A DNA stretch of 34,065 bases, taken from the NCBI GenBank assembly GCA_023261465.1, contig JAHFOW010000001.1, positions 1 to 34,065 of the forward strand, read 5' to 3'. This document shows positions 1 to 34,065 of this stretch, one piece after another. Position numbers and translations under genes: made by a program. The DNA comes from Planctomycetota bacterium (GTDB lineage Bacteria; Planctomycetota; Brocadiia; Brocadiales; Brocadiaceae). The number at the start of each line of letters is the position of its first letter. Position 1 is the first letter of the stretch. The notes beneath the pieces were generated by a model, which saw only the letters and a list, made by a program, of their open reading frames with translations, had not been told where the DNA came from and did not search any database.

Positions 1-120
1 GCTTTCATGACACAAGAGCTACCCAGCACAAAACCTGCGAACACTCGCAATTGCTTTTCGTTACTAAAATCAAGTGGAAATGGGGCAGCATCAACCGCCA
101 TGGAAGGATAGGTATTGTGT
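1..120. repeat. Exact 120-bp terminal direct repeat, identical to 33946..34065. It is the assembly overlap of a circular or circularly permuted genome.
   Basis: Read directly: bases 1-120 and 33946-34065 are identical. The repeat lies inside an ORF that is complete only when the two ends are joined. Confidence 0.95.
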
Positions 121-302
121 TTGCCATTTGGCCATTGAAGTTTGGTATGGCCGGACGCTAATGCTTTGTTTTGGTCTTCTTCGTTTCGAAAGCCTTCAAG
201 AACAATACAGTCGTAAAACCGTATAACGTGGTTAAAAATTGTTTGAAGGTCTGGGTGACAGGTACTTAATGCGGCTTTTGATTTGGAGCTGAAAACTGGC
301 AT
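1..302 (-). CDS. Endolysin, M15-family peptidase (phage T5 L-alanyl-D-glutamate endopeptidase type), 5' part. The gene continues at 33945..33834 across the junction.
   Basis: My own translation from ATG 302..300 gives MPVFSSKSKAALSTCHPDLQTIFNHVIRFYDCIVLEGFRNEEDQNKALASGHTKLQWPNGKHNTYPSMAVDAAPF... in frame with track ORF 33834..34046. The joined protein is 137 aa. It carries a KH..SMAVD zinc-ligand motif and a C-terminal DLVHFELV motif, and is colinear with the 137-aa T5 endolysin as I recall it. Confidence 0.8.
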   Translation of the reverse strand, partial: MPVFSSKSKAALSTCHPDLQTIFNHVIRFYDCIVLEGFRNEEDQNKALASGHTKLQWPNGKHNTYPSMAVDAAPFPLDFSNEKQLRVFAGFVLGSSCVMK

Positions 303-331
303 CCGATTATACCGGGGCGTTCTTTAGTGCA

Positions 332-535
332 TTATAACAAACCCACGCCTTTTTCCCACTGTCTTGATAAAAAATAAAGCAAAGTATTTCTATGGTTAGG
401 AAAACTCTGAGAACCGGATTCATACATTTGATAACACCTTGTAGTACAACCAATATGAGCAGCCATTTCCCTTTGAGTTTTTCCGAATTTTTTACGAATT
501 TCTTTAAGATTCAAACGCGGAATAATATCTTCCAT
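332..535 (-). CDS. XRE/Cro-CI-type helix-turn-helix regulator (67 aa)
   Basis: MEDIIPRLNLKEIRKKFGKTQREMAAHIGCTTRCYQMYESG has the typical HTH_XRE pattern. I chose the internal ATG at 535 because an AAGGAG Shine-Dalgarno sequence (complement of 542-547) sits 6 nt upstream. The upstream part of the track ORF overlaps the promoter region. Confidence 0.8.
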   Translation of the reverse strand: MEDIIPRLNLKEIRKKFGKTQREMAAHIGCTTRCYQMYESGSQSFPNHRNTLLYFLSRQWEKGVGLL

Positions 536-563
536 TGCTTTCTCCTTTAGAATTAACACGATC

Positions 564-592
564 ATTATACATGAAATAATTTCATAAATAAA
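564..592 (-). promoter_or_regulatory. Leftward promoter with an operator O_L in its spacer
   Basis: On the minus strand there is a TATAAT -10 (564-569) and a weak -35 TTTATT (587-592) with a 17-nt spacer. The spacer holds the 15-bp palindrome ATGAAAT-A-ATTTCAT (571-585). Confidence 0.55.
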
Positions 593-604
593 TACCATAA
601 ATTG

Positions 605-633
605 TTGACACACACGAAATCATTTCGTATGAT
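605..633 (+). promoter_or_regulatory. Rightward near-consensus sigma70 promoter with an operator O_R in its spacer
   Basis: TTGACA (605-610), a 17-nt spacer, then TATGAT (628-633). The 15-bp perfect palindrome ACGAAAT-C-ATTTCGT (614-628) fills the spacer and shares the GAAAT-N-ATTTC core with O_L, whose centre is 43 bp away. Confidence 0.7.
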
Positions 634-666
634 AGCATCATTGAAAGCAATTAACCGGAGAAAATA

Positions 667-936
667 ATGGCAGATTTACAGGAAATAATTTTGAATGAAC
701 TTCAGGAACAAAGAGTAGATTTATTGAATTCTCTGAATAAACTTAATTTTTCAGAAAGAGAAGAATGCAGGAATTGGATTGAAGGGATGATTTTTGGAGA
801 AAGCGATTTGTTAGATGAAAGCTTAAGGTCATTAAATTTAACATCTGAAGATATTGAAATAAATATTTTTAGAGATTTTCAGCATGAAACAGTCGAAAAA
901 TTTATAGAAGCCTATCATGATAAGAACAAGGTTTAA
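667..936 (+). CDS. Highly acidic early protein (89 aa), function unknown
   Basis: GGAG Shine-Dalgarno (657-660) lies 6 nt before the ATG. It is the only gene driven by the consensus promoter. By my count it has about 21 D/E against 9 K/R residues. Confidence 0.7.
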   Translation: MADLQEIILNELQEQRVDLLNSLNKLNFSEREECRNWIEGMIFGESDLLDESLRSLNLTSEDIEINIFRDFQHETVEKFIEAYHDKNKV

Positions 937-975
937 ATATAAAATCCGATCTAAGGGTTGCGGTCTTAGATCGGA
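935..975 (-). terminator. Intrinsic terminator for the leftward replication operon. The hairpin also sits after the convergent gene 667..936.
   Basis: An 11-bp perfect stem TCCGATCTAAG / CTTAGATCGGA (945-955 / 965-975) with a 9-nt loop. On the minus strand it is followed by TTTTATATTT. Confidence 0.7.
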
Positions 976-1027
976 CCCTGTGTGGACTTGATCTCTGCTT
1001 CAGGAAGCATTAAAAATGATAGGAAAA

Positions 1028-1414
1028 TCAAGAGTGGAGATAACGCTCGATGATGTCCTTACCATCCTCCCAACCATAACAGAAATTAGCCGAATAGCCA
1101 ACACTTTTTACATATTTGTGAAACATTTCCTGGGCAATCCAGGTGTCACTTTTTCTTGCGGATGGTGGGTACTTCATCGCCCTTTTCACCTCCAACCACA
1201 ACCCATGATAAATACCGGTAGGATAGTAAATAAACAAGTCGCTTACACCAGAACGTAATCCCATTAACTTTGCATTCCATCCCTGTACCTGCGTTCGTTT
1301 TCCCTCATTATCAATCTTGCAAAAGTAGTTTTTCAACATGGGGTGAAAAGTCAGCCATTTCACAAGTGCCTTCTGTTCCTGGTTCTCGCTCGGAATCACA
1401 GCCTTTGCAGTCAT
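1028..1414 (-). CDS. VRR-NUC domain nuclease
   Basis: EQKALVKWL...GVSDLFIYYP...GLWLEVK matches the VRR-NUC D...ExK architecture. I prefer the ATG at 1414 (GAGG lies 6 nt upstream) over the ATG at 1426. Confidence 0.7.
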   Translation of the reverse strand: MTAKAVIPSENQEQKALVKWLTFHPMLKNYFCKIDNEGKRTQVQGWNAKLMGLRSGVSDLFIYYPTGIYHGLWLEVKRAMKYPPSARKSDTWIAQEMFHKYVKSVGYSANFCYGWEDGKDIIERYLHS

Positions 1415-1502
1415 CTTTAACCTCATCCTTCCCGTACAAAGCTTTCATAAGTGCCGCCACCTCGGCCCGGCTGCGCAACTTACTGTTTTTCTTTTTCATC
1501 AC
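1311..1502 (-). CDS. Possible small ORF (63 aa) overlapping the VRR-NUC gene out of frame
   Basis: A strong GGAGAAGGG Shine-Dalgarno precedes ATGATG at 1502/1499. The N-terminus MMKKKNSKLRSRAEVAALMKALYGKDE looks protein-like. About 100 nt overlap the next gene in another frame. Confidence 0.3.
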   Translation of the reverse strand: MMKKKNSKLRSRAEVAALMKALYGKDEVKDDCKGCDSEREPGTEGTCEMADFSPHVEKLLLQD

Positions 1503-1635
1503 CCTTCTCCTCCTGCCTTTTACGAAGAAAAATACTCTGCGCTTCCTCGAGACTCATGTTTTTAGGCAAAAATGCGCTGACCATCGTAAGCCAAACCATG
1601 AACTTCTGGGCGTCCTTCCCCTGTATTTTGTCCAT
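1480..1635 (-). CDS. Hypothetical small protein (51 aa)
   Basis: The ATG at 1635 lies one base after the stop of the upstream gene (1637-1639), which indicates operon coupling. The upstream part of the track ORF overlaps the previous gene. Confidence 0.5.
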   Translation of the reverse strand: MDKIQGKDAQKFMVWLTMVSAFLPKNMSLEEAQSIFLRKRQEEKGDEKEKQ

Positions 1636-1636
1636 T

Positions 1637-1843
1637 TTACTTCCTCTTATTGTAACAAAACCGTGCAACCATCTGCTCGTAACACGCTATAGGCTCTTCT
1701 ATTTTTTCATCCGAATAACTGTCCAAAACCTCTTTAATGTGAGCGTCCAGGAACCATTTATCATCGCCACCATGAGATTCAGAAACTTTTTTTACCAGAG
1801 TTTCAAGGTAATTTTTTCGCACTATCCATAGCCCTTTGTTCAT
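1637..1843 (-). CDS. Hypothetical protein (68 aa)
   Basis: The ORF is tightly spaced after the 1846 stop within the leftward operon. Confidence 0.55.
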   Translation of the reverse strand: MNKGLWIVRKNYLETLVKKVSESHGGDDKWFLDAHIKEVLDSYSDEKIEEPIACYEQMVARFCYNKRK

Positions 1844-1845
1844 GG

Positions 1846-2754
1846 TCAGTAATCCGCCCAGTTCTTGTAATCCTTTTTAGGCCCACCAGAGGCTCTGGTT
1901 GAATCAAAATTATTACCCTGTGGGGTAGGGATATATCCTGCCTTTCGAAGCATCTCTGGCTGTTCTTTTGCGCTTATAAAGCGACTCCGGTCGTATGCAT
2001 ACACCGCTGGTAATATCAGAACGTCTTCTTCAGGGATGGAAAGCAGGTAAGCGCGGTACTGCGCGTAAACTTCCGGTTTAAAATATCGGTTATTTGGGTT
2101 GATTTCTTTTTCATCAAATTCACGATACGGCTTACCGACACAATTCAGCTTTAAATTCTCAAGGCGCTCCTGGTGTTCGGACATACGTTCACGAAATCCT
2201 TTTCGCTCGGAGGCGGACGGAATTTTGGAAGGAGGGGGAAGCTCTTTGGGTTTTGCGTTAAAGGACTCCAGTTGGGCCCAGGCTTTTTTAGGTTCCGCAT
2301 GAAAGTCTGAAAGACAATCCGTGTAATATTCTTTTGTTTTGCGCTGAATATCTTCTTCTTTTCCATTGGTTAAGGCCCATGAACCAATTTTGTCGTAAAT
2401 CATTTTCGTTAACGGATGACTAAAATCCCTAGCCACCATCATGCGAACCACATCGTTAGGCTCAGGGGTTCCGGCTTCTTTCAAACACAAATCAACAAGC
2501 TGACCAAGCGTTGGAGGATAATCCTTATACGTTGTCAGGGTTTTGTTGACAGCAGCACGCACCTCACTCAGCGTAAACCTGGACAATTCTTCAAGCCAGT
2601 CCTCCATGATGTACTGCCAATCGTCATCGCAGGTGGCTCTGGAGATCCACAACGCCCCGTAGCGACCTCTAAAACGCGCAAAAAGCCTTGCTATTAATGC
2701 GATGTCAACGCAATGGGTTATATGTATTACCGTGCTGTTCATACGTCTCCCCAT
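1846..2754 (-). CDS. Lambda P-like replication protein (putative helicase loader)
   Basis: The N-terminal half follows the lambda P pattern as recalled: ...DWLEELSRFTLSEVRAAV...YPPTLGQLVDLC compared with lambda ...MEQVNAGM...LPSPGQFVAWC. It lies directly downstream of the initiator-like gene. The start is uncertain (2754 or 2742) and overlaps the upstream gene. Confidence 0.55.
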   Translation of the reverse strand: MGRRMNSTVIHITHCVDIALIARLFARFRGRYGALWISRATCDDDWQYIMEDWLEELSRFTLSEVRAAVNKTLTTYKDYPPTLGQLVDLCLKEAGTPEPNDVVRMMVARDFSHPLTKMIYDKIGSWALTNGKEEDIQRKTKEYYTDCLSDFHAEPKKAWAQLESFNAKPKELPPPSKIPSASERKGFRERMSEHQERLENLKLNCVGKPYREFDEKEINPNNRYFKPEVYAQYRAYLLSIPEEDVLILPAVYAYDRSRFISAKEQPEMLRKAGYIPTPQGNNFDSTRASGGPKKDYKNWADY

Positions 2755-3562
2755 GGGTTTTTAAATGCTTGTTAATGACACGCGATAAAGCATCACCGCC
2801 CGTGTTCTTACCACCGGATGCCTTTGGTTGGTTGATGGTTATCGCATCAGTCCAGCGGTCATTCTGTAGGTAGGTAGAAGGGTGAGGTATGAATTGCTCA
2901 TCAGCCCAAGAGGAATCATTAACTTGTCTATGGCTTACATCATTGCAGATAAGAACGGCTATTTTATTTAACTTCTTCTTGTCCCATATTCTTTTGGCGC
3001 GACTCTTATTTTTCTTGATTGGGTAAATATTCCAAAATTCATTAAAAGCACATGGTTCGCTTTCGTGTGTGACGTCAGTCGCACATATACTTTCAGTATT
3101 ATGTTCTTTTATGTCTTTAGTAATATCAGTATTACGTAGTCCCTCGTTTCCGTTCGTGTGCACCACCGCTGGTGCGGGTTTCTGTACCACCGGTGCATCA
3201 TCAAGCCACGCCTGGGTTTTATCAAATTTCTTGCCGGTTAATATACGAATTTGCACACTTTGGTATTGTCCTTTCGCACCTTTGTTTTGCACATACTCAA
3301 TTAGGTTTGCACGGCGCAAATAGCAGAATATTTTTTTTATCTTAGCGTCACCAAAACCATAAACATTCCTTATATTTTGTTTAATTGTTTTCCAGTTAGG
3401 TGTTTTTGAGTAAAGATAGCACCACACCAAGAAAGCATCGCCACATTTGATGTTGTTTATTACATTGTTGTTTATTTGGGTGAACCCAGTGCATTCTCTG
3501 GTTGTTGGGGAATCATCAGAAAGATTATCTAAACCTAAACTGTTGTTATTCGAGTAGCTCAT
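2705..3562 (-). CDS. Replication initiator (O-like / DnaD-like) protein
   Basis: It has an N-terminal winged-helix-like region, a P/A/V-rich linker and a C-terminal FNEFWNIYPIKKNKSRAKRIWDKK motif that is common in phage replication proteins (recalled). It is paired with the P-like gene. Confidence 0.55.
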   Translation of the reverse strand: MSYSNNNSLGLDNLSDDSPTTRECTGFTQINNNVINNIKCGDAFLVWCYLYSKTPNWKTIKQNIRNVYGFGDAKIKKIFCYLRRANLIEYVQNKGAKGQYQSVQIRILTGKKFDKTQAWLDDAPVVQKPAPAVVHTNGNEGLRNTDITKDIKEHNTESICATDVTHESEPCAFNEFWNIYPIKKNKSRAKRIWDKKKLNKIAVLICNDVSHRQVNDSSWADEQFIPHPSTYLQNDRWTDAITINQPKASGGKNTGGDALSRVINKHLKTHGETYEQHGNTYNPLR

Positions 3563-3718
3563 GCTATAATTGCCTCGTGTATGGACGCACTAAGCCGTTA
3601 ATTGCCAAAACTTTGGCGTCCGGTGTTATAAAGCACGATTGAAATCTTGGCGGAGTGCAATCATGCATTTGTATTGGCAGCAAGTAACATGAAGTAACTT
3701 GTCTGCTGGCTTTCTTAC

Positions 3719-3967
3719 TTACTTCTTAACTTCAAATAAATCATAATCTACACCGCCTTTGATAACATGAGATAAATACCCAATATTACCTATACTGTTT
3801 CCTATGTACCTATCAAACAAATCTTTGACTTTAGCGTGACCTTTATTTTCTTTCATAAACAGAACAAATGTTATTGCGTACGGGCATGGGTTGGTTAAAA
3901 GCAACGTTGTCGTAATAATTTTACCCAATTCGGTAAGCATAATCTCTTTTTCTAATATATCAGACAT
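3719..3967 (-). CDS. Hypothetical protein (82 aa), first gene of the leftward early operon
   Basis: The ORF diverges from 4140..4340. I see no clear Shine-Dalgarno sequence. Confidence 0.5.
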   Translation of the reverse strand: MSDILEKEIMLTELGKIITTTLLLTNPCPYAITFVLFMKENKGHAKVKDLFDRYIGNSIGNIGYLSHVIKGGVDYDLFEVKK

Positions 3968-4059
3968 TCAATATACTTCTCTTCTATTAATTTGCACAAT
4001 GCTAAACGAAAATCGCACACATTAAAAGTATTATTTCTGACACACAAATATTTATTTTT

Positions 4060-4099
4060 CGGTTACCTATTGCAATGTATTCAGGTACCGTGATATATT
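4060..4099 (+). promoter_or_regulatory. Rightward early promoter with an overlapping imperfect inverted repeat
   Basis: TTGCAA (4070-4075), an 18-nt spacer, then TATATT (4094-4099) with an extended-10 TG at 4091-4092. The repeat CGGTTACCT (4060-4068) / AGGTACCG (4083-4090) brackets the -35. Confidence 0.55.
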
Positions 4100-4139
4100 A
4101 GTATCCATAGCGAATTGATACAAAAATACAGAGGTATTT

Positions 4140-4340
4140 ATGGGAAGGTTAAGAACAAGAGCAGAAGATGATAAAGCATTTCACTTTAGAATGCCGCGTG
4201 AAACCTGGCTTTTATTAAAAAAAGCGTCCTTAATAAAGGATATGACGATGGGGGATGTGTGTGTAGAGTTTATAGAAAAACAACGTAACAATTTAAGTAA
4301 AAGAATGGGTGCAATTGGCTCAGCAGCAGAGGCGGAATAG
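4140..4340 (+). CDS. Ribbon-helix-helix (Arc/CopG-like) DNA-binding protein
   Basis: KAFHFRMPRETWLLLKKASLIKDMTMGDVCVEFIEK fits the beta-strand, helix, helix RHH pattern. It is the first gene after the promoter. Confidence 0.55.
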   Translation: MGRLRTRAEDDKAFHFRMPRETWLLLKKASLIKDMTMGDVCVEFIEKQRNNLSKRMGAIGSAAEAE

Positions 4341-4417
4341 AGGTAAAAAATAAGTCTGAGGCTATAGGTTACGACCCTACAACCTCGGTGTTCAAACAAA
4401 CCTGATAGGTGAATTAT

Positions 4418-4942
4418 ATGAACGTACGTAGTTTATCGCATAACTATGAAGAAAATCAAGACAGTTTGTCATGGATTGACGACCCCTTTAATCTTAAAGG
4501 TGCTTTTACAGGAGTAAAACAAGTGAGCCATCAGCGAAATCTAACCGATTACGCGGAGAATCTGGTATCCCATTACGGAAAATATCAGGATGACCAGTAT
4601 GCGCTTTACCTTGAAATGCTTCCGGATGATGAGCAAAACGAGCTTGCACGCCTTTATATAGAATCCATAGACCGTGAAATAGAGTACGCCTGTTATGGGC
4701 GGGATGAGTCCATAAACAGCGACTTTCTGTGCTCTATGCTTGCCATGCTTAAAGATAACAACCAGGAAAAGCAGATTTCTTTTGCTGAGACAACGCGCAA
4801 AAACATTATTTCTTATTACAAAAAATCCCTCAATGCCATCCTTCAAAATGCCTGCGATATTTTTCATCGTTTGCAGATGCATCACGATGGTTATGCCTAT
4901 GAGGACTCCGAGGACGGCGATGTTATATGGGGAGGATTTTAA
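4418..4942 (+). CDS. Hypothetical protein (174 aa)
   Basis: The track ORF begins at GTG 4409. The ATG at 4418 has an AGGTG Shine-Dalgarno 6 nt upstream. Confidence 0.6.
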   Translation: MNVRSLSHNYEENQDSLSWIDDPFNLKGAFTGVKQVSHQRNLTDYAENLVSHYGKYQDDQYALYLEMLPDDEQNELARLYIESIDREIEYACYGRDESINSDFLCSMLAMLKDNNQEKQISFAETTRKNIISYYKKSLNAILQNACDIFHRLQMHHDGYAYEDSEDGDVIWGGF

Positions 4943-5178
4943 TGATTCATAAATTCAGCGCCTATGAGTATGAGCTTATTCAGGATGAGAATGGATGGTA
5001 TTACGTTATTTATGACACCGATTACACGCCCTGTGAGTCCACTGTGTCTTTTAAGGCAGAAGACCGCTTTGAATCTGAAAGTCAGGCGCGGTTTGCCGCC
5101 ATTGGACATATTGATTTTATTGAAAATGCAACCGAACTGGATGCGTTAGCTTTGTTAAAAATGGAGAAGATTGAATGA
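4942..5178 (+). CDS. Hypothetical protein (78 aa)
   Basis: The ATG at 4942 overlaps the upstream stop (TAATG), and GGAGG lies 6 nt upstream. The ATG at 4927 sits inside that Shine-Dalgarno sequence. Confidence 0.6.
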   Translation: MIHKFSAYEYELIQDENGWYYVIYDTDYTPCESTVSFKAEDRFESESQARFAAIGHIDFIENATELDALALLKMEKIE

Positions 5179-5276
5179 TTATGAAAGATAAGATTACGGC
5201 AAAAGAGCGATTAGATTTTAAGAAGCCACGCAAATGGCTTTGGTTTAAATAATTAATAAGATGTGAGGCAGTAAAA

Positions 5277-6122
5277 ATGGCATTAAAAGCAAAGAAACCC
5301 GCGATGATTGAGTCCCGTTTAAAGGCGTTGTTCTATGGAAATGCGGGTGTCGGTAAAACGATGGCAGCTATTCAGTTTCCTAAGCCCTATATCATTGATA
5401 CGGAGGGCTCCACGAACAAGCCTCAGTATGTAAAAGCTATTGATAAAGTGGATGGCGCGGTACTTATGACCGTAGACTTTGATGAAATGGTGAATGAGGT
5501 TCGCGAGCTTTTAACGACTAAGCACGAATACAAAACTCTTGTGATTGATTCGTTGACGTTGCTTTACAACGACCTTCTTGAGAAGGCTGAGCGAAAGGTT
5601 GGGACGGATTTTGGCCGTCATTACGGAGAAGCAAACAAACGCATGAAACAACTCCTGAACCTCTTATTCAGACTTGACATGAACGTTATTATTACTTCCC
5701 ACAGTAAAAATGAATACGGCCAAAACCTGGCAATTCTAGGACAAACCTTTGATTGTTACAAGAAGCTTGATTATCTATTTGACCTTGTGTTTGAGATTCA
5801 AAAGCGAGGGGTTCATCGAGTGGGTTTGGTCAAGAAATCAAGGATTGAATCTTTCCCTGATGGAGAGAGTTTTCCCTTTTCTTACGAAGAGATTGCAAAA
5901 CTCTACGGCCGTCACATCCTAGAGCGTGAAGCGGTCGCACAGGAATTAGCAACCGTTGAGCAGGTCAAAGAAATTACGCGCTTGATTGACTTACTGAAAG
6001 TTCCAGAAGAAACCTTTCAAAAGTGGCTGGACAAGGCCACCTCTGAAAGCTGGCAGGACATGCAAAAGGACTCAATACAAAAATGTATTGATCATCTCAC
6101 CTCAAAGATTAAAGGAGAATAA
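5277..6122 (+). CDS. Sak4-like RecA-core ATPase (AAA_24 type)
   Basis: It has a Walker A motif GNAGVGKT, a Walker B-like LVIDSL, and the size and layout typical of phage Sak4/AAA_24 proteins. Confidence 0.7.
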   Translation: MALKAKKPAMIESRLKALFYGNAGVGKTMAAIQFPKPYIIDTEGSTNKPQYVKAIDKVDGAVLMTVDFDEMVNEVRELLTTKHEYKTLVIDSLTLLYNDLLEKAERKVGTDFGRHYGEANKRMKQLLNLLFRLDMNVIITSHSKNEYGQNLAILGQTFDCYKKLDYLFDLVFEIQKRGVHRVGLVKKSRIESFPDGESFPFSYEEIAKLYGRHILEREAVAQELATVEQVKEITRLIDLLKVPEETFQKWLDKATSESWQDMQKDSIQKCIDHLTSKIKGE

Positions 6123-6124
6123 AA

Positions 6125-6598
6125 ATGTTCCAATATGAAGTTTTATCAGAGCAAGAAGCAATGGCTGAGCGTTTCCAGTTGCTTAAAGACGGTGAATACG
6201 AGGGTGTTATTACGTCCTCAAAGGACGCTATGTCCTCCAAAGGAAGTCCAATGATGGATATGATTGTGAGTGTTTATGATGAAAATGGAAAGTGCCATGA
6301 GGTTCGGGATTTTCTGGTTTTCACAAAACCCATGATGTGGAAGGTTGTGCACTTTGCCGACTCTGCAAACGTTTCAAAAGAATACGAAGCGGGGAAACTT
6401 TGCTCTGAAGTGGTTCTTAATAAACGCGTTATGGTTAAAGTGGGCATAGAAAATGGTGGAGAAATTCCCGCAGATAAGTTAAAAGGTAAACCCGCTGGCA
6501 CAAGGTACTTTGATAAGAACAGGATTGAAGATTATTTAAAGAAAGGAGAGCAAGAAAGTGTGCCTGCTTTTGAAGACGATGACGTGCCATTTTTATGA
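6125..6598 (+). CDS. DUF669-like protein with an SSB-type acidic C-terminal tip (putative ssDNA-binding partner of Sak4)
   Basis: It lies immediately downstream of the Sak4-like gene. Its C-terminus FEDDDVPFL resembles the bacterial SSB tip DDDIPF. Confidence 0.55.
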   Translation: MFQYEVLSEQEAMAERFQLLKDGEYEGVITSSKDAMSSKGSPMMDMIVSVYDENGKCHEVRDFLVFTKPMMWKVVHFADSANVSKEYEAGKLCSEVVLNKRVMVKVGIENGGEIPADKLKGKPAGTRYFDKNRIEDYLKKGEQESVPAFEDDDVPFL

Positions 6599-6616
6599 CG
6601 GAAAGGGATATATACC

Positions 6617-6997
6617 ATGAATTTTAATGAGGCGGTATTAAGGCTGAAGGCTGGAGAAAAAATAACAAGAGAGCCGTGGGCCAATGAGCTTTACTTCCAG
6701 ATGAAAGAAGGACGAGTCGTATGCTATCAGCCGATGTTAGATCATTACCCATACACCGACGACATAATGGTCTCAGAGGGATGGATTGTAGAGGATAAAA
6801 TGGATTTTCCAATGCCATTTTCAGAAATCATACCCATGCTTTTGGAGGGGAAAAAGGCGCGCATGTTTGATTGGGAATTTTCTTACATTTATTTGGATAA
6901 AGAAACCAGGGGGCTTTTGTTGCATAGAATGACTGAGCTGCCTTTTGCCCCAAGTTTTAATGACTTTACAGCAGAAGATTGGCAGGAAATAGCCTGA
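6617..6997 (+). CDS. DUF2829 (Tad2-like) domain protein (126 aa)
   Basis: The N-terminus MNFNEAVLRLKAGEKITREPW matches the DUF2829 signature as recalled (F.eAl.alk.Gkk..R..W). An AAGGGA Shine-Dalgarno is present. Confidence 0.55.
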   Translation: MNFNEAVLRLKAGEKITREPWANELYFQMKEGRVVCYQPMLDHYPYTDDIMVSEGWIVEDKMDFPMPFSEIIPMLLEGKKARMFDWEFSYIYLDKETRGLLLHRMTELPFAPSFNDFTAEDWQEIA

Positions 6998-7027
6998 TTT
7001 ATGGAAATCGCCATTAAGGAATAATGA

Positions 7028-7444
7028 ATGAGTGAACTCAAAATTGATGAAGATTACCTGCTGGAATTCGCAGAAGGTATTTCTTTGTTTATTAAAAGAG
7101 TGCTGGTAGATAAGAATGTAATATGTGATAAGAACGCTGATATATTTCTTCGATACATGGCCTTTGTAAGGGTGTACGGTTATTTAGAGGCGCACACAAC
7201 TATTACCCAGGCATTACAAGATGCATTTTGTTTTGGTCGCTCCTCATGCCATGAAGTATTTAAAACTAAGATGTATGGAGATCTGGGTTGGGACAATGAT
7301 AAATCCATTCATGACAACCCATTCTTTATACAAGAAGAAGTATGCCCTGAGGCACTAAAGGAAGCTGATAAGCTTTCAGAAGAATTAAAAAACTTCCTTA
7401 AAATCGTCCAAGACAAGAAATCAACCAATGAAACCACGCACTAA
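7028..7444 (+). CDS. Hypothetical protein (138 aa)
   Basis: ORF with an AAGGA Shine-Dalgarno, in operon context. Confidence 0.6.
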   Translation: MSELKIDEDYLLEFAEGISLFIKRVLVDKNVICDKNADIFLRYMAFVRVYGYLEAHTTITQALQDAFCFGRSSCHEVFKTKMYGDLGWDNDKSIHDNPFFIQEEVCPEALKEADKLSEELKNFLKIVQDKKSTNETTH

Positions 7445-7459
7445 AAAGGGAGGCAAAAA

Positions 7460-7777
7460 ATGATTGAATGCAAGGAATGCAGGGATTATGCCGATATTAT
7501 TTTTGAACGCGGAGAAATAACAGCGGATGAGATTCCTAAGCTTGTATACGACCGTCATGCTTTAAAAGCCTGTGACAAAAAAGATTCGCCATTTTTATAC
7601 TGGCTGGAATTTGCTATTCTGAATCAGCGCGAAATAGACAAGGAGCACAACCCGTTTCCTTTGCCTCATTGGAATAAAGGGTACCTTGAAGCATTACTGG
7701 ATTGCCGGGAAAGATATATTGCGCCTCATGATTCCGAAACATCAGTAAGTGGTTTCAATAAGACCGCTGGAAGATAA
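7460..7777 (+). CDS. Hypothetical protein (105 aa)
   Basis: ORF with a GGGAGG Shine-Dalgarno. Confidence 0.6.
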   Translation: MIECKECRDYADIIFERGEITADEIPKLVYDRHALKACDKKDSPFLYWLEFAILNQREIDKEHNPFPLPHWNKGYLEALLDCRERYIAPHDSETSVSGFNKTAGR

Positions 7778-7791
7778 AAGGAAGATTATAT

Positions 7792-8091
7792 ATGAAGAAT
7801 GTAGATTTTCTGGACTACGTATTTACACTTGAAACACTGGTTGATGACAATAACTGCATGTCTTTATTTTTAAAATGCAGACACAAGGATTATACGCGAT
7901 CGGTAAGATGTCAGCTAATGAACGAAGAATTACACTCATTTGGAAATGCCGCAATTTATGGATTCATGAATATACTAAAAGACAAGCTAAACAGCATCTT
8001 AATTAAAGAAGGGCTGTTAACAGTAAATGTTAGTAAGCCTAAAGTCATACCGATACATAGTAAAACATTGTATAAAGTTGAGGAAAAATGA
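7792..8091 (+). CDS. Hypothetical protein (99 aa)
   Basis: ORF with an AAGGAAG Shine-Dalgarno. Its stop overlaps the next start (ATGA). Confidence 0.6.
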   Translation: MKNVDFLDYVFTLETLVDDNNCMSLFLKCRHKDYTRSVRCQLMNEELHSFGNAAIYGFMNILKDKLNSILIKEGLLTVNVSKPKVIPIHSKTLYKVEEK

Positions 8092-8303
8092 TTGAACTTA
8101 CCAGGGAAGAATTGGTTTGGCTTGAAGAACATCTGCGATTTACTCTTCAGCATTATATCCAGCCTCAAATTGTAGTCAAAGTTCACAAGAAAATCCAACT
8201 GATGCTGGAAAGCCATTGTGATCATGAATTTAAAAAAACTCTTGATAAATCAGAAAATTATTTCATTTCAGAGTGTCGTAAATGCAAGAAGGTGGAATCA
8301 TGA
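8088..8303 (+). CDS. Small CxH...CxxC protein, paralog family member A
   Basis: LTREEL...KKIQLMLESHCDHEF...CRKCKK aligns with the products of 8511..8747 and 11055..11282. Confidence 0.6.
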   Translation: MIELTREELVWLEEHLRFTLQHYIQPQIVVKVHKKIQLMLESHCDHEFKKTLDKSENYFISECRKCKKVES

Positions 8304-8521
8304 ATATATACACAAAGGCATGGGAATGCCCAAGGTGTCGCAGATGGCATAGCCCTTCAAGCGAAAAATGCGATTGCAAGCCCATTAAACACGATTATTG
8401 TCCTGAGTGTTTAGCAGATGCTTTTGCAATATTGAGCCCCCCTTATCCAAGTCTTGATGTGATTGAAGCTTATGCGGCGACCCTACATAAAGATATAAGA
8501 CACAGAGAAAATGATGAATGA
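8300..8521 (+). CDS. Small zinc-ribbon protein (73 aa)
   Basis: The ATG at 8300 overlaps the upstream TGA, and AAGGTGGA is the Shine-Dalgarno. Cysteine motifs are CPRC...CDC...CPEC. Confidence 0.55.
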   Translation: MNIYTKAWECPRCRRWHSPSSEKCDCKPIKHDYCPECLADAFAILSPPYPSLDVIEAYAATLHKDIRHRENDE

Positions 8522-8747
8522 TTTTACTAAGGAAGAGCTGGAGGGAATGTTAACGGTGGCCGATTCCTTTTTGGCTAGAGGCATTGCAATTTATAGTGAG
8601 AAAATTACTAATAAAATCCAATCCATGATCGATACTCACTGTACTCATGCATGGATGTATAATCCGTATCAAGATGACGGAAAGAGGCTTTGCGTAAAAT
8701 GTAGGGCTTGTAAAATTAGTAATTCGCAATTGGATGTATTGAAATGA
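8511..8747 (+). CDS. Small CxH...CxxC protein, paralog family member B
   Basis: FTKEEL...NKIQSMIDTHCTHAW...CVKCRAC. Confidence 0.6.
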   Translation: MMNDFTKEELEGMLTVADSFLARGIAIYSEKITNKIQSMIDTHCTHAWMYNPYQDDGKRLCVKCRACKISNSQLDVLK

Positions 8748-8908
8748 AAATCAGTAGAAAACGATGCCCTTGTCAGAATCTTGCGCTGCCAAGGTGGGAT
8801 ATTTATATTTGTGATGAATGCGGGAAGCAACTTGCGTCTCTTCCAAATCCTATTTATCCATCTATGGCGCAAAAAATTATTACAAAGATAAAGAGAATTA
8901 TAAAATGA
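8744..8908 (+). CDS. Unlisted small zinc-ribbon ORF (54 aa)
   Basis: My own translation gives MKISRKRCPCQNLALPRWDIYICDECGKQLASLPNPIYPSMAQKIITKIKRIIK. It has ATGA overlaps at both ends (8744-8747 and 8905-8908). It falls below the track length cut-off. Confidence 0.5.
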   Translation: MKISRKRCPCQNLALPRWDIYICDECGKQLASLPNPIYPSMAQKIITKIKRIIK

Positions 8909-9120
8909 TATATGATGCAAAATACACTGAAATTAAAGAAATGGAAAAGCAAATTAAAAGCTATAATCTTTTTATTACCGGTGATTGGATGACTTGGAAT
9001 GGGCCAGATTTACCAGAAACCCCTATGTTTACAAAAGAAGAAATAGAAGAAATGGAAAAAGAATTGTCGTTATTAGAGAAAAGATTGAACTTAATGAAAC
9101 AAGGTTTTTCATTGCATTAA
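8905..9120 (+). CDS. Hypothetical protein (71 aa)
   Basis: I prefer the internal ATG at 8905 (MIYDAKYTEIKEMEKQ...) because it is ATGA-coupled to 8744..8908. The longer track ORF would overlap that gene. Confidence 0.5.
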   Translation: MIYDAKYTEIKEMEKQIKSYNLFITGDWMTWNGPDLPETPMFTKEEIEEMEKELSLLEKRLNLMKQGFSLH

Positions 9121-9134
9121 TTAAAGGAAATTGA

Positions 9135-9383
9135 ATGACTATAAAGCCTCCAGACAACCTTCAACTTATAATAAGGTGCCCAACTTACTCTGAATATCCA
9201 GAACCACCGGAAAATCAATCCCCCTGTGAATTATTTGATTGCCCTAAATGTAAATCAAAGATGTGGCTTTCTCAGCGAAACAAAGGGCAGCTTCTCTTTC
9301 ACTCGTGCCTTAATACCCAAATAATTCTAGGGTGCTATAAGTGCCTTACGAAGGAAATCAATGAACCCAAAGCCTCCAGATAA
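9135..9383 (+). CDS. Small zinc-ribbon protein (82 aa)
   Basis: Cysteine motifs are CPKC...CYKC. An AAAGGAAA Shine-Dalgarno is present. Confidence 0.55.
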   Translation: MTIKPPDNLQLIIRCPTYSEYPEPPENQSPCELFDCPKCKSKMWLSQRNKGQLLFHSCLNTQIILGCYKCLTKEINEPKASR

Positions 9384-9519
9384 ATCCCTACCAGCCCCAA
9401 AGGAAGAACCATCCTATTTCGCCTCTTTCGATTACCTGTTCTTTGGAAGGCTGGATGAGCTTACAAATCCTCAGAAACCTAAGCCTAAAGAAAGACGTAT
9501 TAAATGCAGCCCCCGATAA
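9361..9519 (+). CDS. Possible small ORF (52 aa)
   Basis: My own translation gives MNPKPPDKSLPAPKEEPSYFASFDYLFFGRLDELTNPQKPKPKERRIKCSPR. An AAGGAA Shine-Dalgarno lies 4 nt upstream. The N-terminus echoes MTIKPPDNLQ of 9135..9383. Confidence 0.35.
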   Translation: MNPKPPDKSLPAPKEEPSYFASFDYLFFGRLDELTNPQKPKPKERRIKCSPR

Positions 9520-9729
9520 TCATCTTGGCTTAAACATCTGATTGAAATATTCCGGAGTCCAATCTTTGCGTTCATCCTGCTGCATCAGCGTCAGAATTTC
9601 CTGCATTGCGAATATGTAGCCCATGGCAAAAGCCCTTGTAGTTGGAGGGGTATCAAGGGTCATATCATCCACTTCTTTAATAATAACGTCTCTTTTGTTG
9701 CGAATAGTTTCTTGTATTTTTTGCTGCAT
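9520..9729 (-). CDS. Hypothetical protein (69 aa) encoded antisense to the early operon
   Basis: The track ORF starts at TTG 9777. The ATG at 9729 lies downstream of a minus-strand promoter-like TTGTCA (9785-9780), a 16-nt spacer and TAAAAA(T) (9763-9757). Confidence 0.45.
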   Translation of the reverse strand: MQQKIQETIRNKRDVIIKEVDDMTLDTPPTTRAFAMGYIFAMQEILTLMQQDERKDWTPEYFNQMFKPR

Positions 9730-9830
9730 ACTATAATCACCAGGATAAATACCGGTATTTTTACATTTAATAATCAATGTGACAATAAAAAAGATTGTAA
9801 TTTAACGATATATAATCAAGGAGAACATCT

Positions 9831-9986
9831 ATGCATTGGTTAAAAGTAATATCTATTTCTTTAAGATTTTTTTCTATAAGCGCGATATTTGCGGTGATAT
9901 CTAATCACATCAATTTCTCCCACTGGGAAATGTGTGTCTTATCATTTGGAATTGGTTTTTTATTCATGCCAAACAGGAAAAATTAA
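9831..9986 (+). CDS. Unlisted small hydrophobic ORF (51 aa)
   Basis: My own translation gives MHWLKVISISLRFFSISAIFAVISNHINFSHWEMCVLSFGIGFLFMPNRKN. An AAGGAGAA Shine-Dalgarno lies 6-7 nt upstream. Confidence 0.45.
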   Translation: MHWLKVISISLRFFSISAIFAVISNHINFSHWEMCVLSFGIGFLFMPNRKN

Positions 9987-9989
9987 ATC

Positions 9990-10202
9990 ATGAAGTGGTA
10001 TTCGGTTAAGGATTATAAAGTACCAGCAAACATGGGAATGCTATTCGTTGCCTTGTCCATTGAGAATCTTTGCATTTATAAGATATGCGAATATAAGCAT
10101 AACCTAAAAACAGATGAATTTAGCTGGTTTGATGAACAAGGATACACTAGCAGTCAGGTAACCCACTTCTGTATTCCAGACCCAATAGAGATTGAAGAAT
10201 GA
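9990..10202 (+). CDS. DUF551-like protein (70 aa)
   Basis: The N-terminus MKWYSVKDYKVP parallels MKWISVKERLPE of 10477..10746. Confidence 0.5.
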   Translation: MKWYSVKDYKVPANMGMLFVALSIENLCIYKICEYKHNLKTDEFSWFDEQGYTSSQVTHFCIPDPIEIEE

Positions 10203-10480
10203 AATTATTTGCTGTTGGAGATAGATGCTGGACATTTTTTACCTACTTAAGTGGAAAGTGCACATTAGACGCTTTTAGCCTAAAAACTTTTTGGATTGAA
10301 CCATGGGAAATTTTAAATATTAAAGAAGGTGACCGTCATAATCGTGCATTAAAAATATTCACATTAAAAAATATACGGGAATGGGTAAATCCGCGCGATG
10401 TTTTATCTGACTGTTGTTATCAATCTAAAGAAGCAGCGATAGGGGCTATGCGTAGAAAACTAAAGGAATTTGAAGAATGA
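10199..10480 (+). CDS. Hypothetical protein (93 aa)
   Basis: The ORF is ATGA-coupled at both ends. Confidence 0.55.
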   Translation: MKLFAVGDRCWTFFTYLSGKCTLDAFSLKTFWIEPWEILNIKEGDRHNRALKIFTLKNIREWVNPRDVLSDCCYQSKEAAIGAMRRKLKEFEE

Positions 10481-10746
10481 AATGGATAAGCGTTAAAGAA
10501 AGATTGCCAGAACACCAACAAATAGTATTGGTTTTTGCAAAGACTCAAAGAGGGACTGATGGTTATGGCGTGGCAACTTTTGTCAACTCTCATAAAATGA
10601 ATGAAGAATTAAAAAATGGACCTTATGCCAACGAGTGTGTTGATCTGAAAAAAAATCCTTATTTTTTTTGTTCCCAAGAGGTGAAACGGCATACATTCAA
10701 TAATGTTTCCCATTGGATGGTTTTACAAAAACCCCTATGCAAATAA
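10477..10746 (+). CDS. DUF551 domain protein (89 aa)
   Basis: MKWISVKERLPE...VSHWMVLQKP has the classic DUF551 termini as recalled. Confidence 0.6.
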   Translation: MKWISVKERLPEHQQIVLVFAKTQRGTDGYGVATFVNSHKMNEELKNGPYANECVDLKKNPYFFCSQEVKRHTFNNVSHWMVLQKPLCK

Positions 10747-10816
10747 GGTACACCCTTTGGGTCTCTCAAGAACCAGTCAATAAACCCCCTGAATATAATT
10801 ATTTTTATAACCTTTA

Positions 10817-10844
10817 TGGACAAGTATTCAAAAGGTGATATGAT
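10817..10844 (+). promoter_or_regulatory. Sigma70-like promoter feeding the structured element
   Basis: TGGACA (10817-10822), a 16-nt spacer, then TATGAT (10839-10844). The predicted start is near 10851. Confidence 0.5.
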
Positions 10845-10849
10845 TGTGC

Positions 10850-11018
10850 TATGACAATCGCGGCGTGGACAGTGACACGCGCCAGAGACTATAGAATCTG
10901 GATTAACAAGGCAGGTCTATAGCGGTATGAATGATGCCGATGTATAGAGAACGAAACATTCTAGTCCTCTTTGGTAGCGACAGTTAATGAGCAGGTGCAA
11001 TTCCTGCCGATTGTCATA
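10850..11018 (+). other. GC-rich ORF-free element bounded by an inverted repeat. It is a candidate structured ncRNA or leader, or a candidate invertible segment.
   Basis: TATGACAATCG (10850-10860) is perfectly complementary to CGATTGTCATA (11008-11018). Internal hairpins lie at 10863-10880, 10882-10901 and 10991-11007. No ORF is plausible, and the flanks are AT-rich. Confidence 0.4.
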
Positions 11019-11054
11019 AACTACTAAATTGGTAGACATCGTTAGGTAATTGTT

Positions 11055-11282
11055 ATGAGCGATTTTACAAAAGAAGAACTCACAAAAATAAAAGATGGAT
11101 TAAACAGTAGTAACGCGCGAACTAGTCCAGATTTAGACAAAATTCTATATAAAATAAATAATCTCATAGGAAATTATTGTGATCACCATTATTTGCGTAT
11201 GAGTAAAATGCAATGGCATATATGTACGGACTGCTTAAATCCATTTAATCTTTCAAAAAAAGAGCAATTGAATAATGATTAA
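11055..11282 (+). CDS. Small CxH...CxxC protein, paralog family member C
   Basis: FTKEEL...YKINNLIGNYCDHHY...CTDC aligns with the products of 8088..8303 and 8511..8747. Confidence 0.6.
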   Translation: MSDFTKEELTKIKDGLNSSNARTSPDLDKILYKINNLIGNYCDHHYLRMSKMQWHICTDCLNPFNLSKKEQLNND

Positions 11283-11291
11283 TTTAAAGAA

Positions 11292-11882
11292 ATGAGCCAT
11301 CAGGTTATTGGCTACGTACGTGTATCATCACAGGGACAAAATACGGCCAGACAATTATCAGGGATAGAATTAGATATGGAATTTGTAGACAAGATTACAG
11401 GAAGCACAGCTGACCGAGAGAAATTACAGCAATGTATCGCGTATGCTCGAAAGGGCGATACGGTTATTGTAGATAGTATCGATAGATTGGCGCGAAATTT
11501 GCGTGACCTTCAGGATATTCTTACCAAGCTTACTACTAAAGGCGTGATAGTTAAATTTGTAAAAGAAAATCTTGTTTTCACGGGTAATGATGATGCTATG
11601 TCTACACTTATGTTACAGATGATGGGCGCTTTTGCGGAATTTGAGCGAACTATGATTAAAAGTCGGCAGCGAGAAGGTATCGATGCTGCTAAGAAAGCGG
11701 GAAAGCATATGGGTCGTCCAAAAAAAGTAACGCCTGAATTATCCTTAGATGTTGTAAGGCTTAGTTCGGAAGGAAAAAGCATTCGTGCAATAGCAAAAGA
11801 GGTAGATCTTGGGCGCTCTACGGTTCAAAGAATACTAGGGACAAAGGTCTCTGCTCAAAAAACAAGAGAGGTAATATGGTAA
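11292..11882 (+). CDS. Small serine recombinase (resolvase/invertase family, 196 aa)
   Basis: The N-terminal catalytic motif is IGYVRVSSQGQ. It also has DSIDRLARN and GAFAEFER, and a C-terminal HTH (SIRAIAKEVDLGRSTVQRIL). Domain order and size match gamma-delta resolvase and Hin. Confidence 0.85.
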   Translation: MSHQVIGYVRVSSQGQNTARQLSGIELDMEFVDKITGSTADREKLQQCIAYARKGDTVIVDSIDRLARNLRDLQDILTKLTTKGVIVKFVKENLVFTGNDDAMSTLMLQMMGAFAEFERTMIKSRQREGIDAAKKAGKHMGRPKKVTPELSLDVVRLSSEGKSIRAIAKEVDLGRSTVQRILGTKVSAQKTREVIW

Positions 11883-12166
11883 TGGCTAATCAAAGAGACA
11901 TGATTTCAAGCGAAGAGGCTCGAATTATGTTGTTAGAGCAAAAGAATGATGATTTTCATCAGACTTTAATTCGTCTTGAATCCATCTTGGATTCAATGGA
12001 TAAAAAGTTTGAAACCAAATTTGATGGGATAGATAAAAAATTCGATTCTCAGAACGCTAAAATCGACTCCCATTTCAAATGGACCATAACATTGTTTCTG
12101 GGCCTCTATGGAACCGTAGTTGGCACGCTTATCACGGCATTGGGCAAAGCGTATCATTGGTTTTAA
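11876..12166 (+). CDS. DUF1640-like coiled-coil protein with a C-terminal transmembrane helix (96 aa)
   Basis: Repeated KKFETKFDGIDKKFDSQNAKIDSHFKW is followed by the hydrophobic segment TITLFLGLYGTVVGTLITALG. The start overlaps the recombinase stop (ATG 11876 or 11882). Confidence 0.55.
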   Translation: MVMANQRDMISSEEARIMLLEQKNDDFHQTLIRLESILDSMDKKFETKFDGIDKKFDSQNAKIDSHFKWTITLFLGLYGTVVGTLITALGKAYHWF

Positions 12167-12372
12167 TGCTAACCATTCCATGTAAGCCATAGGTAGAAAA
12201 ATAAAACATTGCGCCTGAGATCCTCATTTTGTAAGATGGCGTTCTTTTAATCATGAGAACTCACAATTGCGATTTTACGTTGAAGGTCTTGAGCTGGATA
12301 TTCAAGATCCAACATTCTTTATGGACGAAGAGGAGTACAAAAATTTAAATCAAACTTTAGATGGGATTTTAA

Positions 12373-12612
12373 ATGACTACTATGACCTACCATTGGATAA
12401 ATAAGCCCAAGGCGCGATTTTATAGAATTACAATGAAAGGTAATGGATCTAATATCTTACTTAATTACCAATGGGGTTCGATTATGTCTAATCGCGGTGG
12501 GAAGAAAAGCTTATTGTTGTGCTCAGAACAGGAAGCAAAGAGCACCATTGAACAGATGATAAAACGCAGGAAAAGCAGGGGTTATGAATTATTATTCCCC
12601 ACTATACACTGA
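12373..12612 (+). CDS. Stand-alone WGR-domain protein (79 aa)
   Basis: ARFYRITM...LNYQWGSI..RGGKKSLLLCSEQEAKSTIEQMIKRRKSRGY fits the WGR signature (FY.i, W-G-R/S-I-G, ..KGY). The Shine-Dalgarno is weak and the start is uncertain. Confidence 0.6.
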   Translation: MTTMTYHWINKPKARFYRITMKGNGSNILLNYQWGSIMSNRGGKKSLLLCSEQEAKSTIEQMIKRRKSRGYELLFPTIH

Positions 12613-12780
12613 CGGCTCTTCTGTAGGTTCTGAAATCCTTTGGATAGCCTGTTCAGTAGCAAAAATAGCACCAATTAACTGTTGCAAATTTGCTTGAGCC
12701 TGATCTCGACGAACCATGAAATTCTGCAAATCGGATTTCAATTGTTCTAAAGGGCTCAATTCCTTTTTTTCTTCAGACAT
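12592..12780 (-). CDS. Hypothetical coiled-coil protein (62 aa), last gene of the late operon
   Basis: GGAG Shine-Dalgarno lies 8 nt upstream. The 3' end overlaps the convergent WGR gene by 21 nt. Confidence 0.55.
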   Translation of the reverse strand: MSEEKKELSPLEQLKSDLQNFMVRRDQAQANLQQLIGAIFATEQAIQRISEPTEEPSVYSGE

Positions 12781-12920
12781 TTAATAACTCCATGTTATAA
12801 TAATTCAGATGGGTATATCACATTTAATGTTACGCATCAATTACTTAACAGTTTATATGTAAAACATTTATTGCAGTTGATTTATTTTGGACTGAATATA
12901 AATTGCTTTCGGTATCCTTA

Positions 12921-13136
12921 TCAAACAGAAGGGGGCAATTGATCGGCCCTTAGAATTTGATTCCACACTAATGCGTTTTGATCGCTGTTATCATTGCATA
13001 TATATAAATCACCATTGGTATTATCTAAATACAATTGGCCAAGCTCGATTGTTACTAATATGGATAAATAACTTGCAGCAGGCGCGCCTGAATCCTGAAA
13101 CATCGCAGGTATTGTGTTTGTCACTGAAAAAGTCAT
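12921..13136 (-). CDS. Hypothetical fibre-associated protein (71 aa)
   Basis: An AAAGGAGA Shine-Dalgarno is present, 18 nt after the fibre gene stop. Confidence 0.6.
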   Translation of the reverse strand: MTFSVTNTIPAMFQDSGAPAASYLSILVTIELGQLYLDNTNGDLYICNDNSDQNALVWNQILRADQLPPSV

Positions 13137-13154
13137 TATAATCTCCTTTTTTAA

Positions 13155-15014
13155 TTATCGCCTTCTTCGAGCACTTAATGTTCCATAACCCAATCCCGTT
13201 CCGCTGAATGCAGAAAACACTGACATGTAAACTGTCACTGTTCCTGCTGTACTGACTCGAAGAGGAGGGCATGTCAGACCATACATATTTCCGGTCTGAC
13301 CTACAACAAAAGACCTTAATGCTCTGTCTGGCAAAGTTACAGAGCTTAGAGAAGTCCAGCATTGAAAAGTTGAAAGGCTTACTGTAGCTTCTCCTGAGGC
13401 ATTCGCTATAATGTCCCAGTCCCCGGCGGTTAATGAAATACTGGTGATATCCACGGAGGCCGAACTTGATAGCGAGACACCGGAGGCTGCAAGTATTGTG
13501 CTTGTAACATACTCCCCAACACTTCCTGCGGCTGCATTATTATTCGTGGTCGTTCCGATAACCCCTGATGTTGAATTAAAGGTCACGCTGGGCAAAGTTA
13601 TTCCGGCACCTATCGTGTTTCCGATACTTGGAACCCCCCCGGACGATGTAACCAATATCCCATTATTGGCCGTAGCAAGAGCTCCCATTACATTCGCGGA
13701 AGACGCATAAAGCAAAGTGTTCACTGCATTGGTTGCGGGATATGTTGAAGTAGACCAGCTTGGAGCGGCAGCGGCATTCGATCGTAAAAGATTTCCTGTT
13801 GTCCCTGGGCCCGCAAGAATTGACGGAACACCTGTATTGCTTGTTACGGGCAATCCATTATTGGCGGTTGCCAATCCGGAGACCGTATTCCCAGTCGCCG
13901 AATACCAGGCCAATTGATTGACTGTGCCGTTAGACACAATACCGCTTCCGCCATCATAAATATAAGTCGCATTCCAAACCGCTGCGGTTGTTCCAGTATT
14001 AAGGATAGAAGATAACCACAATGTAGTATTGGCCGCCATGGTTGCAATCAGGTTACCGCCGGAAGAATTGACCGTAACGGCCAGCGTTGAATTATTGATA
14101 ATCATGAAGGATTGACTGTAACCCGCTTTAAAAGTCGAAACAACTGGCAGGGTAATGGTTTGGGTCAAGGATCCTGTGACCTGCTGAATTTGTGAACTAG
14201 CTGCCGTTAAAACCGTATTTCCACCGGCCGATACAATATTGGTTATTGAAGGCGAAAACGATTGCGCATACATCTGTCGTGTAGCAATGACCTGCTGACT
14301 GCTGTTAATGGTTAAAACAGGTGCAGAAAGCCCTGTACCTGCTTCATTATTGGTATAAAATTGCATACTTGCTGGAATTGCGCCATTGGATACCACCCCT
14401 TCGACTTCAACTAATATTTGTGCGCCAGGGGTCCCGTAGTCGCTTCCATCATCGGCATTCCAAGTTATATAACCTAGATCGTCGGTATCGGTAACGGCTG
14501 CAAATGCACCGATTGTTGGGCTTCTGGATTTTACGAATATTAAGTTTGGAGGCGCAGCATTGTTAATAAAAGAACATAAATATTGAGAAACGGGATTATT
14601 TTGTTTTGCTATTACTACACTGCTGACGGAATTATCTATCGACGTAGTATTTACCCCAGTTAAGAGATTTATACATCCAATGCCATCAGGAACAATATTG
14701 AGAGTTCCATTAGCATTGATTGAAGAAAGTGTATTGCCATCCAGCCTGAGATTGTCAACTTGAAGACTTCCAGTGATGACTTCATTTCCTGCGCCATCGG
14801 ATATGAACCCTGAATCTCCACCAAAAACGCCACCATTATTATATTGTACCGAGCCGTTCGGGGCTCCTGGGGCTATCGATGCTTGGAACAAGGCCAAAAC
14901 TTGCGTTAATGATATTTTTCTAGTGACAGGGCCTGGTAACTGGTCAGCCGGAAAGACGTCACTTAACTGTGCAGATGCGGCAGCGGGTAACGCTGAAATT
15001 TTTATTCCTGGCAT
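13155..15014 (-). CDS. Tail fibre protein (619 aa)
   Basis: The N-terminus MPGIKISALPAAASAQLSDVFP is typical of phage fibre anchors. The composition is G/S/T/N/A-rich. An internal repeat is visible: LATANNGLPVTSNTGVPSI and LATANNGILVTSSGGVPSI. Confidence 0.75.
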   Translation of the reverse strand: MPGIKISALPAAASAQLSDVFPADQLPGPVTRKISLTQVLALFQASIAPGAPNGSVQYNNGGVFGGDSGFISDGAGNEVITGSLQVDNLRLDGNTLSSINANGTLNIVPDGIGCINLLTGVNTTSIDNSVSSVVIAKQNNPVSQYLCSFINNAAPPNLIFVKSRSPTIGAFAAVTDTDDLGYITWNADDGSDYGTPGAQILVEVEGVVSNGAIPASMQFYTNNEAGTGLSAPVLTINSSQQVIATRQMYAQSFSPSITNIVSAGGNTVLTAASSQIQQVTGSLTQTITLPVVSTFKAGYSQSFMIINNSTLAVTVNSSGGNLIATMAANTTLWLSSILNTGTTAAVWNATYIYDGGSGIVSNGTVNQLAWYSATGNTVSGLATANNGLPVTSNTGVPSILAGPGTTGNLLRSNAAAAPSWSTSTYPATNAVNTLLYASSANVMGALATANNGILVTSSGGVPSIGNTIGAGITLPSVTFNSTSGVIGTTTNNNAAAGSVGEYVTSTILAASGVSLSSSASVDITSISLTAGDWDIIANASGEATVSLSTFQCWTSLSSVTLPDRALRSFVVGQTGNMYGLTCPPLRVSTAGTVTVYMSVFSAFSGTGLGYGTLSARRRR

Positions 15015-15016
15015 TA

Positions 15017-15160
15017 TTACTCCTGAACAAGTATTCGGCGTGATGTATCGGTAAGAATGTCTATATCATCTTGCGTGATGAGCCATATTTCCGGTTCTGT
15101 TACGTTTCCGGGAATCCCATACAAAAGAATGACAATAAGCCCACCATATACACCCGGCAT
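15017..15160 (-). CDS. Possible small ORF (47 aa) upstream of the fibre gene
   Basis: My own translation gives MPGVYGGLIVILLYGIPGNVTEPEIWLITQDDIDILTDTSRRILVQE. An AAGGGA Shine-Dalgarno lies 7 nt upstream. The stop is 2 nt before the fibre ATG. Confidence 0.4.
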   Translation of the reverse strand: MPGVYGGLIVILLYGIPGNVTEPEIWLITQDDIDILTDTSRRILVQE

Positions 15161-15171
15161 ATTTAAATCCC

Positions 15172-15197
15172 TTTAAAAAGGGGGTATTATCCCCCTC
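15172..15197 (-). terminator. Intrinsic terminator after gene 15203..16093
   Basis: On the minus strand a GGGGG-ATAATA-CCCCC hairpin (15180-15195) is followed by TTTTT. Confidence 0.55.
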
Positions 15198-15202
15198 ATA
15201 AA

Positions 15203-16093
15203 TTACGCGGCTGCGCGAATTAATTGATAATTAATTATCGTGTCAGCACCTGGGTTACCACTGAAAGTCACTGTCAGTGTATTTGCTGTAACAACGGCCT
15301 GTAATACGCTCACGTTAGCCGTTCCATTATCGACCACTTGAACAAAAGCGCGGTCAGTAGCTGCTACAGCCCCGGTTACTGTAAAGGCTTCTGCGGCAGC
15401 CCCACCTACAGTCGTTACCTGGTTTGCAAACTTTATGACATGACTTGGAGTGATTCCCGCTGCGAGCTTTGCCAGTGTTACGTTGGCGTCCAATATTTTT
15501 GCAGTTGTCACGGCATTTGCAGCCAGTTTTGCTGCTGTTACTGCCAGGTTGGCTATAGTCAGAGCACCTGTGTTTGCCATTGTCGCGTCCCCGGACATGG
15601 CCACATCGGTTGCAACGTTTGAACCGTTACCTACGAATAAGTGGGCTGATGTCAGGGTGTTGGTCAGGCCACCGGTATTTACGGAAGAGGCCACAAATAC
15701 GAAAGAATCAACGCCGATGGTTTGTGGAAGGGGTTCGACTAATGCGTATATGGAACCTTGTTGTACAGTTCCTGCGCCAACGATAGTGAACTGACCGGCT
15801 TTTAATTGCTCAAGACTTTGTTGGTCTTCAGCACGTTGCAGAACCACAGTAGTTGAAATGGTCTTCACTATATAGATACCATTTTGGTATGCTGAAGTTT
15901 GATTTTGTAAAAGCACTCTATCGCCTTCGACTACTACAACGCTGTCAATGGTTAAGGAGGAAGCCGCTACTGTCAGCGTTGCTCCGACGCCATTATTTGA
16001 TGGACCGTTGTAATAAGTACCGGCTACGTTGGTGGTTGACAGTAAACGCACGGGGGTCAGTACGTTGTATAAAACGAATTGGCTCATAGTCAT
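15203..16093 (-). CDS. Tail fibre or virion fibre protein (296 aa)
   Basis: The central region carries AVTxAKL-type repeats (IANLAVTAAKLAANAVTTAKILDANVTLAKLAAGI), which are common in phage fibres. It sits in the structural operon. Confidence 0.6.
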   Translation of the reverse strand: MTMSQFVLYNVLTPVRLLSTTNVAGTYYNGPSNNGVGATLTVAASSLTIDSVVVVEGDRVLLQNQTSAYQNGIYIVKTISTTVVLQRAEDQQSLEQLKAGQFTIVGAGTVQQGSIYALVEPLPQTIGVDSFVFVASSVNTGGLTNTLTSAHLFVGNGSNVATDVAMSGDATMANTGALTIANLAVTAAKLAANAVTTAKILDANVTLAKLAAGITPSHVIKFANQVTTVGGAAAEAFTVTGAVAATDRAFVQVVDNGTANVSVLQAVVTANTLTVTFSGNPGADTIINYQLIRAAA

Positions 16094-16134
16094 TTTAAAA
16101 TCCTTTTTAAATGGTTAGTAATATTATATTGAAG

Positions 16135-16437
16135 TTAACTGCCCCATGCCACATTGGTTGCTGCTGTTCCTGTTGTATTTACTCGTATTGAGAAAATAGG
16201 ATGCCACACACCTGCTGCCAATCCGACAAGAGTCTGATCGGTGCCGTCCCATTTTGTGTATGAGACATCACCTGCGCCGCCGACATAAAGCCAGCGTGCG
16301 AATTCTACTGAGTTATTAGGGCCATAATATTCATCTAAAGTGGCATCCCCAGTACGGGCCACTCCAGACATGACCCGTGTTGGACCTGTATACGCATTGG
16401 GGTCTAATGGTGTTATTTGACATAATTGTACGGCCAT
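16135..16437 (-). CDS. Hypothetical virion or tail-associated protein (100 aa)
   Basis: A GGAGA Shine-Dalgarno is present. It lies between two fibre genes. Confidence 0.55.
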   Translation of the reverse strand: MAVQLCQITPLDPNAYTGPTRVMSGVARTGDATLDEYYGPNNSVEFARWLYVGGAGDVSYTKWDGTDQTLVGLAAGVWHPIFSIRVNTTGTAATNVAWGS

Positions 16438-16449
16438 ATTTTTAATCTC

Positions 16450-18066
16450 CTAAAGTTTTATAAACACATTCATGAAACTGGTCGGTTGAATAATCGATGT
16501 GGGAGTTGCAACCCCAAAAGACCAATCGACAGGCGTATTATTGGCGGGAGCTTTTGCTGCTCCAACTGGGTTAAAGTTGAATGAGCCAGTGCCAACATCG
16601 GGGTTATAAGGCGTTCCTACCGGCAAATTGCTTCCTGTGAGGACGACCGTTTCACCGCCAACAAATTGGCCTAATACTCGACCTGTTAATCCTGATCCCG
16701 AGCCCGATTCTGCCAAAGCGCGCCCTAAAGTTCGTGGCAACGTCATGGTCTTACCGGCTATAAAATCGGCTATGGCATTAGCCATTGTGTTTCCTGGCGC
16801 TGTTCGACCACCACTGACTGGAGCATAGGTATCCGATACCGTAGTATAAAGAGTCGAATAGAGCTGGAAGGTGTCCTGATTGGCACGGTTTAAAGCACCC
16901 GATCCCACATTACCTATTGTGCTGTCGTTCATGGCAAGCCATCCTTGCGGAGGATTTGACCAATAGCTTGTTTTAACATCGCCTGTTCGTGGAGTCTGAT
17001 CTATGGAATCAATCTGATCGTATGAATCAAATTCAATATTAGGGCTTACTGTTCCTAAATATAAAGAGGGCTTTGTAAACAAAATATCGCAGGCGCTTCC
17101 AAGAGGCATTTCTATTTGAATATAAAGCGCATCATCATCGGTCTGTTGTCCTGGTGTTCCTAAGGAGCCCGCAGCCACACTGGGCACAACAAAAGTTACC
17201 GAATAGGCCGTCCATGTCGTTGTGAGAACCATAGGCTGAGCAGTGGACCGCACATCACCTGTAGATGCCGTGCCTGATCCATAATACTGGCGCGTATAAA
17301 TATTAATAGTAGCAGGCGTTGTCGTTACCGCCGCCCAAACCCTAAAAGTGACCTGCTGATTTGAAAGGTTTTTTACCTTTTGCGTTATTGGGAATTGAAA
17401 GCATTTATACATCTCACCTGTTGGGGTGTTATTACATACGTATCGTATATAGCTAACCGGAGTAACATCCCCTGTTAAAGGCGCGTTTGCCAGGGCAAAT
17501 GTAGGAAAGCTCACGGAATCAACAGCATTCGTATTGTTTTTTACAAATCGAATATCCGGACCAAGTGTACCAAAGCCCCCTACAGGAGACAAAGGGTTTG
17601 CCTGTGCTGGAGTAAACCCTTTATGATTGGATGGCGCTATCAAAAGGTTAGTCGGTAATGGTCCTGCATCATCATCAGCATGATTTATAAACTGATTATT
17701 ACTTATATAGTTTCGAAGGGATATGTAAGTGGTTCCACCACCGCCACCACCGGAACCTGAAGAACCAGGATAATCATCTACCTGCCAGATTAAATCCACG
17801 CCGTTGGCGTCAAACACCTGTATAAAGTACAAGTCATCTGGATGAGTTGAATCCACCTTCCAAAAAAATGGACCATTAGTGCCATTGGCATTAAAAATAA
17901 CAGGGTTAGTGTAGGGAATGGTTCCTGCTTCATCCTGATACACAGCCTTTGGTTCCGAGTTATTCAGGCTGCTGTACGTATACATTTTAGCACCGCCAGC
18001 AAGACGTCCATTAAGCCCTATGATGGACCAGATGGGCTCTGGGGCCTGAAAATACGATATTGGCAT
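16450..18066 (-). CDS. Tail fibre or tailspike protein (538 aa)
   Basis: I chose the ATG at 18066 (MPISYFQAPEP...) because AGGAA lies 8 nt upstream. It has an N-terminal ...YTYSSLNNSEPKAVYQDEAGTIPYTNPVIFNANG anchor-like domain, a GSSGSGGGGGG linker and a large T/S/G-rich C-terminal domain. Confidence 0.7.
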   Translation of the reverse strand: MPISYFQAPEPIWSIIGLNGRLAGGAKMYTYSSLNNSEPKAVYQDEAGTIPYTNPVIFNANGTNGPFFWKVDSTHPDDLYFIQVFDANGVDLIWQVDDYPGSSGSGGGGGGTTYISLRNYISNNQFINHADDDAGPLPTNLLIAPSNHKGFTPAQANPLSPVGGFGTLGPDIRFVKNNTNAVDSVSFPTFALANAPLTGDVTPVSYIRYVCNNTPTGEMYKCFQFPITQKVKNLSNQQVTFRVWAAVTTTPATINIYTRQYYGSGTASTGDVRSTAQPMVLTTTWTAYSVTFVVPSVAAGSLGTPGQQTDDDALYIQIEMPLGSACDILFTKPSLYLGTVSPNIEFDSYDQIDSIDQTPRTGDVKTSYWSNPPQGWLAMNDSTIGNVGSGALNRANQDTFQLYSTLYTTVSDTYAPVSGGRTAPGNTMANAIADFIAGKTMTLPRTLGRALAESGSGSGLTGRVLGQFVGGETVVLTGSNLPVGTPYNPDVGTGSFNFNPVGAAKAPANNTPVDWSFGVATPTSIIQPTSFMNVFIKL

Positions 18067-18245
18067 ATTCACATTCCTTGTGATAATTAAATCATTATTT
18101 ATACAAATAATGCTTGTTATTTGTCCACGAAATGCATTAATATGCATTTTTTAAAATCAATTGGTCCTCTTATGATCGAGTCTTTACTAACCTTATTTTT
18201 CATATACAACATTATTCAAATCTTTATCCAAAAAGACGTGGAATT

Positions 18246-19154
18246 TTAATCCGGTTTCATCATTACTAATTTTTTAAAAAGGTCTATTAATGCATTTTTT
18301 GGCAAAGCATATGCACCGCCTGCAATCGCTAATGCATTACGATAGGGCTTAAATTTCATGTAACGTCTGTAGTCATCCTGTCCTCTGGTTAGTAGGTCTG
18401 CTATATCTTCATGACCTTCTTTTCTTAAAGACTGTTTCATTTCATCAAGAATATTTCCTCTAACCTGAAGTCCTGCTCTTCCATGTGCTCTATTGGCTTT
18501 AGAGAACCAATCCTTAGATAATCCACCGGCATGTTTTCCCAGGTCCGATTGTAAGTCAAATAAACGATTATAATCCCCGTAACCTGCGTCATTTATTAAA
18601 TTGCGATAAGGTGTTGTATTAGGGAAAAATTGTCGCGTATCTTCTATTAAATCTGGATTGACTTCTAAGGGGGCAATGTTTTTCTCTCTACCAATTTCGC
18701 GTGCCTTTTGTAAATTCCTGCTTGCTCCGCGTCTGGCAAGGTAGGGCAGCAACTTCATACCTCGTAATGCATTTAGACCCATCAAAACATCCGGACCATA
18801 TTCGAAGCTTTTTTGAACAACATAATCCGTGGGAGTATTTTCACCGGGATTTCTAAACACATTTTGATAATCAGCTGTATCTTTCGGAATATAATTAGAA
18901 ATATTTTGTCTTTTTCTTGGCATTCCTGGCAACACATCAAAAGCACTCCCAATGCCTTGGATTGATTTTTCAAGGCTACTGACAATATCATGGGGTAAGT
19001 TATGTAAATTACGACCTGCATGCGTTAGGCCTACCCCAATATTTGGCAACAATTTTCCAAGAAATGACTCTGGTTCGCTCGACGTATTTTCAAATAAATC
19101 TCGTGGCGCCCTTGGTGTTGATGTATCGTTTGAAGCAAAGAGGTCTTTAGCCAT
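18246..19154 (-). CDS. Internal virion / ejection-like protein (302 aa)
   Basis: Called from its position between the Q/G-rich proteins and the fibres. The start overlaps the upstream stop. No specific motif was recognised. Confidence 0.45.
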   Translation of the reverse strand: MAKDLFASNDTSTPRAPRDLFENTSSEPESFLGKLLPNIGVGLTHAGRNLHNLPHDIVSSLEKSIQGIGSAFDVLPGMPRKRQNISNYIPKDTADYQNVFRNPGENTPTDYVVQKSFEYGPDVLMGLNALRGMKLLPYLARRGASRNLQKAREIGREKNIAPLEVNPDLIEDTRQFFPNTTPYRNLINDAGYGDYNRLFDLQSDLGKHAGGLSKDWFSKANRAHGRAGLQVRGNILDEMKQSLRKEGHEDIADLLTRGQDDYRRYMKFKPYRNALAIAGGAYALPKNALIDLFKKLVMMKPD

Positions 19155-20433
19155 TGTATCTTCCTTCTTGCCTGAGACGATCTATTACCTGTTCACGTGT
19201 AAGACCATGAGTGCGAGCAGTATAATCAATATCGTCTTCTGAGACAGGGTTTAATGCGACATTGATTTCTTTTCTAATAGCATTACCGTCCACTAATTTA
19301 TCGGCTTGCTCTAACGCATCACCCTTATCCAGATGAAACTCTTTCATGAGTCTTGAGGCTATTCGGGATCGCTGAAGTGTGAATTCGTTAAATTCCTCAA
19401 GCAAGGGCATTTTTCCAAGCATTACACCAATGGGATCTTTATCGCTTACTTTCATGCTTTCAGATAAAGGAATTTCACTGGCCAGAATTCGTCCACCAAA
19501 TCCACGGACCGTAGCAGCCACTACATTTCGGGCAGCCGCCTGGAATTTACCAATCAACTCCTGTTCCTGACGATTCCCAAAATTAGCTTTGGCATTCATT
19601 TGTAATTGCTGGAAACCTGGTATGTTTCTTAAGTTTTGAAACACAGGGTTCGTAATAATTTCGTTTAATTTTTGAAACGGGGACCTTAATTGGAGGGCCT
19701 GCTGGTATTCCTGGTCCAGGTCTTTTCTTGCGGCGGCACGAATTTTTCCGGCCTCTTTTCCTTCTTCAACGATACCTTCATAAGCCCCTGTATTTTCCGC
19801 ATAGGTCTTTGGCCTTTGTCCCTCGGTGACCGTCATTTGCATAGGAGGTGCGCCAGACTCTTGAATATCTTCCTGATAAACCGGTTGTCCTTCCTTGTTA
19901 TACCATTGCTGACCTTCAATACTGACGGATCCTGGTGGGCGCCTTAAAGGTTGTTGCATTGGATTTTGTGCAGGTGGTTGCATCGAAGGCGCGCCCATTC
20001 CCTGAGGCTCATTTCCTCCAAAAGCCCCTTTTAACTTATCTGCAAAAAAATGCGTGAGATTCGTTAATGGATTAGACGAAGGCTGGCCCTGCTGTTGTTG
20101 TGGCATTTGGTTTAAAAAATTAGAACCCGTGCCTTGACCCATGCCCGCAGAGACGGCTTTTTGCAATGCAGCCTTGGCAGCCGGATCGCCCATATTAGCT
20201 ATGGCTGAATCATTTCCAAGCAATTTTGCCAGAAACTGAGGCCCCATGAGATTGGCATAAGCCAGTTTACTGGCCGCTTCAGCCTGAGACGTTATAGGCT
20301 GGTATTGGGCTTTTATCTGGTTAATCTTACGTAAGATCATGTCATTGGCAAGGGAATTTACACCACCCATCGCAGTAACCAATGGGCCTCCAGGCCCTAC
20401 ATCTGCAACAACTCTTGGTAATGGAAGTGCCAT
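19147..20433 (-). CDS. Internal virion / ejection-like protein (428 aa)
   Basis: It has a low-complexity Q/P/G/M tract (QMPQQQQGQPSS...QPPAQNPMQQP). The position matches P22 gp20-like ejection proteins. Confidence 0.45.
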   Translation of the reverse strand: MALPLPRVVADVGPGGPLVTAMGGVNSLANDMILRKINQIKAQYQPITSQAEAASKLAYANLMGPQFLAKLLGNDSAIANMGDPAAKAALQKAVSAGMGQGTGSNFLNQMPQQQQGQPSSNPLTNLTHFFADKLKGAFGGNEPQGMGAPSMQPPAQNPMQQPLRRPPGSVSIEGQQWYNKEGQPVYQEDIQESGAPPMQMTVTEGQRPKTYAENTGAYEGIVEEGKEAGKIRAAARKDLDQEYQQALQLRSPFQKLNEIITNPVFQNLRNIPGFQQLQMNAKANFGNRQEQELIGKFQAAARNVVAATVRGFGGRILASEIPLSESMKVSDKDPIGVMLGKMPLLEEFNEFTLQRSRIASRLMKEFHLDKGDALEQADKLVDGNAIRKEINVALNPVSEDDIDYTARTHGLTREQVIDRLRQEGRYNG

Positions 20434-20442
20434 AATGAATCC

Positions 20443-21087
20443 TTAAATAAATGCCCCAAGAAGACCAATACCCCCGGCTATGGAATTCCAGAAGTCCCCT
20501 TGTCCTGCAGCATCTCTTCCGTAAGCGGCCTCACCCATGCTTTTACCCATATTTCCATACATATTGGTTAATGCATTTGCAGAATTTTGACCATAACCCA
20601 TCAAATTGTTTTGTCCCTGACCGTATTCTGAGTTAATGCCCAATACATTTTTAAGCCAGCTGTCCATGCCCTGTTGTGAAATGTTGGCCGCATTTTGTTG
20701 CATCTGTTGACCTAACGCAGAGCTTCCGGTGAGTCCACTGGCAGAACCTGAGTTTATCCCCGCATTATGGGCTTGCTGCTGAAGGTAGGATGTATAAGGG
20801 CTTTGCTGATAATTTTGCATAAGTCCATTGATGAATTGACTGGGGTCTTCCATCCCGCTTAGCCAACCCTGATACTTACCAATCGCATTTTTACCGGCAT
20901 CTAAATAAGGTTGCTGAACGCCCTGAGCTTTATTTGCCCATCGCTCATACTCTTCCATGGCGCTGTCATAGGGTTTTCCGGAATTTCCAAACATTCCTCC
21001 TAAAAGCCCACCTAATCCACCCATAGCACCTTGCGGATCGAATCCGTAATCCGGATTTCTCCAACCACCACCCATCGTATTTGGCAT
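20443..21087 (-). CDS. G/Q/N/M-rich internal virion / ejection-like protein (214 aa)
   Basis: The track start at 21093 is GTG. The ATG at 21087 has AGGGA 7 nt upstream. The composition is typical of podovirus pilot proteins. Confidence 0.45.
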   Translation of the reverse strand: MPNTMGGGWRNPDYGFDPQGAMGGLGGLLGGMFGNSGKPYDSAMEEYERWANKAQGVQQPYLDAGKNAIGKYQGWLSGMEDPSQFINGLMQNYQQSPYTSYLQQQAHNAGINSGSASGLTGSSALGQQMQQNAANISQQGMDSWLKNVLGINSEYGQGQNNLMGYGQNSANALTNMYGNMGKSMGEAAYGRDAAGQGDFWNSIAGGIGLLGAFI

Positions 21088-21102
21088 AATCACATCCCTT
21101 TT

Positions 21103-21387
21103 CTATACAAGATTCACCCAGGCTAAAGGAGACCCTTCGTATCCTTGAAACTTTTCTAAAGTTGTGTTGTAAATCAACCAACCACCAACCACATTTTGCA
21201 AAGCATCACGCTCGATGGTGGTAAGCCTTGGAACCTGAATGCCGTTTTGTCCTAAATAACCCTGTAATGTTTCTACAAAGGTGGCCATAAAATCCGACCA
21301 GACATCGCTTAAATAAACTTTACTTTTGGAATAAGGCTCATACCCTACAGGGTCGTATGTTGGAAAATTATCAAAATCTCTTGCCAT
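21103..21387 (-). CDS. Hypothetical virion protein (94 aa)
   Basis: The track start at 21411 is TTG and lies inside the upstream gene. The ATG at 21387 lies 4 nt after the upstream stop. Confidence 0.5.
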   Translation of the reverse strand: MARDFDNFPTYDPVGYEPYSKSKVYLSDVWSDFMATFVETLQGYLGQNGIQVPRLTTIERDALQNVVGGWLIYNTTLEKFQGYEGSPLAWVNLV

Positions 21388-21391
21388 AATC

Positions 21392-23212
21392 TTATTCCGG
21401 TAATATTTCAAAATCCCATGCCGCTCCTAATATCTGAAACGGAATCTCATGGAAGAATTCTATTCTGGGTACAAACCCCTGGCCTCTGGGTGTGGTTCCT
21501 AATTTTCGCCACACGGTTCTATGGGTTCGCTCTCCAATCTTTCCCATGGTGGCGTGAAGCTTATTGCCATACGTTTGGCCGCCATCTTTGGAAATAGATA
21601 AAAATACGGTAGGCTGCGCATTAGGTGGATAAGGTGTGATAACGTTAGTATTAGGTGTAAACCCTAAGGCTCCGGTAACAAGCGCGCCTTGAAGAAGGTC
21701 TAACTGAAATCGGTCTACTCGCAATCGGTTATACCCTTCCGGGCTCATTTGTCGTCCAATGCGCATACGGCGAATGGCTTCTCCATTGTTGCTCGCCAAC
21801 GTGTCATCTACGCTGTAGACAATGGCTTCACTGTAAGATCCATAATAATTAACGCCATCAAAATAGGCGTGCGTCTGCGCTGGGTGCCTATCACCATTCA
21901 ATACTTCTTCTTCATGCCATTTTGGGGCATCCGGAGCACTCATGCTCACGCCAAGAACAAAGGTATGGTTGGCGCTTGTGAAATTTAGTCTATAAAAGAT
22001 AAGGCCGTTTTCTTTAATAAGGACGCCTCGGGCATCTTCAACCCCAAGATCTGGATCTTCAGCATACTGGGCCAACTGAAAATCAAGCGCACGGTTACTG
22101 AACAAAACCGACTGCGTACCTGCTACACCCATAACCCCTGCCAGACCGTCTTTATCCTGAGCCAGAAAGAACATGCGATCAAAACCCACCACTATGCTTC
22201 CCAGGGCAGGCGTTCCAACCTCCATAAGCAAAGAGTTATTGCGACGAAACGGTAGATTCGTTCCAATCCCCGCATTCTCCCAGACTTCCGTGAAGTTCTC
22301 GCAGAAAAAAAACAGTCGCCTGTGAAGGGTTCGACATCCAATGATAGTTCCAGGATGGGATGTTACTTCACCCTGCTGCACCTGGCCTGCCACACGAACG
22401 GCATTAGGTGGCGTACCATTCGTTGTTAAATCGATAGCAATCCCTGCTATGGCGTCCGCGTACGATAAAGCAACTTTAATTTGACCTGGATTAATGGAAG
22501 GGTCCGTTACCCTTATAACATAATAGGTTTGAGGAGGACCTGCTACCAAAGGAGCAGGCAGTAAGCCTGCATCAAATGTTATTGGTACTCCAGTCGCAAA
22601 ACTGGCTGTGGTCGTTGAAAGGGTCAGGATATCCGTAGCCGAATCGGCCGTGAAGTTCGTGCCAACGCCACTCCAGACCATTCCCTGATTAAAGGAGCTG
22701 AGCTGGAATTGGTTGGTGCCTCCGTGCGGGACGACAAAAAATCCATCCAGATAACACACATCAACAGGTGCAGGTGGGAAGGCCACATCGGTTATTTGAG
22801 TGACCGTGCCTCCTATGTTGATGTCGTATATGTACCCCAACACCCCGTCGACAAATATCACTTGAAATTGATTGGCATCCACTCCGACATACCCTTGAGT
22901 GGTAGTAAGGCCACCGGGCGGGCTAATATCGGTTGTAACCAGTGCATTCGTTGTTCCGGTTGTTCGAAAAATGCTTGCTCCAAACACCCAATATATGGCC
23001 CCATCAAATACAAAGGCAGCGCGGGCGCCCCCGGTTTCCGTGCTAAAATCAAGTTCCGCATCTCGAAGGCCTGAAGTTGATAATAAAGCTTTCGGGCGCT
23101 TTGCCTGGGGGTCTAAGTACTCAAAAAGATTTACAGTGCGCTCGGCATTCAACGGTAGGACGCGCTGATTATCGTAACTTCCTACAATGTCGTAATCCTT
23201 TCGTTCGCTCAT
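21392..23212 (-). CDS. Tail hub / nozzle protein (tail tubular B or P22 gp10-like, 606 aa)
   Basis: Called from its size, its position after the adaptor-like gene, and N-terminal ...NAERTVNLFEYLDPQAKRPKALLSTSGL..., which recalls podovirus DNA-stabilization/nozzle proteins. Confidence 0.5.
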   Translation of the reverse strand: MSERKDYDIVGSYDNQRVLPLNAERTVNLFEYLDPQAKRPKALLSTSGLRDAELDFSTETGGARAAFVFDGAIYWVFGASIFRTTGTTNALVTTDISPPGGLTTTQGYVGVDANQFQVIFVDGVLGYIYDINIGGTVTQITDVAFPPAPVDVCYLDGFFVVPHGGTNQFQLSSFNQGMVWSGVGTNFTADSATDILTLSTTTASFATGVPITFDAGLLPAPLVAGPPQTYYVIRVTDPSINPGQIKVALSYADAIAGIAIDLTTNGTPPNAVRVAGQVQQGEVTSHPGTIIGCRTLHRRLFFFCENFTEVWENAGIGTNLPFRRNNSLLMEVGTPALGSIVVGFDRMFFLAQDKDGLAGVMGVAGTQSVLFSNRALDFQLAQYAEDPDLGVEDARGVLIKENGLIFYRLNFTSANHTFVLGVSMSAPDAPKWHEEEVLNGDRHPAQTHAYFDGVNYYGSYSEAIVYSVDDTLASNNGEAIRRMRIGRQMSPEGYNRLRVDRFQLDLLQGALVTGALGFTPNTNVITPYPPNAQPTVFLSISKDGGQTYGNKLHATMGKIGERTHRTVWRKLGTTPRGQGFVPRIEFFHEIPFQILGAAWDFEILPE

Positions 23213-23213
23213 A

Positions 23214-23948
23214 TCAGTAAGCCAGAATGTTTTGCCAGTAGAACGGCTCTGGTCGGCTAAGAATGGCGGAAGGACGAATGGTTAAATCGGTTTCATTGGC
23301 GTTTTTAATAATGCTGTAATAATCCTGATACTCAGTTTCGGCCGCATCGTTCCAGTTACCCGATGGGTAATAGGATAAAAACTTTCTGGCAAGACAATAT
23401 TTTAAGAATCCATAATAAAAAGGCGGGATGGTTGTTAAGTCCTCATCCGCCGTTAAACTCGTTATCATGACCTTACAGCCTAAAAGACAGGGGTAAGGCT
23501 GGTCGGGTGCTGGATAAAGAGTCACAAACGATTGCTGTGGCTGTTTGTCAAGAAATATAAATCCAGGGCGCGTATCCAGAGGCAAAAGCCTTGTCACACC
23601 GTAATATTGGGCTTTGTTTATTATCTGAAGCGGGTAAATAATACCTTGACCTGCGCTTGGAACCGTATAGTTTGCAAAACTTAAATCCACTATGCGATTA
23701 TTGGTAACATCCGAAGCTATCATATCGGATATGGAATAGGTCTGTTGACCAGAAACCAGGTTAAACGAAATTTCGGTCAGATAAGGGATATAAATGCTGT
23801 CGGAATCAAACTTTGCCAGAAGCTCGTTTAATATTTCAAGGCCTGATGACAGCATAAAAGCGTCAGGAGTTTCACCAACACCTAATTCTCCCAAAAGATA
23901 AAGAGCATTAATGATAAGTTCATTGGTTGTCTTTACTATCTGGGCCAT
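23214..23948 (-). CDS. Head-tail adaptor / tail tubular A-like protein (244 aa)
   Basis: The N-terminus ...IINALYLLGELGVGETPDAFMLSSGLEILNELL is typical of podovirus adaptor proteins as recalled. It follows the head genes. Confidence 0.5.
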   Translation of the reverse strand: MAQIVKTTNELIINALYLLGELGVGETPDAFMLSSGLEILNELLAKFDSDSIYIPYLTEISFNLVSGQQTYSISDMIASDVTNNRIVDLSFANYTVPSAGQGIIYPLQIINKAQYYGVTRLLPLDTRPGFIFLDKQPQQSFVTLYPAPDQPYPCLLGCKVMITSLTADEDLTTIPPFYYGFLKYCLARKFLSYYPSGNWNDAAETEYQDYYSIIKNANETDLTIRPSAILSRPEPFYWQNILAY

Positions 23949-23969
23949 GGGTCACTCCTTATGATGAAA

Positions 23970-24008
23970 TAATCAAGGAAAATCGACACATCCAAATGAC
24001 ATGTCGAT
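23970..24008 (-). terminator. Possible attenuator hairpin between the head and tail genes
   Basis: A 7-bp stem ATCGACA/TGTCGAT (23982-23988 / 24002-24008) with a 13-nt loop. It is followed on the minus strand by TTTTCCTTGATT. Confidence 0.3.
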
Positions 24009-24017
24009 GATATCGAT

Positions 24018-24221
24018 TTATTTCAAAGGAAACGCATCATCCAATCCCTGGCATACTTTACGACCAGCTGCCTGAGCTTTTTCGCCGTCGTTACTCATAA
24101 ACGCATTAAACTGCAGCATTTCTTTAGGAGCGCCGGGACGATTACCCATACGGGTTTTCATTTTAGCCTGTTCTCTTCTAACAAATTCGTTGTTAGATTG
24201 AACCATTTTATTGTCTTTCAT
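24018..24221 (-). CDS. Hypothetical protein (67 aa)
   Basis: The ORF is ATGA-coupled to the upstream gene. Confidence 0.55.
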   Translation of the reverse strand: MKDNKMVQSNNEFVRREQAKMKTRMGNRPGAPKEMLQFNAFMSNDGEKAQAAGRKVCQGLDDAFPLK

Positions 24222-24442
24222 TTGGATTTCTCCTCCAGTTTGTCCTTAGGCTTTTCAAGCTTCTTCTTTTGCGATTCCGCTTTTTCTGCCTTTTCTTTTT
24301 TCATATCCTGCTCAAGTTTCTTTCGGTATTCTTTAGCCTTTGTGGGGCAATCGAACCAAAACCCCGATGCCATCAATACTTCCGCTTCATCTTCCTCGAC
24401 CACTCTCATGGAATCGATTGGGTGAAAAACACATGTCAGCAT
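24218..24442 (-). CDS. Hypothetical protein with a K/E-rich tail (74 aa)
   Basis: An AGGAG Shine-Dalgarno lies 7 nt upstream, directly after the capsid gene. Confidence 0.6.
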   Translation of the reverse strand: MLTCVFHPIDSMRVVEEDEAEVLMASGFWFDCPTKAKEYRKKLEQDMKKEKAEKAESQKKKLEKPKDKLEEKSK

Positions 24443-24453
24443 CGGGTTACTCC

Positions 24454-25665
24454 TTAAGACAGTACTTTAACGGCGTATTGTGGATGCCATTTAAAGCCGC
24501 ACAGTAAGTCGATACGCATATAGTTCTGGTAGCCTAAGATGTCACCAGTTTGCGTAACCGCAAGTGATAAACCGGTCTCAGGGTCAACCGCAACGGATGC
24601 ATAAGGAACCTGCAGTTTGTAAAGTGGTGGACAAACGATATCAAGACCACGGCTTGGGTAGGCAACGTTACAGTTGTAAGAGCCAACCATAGTAACCGGA
24701 GCATTGTTTGGTATTGGGTTGCTCACGTTTCGGTTAGGATTCAAAGTATCCGAAATGATGATTGGAGCAACTTGAACAGACAGGTTACCAGCGCCATCAG
24801 AGCTTGCATTCGCTGTCACAACAAACTGCATATCCTGACCGGTAGAAGCACGACCAACTGGGTTCACAGACTGCACGCCTTCGATAGAAATCACATCCCC
24901 TACTACGAAGTAGTCGGCAGTGCTTATGGTTGCGCCATCCATGAGGATAGTGTTACCAGAGGCAACGGCACCGTTTACGAGCAGCGGGTCAGAAGAGAAC
25001 AATCGTGGGCCAGCACCGGCTATGTGATGCTTGATATTTTGAGATTGGAATATGTCAAAATAAGACAAGTGACCAATTGCTGAAGAGCGAACGATATCTT
25101 CGTTAAACACAGGCGTGAAGTTATTAAGCAGCGCACCTTTTAAGCTTGAACCATCACGAACCGTCATTGCCATGTAAGCATCAGAAGCAATATTTACGCC
25201 CTGCTCAAGCAATTTAGCACCAGCTGTATCCACAGTTGTGAAGGAGTTGATAGCAACACCAGCCGTACCTGTGAAGAAGTTAAGCTCCTGTTCGGCGGCT
25301 TGGGCTATATCTTTTTCCATTTGTGTAATTACTTCCTGGATTGCAGGAGCAATAAACAATCTGGAGAAATCTTCAATTCTTAAGGATAAATCTTGAATTG
25401 TGTAAGCAATCAGTGCGTGGTATTGATGCGCGATAACGATTGTTTCTACGGTTTCAATGATTGATTGGGGTGTTGCAACGCTACCATCACCTACGATGAA
25501 ATGGTTTTGTCTGCGTACTTGTAATGTGTCGCCGATTTTATAGCCGGAAGATACGAAGTCATCCTGATAAATACGGGAAGCTGTCATTACAAACGGTGCG
25601 TTGTTGGCAAACATTGCCAAAGCGGTATTACTGACAAGGTCAGTTGTAATAAATTGGTTAGCCAT
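24454..25665 (-). CDS. Major capsid protein (P22 coat-like family, 403 aa)
   Basis: The N-terminus MANQFITTDLVSNTALAMFANNAPFVMTASRIYQDDF...GDTLQVRR follows the P22-coat-family pattern as recalled. It lies after the scaffold gene and has a GGAGA Shine-Dalgarno. Confidence 0.75.
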   Translation of the reverse strand: MANQFITTDLVSNTALAMFANNAPFVMTASRIYQDDFVSSGYKIGDTLQVRRQNHFIVGDGSVATPQSIIETVETIVIAHQYHALIAYTIQDLSLRIEDFSRLFIAPAIQEVITQMEKDIAQAAEQELNFFTGTAGVAINSFTTVDTAGAKLLEQGVNIASDAYMAMTVRDGSSLKGALLNNFTPVFNEDIVRSSAIGHLSYFDIFQSQNIKHHIAGAGPRLFSSDPLLVNGAVASGNTILMDGATISTADYFVVGDVISIEGVQSVNPVGRASTGQDMQFVVTANASSDGAGNLSVQVAPIIISDTLNPNRNVSNPIPNNAPVTMVGSYNCNVAYPSRGLDIVCPPLYKLQVPYASVAVDPETGLSLAVTQTGDILGYQNYMRIDLLCGFKWHPQYAVKVLS

Positions 25666-25705
25666 CTAAGGTCTCCATTTGATCCATCAAATGGCACCTT
25701 TATTT

Positions 25706-26689
25706 TTATTTAAAGGTGCCAGCCTTCATCCGGGCTCTGATAACAGCGGCCGGAGTCTTATCCGTAATGGCTTGGGAGGAAGCTGGGTTTGCTCTAACAG
25801 AACCTAATGGCGCAGACCTTGCGGCCTGTGATTGCTTACCATCTTGTCCTGTGCGCAGAGCAAACGACAGCTTGTTTACTTCCCGTGCCTGATCCAGGGG
25901 ATGGAGTTTAGAGATACGTTCCAGTTCAGAACGGTTTTTGCCTAAGCGATAAGCGACATCGGCGGGGTTTTCGACGAACAGCAGGGCATCCCGCACTGCG
26001 TGAGAAAAAGGAGCATCATGCCCTCTTACCACATCGTCAAAGTCCTCAAATCTGTCAGAAGCCCTGTCAAACTCATCGTTCAGTCGCTCGTATTGCTTTT
26101 GAACGTGGGCATGACGCTGTGCTTCATGTGCCTGTCTTTCTTCATGTTCCTTCATTCCGAGAGCCATGCGTACAGCGCGCTGTATGCGTTCCTCTTCATT
26201 CGCACCGGGCGGCATTGGCTGTCCGGGAGAAGGATAAGGTTCTGGTTGATAGGTAGTTGCATGAGGAGTGGCGGAATCACCAACCATAAGGGCCTGCATA
26301 TGCGTTAACCGCTCGTGCAATGCTCTCATTTCCCTTTGGTGTTTTTTAGCCTGAGAATGGAGTCTTTTTTGGACTGAATTCCCATTGACCTGTTCTTCCA
26401 GGCCTTGATCCGCGTCTGACATTCCCTGCTCTTCGACGTCTCCTGGGCCTACTCCACCGTTCTCCACATCTTCACTATCACCGCTTAAACTTTCAGCTAA
26501 AACGTTTTGATCTTCATCCATGTCTCTACAACTCCGTTTGGCATCGTCCTGACACCAGTCATCAATTGGCTGACAACAAACCCTAGGCAATACGGTCGGC
26601 CTGAAACCCTGGGGAAATCCTTTACCCGTTGGATAATAGTATAAAGTGACAAATGTAGTGATTACACCCCATATGTACGACCCTTCCAT
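25706..26689 (-). CDS. Scaffolding protein (start uncertain: 26689 or 26521)
   Basis: It lies between portal and coat. The body from MDEDQNVLAES... is highly charged and helical. The first 56 aa are aromatic and Cys-rich, which is atypical. Confidence 0.6.
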   Translation of the reverse strand: MEGSYIWGVITTFVTLYYYPTGKGFPQGFRPTVLPRVCCQPIDDWCQDDAKRSCRDMDEDQNVLAESLSGDSEDVENGGVGPGDVEEQGMSDADQGLEEQVNGNSVQKRLHSQAKKHQREMRALHERLTHMQALMVGDSATPHATTYQPEPYPSPGQPMPPGANEEERIQRAVRMALGMKEHEERQAHEAQRHAHVQKQYERLNDEFDRASDRFEDFDDVVRGHDAPFSHAVRDALLFVENPADVAYRLGKNRSELERISKLHPLDQAREVNKLSFALRTGQDGKQSQAARSAPLGSVRANPASSQAITDKTPAAVIRARMKAGTFK

Positions 26690-26720
26690 ATAGAAGGGCC
26701 TTACCAGAGGTTATCGATGG

Positions 26721-28916
26721 TTATCTTTCAGAAGAATTGCTTTGATGAACGCTTGAGAGAACCTGAGCAAGTTTGGCGGAAAAATCCTTGTCTGCTTTTT
26801 CAAAGTCCAGTGCAAGACGTTTGCTTTCAAGGCCCATTTTCTGCCGTTCAATATCCCGTTCATCCGACATTTCCTGAGACTTCATAATCATCTCAGCCTG
26901 CTCTAAAAGATGCTTTTCTTTTCGAATGCGAAGCTCTTCAGCACGTTCCATTAACTGTTGCTCTTCGATTTTCATCTTCTGAGCATTCATGGCCATTTCC
27001 TGTTGTTGCTTTTGCATTTGGAACTGCATCATTTGTTGCTGGGGATTGGGCTGTTGGGGTGGCGCAGGCTTGCCTTCTTCTTCAGCAATAATTTGAGGAG
27101 GCACCAGAGTCTTAAATCGACTAGCAATCTGCGGCATGTATTGAACATCCAGATTTTTAGCCCATAAATCCGCAATGAGAGGGAAAGTTTGAGGGTTGGC
27201 TTGTATGGTTTGCTGAAAGAATTCGAGCGCGATGTCTTTTTGCACCGCAAAACTTGGCCCTGTGTCAATCTCCACATCATAATCTCCCTCATCGAGTACA
27301 TTTTCCCGAACCGGATCACCGTTTTCCGATTGCCCTGTTATTTTATTTAACGTGATTGGTTCTGTCCTTCCATCAGCCTTGGACACAATCATGTGGCGCT
27401 CATCCTCACCTACAATAAAAGGAAGAAGGTCTAAAACAACACGTCCACCCTGTTCTAAAGCCTGATTCAAGTTGTCAAACCAGACATAGGCAGACATCGA
27501 GCCTTCCATTTTTCGCTCACGTCTTGCTTTACCCGACATATCGCGACCCTGAAGTGCTTCATTTTCAGAAAACCCCATGATTTCGCGCATGTCCTGAGAG
27601 CCGCGCTGGAATTGTTGTAAAAGCGTTTGGGATAATTCCCACTGCGGCATTTTTTGTGGCATTTGCCCTGTTTTTGGATCAGGCTTTGCTATTAAAATAC
27701 CCGATTGCAGCTCGGGATTTCTCCATGACTGCTCATTCCCTTGTATGTTATCGGGTGTACCAAGCCATTGTTCACGCCTTCTATTCTTAATTTCTGCAGC
27801 AATCTCAGAACCTACATAGTTTACAAACTTCTGAGCGTCTTTGGCTTCATGAATAAAAGAACGGGTGTACTGCTTTCCATTAATGTAGTTGGAATCCCCG
27901 TCCACAAATATAATGGGAAGGTGTTTGGATGGCCAGTCTGTGAAATCTATAATTTGATTCTGTGTTAAAATGTATTGCCTGATTCGGTAATCTTTGCTGT
28001 TACGCTCACCTACCACCGTAGGAATATCCCTTAAGATAATATCCCCAACCACTTGAGAAGAACTGGCAAGCTCCTGCTTTATTTTTATTTCCCTTTGCAT
28101 GTCATCCCATTCTTCCTGGGTAACCGACTGACCGTTTGAAAGTAACAAAAGCTTTATAGGGAACCATTCTTTGCGTGTGTACTTGCAAACCACAATGGTA
28201 TCTCGGGTTTCCCATTGGAAATCGAGCAGTGATCGTGGGTCGGAATAGGAAACCGGGTTCATCACATGTGGATATGTGGCGTAAAACTCCTGCTTTGTAT
28301 ACAGGTATTGTCTTGAGCAGAAGTTACCATCACCTTTATGCGGCATCATAGCCGTAGGGTCAAAGGATGTGCGAGACGCATCGGGAATGAGCTCATATCG
28401 AATCGTTTGATTGAAAGACATGGGGCTTTCGTAATCCAAACAGATTTCAAACGCACCATAACCCATCATGAGAGAGGAACGAAACGCTGTTTGATAAACC
28501 AAATCGTTCTGACTTTTGTAGGATATCGTTCGCACAAGGTCGGCACGTAAATCAATCTGCTGCTGATGGGCCTTCCCGGTTAATGAACGCACCATCAAAT
28601 CGGGTTTATTCTTACGCTGCTCTCCAGCTATCTTCTTCGTGACATCGTAAAGCTTGTTGAAGGTCATTGCAGGTTTAAACAAGCGGGAGAACTCAGAGCG
28701 CTCGACAGCCGACCATTGGTCACGCAAAAGAAAGTTCATATCATCACGACCACGAACCACGTTTTCGTCAAAGTAGCCATCCCACAAGACTAAGTCTTCT
28801 CGGGCATTCTTTAGGACTTCTGCCTCATCAATCCCGGCATCTTCCAGGCGCTCGTATAATCGCTCACTAATACTTTCAATGTCATCCAGTGACATCTCTT
28901 CAGCAATGATTTCCAT
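26721..28916 (-). CDS. Portal protein (731 aa)
   Basis: Called from its size, its position upstream of the scaffold and coat genes, and a C-terminal Q/E/K/M-rich coiled-coil tail reminiscent of the P22 portal barrel. Confidence 0.8.
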   Translation of the reverse strand: MEIIAEEMSLDDIESISERLYERLEDAGIDEAEVLKNAREDLVLWDGYFDENVVRGRDDMNFLLRDQWSAVERSEFSRLFKPAMTFNKLYDVTKKIAGEQRKNKPDLMVRSLTGKAHQQQIDLRADLVRTISYKSQNDLVYQTAFRSSLMMGYGAFEICLDYESPMSFNQTIRYELIPDASRTSFDPTAMMPHKGDGNFCSRQYLYTKQEFYATYPHVMNPVSYSDPRSLLDFQWETRDTIVVCKYTRKEWFPIKLLLLSNGQSVTQEEWDDMQREIKIKQELASSSQVVGDIILRDIPTVVGERNSKDYRIRQYILTQNQIIDFTDWPSKHLPIIFVDGDSNYINGKQYTRSFIHEAKDAQKFVNYVGSEIAAEIKNRRREQWLGTPDNIQGNEQSWRNPELQSGILIAKPDPKTGQMPQKMPQWELSQTLLQQFQRGSQDMREIMGFSENEALQGRDMSGKARRERKMEGSMSAYVWFDNLNQALEQGGRVVLDLLPFIVGEDERHMIVSKADGRTEPITLNKITGQSENGDPVRENVLDEGDYDVEIDTGPSFAVQKDIALEFFQQTIQANPQTFPLIADLWAKNLDVQYMPQIASRFKTLVPPQIIAEEEGKPAPPQQPNPQQQMMQFQMQKQQQEMAMNAQKMKIEEQQLMERAEELRIRKEKHLLEQAEMIMKSQEMSDERDIERQKMGLESKRLALDFEKADKDFSAKLAQVLSSVHQSNSSER

Positions 28917-29015
28917 GCTTTCCCCATCCTTTGGGTTAATAAATTCTGTATTTAAAGAACGAGTTTAACAATTTTGTGTCAAACTCGCCTTTTAACACCC
29001 ATAAACTTAGGGTAT

Positions 29016-29264
29016 TTATGCTGCTTCAAGCGAAGTATCGTTAACCGGAAATGGATTTACAGCATCCACCAACACCCAATCATCGGACTCAAAATCCTCT
29101 ACGGAAAATATGAAGTTCCCAGCATTAGGATTGGGTGCTAAGACAATCTTCCACACATGCTTCATGCCTGGCAGAAGCTTTAAATACCCTTCAACCTCAG
29201 CCCAGGCCGAACGCCTTAAACCATGACCGTCGTGCAATTGTTGTAATGCTTCGTAAAACAACAT
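29016..29264 (-). CDS. DUF2829 (Tad2-like) domain protein (82 aa)
   Basis: MLFYEALQQLHDGHGLRRSAW...FESDDWVLVD fits the DUF2829 termini. An AGGAGA Shine-Dalgarno is present. Confidence 0.5.
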   Translation of the reverse strand: MLFYEALQQLHDGHGLRRSAWAEVEGYLKLLPGMKHVWKIVLAPNPNAGNFIFSVEDFESDDWVLVDAVNPFPVNDTSLEAA

Positions 29265-29288
29265 CCTTGTATCTCCTTTGATTAAAAA

Positions 29289-29549
29289 TTATGGTAATAC
29301 CGTTAACTGACAAGAACCGTTTGTAAACACAGCCTTGTACCACTGCAAACCATCAGATGCAGCTGTTCCAATTAAATCGGTGGGCAGCAAACTAATGCTT
29401 TGAGTGTTTAAGTAATTATCCAGAAATCCAGCTGCTGTCACTTCAGCAAGCGTGCTGGTTGGGCAATAAAGTCTGCAAAGCCTAGGAACAACATTGTTTG
29501 CTTCCCCTGCAAAGGTTGTGATTAAAGTAATTTGTGACTGTATACTCAT
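29289..29549 (-). CDS. Hypothetical protein (86 aa)
   Basis: The ORF is ATGA-coupled to the upstream gene. Confidence 0.55.
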   Translation of the reverse strand: MSIQSQITLITTFAGEANNVVPRLCRLYCPTSTLAEVTAAGFLDNYLNTQSISLLPTDLIGTAASDGLQWYKAVFTNGSCQLTVLP

Positions 29550-29911
29550 GACTGTCTCCGTGCCTTGTTGTTATTTAAACGGGATTGTTCAAAACAAATA
29601 TCTTCTATCATTAATCTGAGCTTATCGTTTTCTATAATTAAAAGGTTGGTCTTGCTTTCCAGGATTTCGTATTTTTCCTTTACCTCTTCCAGGTCTAATG
29701 CCATTGTTTTTAAGTCGTGCATGAGACTGTGCTTAATCGTCTTAGTATTAAGTATTTCTTCAAACATGATTGGCTTCTCCAATTCTTGTTCAACTAACAC
29801 GCTTTTTACCACATTAACTTTCATATCATTCATTTGATTAGCACAATCCGAGCATTCCCGGCTTTTCATGTTATATAGGAATCGACCACAATATATACAG
29901 CGCAAGGTCAT
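29546..29911 (-). CDS. Zinc-ribbon plus coiled-coil protein (121 aa)
   Basis: An N-terminal CIYCGRF...CSDC motif is followed by a long heptad-like E/K/L region. Confidence 0.55.
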   Translation of the reverse strand: MTLRCIYCGRFLYNMKSRECSDCANQMNDMKVNVVKSVLVEQELEKPIMFEEILNTKTIKHSLMHDLKTMALDLEEVKEKYEILESKTNLLIIENDKLRLMIEDICFEQSRLNNNKARRQS

Positions 29912-30195
29912 AGATATTCATGCCCCAGATATTCTTGCCCAAGCTCAATTCCAAAGCGCACGCCTTCTTGAAATGCCTTTTTATACAAAGCAATCTGGTC
30001 TTTTTGGAACTCAATTTTTGTGTAATTAATTTCCGACTTAATCATTTTGTCTACCTGCGCCATCATGACTTCCATTAAACCTTGCATGGGATCGCGTTCA
30101 GGCTCGTTTACATTGTTAACCTTACGATGAGCCCCACAGGTTCCTAGACATTCATCAAGGTAATTGCCATTTTCATCCACGCATTTACATGCCAT
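29908..30195 (-). CDS. Hypothetical Cys-rich protein (95 aa)
   Basis: I prefer the ATG at 30195 (MACKCVDENGNY...) because GGGAGA lies about 9 nt upstream. The longer form would overlap the upstream gene by 47 nt. Confidence 0.5.
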   Translation of the reverse strand: MACKCVDENGNYLDECLGTCGAHRKVNNVNEPERDPMQGLMEVMMAQVDKMIKSEINYTKIEFQKDQIALYKKAFQEGVRFGIELGQEYLGHEYL

Positions 30196-30430
30196 TTGAT
30201 AAATCTCCCTGTGCCTCATTAGGTTCAGCATGGCAATCCATTCTGAAACGAATTAAATGACTTCCCGTTAATTTTGCAATATTTAAATCTTCCGCAAAAA
30301 TTCTCATAAGCTGATGAAAAATTGGGAGCAATATTATTTCTTTGGTTGAATTAAAATCCTGTTCTTTTTCAACACTTATAAGAACCTCATGCTCTCCAAT
30401 TAACTTTGCAAGTCGCCTTTCTTTTACCAT
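30185..30430 (-). CDS. Hypothetical protein (81 aa)
   Basis: The ATG at 30430 overlaps the TerL stop (TGATG). The track start at 30433 is TTG. Confidence 0.5.
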   Translation of the reverse strand: MVKERRLAKLIGEHEVLISVEKEQDFNSTKEIILLPIFHQLMRIFAEDLNIAKLTGSHLIRFRMDCHAEPNEAQGDLSNGM

Positions 30431-31992
30431 CAAAATATCCTCATCACGGGGTTAAACATATCTACCGTTTTTTGTCCTTCCATTTTATCGCTTGTGATTC
30501 TATCGCTGGCTATCTCAAGGCACGCATAGCCCAGCGCATCCATTGGATGGCTTGACATATTTTTGTTCGGCTTTTCTTTGTAACGCTCTTCACCTGAGAC
30601 GGCCACTCGCGCATAGACGTATTCTTTGACAAATCCTTTAAACAAAGCAGGGCAAGCGCGACGGTCCAACACAAGGCCAGGCTTTCCGTCCACCATCTTA
30701 TTGAGAAAATATCGAACTGATGCCAGTCGTGGGTCGATATCATTGGTGCGTGCTCCTCTGGTAGGTATTCCGAGTGAGTTAAGCTCGCCAATGCAGGACA
30801 TTTCTTCTACAATCTCGTTCCGCGCATTACCGGCAGGATCGCCAATGGACAGCTCACCAACCTTGCAATAGGGGAAATCTTTCAGTAATGAAGGGATAAC
30901 AATGGAGTCTGCAAAAGTCCTGATACCCATGCCATCGCCAACGTATTCTTTTAATATTAAAAGCTGACCTCTGGGGCTTAACTGCAATACCACGCAAGCC
31001 GGGGTTAAACCAAAGTCCCATCCCAAAATAAGTTGCTGGCCCTGCATGGCGACCAATGATTCTACGGCATGAAAATCAGGATTAAACTCAGAATACACAC
31101 GCTTACCAAACCCGACAGAGCCATACTCACCCAGACAAAACACCTTGACGAATTCCTGACTTTGCCCGTGCGCAAGCTTTTCATAATAGTCTGCCGGTAA
31201 GTGGGAAAAGTTATCGCACTGTGGGTTTCTCACCCATTTATCGTCCTCATCCTTGATAAGCCCAGGAGGTTGTTTGAAAAGGATATGGCCTTCATACCGG
31301 TTTTCTTCAAAGTCTTTATAAATCCAATGATCATCTTCCGGAGGGTTAGTGTCTGCAATAATGCCCGACCAATAGGGCTCATGACAAAAGGCCTTGGACG
31401 GATATCGGTTAACCCGTCCCTTCATGTGTGCTAGAGCGGCCTTAGGGACCTCTGAGAGCTCGTTGATGTAACACCCCGTTAGCTCCAGTGATTTAATCTT
31501 TCGAACATCCTCTGGCCTGTCTAATGCGATAAACAGAAGCTCAAGCTCTACAATACCAAAGCCATCGTTAAACGAGTGCTCATAAGTGAGGATAGGCTTT
31601 TGCCGTTTGCGCACATCCCCTAAATCTTCAAACCATGAAAGCCAGGTTGCAAGGGTAGTTGTGCTTAGTTCACCACTGGTGTTTCGTACAATTCCCCATC
31701 GACTTCGCCTTCGGTTAGCATACCAACGGGGCATTTCAGCAGCTCTTCTAACAATCTCTGTTGCTGCCCACGTTGACTTACCGCTTCCGTAAGGCCCCAT
31801 AATGACACGCACAAAGCTATCGTCATCATGAGCCACATGGCCAGTGTTAGTTGGGACGTATATCTTGTCCTGGTCTCTTGCATGTATCGTCATCCTTGTA
31901 TCATCGATAGTAATCTGGCGCTCGGTTCCACGTCGCCTGGACTCTTCTATATGTGATATGCGCTTTGCAATACCTGATGCTCCCAGTGTCAT
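30430..31992 (-). CDS. terL: Terminase large subunit (520 aa)
   Basis: It has a Walker A motif GPYGSGKST, followed by an ATPase and nuclease layout of typical length. Confidence 0.85.
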   Translation of the reverse strand: MTLGASGIAKRISHIEESRRRGTERQITIDDTRMTIHARDQDKIYVPTNTGHVAHDDDSFVRVIMGPYGSGKSTWAATEIVRRAAEMPRWYANRRRSRWGIVRNTSGELSTTTLATWLSWFEDLGDVRKRQKPILTYEHSFNDGFGIVELELLFIALDRPEDVRKIKSLELTGCYINELSEVPKAALAHMKGRVNRYPSKAFCHEPYWSGIIADTNPPEDDHWIYKDFEENRYEGHILFKQPPGLIKDEDDKWVRNPQCDNFSHLPADYYEKLAHGQSQEFVKVFCLGEYGSVGFGKRVYSEFNPDFHAVESLVAMQGQQLILGWDFGLTPACVVLQLSPRGQLLILKEYVGDGMGIRTFADSIVIPSLLKDFPYCKVGELSIGDPAGNARNEIVEEMSCIGELNSLGIPTRGARTNDIDPRLASVRYFLNKMVDGKPGLVLDRRACPALFKGFVKEYVYARVAVSGEERYKEKPNKNMSSHPMDALGYACLEIASDRITSDKMEGQKTVDMFNPVMRIF

Positions 31993-32183
31993 TTTTCAAG
32001 TATCCTTCTGGGAGCGGGCGTTGTGTAATTGGGGCCATACCCTGTGCTTCGAAGATTTTCTTGTGTTGTAAAGCGCACACCGCATTTAACGCATTCTCGT
32101 CGTCTGTATATTTGATTGCATCGGTCATCCTTTGTTGTCTCAACAACGCGGGAGTCCGGGTACTTACAATTTCGACATTGCAT
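31989..32183 (-). CDS. NrdR-type zinc-ribbon mini-protein (64 aa, no ATP-cone)
   Basis: MQCRNCKYPDSRVVETTKDD...YRRRECVKCGVRFTTQE parallels the NrdR N-terminus MHCPFC...VIDSR......RRRRQCLVCNERFTTFE as recalled. It is ATGA-coupled to terL. Confidence 0.6.
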   Translation of the reverse strand: MQCRNCKYPDSRVVETTKDDRCNQIYRRRECVKCGVRFTTQENLRSTGYGPNYTTPAPRRILEK

Positions 32184-32369
32184 TTATTTACGCACTCCGC
32201 GTAATGTCCGATTCATTGTTGCCTTAAGTGATGGCGTGTGACGTTTCTCAGGCTTTTTAGTCTGTGTTGCAAAGTCATTCTTATAAGCATAAGACTCATA
32301 AGCAGGGGCTGTCTCAGGCGCCTTTTTCTTCTTGACCTTCTCTATCCATGTGTTACGAATAACGGTCAT
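32184..32369 (-). CDS. Hypothetical basic protein (61 aa)
   Basis: The stop abuts the next ATG. Confidence 0.45.
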   Translation of the reverse strand: MTVIRNTWIEKVKKKKAPETAPAYESYAYKNDFATQTKKPEKRHTPSLKATMNRTLRGVRK

Positions 32370-32377
32370 ACAATCCC

Positions 32378-32599
32378 TTATTTCTTTTTGTCTTTACCCA
32401 ATATCTTATTAGCTTTGGCATCTATTTTGGCTTTCGCAGAAGACGATAACTTACCCTTGTTTTCCATCTGTGTTGCCCGGGCTTTCGCGTTCGCTGCATG
32501 AGCACGGTCAGGCATCGGATAGGCTTCACGACCGGGTAATCCAAAGTCCGATTTAGGGAGCTTGTTGCGTTTGGCGGCTGTCAGTTTAGCCATCAGCAT
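32378..32599 (-). CDS. DUF6582-like small basic protein (73 aa)
   Basis: LPKSDFGLPGREAYPMPDRAHAANAKARA is a motif I recall from a conserved small phage protein family. Confidence 0.5.
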   Translation of the reverse strand: MLMAKLTAAKRNKLPKSDFGLPGREAYPMPDRAHAANAKARATQMENKGKLSSSAKAKIDAKANKILGKDKKK

Positions 32600-32617
32600 T
32601 TCTCCTTAAGGGATTTT

Positions 32618-32803
32618 TCAAGCTTCATCTTCATCATCCTTATCAAAGCTCTTTAATTCCAAATGCGCTTTAGATTCTATCCACTGCAAAAGCTCACCGG
32701 CTTCTTTCTTAAGCTTTTTAATCAGAAAGGAGGCAATGATGGGCTCAACTTCCATTAATTCTTTTTCAAGCTCGGGTATAATCAAAGAGGTTAATAAGCT
32801 CAT
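32618..32803 (-). CDS. Hypothetical acidic protein (61 aa)
   Basis: ORF in operon context. Confidence 0.45.
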   Translation of the reverse strand: MSLLTSLIIPELEKELMEVEPIIASFLIKKLKKEAGELLQWIESKAHLELKSFDKDDEDEA

Positions 32804-32831
32804 GTTATGTCCTTATAACTTTTTATTTAGA

Positions 32832-33002
32832 CTAATAGGGTTTCTTATTGCCGTAATTCTCTTTACTTTGAGCTGGCAGGTTACGCAAAGCACCCTGTTC
32901 TGCGAAAGTGCGTATCTGTTGCTTTTGCTCACGGTCCAGATACACATTGTTGCGAGTAGATAAGTATCCATCTGGTTTGTCTGATACGTATTTAGCACCC
33001 AT
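32832..33002 (-). CDS. Unlisted small ORF (56 aa)
   Basis: My own translation gives MGAKYVSDKPDGYLSTRNNVYLDREQKQQIRTFAEQGALRNLPAQSKENYGNKKPY. An AAAGGAGAAAAATA Shine-Dalgarno context is present. It is more protein-like than track ORF 32813..32998, which is in another frame. Confidence 0.45.
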   Translation of the reverse strand: MGAKYVSDKPDGYLSTRNNVYLDREQKQQIRTFAEQGALRNLPAQSKENYGNKKPY

Positions 33003-33101
33003 TATTTTTCTCCTTTTAGCCTAGGTATTTTCATTTTCTTTTTTACCGGCTCATGCAAATGTTTCTCATGCTTGCCGTAAATATCTTTCTCAGCTGTTTT
33101 G

Positions 33102-33539
33102 CTAGGGCTCTTGTGAGTCACTCTTTGACCCCTCCGTTTCAAGCATTTCCAGGCGTTTGTTAAGCTCATTAAGTTGTGCATTGGGACCAAAATGTTTATG
33201 CCATCGACGCTCTAAAATCCACGCATCGGCCTGCCAGCGCTCGGGTTTTGCAGCTATCATATCGCTGTGTTCACGTATGCGTTGCATCTCTGCTCTTTTT
33301 ATATCCTGTAGAAAAAATGAATAGTCCGAATCAATTCCGGCTTCCTGATGCTCTCTTCCAAGCTCAAGCCAAAGGTATAAAGTTTTCTCGGCAATGCCGT
33401 TTGCAAGGGCTGCATACTCGTAGGGAATGCGATGGGAAATGGCGTCGACTATCGCAGAGCGTCTTTCAGGGGTGAATTTTGAAGGCCTGCCACTTCCTTC
33501 TGTGACGTATTCAGGCTTTGGCTTTGGTTTTCCAGTCAT
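33102..33539 (-). CDS. terS: Terminase small subunit (HTH type, 145 aa)
   Basis: GRPSKFTPERRSAIVDAISHRIPYEYAALANGIAEKTLYLWLE is the typical N-terminal HTH of small terminases. Confidence 0.65.
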   Translation of the reverse strand: MTGKPKPKPEYVTEGSGRPSKFTPERRSAIVDAISHRIPYEYAALANGIAEKTLYLWLELGREHQEAGIDSDYSFFLQDIKRAEMQRIREHSDMIAAKPERWQADAWILERRWHKHFGPNAQLNELNKRLEMLETEGSKSDSQEP

Positions 33540-33603
33540 CTCACTAATCCTTTAGTGGTTTATTTAATACAAAATAAATTTGTTGGTTTGACAGGGTTAT
33601 ATT

Positions 33604-33828
33604 TTAATTCTTTTTTTTACGTAGTACGAGCATTATTATAAATAATACAACGGTTTCAAAACCATCCGCGGTAATGAGGAGTTGTTGCATCTCAAATTTA
33701 TCCAGAAAACCATCTTTTGCGAAGTAAACAAGATTGACTATAAAGCTAATAAAGCAAAGCCATGCTGGAAATCCAACGGCAGCGTGAGGGTTCTCTCTTG
33801 CATAACGTTTTAACTTTCTCATCACCAT
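33604..33828 (-). CDS. Putative holin (74 aa, two hydrophobic segments and a basic tail)
   Basis: It lies immediately downstream of the endolysin. The hydrophobic segments are AAVGFPAWLCFISFIVNLVYF and TVVLFIIMLVL, and the C-terminal tail is RKKKN. Confidence 0.55.
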   Translation of the reverse strand: MVMRKLKRYARENPHAAVGFPAWLCFISFIVNLVYFAKDGFLDKFEMQQLLITADGFETVVLFIIMLVLRKKKN

Positions 33829-33833
33829 CTCCT

Positions 33834-34065
33834 CTAAGGAACCAGTTCAAAGTGGACTAAATCATTCAGCATGCCAGGTTTATTGAGCCTTCCAAGACCA
33901 TCCCATGCCCCACCCCATCGAACGTCGTGTTGAATGAATCCATGGGCTTTCATGACACAAGAGCTACCCAGCACAAAACCTGCGAACACTCGCAATTGCT
34001 TTTCGTTACTAAAATCAAGTGGAAATGGGGCAGCATCAACCGCCATGGAAGGATAGGTATTGTGT
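33834..34065 (-). CDS. Endolysin (M15 peptidase), 3' part. It is the same gene as 1..302 read across the junction.
   Basis: The frame of track ORF 33834..34046 continues upstream to the window end. Bases 33946-34065 duplicate bases 1-120. Confidence 0.8.
   Translation of the reverse strand, partial: HNTYPSMAVDAAPFPLDFSNEKQLRVFAGFVLGSSCVMKAHGFIQHDVRWGGAWDGLGRLNKPGMLNDLVHFELVP
33946..34065. repeat. Second copy of the 120-bp terminal repeat
   Basis: Identical to bases 1-120. Confidence 0.95.

Follow-up and report, generated by a model that had tools for sequence, protein, structure and literature searches.

What kind of element occupies the gap upstream of the 11055-12166 operon in the 34,065-nt stretch of phage DNA analysed here (hereafter the window), where an 11-bp inverted repeat encloses a short sequence near a gene for a small serine recombinase? 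An initial annotation offered two readings: a structured RNA of roughly 170 nt or a cis-acting leader of that operon, and an inverton served by the recombinase. As discussed further below, the structured RNA is borne out by comparison with other phages and can be refined, from the covariation of its conserved frame, to a tRNA-shaped RNA in which the "closing stem" is acceptor-like. We consider it likely that positions 10853-11016 of the + strand are a gene for a tRNA-shaped non-coding RNA of ~165 nt, belonging to a phage family that lies outside Rfam. The frame is conserved with the covariation of a + strand RNA, the insert that it holds is hypervariable, and the element is independent of the recombinase; in related phages it occupies slots in tRNA arrays. 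In the model presented here, the anticodon arm would have been replaced by a lineage-specific structured domain, 110 nt long in the window.

Features of the element in the window

The inverted repeat is exact, TATGACAATCG (10850-10860) being the reverse complement of CGATTGTCATA (11008-11018). By itself such a repeat is not beyond chance: the window contains 7 perfect 11-mer inverted pairs with a gap of at most 200 nt, compared with 2.6 +/- 2.1 in dinucleotide shuffles. What marks the feature as real is its conservation: at least 48 distinct sequences, drawn from other viral and metagenome contigs, have both ends arranged alike. The local hairpins proposed for the interior lie where they had been placed, GCGTG/CACGC at 10863-10867/10876-10880, CCAGA/TCTGG at 10882-10886/10897-10901, and GCAGG/CCTGC at 10991-10995/11003-11007 with a 7-nt loop (TGCAATT), and the last of these, described as T-arm-like, indeed behaves as a T arm.

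Several other features of the initial annotation stood only in part. The element as a whole is GC-richer than its flanks (47.9% vs 30-34% G+C), but its interior alone, at 41.8%, is close to the window average of 42.2%. The gap described as ORF-free holds two short ORFs, of 41 aa (+) and 40 aa (-), which are probably meaningless. A third GATTGT copy, the alternative pairings and an internal TTAACA-17-TATGAA are all present in the sequence, but none is conserved in any relative, and the last also fails a promoter scan.

Folded as the + strand, the element reaches -57.2 kcal/mol (z = -4.45), and the - strand gives z = -3.16. A frame-only covariance model, which cannot span the 110-nt insert and scores each half on its own (28.5 and 27.4 bits), detected no second copy in the window. 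Exact matches to the window's proteins occurred in its own contig and otherwise in a single ENA fragment of 1.2 kb, which stops short of the element. The parts of the element are collected in Table 1.

Table 1. Parts of the element and the candidate promoter preceding it (window coordinates)
Feature	Position	Strand	Remarks
Sigma-70-like promoter candidate	10817..10844	+	-35 TGGACA (10817-10822), 16-nt spacer, TG-extended -10 TATGAT (10839-10844)
Acceptor-like stem, 5' strand GACAAUCG	10853..10860	+	window helix extends to 10850, giving the 11-bp arm
2-nt linker CG	10861..10862	+	in the place of tRNA positions 8-9
D-arm-like hairpin	10863..10880	+	stem GCGUG/CACGC, 8-nt loop GACAGUGA (10868-10875)
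Variable 110-nt domain ("cargo")	10881..10990	+	in the place of the anticodon arm
T-arm-like hairpin	10991..11007	+	stem GCAGG/CCUGC, 7-nt loop UGCAAUU
Acceptor-like stem, 3' strand CGAUUGUC	11008-11015	+	window pairing runs on to 11018
Discriminator-like A11016	11016	+	directly after the acceptor-like stem

A conserved frame in other phages

The frame consists, in order, of an 8-bp closing stem (GACAAUCG/CGAUUGUC), a 2-nt linker, the D-arm-like hairpin and, on the 3' strand, the T-arm-like hairpin, which abuts the closing stem's 3' strand and stacks on it to give an 8+5 bp coaxial branch. The 26-nt 3' end of the frame is found exactly in 9 viral contigs. Looser patterns returned 26 IMG/VR loci for the 3' end, all with the T arm and acceptor 3' strand of the frame, 69 IMG/VR loci for the 5' end, of which ~20 are real members, and 58 loci in metagenomes; these looser searches include chance matches. 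BLASTN of positions 10700-11100 against 50,697 GenBank phage records gave no match, and among 185,579 species genomes the 5' pattern had 0 matches and the 3' pattern 9, all of them chance matches lacking a 5' partner.

Pairing within the frame is nearly complete (99.5% of cells), and 11 of the 18 pairs show compensatory changes. The alignment contains 63 double-change cells, a level attained by 0 of 500 shuffles, and the signal collapses if the partners are slid by 1-3 columns. Cells with G·U or U·G number 23, against 4 unpaired cells, and these 23 wobbles point to an RNA of the + strand and not a DNA repeat as the conserved entity. In the acceptor-like helix, 99.7% of cells pair between columns 4-11 and 52-59, 9 of them G·U, and in 2 sequences one GC pair has become UA through changes in both strands; conservation of the arms in relatives extends over 8-9 bp only, not 11 bp. 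The first linker position (column 12) is C in at least 90% of members and the second (column 13) is mostly G, the remainder mostly A, while related genes of canonical tRNA size with the same acceptor have TA as linker. All 5 pairs of the D-arm-like helix have changed on both sides (e.g. GC to UA, UA to CG), with 99.1% of cells paired, and so have 4 of the 5 pairs of the T-arm-like helix, in which the loop-closing G-C is invariant; some relatives carry the canonical T loops UUCAAUU or UUCGAAU. Whereas the D-like and T-like helices covary freely, the acceptor-like stem is near-invariant in sequence, a feature that a pure processing handle would not explain and that hints at a sequence-specific partner. 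A protein reading of the conserved "ATGACAATCG..." was also considered and rejected, as it meets a stop after 23 codons in the window and its ATG is missing in some members (TTTTGAC...).

The variable insert

Between the D-like and T-like hairpins the members carry inserts of 32-158 nt, the shortest members being 85 nt in all (L125, L131). Most inserts cannot be aligned with one another: related interiors among the 48 members form only 8 small groups, and the 110-nt insert of the window has no relative among them. Several phages have two or three copies of the element with different inserts (L041; L114 and L131 on one contig). The predicted fold of the window insert is a Y-shaped domain with GCCAGAGG/CCUCUUUGGU as its closing helix, followed by a short 3' stretch; folded alone, the insert is only modestly better than its shuffles (z = -1.8). 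In two pairs of related inserts (L037/L138 and L030/L117), every substitution within the predicted helices is compensatory or a wobble, and no pair is broken.

Two loci that share a syntenic slot, L028 and L066, are 66% identical in their upstream DNA and 96% identical in the frame. Their interiors are treated as unrelated because they reach 47% in a forced global alignment and give no blastn match. Judged from these sequences, the insert appears to have turned over while the frame was kept.

Relation to tRNAs and other structured RNAs

The order of parts is that of a tRNA: acceptor stem, D arm, and a T arm whose 7-nt loop has, in the window, U at position 54, C at 56 and A at 58 and is closed by a G-C pair equivalent to G53-C61. 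The deviations are an 8-bp acceptor, a G in place of U55 in the T loop, and the D loop GACAGUGA, which lacks the canonical GG. The ends of the element are tRNA-like as well. U precedes the stem in 42/48 members (U10852 in the window) and A directly follows it in 34/48; the 3' tail is N-C in 33/48, N-CC in 19/48 and N-CCA in 9/48, for which ~0.75 would be expected. The window copy does not encode CCA, its tail being AUAAAC.

Other members lie among tRNA genes, between tRNA-Pro and tRNA-Met with 5-8 nt spacers (L050), between tRNA-Asn and tRNA-Gln (L051), or otherwise adjacent to a tRNA (L040, L041, L052, L107). By their gene order these six loci would belong to the non-tRNA stable RNAs encoded, co-oriented, within or at the end of phage tRNA arrays (the T4 rnaC/rnaD type), a descriptive class and not a homology family. 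ARAGORN found no tRNA genes in the window's phage. Canonical-size relatives with the same acceptor stem exist: one (L125, 694-764) ends ...UGAUUGUC-A-CCA and scores 35.7 bits against the Rfam tRNA model (RF00005; gathering score 29 bits), and genes of 79-80 nt, called "tRNA-???" by ARAGORN, have a normal D loop (AGAUGGUA) and the T loop UUCAAAU.

The initial statement that the element matches no known RNA family held: the window has 0 matches to Rfam 15 at the gathering threshold, and 20 member loci yielded tRNA genes only, with nothing meaningful at E values up to 10. In the window, where 110 nt stand in place of the anticodon arm, ARAGORN called 0 tRNA genes, no RF00005 match appeared even at E up to 10, and the element obtained no score with the Rfam tRNA, tRNA-Sec and tmRNA models. 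With relaxed settings, ARAGORN reported low-scoring tRNA-like modules inside the cargo of four members (L114, L132, L165, L051), and in relaxed/intron mode it called three whole elements (L036, L066, L148) intron-containing tRNAs, calls that we regard as spurious. Of 24 window ORFs that were scanned, a set covering every ORF within ~2 kb of the element, none has a reverse transcriptase domain of the kind expected for a retron. The tRNA-shaped family may be among the 10,006 candidate structured RNAs of viruses catalogued elsewhere (PMC10690425).

Comparison with characterized systems delimits the family further. The T4 RNAs rnaC and rnaD (species 1 and 2) are likewise small stable RNAs (139 and 119 nt) that end a phage tRNA cluster, co-oriented with it, and that score below the gathering threshold of every Rfam family; rnaC has a canonical T arm directly before its 3' end. 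They have no detectable sequence relation to the window element, however, and rnaC is without a clean 8-bp closing stem or a D-like hairpin. We know of no function for rnaC and rnaD, none being given in their record, and of no family around them with a fixed frame and interchangeable inserts. In tmRNA (SsrA, including phage-encoded versions), the ends also form an acceptor stem with a T arm stacked on it, and a large domain replaces the anticodon arm. tmRNA has no D stem. The phage family has a real one, together with inserts down to 32 nt that share no conserved reading frame of the tmRNA tag type, and ARAGORN -m called no tmRNA in the window or in any member, nor did Rfam in the window and 20 member loci. 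The G3·U70 alanine identity pair of tmRNA is missing from the element: the third stem pair (column 6/57) is C-G in 48/48, and counting from the second base the third pair (column 7/56) is A-U or G·U.

An 8-bp acceptor stem is shared with tRNA-Sec and allo-tRNAs, and the 8+5 branch of bacterial tRNA-Sec is the same as that of the frame. Irregular tRNAs with 8-bp acceptors have been described from environmental (soil) bacteria and phages, in polycistronic arrays (Mukai et al., PMC5389517). The reported allo-tRNAs, however, are 8/4 or 9/3 and keep the anticodon arm, whereas the phage family is 8/5 and most of its members have lost that arm. In the window element the RNA ends form the acceptor stem and there is no Rfam match, in contrast to YrlA, whose ends make up the Ro-binding stem, with the tRNA-like module in a distal position. 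YrlA, a non-coding RNA with a tRNA-mimicking module, occurs in bacteria and phages (Chen et al., PMC4201824). No Ro/Rsr gene was found among the scanned window ORFs with Pfam and PHROGs. Some GOLLD RNAs hold tRNAs in their variable regions. GOLLD and ROOL (PMC12286853) resemble the element in being structured, often phage-borne, adjacent to tRNA genes and without an established role; they differ in being several times larger, with conserved cores, and in forming multimeric cages, and the window element matches neither in Rfam.

Transcription and genomic setting

The promoter proposed upstream of the element has 10/12 consensus matches and a TG before the -10, but 5 such sites occur per 1 kb where 3.9 are expected, and the match count is not decisive as proof of function. 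Its predicted start (~10851-10852) falls 1-2 nt before the acceptor-like stem. In ~10 other members, a -10-like hexamer ends 6-8 nt before G1, and others are instead preceded by a tRNA or another RNA ending in CCA. Because the element is not followed by a terminator before the next gene of the window begins, it is probably co-transcribed with the 11055 operon and then cut out.

The suggestion that the element is a leader controlling the 11055-12166 operon found no support in the sense of a dedicated regulator, unrelated genes or tRNA genes coming next in other phages. No conserved protein partner was found among the neighbours across loci. Only two neighbours are frequent, a multi-copy family of 60-80-aa proteins and a large terminase gene downstream; in 13 loci the latter follows the element at a distance of 0.3-3.4 kb, which places the element at the early/late boundary. 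Over ~47 contexts, the neighbouring long ORFs are co-oriented with the element in 158 cases and opposite in 26.

Alternative explanations

In the inverton reading, the recombinase (11292-11882) would flip the 147-bp segment between the 11-bp arms and thereby switch a promoter. A perfect inverted repeat with, ~270 bp downstream, a gene assigned by PHROGs to the DNA invertases does resemble the Hin/Gin/Cin systems and the Bacteroides Mpi invertons, which also have a short inverted repeat near a small serine recombinase gene; however, linkage, orientation and repeat behaviour all fail. The reading founders on the presence of a recombinase homologue within 3.5 kb of only 5 of ~47 members and on the constant orientation of the element relative to its neighbours, and no element is found at the closest recombinase loci (L001-L006). 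In addition, 11-bp inverted repeats at such spacing arise by chance, the arms are conserved over less than their length, their G·U changes would be A·C mismatches in a DNA repeat, the ends are asymmetric (D-like on one side, T-like on the other), and the element is embedded in tRNA arrays; the window contains no hix/gix-like site (~26 bp dyad, up to 3 mismatches), and the suggested internal promoter does not pass the scan. An inverton is accordingly scarcely credible, and the serine recombinase is an unrelated neighbour gene. Very improbable, too, is a DNA-level element of another kind, either MITE-like with terminal inverted repeats or an attP copying part of a host tRNA gene. Four observations would suit such an element: the ends are conserved while the middle varies, the position among syntenic genes is variable, the last 12 nt are duplicated 13 nt downstream in two members (L030, L031), and a recombinase adjoins the window copy. 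Yet the covariation and G·U wobbles act on single-strand helices, the element always points the way that its surroundings are transcribed, inverted identity of the two ends stops after 8-9 bp, and no target-site duplication flanks the window copy; with the frame in 0 of the 185,579 species genomes there is neither a prophage source nor a host tRNA gene to serve as attB, and the attP idea was dropped on that ground.

Among readings at the RNA level, we find it quite improbable that the element is a translation-active or aminoacylated tRNA relative, whether tmRNA-like or an irregular tRNA with an enlarged anticodon domain that acts on the ribosome or a synthetase. The 8+5 branch, the discriminator A, the CCA-like tails and an acceptor sequence conserved as an identity element would be are what such a molecule should have, irregular 8-bp-acceptor tRNAs have the precedent cited above, and for the two 85-nt members a 5-bp stem with a 7-nt loop (UGUCAUC/UGUCAUG) can be drawn, in which UCA would take the place of the anticodon. 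In that drawing, however, loop position 33 is G where U is usual, and position 37 is U where a purine is usual; the tRNA, tRNA-Sec and tmRNA searches were negative, G3·U70 is lacking, most members, including that of the window, have no conserved anticodon arm or reading frame, and the inserts share no common architecture. It is likewise unlikely, if less remote, that the frame serves mainly as RNA punctuation, causing RNase P and 3'-end enzymes to cut a polycistronic early transcript while the insert is mostly filler, so that the stability or translation of upstream genes is uncoupled from the 11055-12166 operon and, in other phages, early genes from the terminase operon. Such a role predicts a conserved frame with a sequence-unconstrained insert, as seen, and is in keeping with the lack of a following terminator, the co-oriented neighbours and the 13 loci upstream of the terminase gene. 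But it would be redundant inside tRNA arrays, where neighbouring tRNAs already provide cleavage sites, and it needs neither a near-invariant acceptor sequence nor CCA-like tails; moreover, inserts are kept at 32-158 nt and not lost, the helices of related inserts are preserved by compensatory changes, and several phages maintain two or three copies with differing inserts. Punctuation overlaps in part with the tRNA-shaped RNA that we favour.

Proposed mechanism and significance

For the favoured tRNA-shaped RNA, the following pathway is envisaged. The window element would be transcribed rightward from the promoter-like site at 10817-10844, by read-through from the early operon, or both, and the transcript would run on into the 11055 operon. 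The tRNA-like "top half" would then act as a handle: RNase P may cut 5' of G10853, next to the conserved U-1, and the tRNA 3'-end enzymes may trim after A11016 and add or repair CCA. We infer these transcript ends and processing steps, as well as an L-shaped fold, from the likeness to tRNAs; the product would be a stable RNA displaying its variable domain, which could be the effector, e.g. a host-specific decoy or binding RNA. The effector step is offered as a hypothesis, given that the loci share no conserved protein partner and that the antisense matches of the window insert in its own phage do not exceed chance (longest 10 nt, vs 10-14 nt for shuffled inserts).

More broadly, and tentatively, the conserved frame could be a general cassette for the expression, processing and stability of interchangeable, host-specific RNA effectors, with inserts swapped by recombination in the frame; decoys for RNA-guided or tRNA-targeting defence and protein-binding aptamers are examples of what such inserts might be. 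For annotation, the lesson is that comparative evidence is needed before an inverted repeat next to a recombinase gene is labelled an inverton.

That phage tRNA islands also harbour stable RNAs other than tRNAs, of unexplained purpose, is a long-standing observation; T4 species 1 and 2, GOLLD and ROOL are examples. The family described here, an unusually clear case, pairs a near-invariant frame of evident tRNA derivation with an insert exchanged in full between related phages, in dozens of natural variants; from their sequences, dozens of uncultivated phages appear to carry the frame, each around a different middle part. The contrast between frame and insert means that a "processing and stability" module can be separated from a candidate "effector" module and each tested alone. 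If the cassette reading is true, these phages would possess a naturally occurring "tRNA scaffold" in which cassettes are exchanged at the RNA-gene level. If the inserts are host-specific effectors, the family would parallel in nature the tRNA scaffolds engineered for recombinant RNA expression and would be a new place to seek RNA-based counter-defence.

A conserved tRNA-shaped frame

The element, a candidate RNA gene in a tailed-phage genome (the window, which matches contig DBJWYN010000002.1 of assembly GCA_052360625.1, carries genes for a Sak4-like annealing protein, SSB, portal, major head protein and large terminase), is very probably a conserved tRNA-like RNA gene. It consists of a frame, comprising an acceptor-like stem, a linker, a D-arm-like hairpin and a T-arm-like hairpin, and of a variable insert, with the parts in the order found in tRNA: stem, 2 nt, hairpin, insert, hairpin, stem. 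The perfect 11-bp inverted repeat, two hairpins, promoter-like site and GC-richness described in the initial annotation were all recovered at their coordinates (see table), the element having 47.9% G+C vs 30-34% in its flanks. The repeat by itself is weak evidence, because perfect inverted 11-mer pairs no more than 200 nt apart number seven in the window vs 2.6 +/- 2.1 in dinucleotide shuffles. Folded as RNA, the element reaches -57.2 kcal/mol (z = -4.45) on the + strand and is weaker on the - strand (z = -3.16).

Coordinates of the element and of other features in the window and in related loci
Feature	Position	Description
Element	10853-11016 (+)	insert of 110 nt
11-bp repeat	10850-10860/11008-11018	TATGACAATCG, exact complement of CGATTGTCATA
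Terminal stem		8 bp, GACAAUCG/CGAUUGUC
First frame hairpin	10863-10880	GCGTG/CACGC; 5 bp, 8-nt loop; begins 2 nt past terminal stem
Second frame hairpin	10991-11007	GCAGG/CCTGC; 5 bp, 7-nt loop TGCAATT; abuts 3' strand of terminal stem
Promoter-like site	10817-10844	TGGACA-16-TATGAT; 10/12 matches in consensus scan; TG precedes -10
D-loop-like stretch	10970-10990	GGUAGCGACAGUUAAUGA, 3' end of insert
Serine recombinase	11292-11882	196 aa, resolvase/invertase type
DFTKEEL-family ORFs	8511-8747; 8282-8521; 11055-11282	last: 75 aa, directly downstream of element
Further perfect 11-bp repeats	3952-3962/4091-4101; 945-955/965-975; 25692-25702/25711-25721	short spacing; first encloses 128 bp
32-nt imperfect repeat	18125-18156/18271-18302	81% complementary; perfect 13-bp core; 114 bp enclosed
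21-nt repeat	11338-11358/16422-16442	86% complementary
tRNA-like modules in inserts	L051 3056-3249; L114 4604-4770; L132 775-941; L165 794-959	D and T arms
Recurring 3' end	L030 ~7790-7830; L031 ~9780-9815	ATTGTCAACTT
Irregular tRNA gene	L125 694-764 (-)	35.7 bits vs Rfam tRNA

The initial annotation had recognized no known RNA family and had proposed Rfam and covariation checks. Across the window, no Rfam 15 family scored at or above its gathering threshold, and searches around the element at E values up to 10 gave no meaningful match. ARAGORN found no tRNA or tmRNA in the window, and no GenBank phage record was similar to positions 10700-11100. Relatives were found in viral and metagenome contigs: the final 26 nt of the element match exactly in nine IMG/VR contigs, all of which except L031 also keep the first ~30 nt, while the intervening 110-190 nt are unalignable. 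In L031, the acceptor stem is without its 5' strand, and this copy is therefore regarded as decayed. Looser patterns for each end enlarged the locus count; the 5' pattern specified only 15 bases and its 69 matches were mostly due to chance, and loci were retained solely when the partner arm pairs. Forty-eight distinct members carry both ends and both hairpins, and an additional scan turned up variants bearing a canonical T-like loop, UUCAAUU or UUCGAAU. In L030 and L031, the last 11-12 nt recur 13 nt downstream, a possible sign of past recombination at the 3' end.

In an alignment of the frames only (5' 32 nt joined to 3' 32 nt), pair counts for the three helices show that the frame covaries across the 48 members. 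Standard pairs fill 99.5% of 859 helix cells, both-sided changes affect 11 of 18 pairs (63 cells), and pairing falls to 27-46% when partners are slid by one to three columns; none of 500 column shuffles reached any of five pairing measures. Covariation extends to every one of the five pairs in the first hairpin and to four of the five in the second. Sequence hardly varies in the terminal stem, yet nine G·U cells occur there, and one pair changes from GC to UA on both sides. The frame helices together contain 23 wobble cells (G·U or U·G) vs four unpaired cells, and because these wobbles would be A·C mismatches on the opposite strand, the selected structure is a + strand RNA and not a DNA repeat. 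A conserved, covarying, strand-specific and tRNA-shaped frame is thus established, and the structured-RNA reading of the initial annotation holds and becomes, more precisely, a tRNA-shaped RNA.

Resemblance to tRNA genes

The second hairpin bears a T-arm signature, with an invariant closing G-C and a 7-nt loop having U, C and A at the equivalents of tRNA positions 54, 56 and 58. The -1 base is U in 42/48 members, the base following the stem is A in 34/48, and CCA-like tails are enriched (N-CCA in 9, N-CC in 19 and N-C in 33 of 48). In several phages, the element fills tRNA-array slots: in L050 it is flanked by tRNA-Pro and tRNA-Met, at spacings of 5-8 nt that are usual for this array, in L051 it is flanked by tRNA-Asn and tRNA-Gln, and tRNAs adjoin it in L040, L041, L052 and L107.

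The same acceptor stem (GACAATCN/NGATTGTC) is also present in irregular tRNA genes of canonical size (72-80 nt; L186, L188, L196, L197, L199, L202 and L125), which suggests that the family descends from irregular tRNAs whose acceptor stem has 8 bp; these genes probably represent that lineage. They combine normal D and T loops with abnormal anticodon regions, and ARAGORN labels them "tRNA-???". The L125 gene ends in UGAUUGUC-A-CCA; the 79-80-nt genes have linker UA, D loop AGAUGGUA and T loop UUCAAAU. Set against the canonical-size genes, the subfamily of the window shows C instead of U at 8, G instead of A at 14, G instead of U at 55 and a changed D loop, substitutions that may represent tertiary covariation.

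Upstream of the element in L074, L166 and L180 are tandem arrays of other small RNAs, which terminate with a stem of 8 or 4 bp followed by A-CCA, are separated by the spacer GTTTAT and look like further uncatalogued tRNA-like families. A ~60-nt unit, GGCC(A/G)ACGATACT...GGGAAAATAGGCC-A-CCA, is common to all three, and L180 also has a 49-nt "minihelix", GCCAATAG...CTATTGGC-A-CCA.

The interchangeable insert

The insert is hypervariable but locally structured. Its length is 32-158 nt (median 90) among the 48 members, BLAST between inserts yields just eight small related groups with no relative for the window's own, and constrained folds reveal no shared architecture. In L028 and L066, the element occupies the same slot directly 3' of an SSB-like gene; upstream DNA is 66% identical and the frames are 96% identical, but the inserts, at 47% in a forced global alignment and with no blastn match, are treated as unrelated, indicating that the insert is replaced while the frame stays. 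For the shared-insert pairs L037/L138 and L030/L117, compared as two sequences each with structures predicted from the same alignments, substitutions located in predicted helices either are compensatory or create wobbles, and no pair is broken. The window's insert folded alone gives z = -1.8, and its complementarity to its own phage is not above chance. Four inserts contain tRNA-like modules, labeled by ARAGORN as tRNAs with 2-nt "anticodons" or as tRNA-Arg with a 46-nt intron, and L166 seems to contain tRNA halves in permuted order. The 3' end of the window's insert partly resembles the D-loop region of the 5' frame (GGACAGUGA), and the frame model aligns there; the stretch could be a remnant of internal duplication.

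Rejected readings: invertible segment and attachment site

The initial annotation correctly placed a serine recombinase, here assigned to the resolvase/invertase type, beside the element, and alternatively read the element as an invertible segment acted on by that enzyme. We reject this reading: just five of ~47 members have a recombinase homologue within 3.5 kb, long ORFs around the element are co-oriented with it in 158 cases vs 26 opposite, and the window has no hix/gix-like site. Conversely, of the recombinase loci whose identity to the window's is 59-73% (L001-L012, L021), only L007 has the element. Its independence of the recombinase is established, as is its occupation of tRNA-array slots. 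No protein family was found to be consistently linked to it across loci; the large terminase gene often lies 0.3-3.4 kb downstream. An attachment site copied from a host tRNA gene was also considered, and is ruled out because the frame was not found in 185,579 species genomes.

Other repeats were noted in the window. Two of the 11-bp repeats, with 8-9 nt gaps, resemble simple hairpins or terminators. The 32-nt repeat lies at the junction of minus-strand tail-region genes (16450-18147 and 18246-19154), its left arm covering the start codon of the downstream gene, and might either form an RNA structure or be a more promising invertase substrate than the element. The arms of the 21-nt repeat lie 5 kb apart, one inside the recombinase gene at its 5' end and one close to where ORF 16135-16437 (-) starts; the repeat is borderline, with ~0.2 such pairs estimated by chance in the region. 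The ORF following the element encodes a member of a small, Cys-rich protein family that is present in multiple copies and shares the N-terminal motif DFTKEEL; it has paralogues within this phage as well as in 14 related loci and no Pfam or PHROG match.

Proposed maturation and function

RNase P, RNase Z and the CCA-adding enzyme recognize the acceptor/T-arm "top half" and elbow, and bacterial RNase P prefers U at -1. Processing of the element RNA by the tRNA machinery is somewhat favored. Transcription would start at the promoter-like site and/or come from read-through; the RNA would then be excised 5' of G10853 and 3' of A11016 and completed by CCA addition, and a stable L-shaped RNA presenting the insert would accumulate. 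No terminator was found after the element, so the same transcript would run on into the operon at 11055-12166, and excision would also set the 5' end of that operon's mRNA. The near-invariant acceptor, set against the freely covarying other helices, is left unexplained by a frame serving as a mere handle and suggests, from sequence conservation, a sequence-specific partner. That the insert is a trans-acting effector is a tentative and rather doubtful proposition; as a hypothesis, a host-specific decoy or binding RNA is the most attractive idea, since it would explain wholesale turnover.

Functionally, the nearest known RNAs are T4 species 1 and 2, stable RNAs encoded where the T4 tRNA cluster ends; topologically, the nearest is tmRNA; and in acceptor geometry, tRNA-Sec and the irregular 8-bp-acceptor tRNAs, the latter occurring in phages and soil bacteria (PMC5389517). 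It belongs to none of these groups. The element's kind is known, that of the tRNA-derived non-coding RNAs of phage tRNA islands; what is new is the combination of a fixed frame with an interchangeable insert.

Follow-up and report, generated by a model that had tools for sequence, protein, structure and literature searches.

The end of the early-left operon is, in lambda, the place of int and attP. In the phage considered here, the early-left operon ends with a gene for a small serine recombinase, adjoined by convergent tail-fibre genes, and the question raised by this locus is what such an enzyme does there and whether the small genes around it form a module with it. The window, by which we mean the whole stretch of 34,065 nucleotides that was analysed, is a complete phage genome of 33.9 kb, the circle being closed by an exact end overlap of 120 bp. 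The phage is of temperate type with a lambda-like gene order, belongs to an uncultured lineage with genomes of 32-37 kb, encodes an XRE-type switch and has a Sak4/SSB recombination system of its own. An earlier note on this DNA had described a module of recombinase, membrane protein and WGR protein in a phage lacking both integrase and partition genes. These absences were confirmed: the contig gives no match to the tyrosine integrase profile PF00589 and carries neither ParB_N nor AAA_31 ParA, and the 196-aa recombinase is the sole PF00239 match in the whole MAG, which leaves no large serine integrase.

Layout of the block

The four genes of the proposed module are all present, at 11055-11282 (75 aa), 11292-11882 (196 aa), 11876-12166 (96 aa) and 12373-12612 (79 aa). 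Their supposed AT-richness holds relative to the late genes (GC 0.370 vs 0.444) but not relative to the rest of the early operon, from which the block does not differ (0.385). The sub-operon with the recombinase is headed by a promoter-like site recovered by a promoter scan, TGGACA-16-TATGAT (10810..10844, + strand). This site is overlapped by the dyad ACCTTT-N15-AAAGGT, of which the window has a single copy where chance would give 0.04, and which is conserved in the related loci L009-L013, L029 and L104. Since the dyad does not co-vary with the HTH domain of the recombinase, it is probably the operator of another regulator.

Downstream of this site lies a tRNA-like structured RNA gene or leader of 169 nt (10850..11018, + strand) with an 11-bp closing stem and a fold z-score of -3.4 on the + strand. 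In L015 and L036 both its ends are conserved while the core varies, compensatory changes are seen in both hairpins among 13 copies on viral contigs, and most copies have no recombinase nearby. The next gene (11055..11282, + strand) encodes a zinc-ribbon-like 75-aa protein of the pattern CxH...CxxC, which belongs to an early-gene family of several copies, found in relatives both with and without the recombinase. The paralogy to two early genes claimed for it can be traced but is weak (37.5% identity over 48 aa at E 1e-4 and 27% at E 0.012; the two genes lie at 8511-8747 and 8088-8303). At the far end of the block, a 62-aa coiled-coil gene (12592..12780, - strand), with homologues of 44-51% identity in L010, L011 and L029, is convergent with the WGR gene, overlaps its last 21 nt and forms the boundary to the late operon.

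The recombinase and its relatives

The 196-aa protein (11292..11882, + strand) combines a catalytic N-terminus (Pfam Resolvase, PF00239, 1.4e-37) with a C-terminal HTH (HTH_7, PF02796, 1.6e-9, residues 141-182), and its length is within the ~180-200 aa of small serine recombinases. Residues Y8, R10, S12, D64, R65, R68, E118 and R125 are invariant in all 36 aligned sequences and R119 is kept in 35 of them; by its sequence the enzyme is catalytically intact and it is predicted to be active. Identity reaches 46-47% with Tn1721 TnpR, ~47-52% across TnpR of the Tn1721/Tn21 type and plasmid resolvases, and ~50% with plasmid genes of several phyla annotated "tnpR/recombinase family", against 31-33% with Gin, Cin, the Fels-2 invertase and ORF14 of phiRSM. 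In a maximum likelihood tree, the phage lineage of the window forms its own clade (support 99/98), nested in a 100/99 clade with Tn1721 TnpR, plasmid tnpR and gp92 of mycobacteriophage Sejanus, from which Gin, Cin, the Fels-2 invertase and phiRSM1 ORF14 are split off; the branch does not, however, strictly fix the function. In Sejanus, what the annotation calls a RepA-like replication initiator is encoded ~2.6 kb from the homologue; for gp36 of phiSG1 the annotation names a possible Tn21-like resolvase and a similarity to a pSG3 gene. The NCBIfam Mpi model scored 63.8 with a cut-off of 272, and NCBIfam was otherwise uninformative.

The resemblance to TnpR of Tn21, Tn1721 and Tn501 (Tn3 family) and to its plasmid relatives extends over the two-domain architecture and the size, and the blocks GYVRVSS, DRLARN and LVFTG.D..M..LML..MGAFAEFER are common to Tn1721 TnpR and the phage enzyme. 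Unlike these genes, the phage gene has no tnpA, transposon ends or recognisable three-part res alongside, and it behaves as an accessory gene that keeps a fixed position within a phage lineage. The earlier note had considered a recombinase clustering with transposon resolvases and flanked by transposon ends: the grouping with transposon and plasmid resolvases is what the tree gives, yet neither recognisable transposon ends nor a transposase gene flanks it. A transposon insertion was ruled out, as the search for DDE_Tnp_Tn3 gave 0 matches anywhere in the MAG, the gene order is kept across the lineage and the flanking genes are phage genes.

Homologues of 60-82% identity form more than 100 protein clusters, mostly on contigs of 32-37 kb, which are free phage-sized genomes and not chromosomal, and a gene-order table shows the order around the recombinase to be kept in many of these relatives. 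The gene is nevertheless dispensable in the lineage, since a 96%-complete relative (G047, the genome behind locus L036) carries neither resolvase nor tyrosine integrase. This relative keeps the WGR cassette, in line with the accessory character that had been proposed for the genes of the block.

The slot behind the recombinase and the WGR pair

The gene that follows the recombinase (11876..12166, + strand) encodes a tail-anchored coiled-coil membrane protein of 94-96 aa. As proposed, it is translationally coupled: the recombinase stop codon occupies 11880-11882, the next ATG lies at 11876 or 11882, and AGAGAGG is found just upstream. The C-terminal membrane helix was likewise recovered, with a hydropathy peak at residues 65-90, and profiles relate the protein to XhlA, DUF2951 and CCDC90-like proteins. 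The label "DUF1640-like" proved loose: the protein itself gives no PF07798 match at E up to 1, and only 3 of the 22 members of its family match CCDC90-like (former DUF1640), the best at 7.8e-5. XhlA is matched by 13 of the 22 (E up to 0.01, best 1.9e-8) and DUF2951 by five. The window protein gives DUF2951 at 5e-4, below the cut-off, and XhlA (PF10779) at E 0.26, and stays below every Pfam cut-off. With XhlA, the membrane protein of the PBSX lysis cassette, and with DUF2951 and CCDC90-like proteins it has in common a length of ~90 aa, an N-terminal coiled coil whose number of repeats varies, and a single membrane helix at the C-terminus. Unlike xhlA, the gene follows the recombinase and is not beside holin or endolysin genes, the endolysin gene spanning the contig ends, ~11.5 kb off.

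The slot after the recombinase stop codon holds different small genes from one relative to another, often overlapping that codon, and is empty in L014 and L029; we regard it as a swap-in place for small cargo genes. XhlA-like homologues occur at other positions in L015, L037 and L121, and in different relatives they lie on one or the other side of the recombinase. By HMM search, an XhlA-like protein adjoins the recombinase in three separate arrangements (window, L015 and L121), and L119 adds a fourth case seen only by eye and in the alignment.

Beyond the slot, an alignment of 13 relatives contains a single conserved non-coding block, the promoter-like TTGCGC-17-TAAGAT with GATC in its spacer (12209..12237, + strand), which heads the WGR cassette; from this conservation we infer a promoter function. 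It is followed by an open reading frame overlooked in the earlier note (12267..12404, + strand), which encodes an acidic protein of 45 aa, MRFYVEG...DIQDPTFFMDEEE. In the relatives the frame always begins at the same position, with TTG, ATG or GTG, its substitutions are those of a coding sequence, and 11 relatives are 46-71% identical in it; its 3' end overlaps the start of the WGR gene. The ESM Atlas gave only sub-threshold leads for this protein.

The WGR gene (12373..12612, + strand) encodes a single-domain protein of 79 aa with the basic C-terminal motif KRRKSRGY. The WGR assignment made earlier was borne out by Pfam (PF05406, 24.7 bits with a cut-off of 22, E 2.6e-5, residues 4-72) and by an AF2 model of pLDDT 89 with five strands and one helix, for which the top Foldseek matches are 2RA8 and the WGR domains of PARP1/2/3 (probability 1.00 and TM 0.56-0.69, but E of about 1e-2). 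The note was right that a solo phage WGR protein has no assigned role, but such mini-proteins form a common and already labelled class: a profile search found 408 representative clusters of stand-alone WGR proteins, mostly of 70-110 aa, and viral and proteobacterial clusters in the ESM Atlas are already named WGR. The protein resembles the stand-alone WGR mini-proteins of bacteria and phages, the PARP1/2/3 WGR domains and B. fragilis 2RA8 in consisting of one domain of 70-100 aa that is predicted to fold alike, and differs in that it has no catalytic partner, comes second in a pair with the 45-aa protein and has its own promoter-like block. A literature search on WGR in phages returned nothing relevant, and the pairing was not found described.

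We read the 45-aa and WGR proteins as a predicted DNA-binding accessory cassette, expressed as a separately promoted bicistron. One possible scheme would be a WGR protein that binds DNA ends or nicks and is held in check or delivered by its acidic partner, and superinfection exclusion, anti-defence or protection of phage DNA ends are possible roles. That the pair is a new two-component phage system, with the recombinase next door marking a hot spot of cassette exchange, seems to us decidedly unlikely.

The view that recombinase, membrane protein and WGR protein form one module did not hold, as the three occur together only in this window among the relatives. Recombinase and WGR cassette are found together in 8 of ~14 recombinase-bearing relatives, and the WGR gene occurs without the recombinase in L036, L037 and L038. 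Together with the gene-order table, the varied contents of the slot and the promoter-like block of the WGR cassette itself, this makes the units independent. The 1.56-kb block, with which the early-left operon closes, is a row of such units, in the order putative promoter and tRNA-like RNA leader, 75-aa paralogue, recombinase, XhlA-like protein and 45-aa/WGR bicistron.

Candidate roles of the recombinase

Three roles had been proposed earlier for the module, namely multimer resolution, a DNA-inversion switch and superinfection exclusion or defence, and the first fits best with the affinity of the recombinase to Tn1721 TnpR and the plasmid resolvases. The reading that we favour, tentatively, is that the block consists of independent accessory units and that the recombinase resolves genome multimers. 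It would act between directly repeated copies of a site on the phage, converting circular dimers and multimers into monomers. Such multimers could arise from theta replication or from a plasmid-like carrier state, aided by Sak4/SSB recombination, and through its HTH the enzyme might repress a promoter as well. With no recognisable partition genes in the phage, a stable existence as a plasmid prophage is unproven. The classical int position, the absence of any other integrase in the phage and the near-complete relative that does without the recombinase speak against multimer resolution, as does the fact that we know of no obvious need for a resolvase in phages that package concatemers.

Scans of the phage genome for dyads, repeats and motif clusters identified no res-like site. 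As a positive control, the immunity operators at 569-678 came out of the repeated-motif scan. Its clusters at 11901-12017 (within the membrane-protein gene) and 12836-12943 (intergenic) are specific to the window and retained in no related locus. At 10744-10836, dyads and tandem repeats are kept among relatives without tracking the recombinase or its HTH, and several recombinase-bearing relatives lack the dyads; the upstream dyad operator was rejected as res for its lack of co-variation with the HTH and its absence from L014-L020. Three dyads with TGTCAG-like half-sites at 13216-13347, in the 3' end of a tail-fibre gene, were discarded: they stem from G-Q-T and G-L-T codons, and L013 and L036, although they have the same fibre domain, do not keep them.

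The int-like place at the end of the early-left operon, beside convergent tail-fibre genes, suggests another role: the recombinase could be the integrase by which the circular phage genome enters a site in the host, the more so as an XRE-type switch is present without a tyrosine or large serine integrase. An integrase of resolvase size has a precedent in ORF14 of phiRSM, reportedly the small serine integrase of Ralstonia filamentous phages, and in both cases a small serine recombinase is the sole recombinase of a temperate phage. The two enzymes are nevertheless only 33% identical, and ORF14 sits on a long branch among the invertases, apart from the TnpR-like clade. Relatives are nearly always free contigs, and the 22 extra places in which one identical protein was found all have the same neighbours within 10 kb either side. 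No homologue above 55% identity was found among 185,579 species (one genome per species), the best match in 46 other genomes of the MAG's family is 34% identical, and no integrated relatives were found in genome contigs or in that family. A search for attB in the MAG found none: phage segments, the tRNA-like element included, have no match in the MAG outside their own contig, and the C256 matches are a scaffold-gap duplicate. An attP by the gene matching a host attB, as in phiRSM-type integrases, was thus not seen, a 96%-complete relative lacks the recombinase, and we consider the integrase role unlikely.

The top PHROG family of the recombinase, phrog_125 (1e-59), bears the label "DNA invertase", and a phage-borne small serine recombinase near tail-fibre genes recalls Gin of Mu/D108, Cin of P1 and the P2/Fels-2-type invertases. 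The enzyme could then flip a tail-fibre segment, the distal parts of the fibre genes varying greatly among relatives, or the 169-bp element upstream, which is bounded by a perfect 11-bp inverted repeat at 10850-11018. The window phage differs from these systems in its identity of 31-33%, in its clade and in having no crossover sites, invertible segment or inverted alternative fibre ends. The gix/hix consensus gave 0 matches with up to 3 mismatches, inverted-repeat searches with 8- and 11-nt seeds found none flanking a segment near the recombinase gene, and no long or high-identity pair flanks a tail-fibre segment, the pairs listed being short and of 70-89%; the pair 18125-18156/18271-18302, 81% complementary and AT-rich, straddles a tail-fibre start codon. 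About 30 related loci gave no minus-strand matches, so neither flipped segments nor inverted alternative fibre cassettes occur among them. Nor do the window type and the L015 type differ by an inversion of the late module: their portals are only 23% identical, which makes them different phage groups with the recombinase gene in common. The upstream element is an RNA gene outside the recombinase system: its hairpins show compensatory changes, and it has the same orientation to the upstream flank in L015 and L036, is found in a recombinase-less genome and is absent from most recombinase-bearing relatives. The inversion switch finds no support in these searches and comparisons, and we hold it to be highly improbable. 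A further reading gives the recombinase mainly the task of marking and maintaining the cargo slot and makes of it, with the downstream gene, a mobile unit of superinfection-exclusion or anti-phage cargo, the cargo in this phage being the XhlA-like protein, to which the 45-aa/WGR pair is adjacent. The variable small genes over the recombinase stop codon and the repeated adjacency of XhlA-like genes are in agreement with it. Against it, PADLOC matched none of the 7 proteins searched, no known defence domain is present in the cargo genes, some relatives have the recombinase but nothing in the slot, no repeats able to bound a mobile cassette were found, and the preprint that links recombinases to defence genes used an Enterococcus recombinase as bait and makes a statistical, not a mechanistic, link. 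This reading appears rather unlikely to us.

Every component of the block belongs to an already known protein class, and current knowledge is not overturned. What the locus does show is that, in uncultured 32-37-kb temperate-type phages, the place of int and attP in lambda is taken by a TnpR-like resolvase with exchangeable small genes behind it. Screens by phage challenge could take up the XhlA-like cargo and the 45-aa/WGR pair at little cost. If resolution of genome multimers is indeed the role of the recombinase, these phages would probably persist without integrating, and this would bear on how "no-integrase" phages from metagenomes are classed as temperate or lytic.

Layout of the phage genome and of its convergence region

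The window is an entire contig of a 2.83-Mb MAG, and its positions 1-120 are identical to 33946-34065, so that it represents a closed phage genome of 33,945 bp. The genes follow a lambda-like order: the plus-strand operon (4409-12612) encodes a Sak4-like annealase and an SSB-like protein besides many small genes, and the minus-strand genes run from a replication initiator, helicase loader, XRE regulator and endolysin to the packaging, head and tail genes, the tail fibres coming last, at 13155. Since the operon and the tail fibres both end here, the block at 11055-12612 lies at the convergence of transcription, a place equivalent to that of int, attP and the b region in lambda. The four ORFs described in the earlier note are all present, namely a 75-aa gene (11055-11282), a 196-aa small serine recombinase (11292-11882), a 96-aa XhlA-like coiled-coil membrane protein (11876-12166) and a 79-aa WGR protein (12373-12612). 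The recombinase call is confirmed by Pfam Resolvase (1.4e-37), HTH_7 and PHROG 'DNA invertase' matches; it is the sole Resolvase-domain gene of the MAG, and no tyrosine integrase, ParB or ParA was found on the contig. The membrane-protein ORF overlaps the end of the recombinase gene at the stop codon and is provided with a Shine-Dalgarno sequence, as expected from the proposed translational coupling. The WGR assignment also holds (profile match; model pLDDT 89; fold search topped by 2RA8 and PARP WGR with probability 1.00 and modest E), and the 75-aa gene shows a weak paralogy to two early genes. The block is AT-rich relative to the late genes (GC 0.370 versus 0.444), but the rest of the early operon is similar (0.385), and composition therefore gives no sign of foreign origin.

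A 62-aa coiled-coil gene (12592-12780, minus strand; promoter-like site at 12924-12895, minus strand) is convergent with WGR, the last 21 nt of which it shares. The 140-bp gap upstream (12781-12920) contains four GCAATTGAT-like motifs of alternating orientation and is missing in relatives, whose 62-aa gene directly adjoins that of the tail fibre. A 32-nt inverted repeat (18125-18156/18271-18302, 81% complementary, 114 nt apart), AT-rich and in part self-palindromic (ATGCATATTAATGCAT), takes in both the 3' end of one gene and the start codon of the next, which encodes the 565-aa tail fibre. The receptor-binding ends of the fibres differ widely among relatives; in L012:7644-12116 and L104:11644-16116 the distal region contains three tandem fibre genes on one strand (363, 364 and 751 aa), the first two being paralogues.

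Independent occurrence of the recombinase, membrane protein and WGR genes

In the window's subgroup the recombinase is the final conserved gene of the plus-strand operon and is followed by a variable slot. This slot is empty in the related loci L014 and L029; in the window it is taken by the membrane protein, in L010-L012 by a zinc-ribbon protein together with one of 76-80 aa, and in L011 and L121 by other genes. A Cys-rich protein of 47-62 aa (MTKECKHEFHAINPFQRICCNCNK...) occurs in the slot of L009-L013 (e.g. L010:6557-6745), with a 23-nt overlap at the recombinase stop in several of the relatives. Beyond the slot come a conserved promoter-like block, a 45-aa acidic ORF, WGR and then the convergent late genes. 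WGR is present without the recombinase in L036, L037 and L038 (the record of L036 is 96% complete and has neither resolvase nor tyrosine integrase), and the recombinase without WGR in L015-L019. Membrane-protein homologues precede the recombinase in L015 and L121, and the one of L037 is distant from it; the upstream homologue of L119 was recognised solely by eye and alignment. Judged from these arrangements, the three genes do not form one unit, and the module proposed in the earlier note is not retained.

The 45-aa ORF (12267-12404, plus strand), overlooked in that note, is a real gene: its start codon (TTG, ATG or GTG) keeps a single fixed position among relatives, its substitutions follow a coding pattern and its 3' end runs 8-32 nt into the WGR gene in all relatives compared. 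In the promoter-like block ahead of the pair (12209-12237), the 17-nt spacer contains a GATC kept in 11 of 13 aligned relatives (not L037 or L038), which hints that expression of the pair may be Dam-sensitive. Profile search gave 408 representative clusters of WGR mini-proteins, mostly of 70-110 aa, and viral and proteobacterial clusters in the ESM Atlas already carry the WGR name. In the membrane-protein family the N-terminus is conserved, the coiled coil varies in its number of KFD-type repeats, and a single membrane helix lies at the C-terminus; the profile matches of the family are to XhlA (13 of 22), DUF2951 (5 of 22) and CCDC90-like proteins (3 of 22).

Non-coding elements and the search for a target site

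The element at 10850-11018 had been proposed as an invertible segment. Its two ends are conserved in L015 (5163-5317) and L036 (2888-3034) around a variable core, and its 3' hairpin resembles a T-arm followed by an acceptor strand. It belongs to a family of phage-borne tRNA-like RNAs, each made up of a conserved 5' strand ATGACAATCG with a hairpin GCGTG..CACGC, a core that varies between about 40 and 140 nt, a hairpin resembling a T-arm with TGCAATT in its loop, and CGATTGTCA after it. A pattern scan of viral contigs recovered 13 full copies (L129, L136, L147, L151, L156, L160, L163, L172, L190, L205, L214, L219 and L221), in which both hairpins show compensatory changes (e.g. GCAGG/CCTGC, GCCGG/CCGGC, ATCGG/CCGAT, GCACG/CGTGC) and most of which have no recombinase within the fetched DNA. 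The element is an RNA gene or leader with a defined structure and does not serve as a substrate for recombination. Neither Rfam nor ARAGORN recognised the family; by eye only, the core of L214 contains tRNA-like D-arm and T-arm sequences. ARAGORN reported 'tRNA-???' genes of 85-88 nt whose anticodon has four bases ('taga') and whose variable arm is long. Those of L018 (4543-4630) and L019 (4654-4740) precede the recombinase, and that of L037 (2904-2988) immediately precedes the XhlA-like gene.

The adjacent conserved non-coding control region (10744-10849) contains a palindrome TAAGGTACACCC whose start coincides with the stop codon of DUF551, a tandem pair of CAGTCAAG-like repeats, an AT-rich stretch and a dyad ACCTTT-N15-AAAGGT over a promoter-like TGGACA-16-TATGAT, both dyads being built from one half-site (AAGGT/ACCTT). 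Palindrome, repeats and dyad are conserved in part of the lineage. They are unchanged while the recombinase recognition helix varies, and they are absent from relatives in which the helix is identical. Since they do not track this helix, we read them as putative operators of another regulator. The recombinase of L121 has CAGTCAAG-like repeats immediately ahead of it. In a repeated-motif scan the immunity operators came up, as the control, together with two window-specific clusters; dyads in the tail-fibre 3' end are accounted for by codons and are not conserved. No defensible target site was found in the window.

Affinity and possible role of the recombinase

Relatives of the recombinase are many (50-82% identity) on viral and metagenomic contigs, the longest mostly of 32-37 kb, and one identical protein occurs on dozens of 32-37-kb contigs, always with an identical set of neighbours. 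No match above 55% identity was found with one genome per species (185,579 species), and none of 46 other genomes of the MAG's family had a close homologue. A second phage group (L015-L018) has the recombinase gene at the large terminase gene or shortly before it, with the portal gene next in line; in L015 (6001-6588 and downstream) a 520-aa ORF begins 22 nt ahead of the recombinase stop. The portal of this group is only 23% identical to that of the window, so that the recombinase gene is common to more than one phage group and not bound to one genome plan.

Three kinds of annotated gene match the recombinase best: 'resolvase domain' genes of mycobacteriophages (about 50% identity), plasmid tnpR or 'recombinase family' genes of several phyla (about 50%), and Tn1721 TnpR carried on P1-like phages (46-47%). 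Gin, Cin, the Fels-2 invertase and phiRSM1 ORF14 are each 31-33% identical. Among solved structures the recombinase is equidistant from Sin, Gin, and the Tn3 and gamma-delta resolvases. Catalytic residues are essentially invariant in the 36-sequence alignment, and the phylogeny called for earlier (ML, 36 sequences) splits Gin, Cin, the Fels-2 invertase and phiRSM1 ORF14 from all others (100/99) and gives the window's phage lineage a separate clade (99/98) on the same side as TnpR, the positions of phiSG1 gp36 and phiRSM1 ORF14 being less safe because of long branches. No Tn3 transposase is encoded on the contig. The HTH weakly matches a small-terminase PHROG (phrog_1482, 2.6e-5).

An invertase, the name attached to the PHROG match, is a very improbable reading, and the suggested DNA-inversion switch finds no counterpart: the window showed neither a gix/hix-like site nor an inverted pair on either side of a segment, and among about 30 related loci there were no minus-strand matches, hence no flipped segment in any assembly compared. 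That the recombinase acts as an integrase is quite unlikely, its int-like position and the lack of a tyrosine integrase notwithstanding. A cargo-slot or defence-linked role (10.1101/2025.10.07.681051) is also unlikely; the gene does border a variable slot, and PADLOC gave no match for the block proteins. The mechanism best supported by the sequence comparisons is a resolution reaction acting on direct repeats of a phage site, which we advance tentatively because the target site was not found, partition genes are absent and the gene is in the int position. Such resolution would keep circular phage genomes monomeric.
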